25,045 nucleotides of DNA from an uncultured archaeon. Lineage in GTDB: Archaea; Asgardarchaeota; Jordiarchaeia; Jordiarchaeales; Jordiarchaeaceae. This document shows, one piece after another, positions 1 to 25,045 of this stretch. The notes beneath the pieces were generated by a model. It was given only the letters and a program-made list of their open reading frames with translations. It was not told where the DNA came from and searched no databases. How positions within the stretch are numbered: the first letter of the stretch is position 1; each line of letters starts with the position of its first letter. A program made the position numbers and the translations under genes. The DNA is taken from the NCBI GenBank assembly GCA_964510585.1, contig CAZECW010000101.1, positions 1-25,045 of the forward strand, read 5' to 3'.

Positions 1-135
1 TGCGTCTTGTTTAGCCTCTTAAGCCCAAGCCAAACCCTTCAGCTACCAACAACTATTTATATACCATACTTTCAAATAAATTTTCTGGCGATTCATCCCC
101 ACGACTAAAGTCGGGGGCTTTCTCGCCAAGGTTTT
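1..135 (-). mobile_element. Non-autonomous IS200/IS605-family mini-element (MITE/PATE-like), copy 1: left end and promoter, truncated by the window edge
   Basis: The minus strand reads TTAC|AAAACCTTGGCGAG-AAAG-CCCCCGACT-TT-AGTCG-T-GGGG. This gives a TTAC target (139-136), an AAAG guide at +15..+18 (121-118) and an imperfect hairpin (97-117) with one bulged T, matching IS608 left-end rules. Positions 1-124 align to 24919-25045 with 6 substitutions and 3 single-base indels. Confidence 0.85.
55..63 (-). promoter_or_regulatory. Archaeal TATA box inside the mini-element, pointing toward its right end
   Basis: The minus strand reads TTGAAAGTATGG-TATATAAAT-AG, with a purine-rich stretch upstream. 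The equivalent site in copy 2 (24974-24982) is TATGTAAAT. Confidence 0.55.
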
Positions 136-139
136 GTAA
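136..139 (-). other. TTAC target tetranucleotide flanking the element left end
   Basis: GTAA on the + strand is TTAC on the minus strand (TTTAC with base 140). It lies 15 nt from the AAAG guide, the pairing established for IS608. Confidence 0.75.
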
Positions 140-482
140 AGTTTCCAGATTTCTCCTTGGAGGAGAGGGTTATATGGCTCTCTTTTCGATTTAGAAGCTC
201 AAAGATGAGGCCTGGAATCATAATTCTAAACTCTTCTCTAGATTAAGAGAGGGAGGCTGTAAAGAATTAAAAATGTTTTACAGTAATTCTTATTTCTTTG
301 AAATTTCGAGTATTTTAAGTGTGCCTGTCTCTCTAACTGGCAGAACTTAAGTGAAAATATAAAAATATATTAAAATAAGTAAGGATAACATGTAAAAAGT
401 AGTTACTTAAAATTTTGCAGATATATTTTAAAGTTAAGTGTTTAATTTTCAGCCTACGAACAACTGTTCCGAGTAAAAGCTT

Positions 483-1991
483 ATGTTTAATCTGGAAAGT
501 GTATCAGGGTCACTTATTCCAAAATGGGCGGAGTACTTTCTTCAACCGCCCCTCTCAGCTCAGATAATCTTTACTGTAATTCTTTTAGTTACATTCATTT
601 TGATTGCAACTAGACGTCTTCACGGAACTGTTGCAGCACTGGGGGGAGCTGTGGTCGCATTGATTTTTGGGGTTTATTTCTCCAAAGTTTATTACTGGGT
701 TCCCTATTTTACATTCTATGTTTCGGGAGGCCTTGTAAGCAGAGAACTACTTTTTTCAGCCAGCGATGTCTATAAAGAATTCATAGATTGGTCCACTCTG
801 CTTATCATTATTTCTGTGGTTATTATTACTACGGTTGCCAGCCGCTCAGGGCTATTCGAGTACATTATACTGAGGGTGGTGAAGTTTAGCGCAGGAGACA
901 TAAGAAAACTCTTCCTCAGCATATGGTTTTTAGCGTTCCTTCTAACTATGTTGCTAAGCGGTGACCCAACAGCAATCATGACTATCCCCCTAATATTGTT
1001 AATATGTAAGGTATTGGACTTGAATCCTACACCCTATTTATTTGGCACTGTCTTTGTGATTAATGTGGCTGCTGCTTCCACTCTTGTTGCTAGTTTCATA
1101 AATATTCTGGTTTCTGGTCATTACAATTCTGATCCGTCGCGTTGGCTATCCTATCCTACATTTATGGTTTTAGGTTTGCCCGTCTCTCTGCTCTGCACGG
1201 GTATAGTAATATTGTTTATATTCCGCCGTTATGGAAAAGCCTTCAGTGTACCGCAAGAAAAAGTGGAATATTGGGAGTTGAGAGCGGAGTTGCTATCCTT
1301 GGACGCGAAAGTCCTTATAGCAAATCCAAAAATGTTTCGAAAGCTGAGCGCACTTCTGACGGCGGCAGTAATGGGTTTTATAGTTGCGGGATTGTTACAC
1401 GTTCCATTTTACGTGGTTTCTCTGTTTTTTGCCTTTGCCTTTATCTTGGTGAGCGGAGTTGATCCTGTTAAAACCTTTAAAGAAGTGGATTGGAGCCTGG
1501 TGTTCTTCTTCATAGGAGTATTCATAATTGTGGGTGGGGTGCACAGCACCAAGGTCTTGGAGAGTCTTGGAAGTAGTCTTGGTAGCCTGACTACTGGCAA
1601 TGTTCTAGGTACAGTCAGCCTTGTGACATTATTTTGTGGTTTATTATCAGGAGTGATGGACAACATTTCTGTAACTACAGCACTATTATACGTCACACCC
1701 AGCCTATCTGCATCCGCCCTAATAAATCAAAACCTCGTAATATGGTCACTAATATTTGGGTCTAATATGGGGAATAATCTAACTCCTATAGGAAGCTTAC
1801 CAAATCTCCTAGCAATCACAAGCTTAGAGAAGGAGAAGATTAAAGTTACATGGTTTGACTTTATGAAACAAGGAGCGCCCATAGTAATTATGTGCCTCTT
1901 TGCTGCGATACTGTCGCTAATTTTAATTGGGCATCTTCTCGGTTGGGGAATAGACATCACCAGTCTCTTCTCCTACCTATACTCACGGTAA
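483..1991 (+). CDS. ArsB/NhaD (IT superfamily, SLC13/P-protein-like) permease, paralog 1
   Basis: 502 aa with about 12-13 hydrophobic segments. Motifs: IDWSTL, SGLFEYI, VDWSLVFFFIGVFIIVGG, SGVMDNI, GNNLTPIGSLPN. Confidence 0.9.
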   Translation: MFNLESVSGSLIPKWAEYFLQPPLSAQIIFTVILLVTFILIATRRLHGTVAALGGAVVALIFGVYFSKVYYWVPYFTFYVSGGLVSRELLFSASDVYKEFIDWSTLLIIISVVIITTVASRSGLFEYIILRVVKFSAGDIRKLFLSIWFLAFLLTMLLSGDPTAIMTIPLILLICKVLDLNPTPYLFGTVFVINVAAASTLVASFINILVSGHYNSDPSRWLSYPTFMVLGLPVSLLCTGIVILFIFRRYGKAFSVPQEKVEYWELRAELLSLDAKVLIANPKMFRKLSALLTAAVMGFIVAGLLHVPFYVVSLFFAFAFILVSGVDPVKTFKEVDWSLVFFFIGVFIIVGGVHSTKVLESLGSSLGSLTTGNVLGTVSLVTLFCGLLSGVMDNISVTTALLYVTPSLSASALINQNLVIWSLIFGSNMGNNLTPIGSLPNLLAITSLEKEKIKVTWFDFMKQGAPIVIMCLFAAILSLILIGHLLGWGIDITSLFSYLYSR

Positions 1992-2030
1992 AACATCTTA
2001 ATAATAGAAACTCTAGCAAAACCTTCCTTC

Positions 2031-2063
2031 TTGAATCTCTTCGCAACTAAAGGTGGGCGTTTC
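2031..2063 (-). mobile_element. Degenerate solo right end related to the IS200/IS605 mini-element
   Basis: TTGAATCTCTTCGCAACTAAAGGTGGGCGTTTC matches the copy 2 right end (24778-24810) at 25/33 positions without gaps, including the terminal TTGA (TCAA on minus) at the correct spacing. The hairpin is partly eroded. Confidence 0.5.
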
Positions 2064-2322
2064 CGGCGATAACTTGAGGTATTTTGTCTTCAAAAACCCT
2101 CAGTAAGATACGTTTCTTTCAAATTATGAAAATGTTTTTCAGTTTAAATATAAAAGCGAAATCAAGAATTAATCATCTATCAAGAAACAGTGTGTTAAAT
2201 TCCTTAAAATTTAAAAGTTTTTCTTTGGAATATATTTAAAACATCTAAGTGTAAAAGCCCGGCTGCCATACTTTTGCCTTCACCGCATTTTAAGGTGCTA
2301 ATTTGACAAGGGGTGAAAGATT

Positions 2323-3828
2323 ATGTTTGGTTTAAAGGAAGCTATGGGTGCACTAATTCCCGATTGGGCAAATTATATACTGAAGCTGCAACTTTTTCCT
2401 GCTCAAATAGTTTTTACAGTTATAGTTATTGTTGCGTTTGGGCTGATAGCAACCGGGCGTCTCAATAGGACAATGGCGGCTTTGGGGGGAGCGGTGGCTA
2501 CACTTGTTGCCGGATATTATTTTTCCTTTGTTTATTCTTGGGTTCCCTTTTTCAAGTGGTTTGTGTCGGGGGGACTTGTTTCATCGGAGTTACTGTTCTC
2601 CTTTGAAGACGTTTATAAAGAATTTATTAGCTGGTCTACTCTGCTCATCGTTATTTCTATTGTTATTATTACTACGGCTGCCAGTCGCTCGGGACTCTTT
2701 GAGTACATCATACTCAGAGTGGTGAAGTTTAGCAAAGGAGACATAAGAAAACTATTCCTCCATCTGTGCATATTATCATTTGCTTTAACTATGATTTTGG
2801 GAAATAACCCCACCTTGATTATAATGAGTACATTAATTTTCATGATTGCCAGAATTCTTGACCTAAATCCCGTTCCATATATACTCGGAATTCTGTTTGT
2901 AATTAATGCAGCCAGCACATCAACAGTTATTGGTAGTTTCGTAAACTTGCTAATTTCAGGTCACTATAATTTGGATCCCACGCGTTATCTCTCCTATACC
3001 AATTTTCTCCTGTTAGGATTGCCCTTCGGAGTAATAAGTGCACTGATTACCTTGTTCTTCTTGTTTCACAACTATAAAGAGTCCTTCCAAGTGCCTGAGG
3101 ACAGAGAAGAATTCTTTGAGATAAGATCCAGACTGCTCAGCCTTGATGAACATAAATTGATGAGGGATCCAAAATTGTTTCAGCGAATAAGTATTCTGCT
3201 CGTAGCTACCATTTTGGTATTTGTTGTGGCGGGATTCCTCGGCGTACCCTTCTATGTAGTAGCATTATTGTTCGCTTTTCTTTTTCTGATTATTAGTGGG
3301 GAAAGCCCAGAGAAAACTTTGCGTGAGGTAAACTGGAGTCTCATATTCTTCTTTATAGGAATATTCATCATGGTAGGTGGGCTTAACAGTACGGGAATTT
3401 TGGAGAACTTGGGAAGCAGTCTTGGAAAACTTACAGTCGCCAACGTCCCATTGACAGCCACCCTCGTAACAATGCTAAGCAGCACGCTATCCGGAGTGCT
3501 TTACAACATTTCCGTAACATCAGCACTATTATTCGTAACACCAAGCTTATCCTCGTCTGCCCTAATAAACGAAAACCTCGTGATATGGTCACTCATATAT
3601 GGAGCAAATATTGCAGCTAGCCTAACCCCCATCGGGGGACTCCCCAGCCTAATTGCAGTAACATCACTAGAGAAAGAGGGGTACCCTATATCCTGGATCA
3701 AATTTATAAAAATTGGAGCACCTATCACACTGGTAAGTGTGGTTGCAGGCATATTGCTGCTCATAGGCTATTCTCGCATCCTAGGCTGGGGAATAGATCT
3801 ATCCAATCTATTAGCCACGCCATATTAA
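2323..3828 (+). CDS. ArsB/NhaD (IT superfamily) permease, paralog 2 (tandem duplicate)
   Basis: 501 aa, colinear with paralog 1 along its whole length. Bases 2701-2760 match 858-917 at 54/60. Signature motifs are altered (SGVLYNI, AASLTPIGGLPS). Confidence 0.9.
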   Translation: MFGLKEAMGALIPDWANYILKLQLFPAQIVFTVIVIVAFGLIATGRLNRTMAALGGAVATLVAGYYFSFVYSWVPFFKWFVSGGLVSSELLFSFEDVYKEFISWSTLLIVISIVIITTAASRSGLFEYIILRVVKFSKGDIRKLFLHLCILSFALTMILGNNPTLIIMSTLIFMIARILDLNPVPYILGILFVINAASTSTVIGSFVNLLISGHYNLDPTRYLSYTNFLLLGLPFGVISALITLFFLFHNYKESFQVPEDREEFFEIRSRLLSLDEHKLMRDPKLFQRISILLVATILVFVVAGFLGVPFYVVALLFAFLFLIISGESPEKTLREVNWSLIFFFIGIFIMVGGLNSTGILENLGSSLGKLTVANVPLTATLVTMLSSTLSGVLYNISVTSALLFVTPSLSSSALINENLVIWSLIYGANIAASLTPIGGLPSLIAVTSLEKEGYPISWIKFIKIGAPITLVSVVAGILLLIGYSRILGWGIDLSNLLATPY

Positions 3829-4101
3829 AGGAATAAGATTTAGAGAACCCCCTTTCCACCCATCGTAAGTTATTTCCTCCTTTTCTAAGTTACCTCTTAT
3901 TTTCTCATACATTTGTGCCTGGCTCCCCCAAAAAAATTTGTTGAAGGCCGACATTTAATCTGTTAATTACATAAATTGGAGGAAATGAAGCAGAGCTACT
4001 TGAAGTAGGGTTACAGAACATTTAATATTTCATCCGCCACTCTTTGCACAAGCTGCATAAAAGACCAAAATTCTTTGCGAGGCGTTAAATTTTTTGGGGT
4101 A

Positions 4102-4156
4102 AAAACGTTTATTACCTTCGCAAATCTATAATATATAAAGCTTTTATATCTGGAGG
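4102..4156 (+). promoter_or_regulatory. Putative BRE/TATA and GGAGG ribosome-binding site of the 910-aa gene
   Basis: AAAAACG-TTTATTA near 4102-4114, then an AT-rich stretch and GGAGG at 4152-4156, 7 nt before ATG 4164. Confidence 0.4.
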
Positions 4157-4163
4157 ACAATGC

Positions 4164-6896
4164 ATGACTCTGAAAGCGAAGGCCAAGAAAATCTTCACGA
4201 TTAAAAGAGTTATTCTGATTTCACTCGCAATAATCATTGGTTTAGTAGCTTGGATTGACTATTGGGCTATATATGTTGACTACCTAACTCGAGGACCAGT
4301 CATTGCATATTTTCACTACATACTAAGGGACTATCAACTTACACACCTTGTTCAGGAGTATGCGCAGGGTGGAGCTCCACTTTTACTTTTCCTAGTGGCT
4401 TCTCTTGGGGACGGCTTACCAGACGGCTTGCTTGATACAGGTATCGTAGCCGGCCTCTTCATTCTGGGAAAAAACCTACAAACCCAAATTCTAGTTTACA
4501 CTCTCAAGTACCAGTTGAGAGGGGGCTACGAGTACGCCATAGTAATTACCATGATAGTCATTGGTATCATAGGTGGATTTTTCTCGCAGTTTCAAGTATA
4601 CAGTTTAATGTGGAAGAGCTTCCTGTACTCATTCAAAAAAGTTAAAGTTATACTTACCTGGCTGCTTTTCTTGATAGCTCCATTCCTCATAGGGTATTGG
4701 GCGAAGGTACGCTTCATCACACAGTCACAACTACAATTTGGACCTTGGACAATATACTACAATGAAGTGCTTATGCTCTGCTTTGTTTACGCTTTCGTGG
4801 TTGTAGCCCTCTCAGCCTTCTTCAGCAAGCGGTTCTGGAGTGGAGCATTCATAGGAGGCACAATAAGCCTTGCCTCATTCGTTGGAATACTAAGGACAGG
4901 AGCACCACAACTAATTCATGACCTCATCTGGCTCCCCTACTATATATCGGTTCAGGGCAGCATAGTGAGATACTTCCAAGACGCATTTGGAGTTTGGCAG
5001 GCGGACCTAAACATAGCTTACACAGCCATGGCAGCGACATTCATTGCAATTGCGGCTCTTTGGGGAGGATTCTGGGCATCTATGGGAAGAGTCAGCTCTT
5101 ACACCGAACCTACACCTGAGATGAAAACGGCGCAAGGTTTTGCATACATATTCCGAGACCTATGGTCAAACTACTTCCTCCTAGGAAAAAACGCAGTTGA
5201 CGAGTACAAAAAGGGCGCACCAGGGTTAAGGGCTAGAGTTCTGAGACTCTTTAGAAGACAACCCGAATACGAAACCTACGAGCACATGGATCGGGTGCCC
5301 AGGGGAGAAAAGCCCAGACTACCGGAGTATGACCTAGAAATCATACCCAAAGAAGAAAACAAGTGTATGGTTCGAGTAATAAAGACAAAGGAGGAAATAG
5401 GCCCCCTATACGACCCTAACTATCTCGCAGAGAAGTATAAGCCGCACTGGAACCCCTTCGAACTAGCGTATCGAGTCAATGTAGTAAGATCAATAACTCC
5501 ACTAGTGGCATTATTAATAGCAGTTGCCACTGTTTACTTCGCCATAACTATTCAACCCTACCTCCAAAACATATTTCTACCAGGCGATTTATGGAAGCTT
5601 GTAACTACAGGTGAGGTACGGATACTAGTAATAGCTGCAATGGTGCTATACGCCTTCATCGTCCTATTCTCAATCTATTGGGGTAGAAAGTCTAGAGCAA
5701 TACTGCAAGAATCACCTGAGGGGGCGCCAGCTGTTATAACTATAGGAGTATTCTCGAGCGTGGCCTTTATATTCTCAGAATATATCCTCCTAAGGCTAGC
5801 CGACTTCCTTACAATTAATATTCTTAACTCCCCCTACTTCAGACAATATGTCTTGGGAGAAGACCCCGCATTAATCCCTATCACCCCCTCGCTGCTTGAC
5901 CAGTACTCAATAATAGCTGCAATTCCATTTAATCTAACATTCACCGCTTGCCTCTACGGAATACTGTTCCTACTTGTGGCAAGCTTCATACTGGGATTAT
6001 CTGGAGTTCAAGTACTGGGGCTTGAAAGATACACACTGTACCTTTACGCTAACGAGGGACCGCTATTCCCATACAAAGACCGTGAAGACGCTCCTGTATG
6101 GGTAGAAGGAAAATACTATTGGGTAATGCGCTTCACCTACCTATGGCCAGGCGAATTCACGCTGTCCTCAAGGTCCTTATACCATGAAGACTATGAAAGA
6201 GTGGAAGTTTGGGTTAATGCAGAAACAGGAGTGTTGGAATGGATAGTGAGTGATTATCACTGGAGAGAACTTTTCTATCGCGTTCCAGACGATGGTAAGG
6301 ATCATAGAATCATAGTGGACTTCAACACCAACTTTCATACACCCAATTTTACTCTGCTACACCCAGAAGAATTAGCGGATTTTGAAGTTGAAGATCCATT
6401 GAAGGCAGCTTTCACTCTGAGTAAGGATTGGGTTAAGAAGGGCCGCCAGAGGACCCGTGAACTTTTCAAGAATATAAGTCAAAAGTTTTCATCAAGCATT
6501 CTCCGAAGAGAAGAGGGATACGCGGTTAAAACTAGGTCGAAATATGTAGAAGACTACTTCATAGACATCCCCCCGGGCGTTCGGCGAGCTACCGCGAACG
6601 TTTGTGCCAAGCTTCCCTGGAGTTTCTGGAGGTATCCTTTAGGCGTTCCAACAATTGATCCTAAGACTGGAAAATATTATTACAGGGAGGACAATTATTT
6701 CCCACCCCCCATCGACGCTCCACTACACCCCATCAAAAAGAAGATAGATGGCATCGGCACATCCGCTGTTTTAAACCAGCAGGTATGTGCTAACTGTTTC
6801 ACTCTTAACACTATAGATCTGCATTCAAGTGAGGCTAAGAATTGGCAATGTAAAAAATGTGGAGAGGATATGAGAAGACAGTCCATGATTCACTAA
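4164..6896 (+). CDS. Large polytopic membrane protein with a putative Vps62/NPP1-like soluble domain and C-terminal zinc ribbon
   Basis: 910 aa with more than 10 hydrophobic helices. The soluble C-terminal part contains YYWVMRFTYLWP and HEDYERVEVWV and ends in CANC-x17-CKKC. GGAGG lies upstream. The domain call is motif-based inference. Confidence 0.75.
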   Translation: MTLKAKAKKIFTIKRVILISLAIIIGLVAWIDYWAIYVDYLTRGPVIAYFHYILRDYQLTHLVQEYAQGGAPLLLFLVASLGDGLPDGLLDTGIVAGLFILGKNLQTQILVYTLKYQLRGGYEYAIVITMIVIGIIGGFFSQFQVYSLMWKSFLYSFKKVKVILTWLLFLIAPFLIGYWAKVRFITQSQLQFGPWTIYYNEVLMLCFVYAFVVVALSAFFSKRFWSGAFIGGTISLASFVGILRTGAPQLIHDLIWLPYYISVQGSIVRYFQDAFGVWQADLNIAYTAMAATFIAIAALWGGFWASMGRVSSYTEPTPEMKTAQGFAYIFRDLWSNYFLLGKNAVDEYKKGAPGLRARVLRLFRRQPEYETYEHMDRVPRGEKPRLPEYDLEIIPKEENKCMVRVIKTKEEIGPLYDPNYLAEKYKPHWNPFELAYRVNVVRSITPLVALLIAVATVYFAITIQPYLQNIFLPGDLWKLVTTGEVRILVIAAMVLYAFIVLFSIYWGRKSRAILQESPEGAPAVITIGVFSSVAFIFSEYILLRLADFLTINILNSPYFRQYVLGEDPALIPITPSLLDQYSIIAAIPFNLTFTACLYGILFLLVASFILGLSGVQVLGLERYTLYLYANEGPLFPYKDREDAPVWVEGKYYWVMRFTYLWPGEFTLSSRSLYHEDYERVEVWVNAETGVLEWIVSDYHWRELFYRVPDDGKDHRIIVDFNTNFHTPNFTLLHPEELADFEVEDPLKAAFTLSKDWVKKGRQRTRELFKNISQKFSSSILRREEGYAVKTRSKYVEDYFIDIPPGVRRATANVCAKLPWSFWRYPLGVPTIDPKTGKYYYREDNYFPPPIDAPLHPIKKKIDGIGTSAVLNQQVCANCFTLNTIDLHSSEAKNWQCKKCGEDMRRQSMIH

Positions 6897-6942
6897 AAGT
6901 TTAGTTTCCCTATTCCTTCTTTTTTGTTTCTCTCCTTTCTAT

Positions 6943-8265
6943 CTATTGTCTGCTGTTAAGGAAATTTTCCAGAGCTTCTTCCAAATCAGGTTTTCCTATT
7001 TCTTGGAGTTCGTATCTTATTCGGACTGTGGTTTTGTTAACTTTTAGGAGTCTTCGGAGGTCTATGGGTGTTCCTATGATTACTGTGTCGCAGTCTGTGG
7101 CTTCAATGGTTTGTTTTAGTTCATCTATTTGTTCGGGGCTGTATCCCATTGCGGGTAGGAGTGCTCCTATTTGGGGGTATTCTTCGAATACCTTTCTTAT
7201 GGAGCCCACAGCATAGGGTCTGGGATCAACTATTTCTTTTGCCGCATATTTTCTCGCAGCCACTATTCCGGCTCCATAGCTCATTCCGCCGTGAGTCAGA
7301 GTGGGACCGTCCTCCACTACCAGTACCCTTTTGTCTCGGATTAGGTCGGGGTTTTCCACAGTGATGGGAGATGCGGCTTTGATTATGGTTGCTTTGGGGT
7401 TTAGTTTTTTGATGTTTTTTATGGTTTGCTCCACATGGTCAGGTTTTGCACTGTCTATCTTGTTGATTATGATTATGTCTGCCATGCGTGCGTTTGTTTC
7501 TCCAGGATAGTAGGTTAGTTCGTGTCCGGGTCGATGGGGGTCAACTAGCACTATTTGTAGGTCGGGTTTGTAGAAGGGGAAGTCATTGTTGCCTCCATCC
7601 CACAATATTATGTCAGCTTCTTTTTCAGCTTCCTCCAAGATTTTTTGGTAATCAACCCCAGCATAAACAATGTTTCCCCGGTCAATATGGGGTTCGTACT
7701 CTTCTCTCTCTTCTATGGTGGTTTGGTATTTGTCCAAGTCTTCATAGGTTGCGAATCTCTCGCATACCTGATTTTTCAGGTCTCCGTAGGGCATGGGATG
7801 TCTTACGACCACTACTCTTAATCCTTTACTGCGTAGAATGTCTGAGACTTTCCTTGTGGTTTGACTTTTTCCCGAGCCTGTCCTCACAGCGCAGATAGAT
7901 ATTACTGGTTTTTTAGATTTTAGCATGGTGGCTTTGGGCCCCATAAGACGGAAATCCGCCCCACAGGCCAACACAAGTGAAGCCTTGTTCATCACGGTTA
8001 TATGGGAGAGGTCAGTGTAAGCTAGGACTACTTGGTCCACATCGTATTTTTTGATGAGGTTAGGTAGCTCTTCTTCAGGGTATATTCTTATGCCTTTAGG
8101 GTAGAGGGGCCCGGCAAGTTCTGGAGGATACACCCTGTTCTCTATTTTGGGTATTTGAGCTGCTGTGAAAGCTACAACCTCATAATGATCGTTTTTTCTA
8201 AAGTAAATATTAAAATTGTGGAAATCCCTTCCCGCCGCGCCCATGATTATCACTTTGGTTCTCAA
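6943..8265 (-). CDS. arcE: COG2403 P-loop protein, arginine synthetase ArcE-like (often annotated as GTPase or cyclic 2,3-diphosphoglycerate synthetase)
   Basis: Family signatures MGAAGRDFHNFN, AVRTGSGKSQT (Walker A), RHPMPYG, TIEEREEYEPH, WDGGNND and VEDGPTLTHGGM. TTG start with GGAGG 7 nt upstream. Confidence 0.75.
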   Translation of the reverse strand: MRTKVIIMGAAGRDFHNFNIYFRKNDHYEVVAFTAAQIPKIENRVYPPELAGPLYPKGIRIYPEEELPNLIKKYDVDQVVLAYTDLSHITVMNKASLVLACGADFRLMGPKATMLKSKKPVISICAVRTGSGKSQTTRKVSDILRSKGLRVVVVRHPMPYGDLKNQVCERFATYEDLDKYQTTIEEREEYEPHIDRGNIVYAGVDYQKILEEAEKEADIILWDGGNNDFPFYKPDLQIVLVDPHRPGHELTYYPGETNARMADIIIINKIDSAKPDHVEQTIKNIKKLNPKATIIKAASPITVENPDLIRDKRVLVVEDGPTLTHGGMSYGAGIVAARKYAAKEIVDPRPYAVGSIRKVFEEYPQIGALLPAMGYSPEQIDELKQTIEATDCDTVIIGTPIDLRRLLKVNKTTVRIRYELQEIGKPDLEEALENFLNSRQ

Positions 8266-8546
8266 ACCGCGGCCTCCTGCAAATATGGTAATGGTCTCTT
8301 AATTATTGAGACTTATACTGCACACTTTTTTATAAGGGTAATTCATGCAAAAACATTAAAATAAACTAGTATTACCTCTCAAATGCAGGTTGAATACTAT
8401 GTTTAAAAAGGGATAAAAAAATTAAAAACCGCGCCTCAATGGACATTGTCCGATTTTGGAAAATAGAAGCGAATAAAGCCGAAAAATGGTGAGGTAGCAG
8501 TGCTATGAAATGGGCTTGGAAAAGTAGTTATTTGATTATTGTGGGG

Positions 8547-8948
8547 TTAGTTGGAGAGTGAACGTAAAATTTTTTCTTGTATTTTTTCGAATATTGCTTC
8601 GTTGTAGTTCAGTCTTTCTACTTTTACTCTTGCTCTTTGGGAGATTAGGAGGAGGTAAATTTTGTGCATTGTTTCGCGGTCGTATACTAGGACTGAGAAG
8701 CTGAGTCCACTTAGTCCGGGTTCGCCTTTGACGCCTTCTCTTAGGAGTTTGTTGTTGTTTTCGTAATCGTTGATTATTTTTCCCACGTTTTTTGGTTCGG
8801 ATATTCTACCGTTAAAGGAATAGTTTACTCGGTAAACCCCGTTTTCTTTTATGTTTTGGAGTATGATCTCGTGTGGTTTTACCAGTAATTGGTCTGTTTC
8901 CTCTGAAAATTCGGTTGGGCTGGATGGTTTTTCAGCAGACGAGATCAT
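8547..8948 (-). CDS. Hypothetical protein (~133 aa; start ATG 8948 preferred over 9080)
   Basis: Open frame with protein-like composition from MISSAEKP onward and no recognised motif. The upstream extension runs through a tandem repeat and an AT-rich promoter-like region. Confidence 0.55.
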   Translation of the reverse strand: MISSAEKPSSPTEFSEETDQLLVKPHEIILQNIKENGVYRVNYSFNGRISEPKNVGKIINDYENNNKLLREGVKGEPGLSGLSFSVLVYDRETMHKIYLLLISQRARVKVERLNYNEAIFEKIQEKILRSLSN

Positions 8949-9006
8949 TTTAGTTACCCATTTTTGGATAGGTCTCCGGGGAATATAAACACCTTTGTGT
9001 GTACTT

Positions 9007-9033
9007 TTTCCAGTGTTTCCAGTGTTTCCAGTG
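9007..9033 (+). repeat. Three perfect tandem copies of TTTCCAGTG
   Basis: Copies at 9007-9015, 9016-9024 and 9025-9033, in the divergent region between the hypothetical gene and the roadblock gene. Confidence 0.95.
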
Positions 9034-9130
9034 AAAAACTTAAAACATACTCTTCGTAAATTCTTAACAGAAAAAACCACTAATAAGTTTAATAAGGGAA
9101 AAATTAAGAGCAGTTTTGGGTGCGAGCTTA

Positions 9131-9502
9131 ATGGATGCCAAAAAAATAAGTTTGCTTGAGGAAATCTTCAACGAAAAGTTTGAATCCTCCAACTTTAACG
9201 CCTTTCTTCTTGACGAATCAGGGAATATAGTTGTGAGTAAATTGAGAAAAGGAGGAGAGGAATTCAGTGAGGACGCGATGAATCTACTGGAAAACCGTAA
9301 ATGCATTTCTGACTGTTTCAAACAGGGAGAGGTTGAAGACTTTATACTCCGCACTAAGGAAGGATACATTGTCGCGGTAACTGTGCACTCTCACATTCTT
9401 GCAGTTTCGGGTGTGACAGAAGAGGATATGGGAGAAATTCTGAAAAGAGTAAAAGCAGCCGCCGAAACAATCGAGAACATGGCCTTTTCCAATAAAAAAT
9501 GA
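9131..9502 (+). CDS. Roadblock/LC7 (MglB/LAMTOR-like) domain protein
   Basis: About 123 aa. Pattern: helix, AFLLDESGNIVVS, helix, EVEDFILRTKEGYIVAVTV, ILAVSG, then a C-terminal helix EILKRVKAAAETIENM. Confidence 0.75.
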   Translation: MDAKKISLLEEIFNEKFESSNFNAFLLDESGNIVVSKLRKGGEEFSEDAMNLLENRKCISDCFKQGEVEDFILRTKEGYIVAVTVHSHILAVSGVTEEDMGEILKRVKAAAETIENMAFSNKK

Positions 9503-9828
9503 CGAAAAACAATTTAGATTCACTCTTCCGATTAAAAAAATAACTCCGCAAAAATCCCCAACTTCCACACGACAGTCAAGAAACATGGTTATCATTAATA
9601 ATTGGAGCATAAGCCCATTTTGAAACCTAGGCTAAGTTCAAATTCTGTAAGGACTGCCGTGGTTCGCCTTTTTGTACTTCTTGCAAACAACTCTAAAGCT
9701 TCGTCATCGATTAGAAAATTTCTAAAAAATGGCCAAAAAGCAATTAGTAAGAATTATTTTAGTAAGGGAAAATTTGAAAAATTTCCAAAAAAAGGGGAGA
9801 AGGTGAATGTGTTTGAAGGATTGTCATT

Positions 9829-11088
9829 TTAAGGCATGGAATCTATGTCTTCTAGAATTTGTAGGCATAGTTTTAGGGCTTTTTGCAGATTTTTCTCATC
9901 TATGTTTTCGGGGACATCCTCGGGAATATGCCATAGGGTAAATAGCTCGTTTTCGTCCATACCCATAATGGTAACTGACTTGAAGCCCTGTCTAGCAATG
10001 GGTGTGGCGTCAGTGTTTCCATATTTTAGCTCAATGGGTTTTACTTTTACATTACATTTCTTTCCAGCATTAACAACTATCTCTGCCAGTTCCTTTGAGA
10101 GGTTTCCCGATACGGAAATCTCTCTAGTTACTACTCCGAAGTTGCCCTGACCCACTGTTTCCATATTGAAAACGTAGGCGTCTTTAAGCTCTTCTCCGTG
10201 TCTTTGGGCGAAAACTTTGCTTCCCAGTGTTGCGGGCTCTTCTGTTCCGAAAGAAACAATCCAAACCTCTGTATTTCTAGGCGGCTTTTTTGAAACATTT
10301 TCCGCTATGCCCAGAATCACAGCAACCGCTGACAGGTTGTCATTAGCACCCATTACGGGCCGCTTCGTAACCATATTAAATGTGAAGTAAGCGCCGGATA
10401 ACAAACTAATCAGTCCCACCGATACTGCGGGCACATCAATAGGCATATAGAATCTTATCAGGCTAGCAAAGGTGAAAAGCCCTAAACTAATTGTGAGCGA
10501 ATTTAATCCAGTAAATAGATCCAAAATGATCCAAATACTTTTCACCGCCGCCAAGACTGCGAAGATAATGGCGGAGTAGACTGGAATGTTCTGTAGTATG
10601 TGTAGTCTTTTCTTCTGCTTTGCAAAGAGGGGCATATAGAAGGCGGAATCGTGGTGGCCCGAAAAAATAACTTTCCTCTTAGCCTTATGTACAGGTTTAA
10701 TTATTGCTATCACGTTCTCCGAAGTTGCGGATTTAAAGAGGGGATCGATTATTTCTTTTCCCCGCATTCTGGTTAGGAACAGAATTAGAATAGTTATTAC
10801 TATTATTAGAGTGGTTAACGCGGGGATTATAAAATAGAGAATGAATGCTATGAGTATACAGGAGAACTCGAAAAGGATAAGGCCCTGCAAAACACCGGGG
10901 TGACACTTAAATTCTTCCACAATAACCTTGTCACTTAAAGGCTTTAATTTCTTCTTCAGGTAATCGGCTGCTTTGGCCTCCTCTGGACTACCCGCTATTC
11001 TTGGACCTATTGTTTTACAAATCTCAAAGATGTAATCCACAAGTTTCTCAGGCAAAGGTTCACCTCCCTTATCTAAAAAAAGAGCCAA
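9829..11088 (-). CDS. M28-family zinc metallopeptidase with membrane-spanning inserts
   Basis: Motifs RIAGSPEE, SGHHDS, GANDNLSAV, FGTEE, NMETVG and WHIPED, plus hydrophobic segments near aa 65-105 and 170-235. TTG start after GGAGG. Confidence 0.9.
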   Translation of the reverse strand: MALFLDKGGEPLPEKLVDYIFEICKTIGPRIAGSPEEAKAADYLKKKLKPLSDKVIVEEFKCHPGVLQGLILFEFSCILIAFILYFIIPALTTLIIVITILILFLTRMRGKEIIDPLFKSATSENVIAIIKPVHKAKRKVIFSGHHDSAFYMPLFAKQKKRLHILQNIPVYSAIIFAVLAAVKSIWIILDLFTGLNSLTISLGLFTFASLIRFYMPIDVPAVSVGLISLLSGAYFTFNMVTKRPVMGANDNLSAVAVILGIAENVSKKPPRNTEVWIVSFGTEEPATLGSKVFAQRHGEELKDAYVFNMETVGQGNFGVVTREISVSGNLSKELAEIVVNAGKKCNVKVKPIELKYGNTDATPIARQGFKSVTIMGMDENELFTLWHIPEDVPENIDEKNLQKALKLCLQILEDIDSMP

Positions 11089-11369
11089 CCTCCTTCACTA
11101 ATTGATTATGATAGTTTCTGCAATCTTTATGATAAAACTTTCTATCCAAGTATTTTAACCATTTGAGATTCGCTATCCAATAATGTGAATTTTTCCACTA
11201 AGCCGCCTTTTTTTGGCCTTCAATAACTAGGAGGAGAGACCTGTAAGTTCTAATTTTGGGTGGGCAAAAATAAAACCACACAGCTAAATTGGCCAAAAAA
11301 CTAAAAAAAGGTTGCAGTGATTTTCTACTTTTCCCAAATGATTACCTGTTTCTATTTCAAAAAAGCAAT

Positions 11370-12089
11370 TTATTCGGTAAATTTGGGTTTTCTCCTTGGG
11401 GGTCTAATTAGGTACCCAACCCTCTCGGCTAGTCTCACGTGGGTAAGCAGCATTGACTCTCTCGCCCTGCTGGCAAACAATAAATTGGGGGTATCGTCCG
11501 TGATAGACATTCTTACGAAATCGTCGCCCAGCTTATTCATCATTTTTACAAATTCTTCGTCTTTTACCAGCCTTTCAACCCTCGCCACATCTGAAGCCTT
11601 TACAATAAATATATCTTTCAAGTCGGGAGCGTCGACTTCTTTTAGTTCCTCTAAAACCTGTTTATCCTCCTTTGTGATCTCCTTACTTGTGGGGTTAATT
11701 ATTTCGAGGTGGAGTCTGGGCTTAGCTTCAAGATTAGCCTGTGTGAAGAGCATGTCGTAATGGGGACGGAATTTTGAGATTATGTGATGGATGAGGTTCT
11801 CTCTGTTCAGTAAGAATAGAACCACTTCCCATTTTTTAAGGGGAATGTTTCTTTTGGTTTCGCAGTAAAGTCTGAAACCGCTGGTTCTGAAGATTTGTTG
11901 TTTACTCTTCTCACACTTTGGGCCCAGCTCAGCTTTTAGAATGGTTCCAAACCTGCTAATGAGTATCCTGTTGTATTTGGAGCCCCATACATAAACGGCG
12001 ACGAAAACTGCCATGATGCCCATAACGACAAACATTCCAATTGTTCCAAAAAGTTCAACTGGATCCACGAATTCAAACACAACAGCCAC
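11370..12089 (-). CDS. Single-pass membrane protein, putative DUF1682/CCDC47 (PAT complex subunit)-like
   Basis: An N-terminal TM is followed by YVWGSKYNRILI and LFLLNRENLIHHIISKFRPHYD, recalling the DUF1682 patterns YxxGxxxNxxIA and LxLxxRQDLxxxxxxxxxPxxD. The C-terminus is basic. The CDS is secure; the family call is inference. Confidence 0.6.
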   Translation of the reverse strand: MAVVFEFVDPVELFGTIGMFVVMGIMAVFVAVYVWGSKYNRILISRFGTILKAELGPKCEKSKQQIFRTSGFRLYCETKRNIPLKKWEVVLFLLNRENLIHHIISKFRPHYDMLFTQANLEAKPRLHLEIINPTSKEITKEDKQVLEELKEVDAPDLKDIFIVKASDVARVERLVKDEEFVKMMNKLGDDFVRMSITDDTPNLLFASRARESMLLTHVRLAERVGYLIRPPRRKPKFTE

Positions 12090-12235
12090 CTCTCACACAT
12101 CTTAAACCAAACCGCCTTTAAAACTCTTACTAAACACAAAAAATGAAAGTTTATACGTTGCCATTTTTTAAAAGCTTAAATATAAATATCTGATAGGCAT
12201 TTTAGAACTATTTAGAATTCCGTGAAGGGCTTGAA

Positions 12236-13579
12236 ATGAACAAGCAGGAAACATACAGTTTCTTCAAGAGGGACTCCTGCACCGAGTGCGGCGACTGCCT
12301 TGTGAAGTGCCCGGTAATGCAGCTAGCTCCACCAGAAGCTAAAAAGGAAATTCGGAGATTGATTAACTCTGAAAAAACAAAACATGTGCTCACCAAGTGT
12401 ACTACCTGTTTCTCCTGTAACATTTATTGCCCACAGAAAGCAGACCCCTACGAGCTAATCTTGATGAGGTGGTTTGAAAGATACAGGAAAAATGGTCTAG
12501 GTCAAACAATGAAACTCCTATCACCCAATCACCCACGAAACCTCTGGTCAGCTCTCTGGAAGAAGTTCCCCGAAGACGAGAAAAAAAGGATTCAGTCATG
12601 GGCCAACCCCCAAAAATCCGACTTGGTAATAATTGGGGGAGGCATGACCAGCCTTGTTCCCTACATTACACAATCAAAAATTTTGGAAAACGTCACCTTT
12701 GTGGGCACCGGTGATTTCTGGACCAGCGGAGGCCTTTACTATCAGCTGGGACTGTTTGATGTAGTGGAGCAGGCAGGAAGAAGGGTGGAAAAGCAACTAG
12801 GAAAAGTGGGCGCAAAAAAGGTAATTCCCTTCTACGTCGGCGAATACGTTATGCTCAAAAAAATATTGCCCCAAAAATTTGGCATAAGATTCAATTTTCA
12901 AGTGCAGCCCTTCGAGGAGTGGTTACTGGATAAAATCAAGAAGGGAGAAGTGAAGCTAAAGTCGAAGGTTAAAATGAAGGTCACCCTCCACGATTCCTGC
13001 TGGTCTAAGGCCGCAGGAGAAGAATTCTTTGAAACAGTCAGAAATTTGCTGAAGGCCACAGGTGTAGAACTGGTTGAGATGAAGCATCATAAGGAAAACT
13101 CTCTGTGCTGCGGCTTCGGAGCCGGCGCCGGCCGCTACAGTATGCTAGACATCATAAGCTACGCAGGTAAAAGATTTAAAGAGGCAGAGGAAACAGGTGC
13201 AGACGCCCTAGTGGTTCACTGCGCCGGATGTCTTTGGATAATGTCAGTGGCAAAGGAACTCTTGGGAGTTAAGATGCCCATATACCACGTTTTTGAGGTA
13301 GTCCAATTGGCGGCGGGAGAACAGCCACTACATAGACACAGTGAGAGGGCATGGGACATAATTGGAACAGTTTTGGCTCACCCAATAGCAAATATAGTGA
13401 GAACCGGAAAAGGGTACTGGATTGCACCGTTCCCACCAGAGATAGAGACTAGATCCGAACAGTTGGAGGACAAACCCATACTCTCCAAACTAATAACTCC
13501 TCTACTGAAGCGGAATTCAGTCAAAAAATTAATCTCCAAAACATTTAGGATAATACTTTCATTAAGATGGAATTTTTGA
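12236..13579 (+). CDS. (Fe-S)-binding oxidoreductase, HdrD/GlcF-like (2x[4Fe-4S] plus CCG domains), paralog 1
   Basis: Ferredoxin motifs CTECGDCLVKCP and CTTCFSCNIYCP. The second CCG domain is intact (HDSC, CCGFG, CAGC); the first has no cysteines. Confidence 0.9.
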   Translation: MNKQETYSFFKRDSCTECGDCLVKCPVMQLAPPEAKKEIRRLINSEKTKHVLTKCTTCFSCNIYCPQKADPYELILMRWFERYRKNGLGQTMKLLSPNHPRNLWSALWKKFPEDEKKRIQSWANPQKSDLVIIGGGMTSLVPYITQSKILENVTFVGTGDFWTSGGLYYQLGLFDVVEQAGRRVEKQLGKVGAKKVIPFYVGEYVMLKKILPQKFGIRFNFQVQPFEEWLLDKIKKGEVKLKSKVKMKVTLHDSCWSKAAGEEFFETVRNLLKATGVELVEMKHHKENSLCCGFGAGAGRYSMLDIISYAGKRFKEAEETGADALVVHCAGCLWIMSVAKELLGVKMPIYHVFEVVQLAAGEQPLHRHSERAWDIIGTVLAHPIANIVRTGKGYWIAPFPPEIETRSEQLEDKPILSKLITPLLKRNSVKKLISKTFRIILSLRWNF

Positions 13580-13616
13580 TATTTTAACGTATATAAATCA
13601 ATTAGGAGACTAAAAA

Positions 13617-14834
13617 ATGGTGGCTGAGCAGAGTCAGTATAGCTTCTTCAATGAGGAAGCGTGTACACGCTGTGGAGAATGTTTCTCGCGTTGCCCTGTT
13701 ATGAAACTTCCTTTAGAGGAGGCCAAGAGGGAAATTCAGAGGCTAATTGATGGTGAAAAGACGAAACATATCTTGGAAAAATGCGAGTCGTGTTTTGCAT
13801 GTAACTACTTCTGTCCAAATGGCTGTTTTCCCACGGAGCTAGTTTTGCAAAGATGGTACGAGGAATACAAGGCAAAGGGGCTTCCTGAGAGGGCTCGCTG
13901 GTTCATTGCCCACGGGAAACCCAACTTCAGAACCTATGCACTTGATAGGCTGCCTGAAGATGAGAAAAGAACTGTGGAGTCCTGGTCTAAATTTAAGAAA
14001 AGTGAAACCATACTCTACCCCGGATGCAACGTCATCACTATTCCTTCGCTTACCTACACTAGCCTCTTGAAGGAATACACCATTATGGGTTCTCTGGATC
14101 TTTGCTGTGGAGAAACCTACTATCGTACGGGAATGTTTGACCAAGCTAGGCAAGCTGGTTTAAGGCTTGAAAAATGGTTTAAACGGATAGGGGCAAAAAA
14201 AGTGGTTATGCTGTGCACTGCTGGGTGCAATATGTTCACCAACGTTTTACCCAAAAGATTTGGCATAAAATTCGATTTCGAAGTAGTACCCTTCTACAGA
14301 ATACTCCTAGATAGACTCGAAAAGGGAGAAATTAAGGTGAAGGAGAAGCTTAACAAAACTGTAACCCTCCAAGACTCCTGCTACGGGCGGGCATTCGGCG
14401 ACGAGTACCTCGATATACCCAGAAGAATATTGGAAATTATAGGGGCGAAAGTGGTGGAAATGGAATGCACCCGGGACTGTGCTCTCTGCTGTGGAATAAG
14501 TGGAGGGTTCAGTTTCCCAAGAAGCTATCACCCCTGGACTCTGACTATGGCAACAATAAGAAGACTGAGACAGGCAGCAAAAACCCACGCTGACATTCTG
14601 GGAGTCTACTGCGCGGGTTGTCTACAAATGCTCTCTGTGGGAAAAAAGGTTTGGCCAACTAGGATGCCCGTCTATCATCTACTGGAACTTGTGCAGATGG
14701 CTATAGGTGAAAAACCGGAACATCGATGCTCACAGAGAGCTGGCACCATATTCAAGGGAGTAATTCTACACCAGTTTCCCAAAACACTATCCAGGAAAAG
14801 ATTCTGGGTAGAAGAAATAAAACCCGAATTTTAA
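13617..14834 (+). CDS. (Fe-S)-binding oxidoreductase, HdrD/GlcF-like, paralog 2
   Basis: Ferredoxin motifs CTRCGECFSRCP and CESCFACNYFCP. Both CCG domains are intact (YPGC, CCGE, CTAGC; QDSC, CCGISG, CAGC). Confidence 0.9.
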   Translation: MVAEQSQYSFFNEEACTRCGECFSRCPVMKLPLEEAKREIQRLIDGEKTKHILEKCESCFACNYFCPNGCFPTELVLQRWYEEYKAKGLPERARWFIAHGKPNFRTYALDRLPEDEKRTVESWSKFKKSETILYPGCNVITIPSLTYTSLLKEYTIMGSLDLCCGETYYRTGMFDQARQAGLRLEKWFKRIGAKKVVMLCTAGCNMFTNVLPKRFGIKFDFEVVPFYRILLDRLEKGEIKVKEKLNKTVTLQDSCYGRAFGDEYLDIPRRILEIIGAKVVEMECTRDCALCCGISGGFSFPRSYHPWTLTMATIRRLRQAAKTHADILGVYCAGCLQMLSVGKKVWPTRMPVYHLLELVQMAIGEKPEHRCSQRAGTIFKGVILHQFPKTLSRKRFWVEEIKPEF

Positions 14835-14911
14835 ATTAAAAACTGGCAGTTAATCCCCATTTGACACACGAGAATCACTAAATGACTCATGTTGTTTGAA
14901 ACCCTTTTATA

Positions 14912-15580
14912 TCACTTTCCTATGGCGCACACCCTGACACAGACTCCACAGATCAATTCGCTTGTGTCTAACTTTTTTCCCACTTTTTTCATGTGGCTAA
15001 CACATTTTTTCTTGTCGGTAAGCCCAGTTTCTAGTGCGTTTACTGGACAGGATTTGACGCATAAGTCGCATTCTTTGCAGAAGTTTTCGGAGAGAGGTGG
15101 GTCACCAGTTAGGGGGGCGTTGGTTACTATGGATGTTAGACGTACTCTTGGACCATAATCTTTGGTGATTAAGAGGTTGTTTCTGCCCAGACAACCGATT
15201 CCTGCAAGAACCGCCGCATGGCGATGGGAAAGGTCTCCCCTATTCTCCTTAGTGTTGTAGGGGGAGGAGGCGGGAATTGCCACGGCTTCGTATCCCTCAC
15301 TTTCCAAAAAGCGGGCAACTCGTATTGCTATTGTGTTTAATTCTTGGTTCAATAGCGAATAGTTTAAAAGGTACTCCCTGCTGGGAGCATTTCTTACTGC
15401 GCCCTTTAGGAGGGGAATTGCTAGAACCACCACACTTTTTGCATCTTTTAGAATGTCCTGTGGCCTATAGCCCTCAGGAGCCTCCTTGAAACTGTCTGCT
15501 TTTGCAACTCCCACAATTTTAGCTCCCAAATCTCGGGCTAACCTCTTAACCCTAGTAGTTAACTCGCCATTTTCACTCAT
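14912..15580 (-). CDS. Epoxyqueuosine reductase QueG-like / reductive dehalogenase-like Fe-S cobalamin protein (COG1600)
   Basis: Motifs LSHRHAAVLAGIGCLGRNNLLITKDYGPRVRLTSIVT, CKECDLCVKSCP and CGVCVRVC. ATG 15580 is preferred as start over TTG 15601. Confidence 0.8.
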   Translation of the reverse strand: MSENGELTTRVKRLARDLGAKIVGVAKADSFKEAPEGYRPQDILKDAKSVVVLAIPLLKGAVRNAPSREYLLNYSLLNQELNTIAIRVARFLESEGYEAVAIPASSPYNTKENRGDLSHRHAAVLAGIGCLGRNNLLITKDYGPRVRLTSIVTNAPLTGDPPLSENFCKECDLCVKSCPVNALETGLTDKKKCVSHMKKVGKKLDTSELICGVCVRVCAIGK

Positions 15581-15742
15581 TTTCGACACACGCTCAAACA
15601 AGTTTATGAAATAAGCCTCCGCTCATCACTACCAAATAATTTAAATCGACAAGTTCCAAATACAAATCTAACAAATTAATTTGTTCATAAATGTTGGATA
15701 GGGAGTCTGATGCGTTGAACAGTTTATTGGAGGGAGCAAGTA

Positions 15743-16570
15743 TTGAATATTGTCAAAGTCTCCTGTGTCCAGTTTGCTTATAAGCCTATTAGAGGATTTG
15801 AGGATTTTGAATCCAACGTGGAAAATCTCCTGAACCAAGCAAGGGGCTCCGATTTTGTTGTTTTTCCCGAAACCTTCACTATGGAGCTCCAATACCTTAT
15901 CCCAAATCACGATATAACCAGAATACACGAGTTTACTGAACAGTACTTGGAACTATTCACCCAGCTATCCAAAGAGAGAAAACAGTACATTGTGGCGGGC
16001 TCACATAACACGAAGAAAAACGATAAGCAGTACAACACCAGCTACATGTTCTGTCCCGATGGACAAATATTTGAGCACAGCAAAACCCACCTATTCCCCC
16101 TGGAACCCTTCCTGGGAGTATCACCAGGTGACACCATTGAAATTTTTCAAACAAAAAGGGCAAAAGTGGGTATAGCCATATGTTACGAAATAGAGTTTCC
16201 AGAAGTGGTACGCATCCTCACACTGAAAGGAGCGGAGATTGTCTTTTGCCCCTCGTACACCATCGGTGAGCATGGTTTTTGGAGGGTAAGACACTGCTGC
16301 CAAGCAAGAGCCATAGAAAACCAAATCTACGTAGTCCACTCCTGCATGGTTGGAACGCCCCCGATTCCAGAGATGGCTGGCTGGGGAAGATCCTCAATAC
16401 TGAGTCCATGTGAAGACCCTTGGCCCCCAAACGGCATTATAGCCGAAGCTAAAACCAACATAGAAATGGTTATACATGGAGAATTAGACCTGGAACTGCT
16501 ACATAAAAAGAGGGAAAGCGGCTCAGCAACAACCCTTAAGGACCGCAGACCAGAACTCTACAAAAACTAG
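15743..16570 (+). CDS. Carbon-nitrogen hydrolase (nitrilase superfamily)
   Basis: The catalytic triad motifs VFPE, KTHLF and ICYEIEFPE are present, plus RAIENQIYV. TTG start after GGAGGG. Confidence 0.92.
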   Translation: MNIVKVSCVQFAYKPIRGFEDFESNVENLLNQARGSDFVVFPETFTMELQYLIPNHDITRIHEFTEQYLELFTQLSKERKQYIVAGSHNTKKNDKQYNTSYMFCPDGQIFEHSKTHLFPLEPFLGVSPGDTIEIFQTKRAKVGIAICYEIEFPEVVRILTLKGAEIVFCPSYTIGEHGFWRVRHCCQARAIENQIYVVHSCMVGTPPIPEMAGWGRSSILSPCEDPWPPNGIIAEAKTNIEMVIHGELDLELLHKKRESGSATTLKDRRPELYKN

Positions 16571-17003
16571 TTTCGCCGCAGCCTCTCAGTTAGCTTCTCA
16601 TTCAGATTCAACCTTTGTGTATACGCTTAGCTCATCTATAAGTCGGCTAGCAACTTCTCTGGCTTCAGACCTGTTAAAAGCTGCAAATATTAGCTAAATT
16701 AAAACAACATTTTTTATTCTGTGATTAAAAACAGATCTATACTCCTTATTTTGGTTGTCTACTCTGTTTATCAAAGAATGGGGGTCTTAATTGTTCATTT
16801 TGTGAATATTCTATCTTTGAGAAATTGATGCGTGTATTTGTGGCTATCACAAAAATTTTTTATGTAATATAGAATTGTGGTGTGGAACCTAAATGCAGGC
16901 TGAAGGTGTCTGTTATCCAAGTAGGTAGTTTTTGGTTCTTTATCTAGGGGTGGGATTGCAGGATTGCTTATTGGGGACGGGGAGAAATATTGTATATGAA
17001 AAT

Positions 17004-17867
17004 TTAGTCCATGAATTTGCCTGTTAGCCAGTTTACTCTCTTTTTACAGTATGGGCAGGTGTCCATTCCAGGCTCGACCATAACTGTGCTTCCGCAGGCG
17101 GGGCACAGCATTTCGACTTTTTCAGTTATGATAAATCCTGGTGGGGTCTTTTTTAGTTCTGCTTCGATTTTTTGTTTTTTGGCTTCTTCCCGCTCTTTCA
17201 TCATTTGGGATACTTTTGCCGAAATTGAAATGCCGCCCTTCTCTTTAATCTCTCCTTTTGCGCTGGGGATGGGTTTGGAGACGACTTTGGATTTGGCTCC
17301 TGGTTCGGGTGGGTTTAGGACGTCCCAAATTTTTTTGGCTAGTGATTTTTCCTTTACTACGCCAGTTACTTCTGTTTCCATGCCCACATCGTAGGATTGG
17401 GGTATCTCTTCTTCGTCCAGTTGTGCTCTTTCAGCTACTGTTAGGGGTATGGGCTTTAGGTCCATTTGTTTGTAGCTTTTGATTAGTCTTATTAGTCTAG
17501 TCATGTCTTCGGTGTCCATGCCCTTAATGGCTATGTGGTCGGATCTGAAAACCGACCATTTGCTCTCCTTGGGATATTTTATCTCTAATTGTTTTTCCAT
17601 CAGTCCCCCTATTGATACATCGTCTATGTTTTCAAAGAAGATGCTGAATCCTCCGAATATCTCTTCTTCTGGTGAGGCGCGTATTATTTGGGCTAAGGTT
17701 CCCTTGTCTCCGTAGAATATGATTCGCATGTTTGTCAAGTATAGGTCGCCTCTGTTGGTCTGGAGGTTGAAGTCTTCGGCTTCCCCTACAGTTACACCGC
17801 GCACCACATGTATCAGTTTTTCTCCTTTGAGAAGAAGTGGAGGCGTCTTTCCATGAATCCTTATCAT
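17004..17867 (-). CDS. GRAM/PH-like domain protein with C-terminal zinc ribbon
   Basis: The N-terminus has LLKGEKLI...RGDLYLTNMRIIFY...SIFFENIDDV (GRAM/PH pattern). A charged linker leads to a C-terminal CPAC-x10-CPYC. Confidence 0.7.
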   Translation of the reverse strand: MIRIHGKTPPLLLKGEKLIHVVRGVTVGEAEDFNLQTNRGDLYLTNMRIIFYGDKGTLAQIIRASPEEEIFGGFSIFFENIDDVSIGGLMEKQLEIKYPKESKWSVFRSDHIAIKGMDTEDMTRLIRLIKSYKQMDLKPIPLTVAERAQLDEEEIPQSYDVGMETEVTGVVKEKSLAKKIWDVLNPPEPGAKSKVVSKPIPSAKGEIKEKGGISISAKVSQMMKEREEAKKQKIEAELKKTPPGFIITEKVEMLCPACGSTVMVEPGMDTCPYCKKRVNWLTGKFMD

Positions 17868-17951
17868 ATCTATTACCCTTTCTCAAGCCTTTTTTGATAA
17901 ATAAAATTTTTCTAAATTAATGATTAGCGTACCCAAATATAAAAATAAGGT

Positions 17952-18806
17952 TTAGGGCACAGTTAAATCCACATTTATCCATCCGCTTGGTCTGCCCTGC
18001 TCCCTTTTAAGTATTCTAAAACCAGGTGGACTATCTCGAGTTTCAATCACTATTGAGAAGGTATCCATAATGAAGTCTCGAATTTCCTTATCGAGTAATT
18101 CTGATTCAAAAATAGATATGGTTAGCAAATTGCGGAAACTAACCCTACCAAGCCTCTCTTCATATTCAAGAATCTTCTTTGGGAACAAGGCTTCCTCCTT
18201 CATATATCTTATAATCGAGTCTCTAATAACTATGAGGCCCTCGTAGCCCTCTTTTTTGGATTCCTCTAGCATATCCTTCAATTTATTTATTAGCAGGTAA
18301 TCCTCCGTGAGGTCTTTATAAAGTTCTGCAATGTCACCAATGATACAGGACTCCACACCGATTTTCTCAATCATTTTTCTTACGGTGCTGAGTCGGGCCC
18401 CTTTACTAGTGGTGTAATAGTAAGATTTAATGTTTCTCTTACTGGCCGCCACAATTATGTGTATAGCCAAAAATGTTGTGGTTCTCGGTTCACCTATGAC
18501 TGCTACGTGATCTATAAACTGTAGTCCGCCACACAAGTATAGGTCTAGGTCTGTAATTCCACTGGAAATCTTGTTGGGAATGGATCTGGCTACATCTGCG
18601 AGTTTATCGCAGGTGGTAATCATCAACTCTTCCGTTATTGGTTCACACCATACTCCCTTACATATAGGCACCGAATAGTCTAAAGCGCAACGCGTAAGTT
18701 TACCTTCTTCCACTATCAAGTAGCGGCAAGGCTTCTCGTAGGAAAATCCCAAGCAGCTGACCAGTATTTCGGCGATGGATCTCAGCAACAATGGTATTCT
18801 CCTCAA
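17952..18806 (-). CDS. Inactive KaiC/RAD55-like (MEDS/DcmR-like) P-loop-derived protein with Cys-rich N-terminus; start uncertain
   Basis: KISSGITDLDLYLCGGL followed by VAVIGEPRTTT is a KaiC/RecA start with a broken Walker A. GLIVIRD...ILEYEERL recalls MEDS. The C-terminus GFRILKREQG is RecA-like. Confidence 0.6.
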   Translation of the reverse strand: MRRIPLLLRSIAEILVSCLGFSYEKPCRYLIVEEGKLTRCALDYSVPICKGVWCEPITEELMITTCDKLADVARSIPNKISSGITDLDLYLCGGLQFIDHVAVIGEPRTTTFLAIHIIVAASKRNIKSYYYTTSKGARLSTVRKMIEKIGVESCIIGDIAELYKDLTEDYLLINKLKDMLEESKKEGYEGLIVIRDSIIRYMKEEALFPKKILEYEERLGRVSFRNLLTISIFESELLDKEIRDFIMDTFSIVIETRDSPPGFRILKREQGRPSGWINVDLTVP

Positions 18807-19181
18807 CAGTTATTGTTGACTCCGGCGCCTAATTGGAGCATATGACTTCATCCTTTTATTTAACTCTCATCATCCCCGCGTTTTCCAAATAGTTAAACTC
18901 GCTGGGTTAGCGGCCCGTGTAATGTACTTTTAGGTTCTTAAATGCTTCTCAAAGAAAAAAATATTTTTCCCTTTAAAAAATTTATCTTATTATGTTTTAC
19001 CAAAAAAGGGGTTAAGTAATAAAAAAATTTACTTAAAAAACTTGAAAAAAAACATTTTTTTAAAAAAAGAATTTAGAGATTCTAAAAAGCACGATTCAAT
19101 TTCTAATTTTGACATGTAGAGCTGAGCAATAAACACTTTTGGAGCGGAAAGTTTTCCCCTTGCTTAAAATTGTTTTTTATC

Positions 19182-19667
19182 TTATAAGTATTCTGGTGGG
19201 GGAAAGCCGAATTCCTCCATGTGGTCGAATCCGATTTTAAAATTTGCCATGAGTTTTCTTATTTCCTCCTCGACTTCGCCAGCTTTTCTTATGGAGTCAA
19301 AGCTTTCCACGTGGTCTCCTATTTCCATTATGCAATCTGACACCGCATCAATCTCTTCCCCTATCCTCCGTTTAATCTCATCACACAGGCGAATCATCCC
19401 ATCCACAAGCACCATAATTTCTTCCTGTCTTATTGAGCCCTTTAAATCCTCCAAGGCTATCGAAAGTTTATCACATTTTTTCATTCTCTCTGCCAAAAAT
19501 TTGATTCTATACTTCTCGCACCACCACCTAAACTCAGTGGTACTCATTTTCTGGGCCTCAGAAGGGGAGAGAAAAACTGTCTGAGGCCCTAATTCCTCAA
19601 CCTCGTAGCGCCTCCACTCCAAAAAGGCCTTAACCACAAAGCCCCACAGCTCCATAATCACAGACAA
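19182..19667 (-). CDS. Hypothetical alpha-helical protein, probably co-transcribed with the CoA-transferase genes
   Basis: 161-aa ORF with a TTG start after GGAGG, 31 bp downstream of the beta-subunit stop. Confidence 0.7.
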   Translation of the reverse strand: MSVIMELWGFVVKAFLEWRRYEVEELGPQTVFLSPSEAQKMSTTEFRWWCEKYRIKFLAERMKKCDKLSIALEDLKGSIRQEEIMVLVDGMIRLCDEIKRRIGEEIDAVSDCIMEIGDHVESFDSIRKAGEVEEEIRKLMANFKIGFDHMEEFGFPPPEYL

Positions 19668-19698
19668 AAATGGCCCTCCATGAAAAAGATTCTAGAAT

Positions 19699-20547
19699 TT
19701 ATTTTGGCATTTCGGACTCAATTATTTCATCAAGAAGAGCGTCTCTCTCCTCCGCAGGTAGAAACTCTAAACGCCTGATATTTAGGGGGTCAATTTCCTC
19801 CCTTATTATCCTTACCTGTTCCTTAGTAGGAGGCTCCGTGGTGGGTGTATCTTCGGGAATAATTAGTTCAAAGCCTGTTTTTTCCTGAATTTCCCTCCTC
19901 GTTACCCCGGGATGCAGAGAAATAACTTTCATGCGCTTAGTCTTCTCGTCAAAACCCAGCACTGCAAGGTCAGTAATTATGTGGTAAGGGCCTTTTCCCG
20001 GGAATCCCATCTGCTCCCTAGTGGTTTTTCCGTCTAGGAAACCTACGCCACTCACAAAGTCAATTTTGGGTGTGAAACATCTCTTATCGTGGCGAGGCAC
20101 GTAGAGCAGAATCTTCTTGTAGGTGATTGAAACCTCGGGTATCCCAGCAGCCCCTGGAAGACGAACCTTGGGAGAGTACCAGTCGCCTATGCAGGTATTA
20201 TTGAAGTTTCCATACATATCTATTTGGGCAGGCCTGAAATACTCCACTGTTACTCTTCCAGAAGGCAGATGCTCCATAGTCACTTCCCCGCTATGTTGAA
20301 AGCGCAGAGCCCAAGTACTAACATACTTCTCAAAATATAGTAAAGATACCGGGCGAGTTTCAAGAACATAGGCGTTGCCCATATGAAACATGGGAGTACA
20401 GTGGGGGGCGTGAGTTTTTTTGGCAAGCAGGTAAGCATTGGTCACCAAGGGTGTAGCTATACCCTGCGCCATCACATCATAGTCTTTAATCTCCCTCGCC
20501 ATACAAACAATAACCATTTCGTCCGTTGTAAAATCATCAGAATACAT
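19699..20547 (-). CDS. gctB: Family I CoA-transferase beta subunit (GctB/IpdB-like)
   Basis: Motifs FTTDEMVIVCMAREIKD, LAKKTHAP, AQIDMYGNFN, RLPGAAG, ITDLAVLGF and SLHPGV...IQEKTGFEL...PPTKEQVRIIREEIDP. Confidence 0.85.
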   Translation of the reverse strand: MYSDDFTTDEMVIVCMAREIKDYDVMAQGIATPLVTNAYLLAKKTHAPHCTPMFHMGNAYVLETRPVSLLYFEKYVSTWALRFQHSGEVTMEHLPSGRVTVEYFRPAQIDMYGNFNNTCIGDWYSPKVRLPGAAGIPEVSITYKKILLYVPRHDKRCFTPKIDFVSGVGFLDGKTTREQMGFPGKGPYHIITDLAVLGFDEKTKRMKVISLHPGVTRREIQEKTGFELIIPEDTPTTEPPTKEQVRIIREEIDPLNIRRLEFLPAEERDALLDEIIESEMPK

Positions 20548-20560
20548 AGATCACTCACTC

Positions 20561-21424
20561 CTAGAGAAGAATTTTAGAAAGGGTTGAGGCTCCTACTCGG
20601 TCCAGATACTCTTCATGAGTTTTTGCCTGGTAAACGTAAGTGTTGAGATACTCAGAAAATCCATTATTCCTCGACATTTCCAAATATTTCCTGATGTGCT
20701 TTATGTCATAAGTGTAAAACGGGAAGCAGGATGTGGGATGAGCTCCGAAGGGCGCACGGACTACAGCGTCAACCATAAAGTGGGGAATGTTAGCCCTGCC
20801 CGGGACGCGAATGATTTCTTCTGTTTCCACAATCTTCTCAGCAGAGATGATTACTTTCTTGCTGGCTTTGGCTAAGTCCTCATCTAACCAAACCGCACCG
20901 TCAATGTGGGCATTACCCATTCTGTCCGCCATAGACACATGGATAATTGAAACATCTGGCTTTATAGGGGGAAGGGCTACAAGCTTCTCGCCGGAAAGGG
21001 GGCAGGTGTACTCCTTAAGGTCCTTTCTTACTTTCATAACATCGGTGCCTCTAATTCCCCTAGTTGGCAGGTGGGGCACTTGGAGTAGGGTGGCCTTTAG
21101 GCCCAAGACAATTGTGAGTTCTGTTTCTTCAACTATCTCGAGTTCCCCATTTTCTGAAGCCTTGCGAAAATTAGGCGCCAGGCCAAGGATTTCAAAACCC
21201 ACATAGCAACTTCTAATCTGCGAGGCACAGTGTGCACCTATAAGCATATCTGTGGGTAGTCCAGCTATGAATGTCAAAATTCGCAGATTTTTAATTCCCT
21301 GGCGTATAATCTCTCGAGTCAACACCATGGGGCGGCGGTAGAGGCTCATTCCTCCGATGCCCAGAAGGTCACCGTTTTTAATTAAACTAGCCGCCTCGCT
21401 CAAGGATACCAGTTTATCAGCCAA
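20561..21424 (-). CDS. gctA: Family I CoA-transferase alpha subunit (GctA/IpdA-like); start TTG 21424 preferred
   Basis: Motifs KLVSLSEAASLIKNGD, IGG..LYRRPM, PPIKPDVSIIHV..AD..GNA, LAKASKKVIISAEKIV and VDAVV.APFGAHPTSC. AGGAGG lies just upstream of TTG 21424. Confidence 0.88.
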   Translation of the reverse strand: MADKLVSLSEAASLIKNGDLLGIGGMSLYRRPMVLTREIIRQGIKNLRILTFIAGLPTDMLIGAHCASQIRSCYVGFEILGLAPNFRKASENGELEIVEETELTIVLGLKATLLQVPHLPTRGIRGTDVMKVRKDLKEYTCPLSGEKLVALPPIKPDVSIIHVSMADRMGNAHIDGAVWLDEDLAKASKKVIISAEKIVETEEIIRVPGRANIPHFMVDAVVRAPFGAHPTSCFPFYTYDIKHIRKYLEMSRNNGFSEYLNTYVYQAKTHEEYLDRVGASTLSKILL

Positions 21425-21603
21425 CCTTTTTCCTCCTAAAAACCAGAAGACAATATGGTAGAAAACATCTGAATTCATAAAGCTTAAAAGTTTTTTCGCT
21501 TGAAACCCCCAGTTTATTCTGCTTGTGCCCACAGTATGAAAAGAATATTTATGGGACTCTACAAGTTGTGAGCCTAAAATAGGTGTTAGGGTTTATACTT
21601 CGT

Positions 21604-22338
21604 CTAAACAACTTGGTAGTAACCCGGTCGAGGCTCGATTGCTTCGCCGGATTTGAGAAGTTTTTTTAGGGTTTCTTGGGTTTCTTCGGGAGTGTATCCC
21701 AGAGTTTCCATTTTTTGCATTATTTCCTTTTCGGACATGGGATTAGCTGATTCGGATAAGAGTTTTACTAAGGCTCTTCTGGCTCCCTTAACCTGTGTCT
21801 GGAAACTGGGGGTTTTAGATATGGCAGTGTATCCAGAGTCTGCTGCGCCCACATACTTTATGGTCCATGGAGTGGGGAAAATTATGTTTCCTTCTTTTCC
21901 GAGTTGAACCAGCTTTTCTTTTACGTATTCGAAGTCTAATTTGTATTTGGGGCAGAGTTCTTCGATTCGGTCGAAGCTTGCCGGTTGCTTTGTGCAGTGT
22001 TCTCTTAAGAGAAGTGTAAGTCTCTGGGTTCTGGAGCTGGAAATCGTTTCTTCCTCCTCCGTTAAGTCTTCGATTTTTATGGATTCTTTGGGGAGAAGTT
22101 TTTCCAGCTCTTTCTGCGAAGCTTCTACGGCTTGGAGGAAGCTTTTGGCGTCTTTCTCCGCATTGTACTTTCGCACCAGCATTGAGGCTTCTTTCTGGTC
22201 GTGAACAATTTGGCATCTTGTGGGGTCAATTTTTATTATGTTGCCACAGTTGCCACAAAGTCTAGTTTTTTGCCTGACTGGCGAGAAGGTAAACCTGCCA
22301 CATTTGGGACACTTGAAAATCGCGTATACCTGTTTCAA
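21604..22338 (-). CDS. DUF1922-like zinc-ribbon protein with two C-terminal winged-helix-like regions
   Basis: The N-terminus has CPKCG...TRLCGNCG...EASMLVRKYN. Two later regions (EKLVQLGKEGNIIFP; ETLKKLLKSGEAIEPRPGYYQ) follow the wHTH pattern. TTG start after GGAGG. Confidence 0.7.
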   Translation of the reverse strand: MKQVYAIFKCPKCGRFTFSPVRQKTRLCGNCGNIIKIDPTRCQIVHDQKEASMLVRKYNAEKDAKSFLQAVEASQKELEKLLPKESIKIEDLTEEEETISSSRTQRLTLLLREHCTKQPASFDRIEELCPKYKLDFEYVKEKLVQLGKEGNIIFPTPWTIKYVGAADSGYTAISKTPSFQTQVKGARRALVKLLSESANPMSEKEIMQKMETLGYTPEETQETLKKLLKSGEAIEPRPGYYQVV

Positions 22339-22574
22339 GACTCATCCTCCAAAGAAAAACTTATCCTTACCTATAATTCTTATTCTCACTTGGTATAAAT
22401 AGTCCTTCTAATTAACATTTTATATTTTTGGTGCAAAACTTAATTTGCGAATTTGAGTTTTCACATGCACTAATTTTATTTTCTTTCTGGAAACATAAAT
22501 AAGTAAATGTTTAGATTATTAGTTTATAGGTGTGAATAGTTCTTTAATTTTAGAATTGATTGAGGTTGTGCAAA

Positions 22575-23102
22575 ATGGATGTCGAGGCCCTTGCCGATCT
22601 TAAGGCTTATCTCGAAGAGGAAATTGAAAAAAGGAAGGAGGAACTGGAACGTTTTAAAAGGTTTCTCGGATTAGTTGATGAGCTTTTAATGCAGGAAAGC
22701 TTTAAGACCGCAGCTGAAGTTGTGGAGTCAACTGGGAAAAAGGAGGGAGGGGAGGAAGAATTCAAGATTGTTTCAAAGAACGGCGTGCTACTGGGTGAGA
22801 TGACAATATCGAAAGATGCGATTTCAATTAGACCAAATCCAGAGATCGAGTTTAACGTTAAGACTCCTCCCTTCGCATCGTTTTTCCTGGGAAAAGTGTT
22901 GTCTGGAATGTTGAGAGCTGATGAGGAACTAGCTAAGAAGAAAATGCTTGACGAGAAAAACATAATAAAGTTCAAAGTTAAGGCCCCAAACGATATTCTT
23001 CAGGAGATCGTAATAAGGAATTACGGTGACGAAAAAAGGGTTGACGAAATAAAAAACACTATACGTTGGACTCTGGAGAAAATCTACCAACAAGCACAGT
23101 AA
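22575..23102 (+). CDS. Conserved archaeal hypothetical protein with N-terminal coiled coil (start ATG 22575 preferred)
   Basis: Coiled coil LKAYLEEEIEKRKEELERFK. Motifs TPPFASFFLGKVL and IVIRNY...EIKNTIRWTLEKI are as I recall them from TACK/Asgard hypotheticals. Confidence 0.75.
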   Translation: MDVEALADLKAYLEEEIEKRKEELERFKRFLGLVDELLMQESFKTAAEVVESTGKKEGGEEEFKIVSKNGVLLGEMTISKDAISIRPNPEIEFNVKTPPFASFFLGKVLSGMLRADEELAKKKMLDEKNIIKFKVKAPNDILQEIVIRNYGDEKRVDEIKNTIRWTLEKIYQQAQ

Positions 23103-23314
23103 TTTCCCAACCAGCCACTTTCTTAAAAAAAGGAACCCTTTCAGCCAGTATTATATTTGTATGTACCAGTTTCTCCAACACTGTGGTAGAGTTGACTTCT
23201 TAAATAAGCAGTGGGAGGTGTTCGTCGATCCACAAAATATTCGTACTTTTTCATATTACCCTCTATTTTTAGGTTTGTTTTTCGAAAGATTTATGTTTAG
23301 TTGCTTTAAATAAA

Positions 23315-23322
23315 TTTATAAA
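23315..23322 (+). promoter_or_regulatory. TATA box; spacing suggests a leaderless transcript
   Basis: TTTATAAA ends 23 nt before ATG 23346, and that gene has no GGAGG. Confidence 0.4.
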
Positions 23323-23345
23323 CGGAAGAAAGGGGAAATACTCTT

Positions 23346-23948
23346 ATGGCTTACCGAGATGCTATGGAAGGCAACTTTCTAGCGGTTCATGGGGCGGAAC
23401 AACTCAGGCTCATAAAAGAGGCTTACAAGTTTTATGTTAAAAATGATGTACGGGATGTTTTAGCATTTGGGGCAGTTACTCTTATTAATAGGTATCTTCG
23501 AGTTTCCAAATTGCCAAAAGAAGACGTAGCAATGTTTGTTGCTGCCCTATACCTGGTAAGTAGACACCCCTTCTCATTTGCTAACCACACTTCAAAGCAG
23601 GAATTCGCGGAACAGTTTGGTATAAAGGCCACCTCTCTTGAGTGGTACTCTGAAAACTTGGCTGAGAAACTGGGATTCATAAGGATATACGATTACCGCC
23701 ACTTCCCATACTACATTGATCCAGAGGGGGTAATAAACTCTGTAATATTGTCCGTGGTTCGACTCACAGTAGAGGAACTTGCAGTGAGAACCCTTCTCGG
23801 CGTAGAAACATTTGAAGAGAATGAAGCCATAGAGGGAATAGTGGATAGACTGGTTGATAGACTAAAAATCGTACCCAGCGTCTTTAAGCCAGAAATACGC
23901 AGAATTGTTTCAGAATATATGAGTAAAGAAATTAAGAAGTACATTTGA
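23346..23948 (+). CDS. Protein with a single TFB/TFIIB-type cyclin-fold repeat
   Basis: VAALYLVSRH...TSKQEFAEQFGIKATSLEWYSENLAEKLG resembles the TFB repeat 2 pattern AAALYIAS...[27 protein letters not shown]. There is no zinc ribbon. Confidence 0.6.
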   Translation: MAYRDAMEGNFLAVHGAEQLRLIKEAYKFYVKNDVRDVLAFGAVTLINRYLRVSKLPKEDVAMFVAALYLVSRHPFSFANHTSKQEFAEQFGIKATSLEWYSENLAEKLGFIRIYDYRHFPYYIDPEGVINSVILSVVRLTVEELAVRTLLGVETFEENEAIEGIVDRLVDRLKIVPSVFKPEIRRIVSEYMSKEIKKYI

Positions 23949-23969
23949 AGTTTCAAAGAGGCTTAAGAG

Positions 23970-24719
23970 GTGAAAACTGAGGAAAGCTTTCCCTGTTTTG
24001 AAGTTGAGGGACAAAAGATTCCCAGAATACTTCTGGGGAGCTCCCCCTTCCTAGGCGCAGGCCAATTTGGCGTAAAGGCTTACCAGTACTATAAGAAATT
24101 CTTTGAGAACCCTGAAAATATTACGGAGCTAGTAATAGAGTCCATAAAGCTTGGAGTGAGGGGTATCCAGCTCGTGGCGTATAGCGAAATTGCCCGAGCA
24201 GTAAAACAGGCACAAGTTGAAACTGGGGTGGAATTAACAGTTGTGGGCAGCTTGCCCTTTGATAGACCAGAAGAAGGACTAGATTGCCTGTGTGATTTAA
24301 ATACTAAAGCGGTTTTACTCCATGGGGAGGAAACGGATAGGCTTAACCTTAAGGTGTTAGATTCTTGGTTCAAAAGAATCAGAAAGGCGGGTTTCGTTCC
24401 GGGCGTTGCCACCCACAAACCGGACCTCACTCTACCTGTGATCCTAAAAAGTGAATTAGATTTTTCACTGGTATTAGTACCCTTCAATGCGGCCGGCTTC
24501 CTCATGGGAAAAAAAGAAACGGTTTACAATATAGTTTCAGAATGCGACAAATCATACATAGCTATGAAGCCCTTAGCCGCAGGACGCCTCAAACCCAAAG
24601 AGGCATTGGAATTCGTCTTTTCCTGTAGGGGTATAAAGTCTGCGGCGGTAGGCATAGCCACGCCAGAGGAAGCCAGGGAAACATTCTCCATAGCCAAAGA
24701 TATCCTCAAAAAAAATTAA
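23970..24719 (+). CDS. Aldo/keto reductase-like TIM-barrel protein (archaeal subfamily)
   Basis: Motifs IPRILLGSSPF, LGVRGIQ, LLHG, PGVATH, LVPFN..G and IAMKPLAAGRL. GTG start. Confidence 0.75.
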   Translation: MKTEESFPCFEVEGQKIPRILLGSSPFLGAGQFGVKAYQYYKKFFENPENITELVIESIKLGVRGIQLVAYSEIARAVKQAQVETGVELTVVGSLPFDRPEEGLDCLCDLNTKAVLLHGEETDRLNLKVLDSWFKRIRKAGFVPGVATHKPDLTLPVILKSELDFSLVLVPFNAAGFLMGKKETVYNIVSECDKSYIAMKPLAAGRLKPKEALEFVFSCRGIKSAAVGIATPEEARETFSIAKDILKKN

Positions 24720-24777
24720 CGTTAAATTTACGCTTGATTCTTATTTTCTTTAGGCTTTTCTTCTTTTATTTTTTGGA

Positions 24778-24955
24778 TTGACACTCTCCGCGACTAAAGT
24801 CGGGAGATTCTTGCTTCTGGCTCATCGGGAGCCTTCGAAGCAATGGGTGTGCCACCACCCAGTTAACACGCCCTTCCCTCAAAGGAAACGGCGTCTATGT
24901 TGGCACCCTCATGGGGGCTGAGTCTTGTTTAGCCCCTTAAAGCCCAAGCCAAACC
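24778..24955 (-). ncRNA. Predicted TnpB-type omegaRNA (reRNA) scaffold inside the mini-element; 5' end estimated from TATA spacing
   Basis: Consecutive stems at 24914-19/24931-36, 24868-77/24884-94, 24844-49/24856-61, 24811-17/24837-43 (with 24819-23/24829-33) and the right-end hairpin. A 5-bp pseudoknot can form between 24901-05 and loop 24850-54. The RNA ends at the transposon right end, as TnpB omegaRNAs do. Confidence 0.65.
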
Positions 24956-25045
24956 CTTCAGCTACCAACAACTATTTACATACCCTACTTTCAAATAAAC
25001 TTTTTTGGCGATTCATCCCCACGACTTGAAGTCGGGGGCTTTCTC
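24778..25045 (-). mobile_element. Non-autonomous IS200/IS605-family mini-element, copy 2 (complete right end; last ~11 nt of left end beyond the window; ~279 bp predicted)
   Basis: The right end on minus reads GAAT-CTCCCGACT-TT-AGTCG-C-GGAG-AGTG-TCAA, the IS608-type guide GAAT and cleavage site TCAA (24781-24778). The left-end hairpin CCCC-A-CGACT-TGA-AGTCG-GGGG followed by CTTT (AAAG on minus) is at the window end. There is no coding capacity. Confidence 0.88.

What the first reader, a model, noticed from the sequence alone, without database searches (positions are those of the whole stretch)
97..140. Element ends spell out the IS608 guide/cleavage code, predicting the TAM and guide
Seen: the left end has TTAC then AAAG at +15..+18 and a hairpin with a bulged T. 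The right end has GAAT, a bulged hairpin and TCAA. Established: IS608 uses exactly AAAG/TTAC and GAAT/TCAA, and TnpB TAMs match the TnpA target site. Inference: the cognate TnpB TAM is 5'-(T)TTAC, and the copy 2 guide is UCCAAAAAAUAAAAGAAGAA (reverse complement of 24758-24777). That guide would target the empty insertion site. I saw no TTAC-adjacent match in this window, but the search was by eye only.
Basis: partly seen in the sequence, partly recalled or inferred. Interest (0 to 1): 0.7.

Follow-up and report, generated by a model that had tools for sequence, protein, structure and literature searches.

The report
IS608-type ends of gene-less mini-transposon
Both ends of this contig are broken copies of a roughly 280-base, protein-free jumping element present about 85-100 times in the genome; its ends carry the same four-letter cut-and-guide signals as the well-studied Helicobacter element IS608, so it is a clear but ordinary new example of a known kind.

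Summary
On the minus strand, window 139-136 is TTAC, 121-118 is AAAG (+15..+18) and 117-97 is a hairpin with a bulged T. Further along, 24810-24807 is GAAT, 24806-24786 is a hairpin with a bulged C, and 24781-24778 is TCAA.

The window is a whole contig that breaks at both ends inside copies of a 275-282 nt gene-less IS200/IS605 element (a PATE). Genome-wide, 98 of 103 left ends sit directly 3' of TTAC, against a background TTAC frequency of 0.35%. All 76 right ends finish in TCAA, and no right flank repeats TTAC, so there is no target duplication.

Three insertion sites have exact empty alleles reading TTAC|right flank. One of them is this window's copy 1. Another lies in the same assembly as TTAC plus a 20/20 guide match. 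For copy 2, relatives lack the element but have diverged at the site.

Two intact IS608-like tnpA genes share the element's left end. The element's right ~135 nt is homologous to the 3' end of tnpB plus the right end, which is the omega-RNA scaffold region.

The TAM (T)TTAC and the guide UCCAAAAAAUAAAAGAAGAA follow from the established rule but remain untested. The family's TnpB has Gly at the RuvC-II Glu position. This scan already reported the same element on at least seven other pieces of this genome.

The parts
136..139 (-). TTAC: target and left cleavage site (CL) of copy 1. It is flanking DNA, not part of the element. The T at 140 is the weakly preferred -5 base.
   Evidence: 98/103 copies. 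The empty allele in relative G001 keeps TTAC.
1..135 (-). Copy 1, left half (element positions 1-135). The contig ends inside the repeat.
   Evidence: It is 100% identical to the left half of the copy at G000:C49:7133-7267.
118..121 (-). AAAG: left guide tetranucleotide (GL), directly 5' of the hairpin foot, at +15..+18 from the cleavage point.
   Evidence: Invariant in 90-92 of 92 copies. Same as IS608 GL (PMC5934647).
97..117 (-). Left subterminal imperfect palindrome (IPL): 8-bp stem, TTTA loop, bulged T at 101.
   Evidence: DNA fold; conservation.
54..63 (-). TATATAAATA, a TATA-like box inside the element. It is a possible promoter for the downstream scaffold and is untested.
   Evidence: It is the least conserved stretch of the element.
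24778..25045 (-). Copy 2, element positions 12-279. Its first 11 nt and its TTAC lie at the end of G000:C150 (TTAC 36083-36086).
   Evidence: 141-nt perfect overlap with C150; synteny in G003 and G004.
24778..24927 (-). Omega-RNA-scaffold-like region. The last ~135 nt are homologous to the 3' end of tnpB plus the right end of the full-length relatives.
   Evidence: MFE -70 kcal/mol for 150 nt; 3-4 compensatory pairs.
24807..24810 (-). GAAT: right guide tetranucleotide (GR), 5' of the hairpin foot.
   Evidence: 65/65. Same as IS608 GR.
24786..24806 (-). Right subterminal imperfect palindrome (IPR): stem CTCC-CGAC / GTCG-GGAG with bulged C at 24790.
   Evidence: Compensatory CTCC/GGAG to CCCC/GGGG change in the full-length elements.
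24778..24781 (-). TCAA: right cleavage site (CR) and the last four bases of the element.
   Evidence: 76/76.
24758..24777 (-). Right flank of copy 2, the predicted guide and protospacer TCCAAAAAATAAAAGAAGAA. It lies 58 nt downstream of the stop of ORF 23970-24719.
   Evidence: No TTAC-adjacent match of 12 nt or more elsewhere in the assembly.

Best explanation
The two window ends are copies of a 275-282 nt, protein-free derivative (PATE/MITE) of an IS608-type IS200/IS605 insertion sequence, lying on the minus strand.

Transposition. A Y1 (HUH) TnpA supplied in trans by full-length relatives binds the two subterminal hairpins of the top strand. AAAG, 5' of the left hairpin, recognises TTAC. GAAT, 5' of the right hairpin, recognises TCAA. 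The element is cut 3' of TTAC and 3' of TCAA, leaves as a single-stranded circle, and re-inserts 3' of another TTAC without target duplication.
- Shown here: the signals, their invariance over about 100 copies, the TTAC target, the absence of duplication, exact empty sites, and IS608-like tnpA genes carrying the same left end.
- Inferred from IS608 biochemistry: the base-pairing and the single-strand chemistry.

Guide RNA. The right ~135-150 nt is the guide-RNA (omega-RNA) scaffold inherited from the 3' end of tnpB. A transcript running out of the right end would carry the first 16-20 nt of flank as its guide, which for copy 2 is UCCAAAAAAUAAAAGAAGAA. A TnpB made elsewhere would then recognise TTAC plus that sequence, meaning the emptied donor site, and cut it so that repair restores the element. 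This second part is inferred by homology and by the ISDra2 rule.
For: - Signals at the stated coordinates.
- Census: 98/103 left ends have TTAC, 76/76 right ends have TCAA, and 0/76 right flanks start with TTAC.
- Exact empty alleles:
  - The C184 copy, against G001 and G004, reads ...TTTTAC|(T/A)GATACC.
  - Window copy 1, against G001, reads TTAC|ATCTCC.
  - The right end at C12:8955 is matched by same-assembly contig C154:2120-2143, which is TTAC plus a 20/20 match. G001 and G004 show the same.
- tnpA genes at C169 and C7 are intact and C162 is frameshifted. Their left ends are 93-95% identical to the first ~60-65 nt of the element.
- The best solved-structure match of TnpA is the IS608 transposase (E 1.6e-28), with HUH and the catalytic Tyr aligned.
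- Right-half homology to the tnpB 3' end plus right end, with compensatory pairs.
- IS608 code and TAM rule from PMC5934647, PMC3201880 and PMC8612924.
- PATEs that encode omega-RNAs are described (PMC10055086).
Against: - No transcript evidence is available.
- The TATA-like box is the least conserved part of the element.
- Every full-length or near-full-length TnpB of this family that I could read (G000 C81 and copies in G002, G004 and G005) has Gly where the RuvC-II catalytic Glu should be. Nuclease activity therefore depends on an unverified relocated Glu.
- The C169/C8-type tnpB is broken across contigs, so its intactness is unknown.
- Right-end spacing differs from IS608. Cleavage falls 8 nt 3' of the hairpin foot, against 10 nt reported.
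- For copy 2 itself only diverged, non-TTAC empty sites were found.
Confidence: 0.85

Rival explanations
1. The ends are genuine TnpA signals, but the right half is only a relic of tnpB. No functional omega-RNA is made, so 'guide' and 'TAM' have no meaning for these copies. The element spreads purely through TnpA.
For: - No RNA run is available.
- The putative promoter is the most variable stretch.
- 11-13 of 47 predicted pairs are broken when mapped onto the full-length relatives.
- The TnpB of the family lacks the canonical RuvC-II Glu.
Against: - The right 150 nt is 95-100% conserved among copies, is strongly structured (-70 kcal/mol), and keeps compensatory changes relative to the parent.
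- TnpA needs only about 40 nt of the right end, so retaining about 135 nt of tnpB-derived sequence in a minimal element suggests selection.
- Omega-RNA-encoding PATEs are known.
Confidence: 0.25
2. The TnpB acts with these guides but as a binding-only or differently specific protein. It would be nuclease-dead, or its TAM would not be TTAC, so it would not home by cleavage at TTAC|guide.
For: The RuvC-II Glu is replaced by Gly in all readable copies. No TnpB with a TTAC TAM was found in the searchable literature.
Against: [quoted passage not shown]
- The TnpBs here remain inside mobile elements with intact ends and a zinc finger.
- The TAM equals the TnpA target in the characterised systems.
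Confidence: 0.15
3. TTAC is the first four bases of the element rather than its target. Its invariance would then say nothing about target choice or TAM.
For: TTAC is conserved in nearly all copies, as an element-internal sequence would be.
Against: Empty alleles in G001, G004 and contig C154 retain TTAC, directly abutting the right flank.
Confidence: 0.02

Closest known systems
IS608 of Helicobacter pylori (IS200/IS605 family)
   Same: - The tetranucleotide code is identical: CL TTAC / GL AAAG and CR TCAA / GR GAAT.
- Guides sit directly 5' of subterminal imperfect palindromes that carry a bulged base.
- Insertion is 3' of TTAC without duplication.
- The TnpA is about half identical to the IS608 transposase, with HUH and Tyr aligned.
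- TTAC lies 18 nt (mini-element) or 19 nt (full-length copies) from the left hairpin foot, against 19 nt in IS608.
   Different: - The host is an archaeon (Asgard according to earlier scan notes, not re-tested here).
- The window copies have no genes.
- The right-end bulge is C rather than T.
- The right cleavage point is 8 nt from the hairpin foot rather than the reported 10.
- The associated TnpB has a rearranged RuvC-II motif.
PATEs (palindrome-associated transposable elements) of IS200/IS605. Named in Haloquadratum walsbyi (PMC3119063). PATE-like elements are described in Geobacillus stearothermophilus, and PATEs in general are said to often encode omega-RNAs (PMC10055086).
   Same: - Too short to encode a transposase.
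- Palindromes near the termini and no terminal inverted repeats.
- No target duplication.
- Many copies, mobilised in trans.
- Carries the omega-RNA scaffold region.
   Different: One family of about 85-100 copies accounts for 91 of 434 contig ends in this assembly. It was not found as such in five sister species, so it is a lineage-specific burst.
ISDra2 TnpB/reRNA homing system (Karvelis et al. 2021, PMC8612924)
   Same: The logic used for the prediction is the same. The guide is the flank 3' of the right end, the TAM equals the TnpA target, and the natural target is the donor joint left by excision.
   Different: Here the target is TTAC rather than TTGAT, the scaffold sits on a gene-less element, and nothing has been tested biochemically.

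Membership tests
IS200/IS605 (IS608-type) | Subterminal imperfect palindromes instead of terminal inverted repeats | tested here: met
   Hairpins at window 117-97 and 24806-24786. They are conserved in 92 left ends and 65 right ends.
IS200/IS605 (IS608-type) | Insertion 3' of a specific short target (TTAC) with no target-site duplication and precise donor joints | tested here: met
   98/103 left ends have TTAC and 0/76 right flanks start with TTAC. Exact empty sites TTAC|flank at three loci.
IS200/IS605 (IS608-type) | Four-base guide sequences 5' of each hairpin foot, matching the cleavage sites as in IS608 (AAAG/TTAC, GAAT/TCAA) | tested here: met
   Read directly from the sequence. IS608 values from PMC5934647. 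The pairing itself was not tested.
IS200/IS605 (IS608-type) | A Y1 HUH transposase (TnpA) that can act on these ends | tested here: met
   PF01797 hits at C7, C169 and C162. Their left ends are 93-95% identical to the element's first ~60-65 nt. Best PDB match is the IS608 TnpA, with HUH and Tyr aligned. Activity was not tested.
IS200/IS605 (IS608-type) | Strand-specific single-strand excision and insertion | not testable with these tools
   Needs biochemistry or replication-strand mapping on a closed genome.
PATE (gene-less IS200/IS605 derivative) | Too short to encode a transposase; palindromes near the termini; no duplication; multiple copies | tested here: met
   275-282 nt. There are 29 full-length hits and about 84 copy-equivalents, with median identity to the consensus of 97%.
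Omega-RNA-bearing (OMEGA/TnpB) element | Right part derived from the 3' end of tnpB plus the right end | tested here: met
   The MAFFT alignment to the tnpB 3' end plus right end of C8, C45, C54 and C152 runs over about 135 nt. BLAST identity is 77-79% over the last 98 nt. The segment still encodes VNWxMAHPL.
Omega-RNA-bearing (OMEGA/TnpB) element | Conserved scaffold secondary structure | tested here: inconclusive
   Strong fold. Against the full-length relatives, of 47 pairs 22-23 are unchanged, 3-4 compensatory, 11-13 broken and 7 gapped.
Omega-RNA-bearing (OMEGA/TnpB) element | Transcription through the right end into the flank | not testable with these tools
   No RNA run is listed for this organism.
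Omega-RNA-bearing (OMEGA/TnpB) element | A cognate, catalytically competent TnpB in the genome | tested here: inconclusive
   - C81 has a 426-aa TnpB open to the element end.
- The C169/C8-type tnpB is split over contigs.
- RuvC-I Asp, RuvC-III Asp and the zinc finger are present.
- The RuvC-II Glu is Gly.
Omega-RNA-bearing (OMEGA/TnpB) element | The TAM equals the TnpA target (here TTAC) | not testable with these tools
   Inferred from ISDra2. The one natural TTAC+20/20 site found (C154) is what the model predicts but does not show cleavage.

The most novel reading that the evidence does not exclude
The roughly 100 gene-less copies would together form a large, self-renewing library of promoter-plus-scaffold cassettes. 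Each would be programmed against its own empty allele and served in trans by a few RuvC-II-rearranged TnpBs. Occupied and empty alleles coexist in the sampled hot-spring population (C154 against C12). The system could therefore act as a population-level drive, converting empty alleles after DNA exchange, in a lineage that earlier scan notes place among the Asgard archaea.
Probability: 0.15. Interest if true: 0.55.

Novelty: new member of a known kind. Interest (0 to 1): 0.28.

Why it matters
This is a clean natural replicate of the IS608 rule, with about 100 independent insertions and base-exact empty sites, in an archaeon far from Helicobacter. It shows that the same four-letter DNA code and a half-identical TnpA operate across domains.

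It gives a concrete, testable TAM (TTAC, with a weak T at -5) and about 76 natural guide sequences for a TnpB of the little-studied RuvC-II-rearranged type.

It also explains much of the fragmentation of this assembly, since 21% of contig ends lie inside the element. It warns that contigs which run through a copy may join the wrong flanks.

The principle itself is already described, both the TnpA code and guide-RNA-bearing PATEs.

Tried and rejected
- **Rfam.** A scan of the copy 2 region found no family; the best hit was a chance miRNA at E 0.5.
- **Sequencing runs.** Eight hot-spring DNA runs hold the locus, and no RNA holder is listed.
- **Laid contigs.** Contigs of four runs laid on a 10-kb locus with two copies broke at the repeats. 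They gave no ~280-nt skip joint, so no empty allele came from that route. Summed depth over the repeats was about 80-100 times the flanks.
- **Uninformative loci.** Empty-site searches at two more loci (C62 and C193 copies) failed because the relatives' contigs also break there.
- **Imprecise empty sites.** For C72 copy 2 the relatives lack the element but read TTAG. For window copy 2 they read TTTC or TTCC in a diverged spacer that also carries indels.
- **Guide search.** Of 76 right flanks searched against the assembly, only one had a TTAC-adjacent match (C12 to C154). The copy 2 guide has none; its best match is 17 nt with one mismatch behind ATAC.
- **Apparent 2-nt discrepancy.** C62 against C75 reads TTAC-AA-ATTTCGC. 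This turned out to involve a three-member paralogous repeat, not an allele.
- **Covariation across TnpA relatives.** A quick regular-expression look for guide/target covariation in 80 TnpA-related loci from other phyla found only four hairpins. One of them, from a Dehalococcoidia genome, has the same TTAC-14 nt-AAAG layout. That is too few to test the code.
- **Literature.** A search for a characterised TnpB with a TTAC TAM found none.
- **Taxonomy.** It could not be checked independently, because the genome-collection scan omits the window's own lineage.

Full report
**What is at the coordinates.** The window is an entire contig (G000:C101). Both of its ends run into copies of one repeat that lies on the minus strand.

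- Around the finding the minus strand reads T-TTAC (140; 139-136). The element then begins AAAACCTTGGCGAG (135-122), followed by AAAG (121-118, which is +15..+18) and the hairpin CCCCCGAC-TTTA-GTCG-T-GGGG (117-97).
- Folded as DNA, the hairpin gives an 8-bp stem with T101 bulged.
- At the other end, GAAT (24810-24807) directly precedes CTCCCGAC-TTTA-GTCG-C-GGAG (24806-24786, with C24790 bulged). Then come AGTG and TCAA (24781-24778).
- The next 20 nt of flank read TCCAAAAAATAAAAGAAGAA.

The only nuance is that the right-end bulge is C rather than T.

**Census.** The repeat is a 275-282 nt element with no room for a gene.
- BLAST and anchored pattern searches of the 3.78-Mb assembly find 103 left-end and 76 right-end anchors. 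There are 29 full-length hits and about 84 copy-equivalents, with median identity to the consensus of 97%.
- 91 of the 434 contig ends lie inside a copy, which is why the window breaks there.
- 98 of 103 left ends are preceded by TTAC at the expected offset. The genome-wide TTAC frequency is 0.35%, and P is about 5e-135 even after allowing ten offsets.
- The base before TTAC is T in 58 of 98 copies, against 29% expected (P 7e-10).
- All 76 right ends finish in TCAA and are followed by unrelated sequence. None of the 76 right flanks begins with TTAC, so there is no target duplication.

**Empty sites.**
- (a) The copy at C184:18081-18360 is missing in two sister species, whose flanks abut with no gap. 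G001 reads ...GACCTTTTAC|TGATACCACAACC and G004 reads ...GACCTTTTAC|AGATACCACAACC. G000 reads ...GACATTTTAC|[280 nt ... GTGTCAA]|TGATACCACAACC.
- (b) For the window's own copy 1, G001 reads (element strand) ...GGAAGCTTTAC|ATCTCCATCC. The G001 DNA on the far side matches G000:C49:7404-8005 at 92%. In G000 that DNA follows directly after the TCAA of a copy whose left half is 100% identical to window 1-139.
- (c) The flank of the right end at C12:8955 recurs in the same assembly on contig C154 as TTAC plus a 20/20 match, and stays 98% identical over 198 nt. G001 and G004 also read TTAC|ATGGATCAGGG there, and G003 reads TTAT. Synteny in G004 (A, then A', then B) indicates that C154 is the empty allele of a co-occurring strain. 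It also indicates that contig C12 joins a wrong left flank through the repeat, or that two copies flank A'.
- (d) Two further sites are empty in relatives but too diverged to be exact. These are C72 copy 2, where relatives read TTAG, and window copy 2.
- For copy 2, the left flank was identified as the end of C150 from a 141-nt perfect overlap and from synteny. The relatives read TTTC or TTCC where G000 has TTAC.

The exact allele TTAC|TCCAAAAAATAAAAG was not found.

**Who moves it.**
- The genome holds three tnpA (Y1, PF01797) genes. Those at C169 and C7 are intact and the one at C162 is frameshifted at its start. Their upstream left ends are 93-95% identical to the first ~60-65 nt of the mini-element and carry the same TTAC ... 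AAAG-hairpin layout, with TTAC 19 nt from the hairpin foot.
- Each is followed by the start of a tnpB that runs off its contig.
- Four contig ends (C8, C45, C54, C152) carry the matching tnpB 3' end plus a right end, GAAT-CCCCCGAC...GCGGGGAG-TG-TCAA.
- The best solved-structure match of this TnpA is the IS608 transposase itself (2a6m, E 1.6e-28), with the HUH motif and the catalytic tyrosine aligned.
IS608 has CL TTAC, GL AAAG, CR TCAA and GR GAAT. Its guides lie 5' of the hairpin feet, and changing GL retargets insertion (PMC5934647, PMC3201880).
- One difference is that the right cleavage point is 8 nt from the hairpin foot here, against the 10 nt reported for IS608.

**The guide and TAM inference.**
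- The right ~135 nt of the mini-element aligns to the last codons of tnpB plus the right end of the full-length copies. BLAST identity is 77-79% over the last 98 nt, and the segment still encodes VNWxMAHPL.
- The last 150 nt fold into a multi-stem structure (-70 kcal/mol).
- Mapped onto the parents, 22-23 of 47 pairs are unchanged, 3-4 are compensatory (for example ACGCC/GGCGT to GTGCC/GGCAC, and the T-A to C-G change in the right-end stem), and 11-13 are broken.
- This is the region that yields omega-RNA in characterised systems. There the guide is the flank 3' of the right end, and the TAM equals the TnpA target (ISDra2: PMC8612924).
- PATE-like gene-less elements are described in Geobacillus stearothermophilus, and PATEs are said to often encode omega-RNAs acted on in trans (PMC10055086).

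Nothing here demonstrates transcription or cleavage:
- No RNA run is listed.
- The TATA-like box is the least conserved stretch.
- No TnpB with a TTAC TAM turned up in the searchable literature.
- All readable TnpBs of this family have Gly at the RuvC-II Glu position. That places them among the 'rearranged' TnpBs, which are predicted but not shown to use a relocated Glu (PMC10691335).

**Distribution.** The 280-nt element as such was not found in five sister species. G004 has related, shorter elements that share the ends. Contigs of four hot-spring runs pile up on it at about 80-100 times flank depth. It looks like a recent burst specific to this lineage.

**Comparison and verdict.**
- The element meets every sequence-level criterion of an IS608-type IS200/IS605 end pair and of a PATE. 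Its omega-RNA status is supported by homology and partly by structure.
- The kind is already known, and earlier agents of this scan reported the same element on at least seven other pieces of this genome. I re-derived the census, the parents and the scaffold homology independently.
- The new contribution here is the base-exact empty sites, including one for this window's copy 1, plus a same-assembly TTAC+guide allele.
- The Asgard placement comes from earlier notes and was not tested here.
- I rate it a new member of a known kind. Confidence in the transposition reading is high and confidence in the TnpB reading is moderate.

Noticed in passing
G000:C81:5075-6787 (minus); L008:1318-2595 is the tnpB part: A 571-aa open frame joins a degenerate tnpA (HUH replaced by Y-I-Q) in frame to a 426-aa tnpB. 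It reads through the right-end hairpin to the last base of the element (…SRGECQ = …GAGAGTGTCAA). Its right end is 93% identical to the mini-element's last 42 nt, but its left-end hairpin is different.
   Followed up: partly
TnpB copies: G000:C81, L142 (G004), L143 and L146 (G005), L141 (G002): All have IV(V/C/L)-G-(N/D/R)-L where the RuvC-II catalytic Glu is expected. The Gly aligns to the Glu of a solved TnpB (9nzp). This matches the 'RuvC-II rearranged' TnpB branches of Altae-Tran et al. 2023.
   Followed up: partly
All right flanks genome-wide; window 24777: The first base after the insertion point is A in 43 of 76 copies and G in only 1 of 76 (P 4e-7). This is a target or guide-position-1 preference beyond TTAC.
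   Followed up: no
G000:C154:1-2321 against G000:C12:8677-9153; G000:C49:7130-7403 against window 1-139: Contigs that run through a copy appear to pair left and right flanks that are not neighbours in sister genomes. Either the assembly is chimeric across the repeat or two copies bracket a segment. C154 looks like the empty allele of a second strain (98% identity).
   Followed up: partly
G000:C58:28226-28557 and G000:C107:6907-7233: A second, longer mini-element subfamily (326-332 nt). It has the same TTAC, AAAG-hairpin and TCAA signals but a different linker (TTAC|AAAGACGAGTGC...).
   Followed up: no
L011:3938-3999 (G000:C184:13937-13998): Contigs of three hot-spring runs skip 60 nt here and carry TCC or TCT instead. 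This is an unrelated indel polymorphism.
   Followed up: no
window 483-1991 and 2323-3828: Two tandem paralogous CitMHS/ArsB-family transporter genes lie just inside copy 1's flank. Copy 1's TTAC is about 345 nt upstream of the first.
   Followed up: no
L057 (Dehalococcoidia bacterium, JALPXT010000037.1): A bacterial TnpA 73% identical to this archaeon's has the same left-end layout (TTTAC, then 14 nt, then AAAG, then CCCCCGACT...). This hints at recent cross-domain transfer of the element family.
   Followed up: no

Follow-up and report, generated by a model that had tools for sequence, protein, structure and literature searches.

The window analyzed here is a 25,045-nt stretch that makes up the whole of contig C101 from a genome of the Asgard archaeal order Jordiarchaeales. 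Its last 268 nt hold no protein gene, and a reading made from the sequence alone took their minus strand for a mobile cassette that consists of a promoter and an omegaRNA, the guide RNA of TnpB nucleases. The question raised by this locus is whether such a segment is a transposable element that carries a guide RNA and no genes, and what that RNA would do if the transposase TnpA and the nuclease TnpB came from elsewhere.

Structure, copy number, and ends of the element

The segment at 24778–25045 (minus strand) is a copy, element positions 12–279, of an ORF-less IS200/IS605 miniature element (MITE) of ~279 bp. Its parts are listed in Table 1. The ~279-bp size proposed by the sequence-only reading describes the full-length element (271–280 bp), but in the window copy the contig end has removed the TTAC target together with the first 11 nt of the left end. 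The left-end hairpin, the right-end hairpin, and the TCAA recognized in that reading are all present on the minus strand, and the statement that the element has neither tnpA nor tnpB agrees with the absence of any ORF of note (none of ≥50 aa). Two TATA-like boxes were found, and the single box seen earlier is the second one, which varies between subfamilies. The proposed ~180 nt of stacked hairpins extends to ~190 nt. The last 192 nt folded as RNA of the minus strand reach −82.4 kcal/mol (z = −4.2), and the complementary plus strand of the same segment reaches −71.1 kcal/mol. An Rfam scan of 24000–25045 returned only a chance match to CrcZ (13 bits, E 0.5).

Table 1. Features of the MITE copies in the window (all on the minus strand)
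Feature	Position	Strand	Basis
Left-end subterminal hairpin, with AAAG at its foot (25039–25042)	hairpin 25016–25039	−	sequence
GAATCGCC, then A-run, then TTTATTTG	25006–24992	−	
A-rich BRE-like run and TATA-like box 1 TTTATTTG (box at 24992–24999)	24992–25006	−	alignment with C162, C7, and C169
TATA-like box 2 TATGTAAATA; most copies have TATATAAATA	24973–24982	−	varies between subfamilies
Mid region, or 5' leader	24900–24969	−	interior of ORF-less G038 and G004 elements is ~72% identical
omegaRNA-like scaffold: CAUAG, stem A, GUUAAC, stem B, stem C, GAAU, right-end hairpin, tail	24778–24908	−	R1 match
Stem A (ACGCC-G-UUUCC ... GGGAA-G-GGCGU)	24868–24894	−	compensatory relative to tnpB-linked GUGCC/GGCAC
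Stem B, with conserved hexaloop GUGGCA (24850–24855)	24844–24861	−	covarying stem, invariant loop
Stem C (UUGCUUC/GAAGCAA base and distal hairpin)	24811–24843	−	six pairs, all compensatory among relatives
Right-end subterminal hairpin (24785–24806), with GAAT at its foot (24807–24810)	24785–24810	−	97% identical to the right end behind the C8 tnpB
Tail GUGUCAA with TCAA cleavage site (24778–24781); candidate 3' strand of a pseudoknot	24778–24784	−	nearly invariant in 76 homologues
3' flank, the predicted omegaRNA guide of the window copy	24758–24777	−	adjoins TCAA; analogy with ISDra2 and Gst TnpB
Second copy of the same MITE, left 135 nt (1–135) and TTAC target (136–139)	1–139	−	other contig end

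The multicopy family anticipated by the sequence-only reading was found. In the genome (217 contigs, 3.78 Mb), 32 complete internal copies of 271–280 bp were counted; they are 83–97% identical to the window copy, and all but one are ≥89% identical. For 31 other complete copies, an identity of 91–97% was recorded. A pattern search of the genome located 83 left ends, every one preceded by TTAC, and 70 right ends with a flank, 67 of them of the MITE type. Insertion sites were counted as distinct right-end junctions, which number at least 67. Fragments of the element also lie at ~100 contig ends that stop 124–140 nt into it, showing that the repeat breaks the assembly. The 32 complete recurrences and the ~100 fragment-bearing contig ends place the element far beyond chance. 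That the sites are many and the copies 91–98% identical to one another points to recent spread. A DNA search of 40 related genomes found the 279-bp family in this genome only, and the sequencing runs listed with matching DNA are hot-spring metagenomes, with no RNA run among the matches listed. At the C38 locus, the Logan contigs of four runs contain no joint across the MITE and break at the repeat.

The boundaries were determined by aligning the copies with their flanks. Conserved sequence begins immediately after TTAC and stops immediately after TCAA, and the 3' flanks are unrelated between copies. All copies have subterminal imperfect hairpins at both ends and no terminal inverted repeats. 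In silico removal of two copies, with TTAC kept, restores two ORFs that are colinear across the junction with DUF5615/PIN-like and HEPN paralogues, which fixes the boundaries and indicates that the target is not duplicated. These data show that the element inserts 3' of TTAC, ends in TCAA, and makes no target duplication. In IS608 (ISHp608) of Helicobacter pylori, the TTAC target is matched with AAAG and the TCAA end with GAAT, again without target duplication. The same code is read here, with AAAG at the foot of the left hairpin and GAAT at the foot of the right hairpin. IS608 is an autonomous bacterial tnpA–tnpB element, whereas the element in the window is a 279-bp archaeal derivative.

Conserved structure of the right end

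Twelve C8-type sequences, either linked to tnpB or from MITEs, were taken from G000 (the genome of the window), G003, and G004 to build a covariance model, R1. R1 consists of stem A, stem B, stem C, and the right-end hairpin, with 29 pairs over 122 positions. It matches the window at 24778–24908 (minus strand) from position 1 to 122 of 122 with 89.4 bits (E 5e-22), and it has matches in 21 of the 61 genomes of the phylum sample. In the alignment of 39 R1 hits, 90.7% of the cells are paired compared to 42–51% with slid partners, 26 of the 29 pairs are changed on both sides, and the covariation score is 0.50 compared to ≤0.12. An independent set of loci was fetched from archaeal MAGs by protein similarity to the TnpB encoded on C81. 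The hosts are Jordarchaeia, other Asgard groups, Bathyarchaeia, Nitrososphaeria, Methanomethylicia, Archaeoglobi, and others. This set gave 37 R1 matches, nearly all at the 3' end of tnpB on the tnpB strand, with 93.0% of cells paired, compensatory changes in 25 of the 29 pairs, and a score of 0.52. Across both sets, the slid controls ranged from 42 to 57% paired with scores ≤0.12. Both alignments were fitted to R1, which favors pairing, but pairs as varied as those observed (one position, for example, has GC, CG, AU, and UA) are hard to obtain otherwise. These comparisons strongly support a predicted RNA structure that lies at tnpB 3' ends and is present from end to end in the right 131 nt of the MITE. 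The proposal that this part is an omegaRNA is supported by the comparison, in that all of R1 is matched and the structure it describes covaries and sits where tnpB genes end.

G-U pairs outnumber A-C mismatches by 52 to 23 in stems A–C, which fits an RNA transcribed as the minus strand. The right-end hairpin shows the reverse, and this hairpin also works as DNA. Individual copies in the family decay almost neutrally.

The pseudoknot of the sequence-only reading, which joined 24905–24901 to the loop at 24854–24850, is complementary in the window copy, but across relatives only 48.6% of its cells are paired, the same as in the slid controls. Pairing of this UGCCA with the stem B loop is possible in the 279-bp family only, and the candidate was rejected. 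In the minimum-energy fold, UGCCA pairs instead with the predicted 5' end of the RNA. A second candidate joins UGGCA of the stem B loop to UGUCA of the tail, directly before the guide, and 93.9% of its cells are paired compared to ≤65% in slid controls. Both segments are nearly invariant, and nearly all changes are one-sided (G-U to A-U or G-C), with one G-C case in L132. A loop–tail pseudoknot next to the guide is the better fit and is probable from these alignments. It would be the counterpart of the pseudoknot in the cryo-EM structure of the ISDra2 omegaRNA, where nucleotides −5 to −3 pair with a 5' segment (PMC10097598).

A separate ORF-less IS200/IS605-like element with different ends was observed in L051 (G038 C47, reverse strand, ~1361–1830) and in L078 and L079. 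Its interior is ~72% identical to the mid region and stem A of the MITE. Its stem B loop, GUGGAC, is complementary to a GUUCAC just after the right-end hairpin, and this pair would be a compensatory version of the loop–tail pseudoknot.

The predicted scaffold resembles the ISDra2 omegaRNA (PMC10097598) in its length (~116–125 nt), in ending at the right end of the element, in having several stems that include the right-end hairpin, in a guide (here predicted) taken from the flank, and in the placement of the last nucleotides before the guide in a pseudoknot, here a candidate. There is no detectable sequence similarity between the two. The target motif (TAM) is TTAC here and TTGAT in ISDra2, the candidate pseudoknot partner is the stem B loop, and the associated TnpBs have Gly at the position of the RuvC-II Glu.

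Autonomous relatives and related gene-less elements

Intact Y1 transposase genes (Pfam Y1_Tnp, E 1e-32 to 1e-37) are located on C162, C7, and C169. Each of these tnpA genes lies directly behind a left end that is 94–100% identical to that of the MITE and is followed by the start of a tnpB. MITE positions 7–56 are 100% identical to the end before the C162 tnpA, and the left ~85 nt of the MITE match the left end and the tnpA-upstream (BRE/TATA) region of the autonomous tnpA–tnpB elements. In those elements, the ~35 nt from the left hairpin to the tnpA start contain an A-run and TTTATAGG that align with the A-run and TTTATTTG of the MITE, which indicates that the MITE keeps the tnpA upstream region. 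Box 1 is kept in 76 of the 83 left ends, and box 2 varies between subfamilies.

The assembly contains the tnpB of the autonomous element only in part. The tnpB 3' ends on C8, C54, C152, and C45 carry a right end that is 97% identical to that of the MITE over the last 36 nt, and another complete tnpB is located on C81. The right 125 nt of the MITE are ~75% identical to the C8 type and include a relic of the sequence coding for the TnpB C terminus (...NWVMAHPLL, compared to NWAMAHPLE and NWVVAHPLL). The C81 scaffold differs in that its stem C has a 68-nt insertion. In stems A and B the MITE is like the C8 type, and its right end and the base of its stem C are like the C81 type. No direct parent, defined as a tnpB 3' end >90% identical to the MITE scaffold, was found in this assembly. 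Since the nearest scaffolds are only ~75% identical or differ by the 68-nt insertion, recognition of the MITE scaffold by a resident TnpB is putative.

The ~70-nt mid region lies between the TATA boxes and the scaffold and recurs in ORF-less elements with different ends (G038, another family). No conserved fold was seen by eye in its G004 and G038 relatives. The possibility that it is decayed tnpB coding DNA was rejected, as it aligns with ten tnpB 3' regions no better than shuffled sequences do. The sequence-only reading had derived the element from an internal deletion that fused the left-end promoter to the omegaRNA. The left part is homologous to the left end and tnpA-upstream promoter region of autonomous elements. 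A simple single deletion is not supported, given the intervening mid region and the lack of a >90% identical direct parent. A search for the parent had also been suggested, and it recovered tnpA and tnpB genes with matching ends in the genome, but no tnpB-linked scaffold of >90% identity.

The C81 locus has features of its own. One 557-aa frame (L031:573–2246, minus strand) joins a degenerate TnpA, in which YIQ replaces the HUH motif, to a complete TnpB, and it continues through the right-end hairpin to TCAA. This TnpB is 68–83% identical to TnpBs from Thermoproteota MAGs but shares only ~42% identity with the other TnpB of Jordarchaeia, a contrast that suggests transfer from one phylum to another. 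In the resident TnpBs and others of this group, such as L081:2178–3350 (G004 C141) and P0001, Gly occupies the expected position of the catalytic RuvC-II Glu (IVVGNL or IVLGRL). Altae-Tran et al. 2023 (PMC10691335) predict activity, by way of a relocated glutamate, for a large clade with Gly at this position, RIIr-5; the likeness of the resident TnpBs to this clade was judged by this one motif.

Other ORF-less elements with a full scaffold were found in related genomes. The G004 element is ~205 bp and has a C8-type scaffold, the G003 element has a C81-type left end and a long stem C, and the elements of G005 and G002 have the tail AUGUCAG. These families have a TATA box (GTTTAAATA, GTTTAAAC, or GTTTAATAA) that ends 23–29 nt before the ATAG motif of the scaffold. 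At this spacing, a transcript from an archaeal promoter would start at about ATAG. At least four MITE families in the genus, with different scaffold lineages, keep the whole ~120-nt scaffold, and none was found cut inside. TnpA needs only the subterminal hairpin and the flanking tetranucleotides, as established for IS608. That the whole scaffold is repeatedly retained behind a promoter, when TnpA needs only the ends, argues more strongly than anything else here for a role of the RNA in these elements. The comparison supports the reading of the MITE as a putative promoter joined to an omegaRNA, and it indicates that gene-less elements with a predicted guide RNA arose several times in the genus.

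Predicted function of the guide RNA

The element is a nonautonomous IS200/IS605 MITE or PATE that, on balance, probably borrows both its transposase and its RNA-guided nuclease and carries only the guide. TnpA (Y1) from the autonomous relatives in the same genome would move it in trans. The predicted cassette consists of the left end with the tnpA promoter region, the ~70-nt segment, and a complete TnpB omegaRNA scaffold of ~125 nt at the right end. We infer that transcription from the retained BRE/TATA would run through TCAA into the flank, so that the last 16–20 nt of the RNA are local flank. The scaffold would then be bound by a TnpB supplied in trans, with the resident TnpBs assigned by one motif to the clade that has Gly at the RuvC-II Glu position. 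After TnpA excises the MITE, the complex would cut the resealed donor site (TTAC and flank), and recombination with the sister chromosome would return the MITE to the site.

The guides were examined as 16-mers, and 64 of the 67 from MITEs have no second occurrence in the genome; one of the three repeated guides lacks a TAM. The predicted guides are local flanks, which fits self-retention (homing) by TnpB through cutting of the resealed donor site. The self-expanding guide library envisaged in the sequence-only reading finds no support, and guides drawn from local flanks are what a homing role predicts. The copies show no orientation bias toward neighboring or downstream genes (36 opposite, 26 same), and nothing pointed to a set of regulatory guides.

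For two MITE copies, the right flank is found again elsewhere, beginning exactly at TTAC. In one case (C12:8955 onward), the flank is the start of a small gene, and it recurs at C154:2119–2321 with 98% identity over 203 nt directly after TTAC, with unrelated DNA upstream. The would-be guide of this copy thus has a second perfect TAM-flanked target. The 49 nt to the right of another copy (C62:12659–12707) recur on C75 (minus strand, offset 15962), where they follow TTACAA and the DNA on both sides is unrelated.

The same features may have other explanations. It is possible, but rather unlikely, that the MITE is passive, with only its ends needed for TnpA and the scaffold left as a relic of the parent tnpB 3' end that yields no functional RNA. 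Within the family, rare substitutions (37 in 74 paired sites and 42 in 59 unpaired sites) are only mildly fewer in stems, a difference short of significance, and the cross-family covariation could stem from tnpB-bearing ancestors; both points favor this explanation. It is opposed by the intact state in the window copy of all motifs that are invariant in the clade (CAUAG, GUUAAC, the hexaloop GUGGCA, GAAU, and the tail UGUCAA), by the compensatory nature of the one shared variant pair in stem B (U-A to C-G), and by the persistence of all ~120 nt, with a TATA box 23–29 nt upstream, in each of the families of different scaffold lineages. The element could also be a mobile promoter, its main effect being outward transcription from the TATA boxes into a flanking gene. 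The retained promoter region does point to the right end and the flank, but the copies have no preferred orientation relative to downstream ORFs, some of them disrupt genes, and retention of the scaffold is left unexplained. We regard this possibility as very improbable.

Guides put to use by the host are the other alternative. Seventy or more guides would program TnpB or a nuclease-dead derivative against other loci for regulation, defense, or genome rearrangement. The number of guides, the second TTAC-flanked match of the C12 guide, and the Gly at the RuvC-II Glu position of the resident TnpBs are compatible with such a role. The uniqueness of nearly all guides to their own loci and the missing TAM at one of the three repeats argue against it, as does the absence of orientation bias; no TldR-like context was seen, and the Gly clade itself is predicted active via its relocated glutamate (PMC10691335). 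A regulatory role is accordingly highly unlikely. In a bolder version, the gene-less promoter-and-guide elements of Jordarchaeia, born repeatedly and outnumbering tnpB genes by >10:1, could, if active, direct TnpB through the 70+ guides to break paralogous TTAC sites, leading to gene conversion or rearrangement between paralogues. The start of the C12/C154 homology exactly at the TAM hints at this outcome, which we consider quite improbable.

The reading of the MITE as a guide-only element that homes with a borrowed TnpB has precedents. Meers et al. 2023 (10.1101/2023.03.14.532601) state that PATEs often encode omegaRNAs for use by TnpB in trans, and they describe a homing role of TnpB in which its cut at the donor site leads to restoration of the element by recombination. 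Mini-transposons that carry an omegaRNA are therefore already known from bacteria, and the novelty claimed in the sequence-only reading was too strong. The PATEs of Geobacillus stearothermophilus described by Meers et al. likewise have no protein genes, carry IS200/IS605 ends and an omegaRNA that needs a TnpB from elsewhere, and depend on TnpA in trans. The family described here differs in its Asgard archaeal host and its much larger size (at least 67 sites), and it is known from sequence alone. It also differs in having the tnpA promoter region directly before the scaffold, with the extra ~70-nt segment, and in the repeated births seen in genomes related to its host.

These findings describe an Asgard archaeon with a large, recently expanded family of mini-transposons made of two ends, a promoter region, and a predicted guide-RNA scaffold. 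The repeat accounts for the fragmented assembly, in which ~100 contig ends stop inside it. R1 provides a covariance model for a class of archaeal omegaRNAs that has no Rfam entry, and the family offers a natural system for testing the use of TnpB in trans. The data support the view that selection may act on the guide RNA of IS200/IS605 elements as a separate module.
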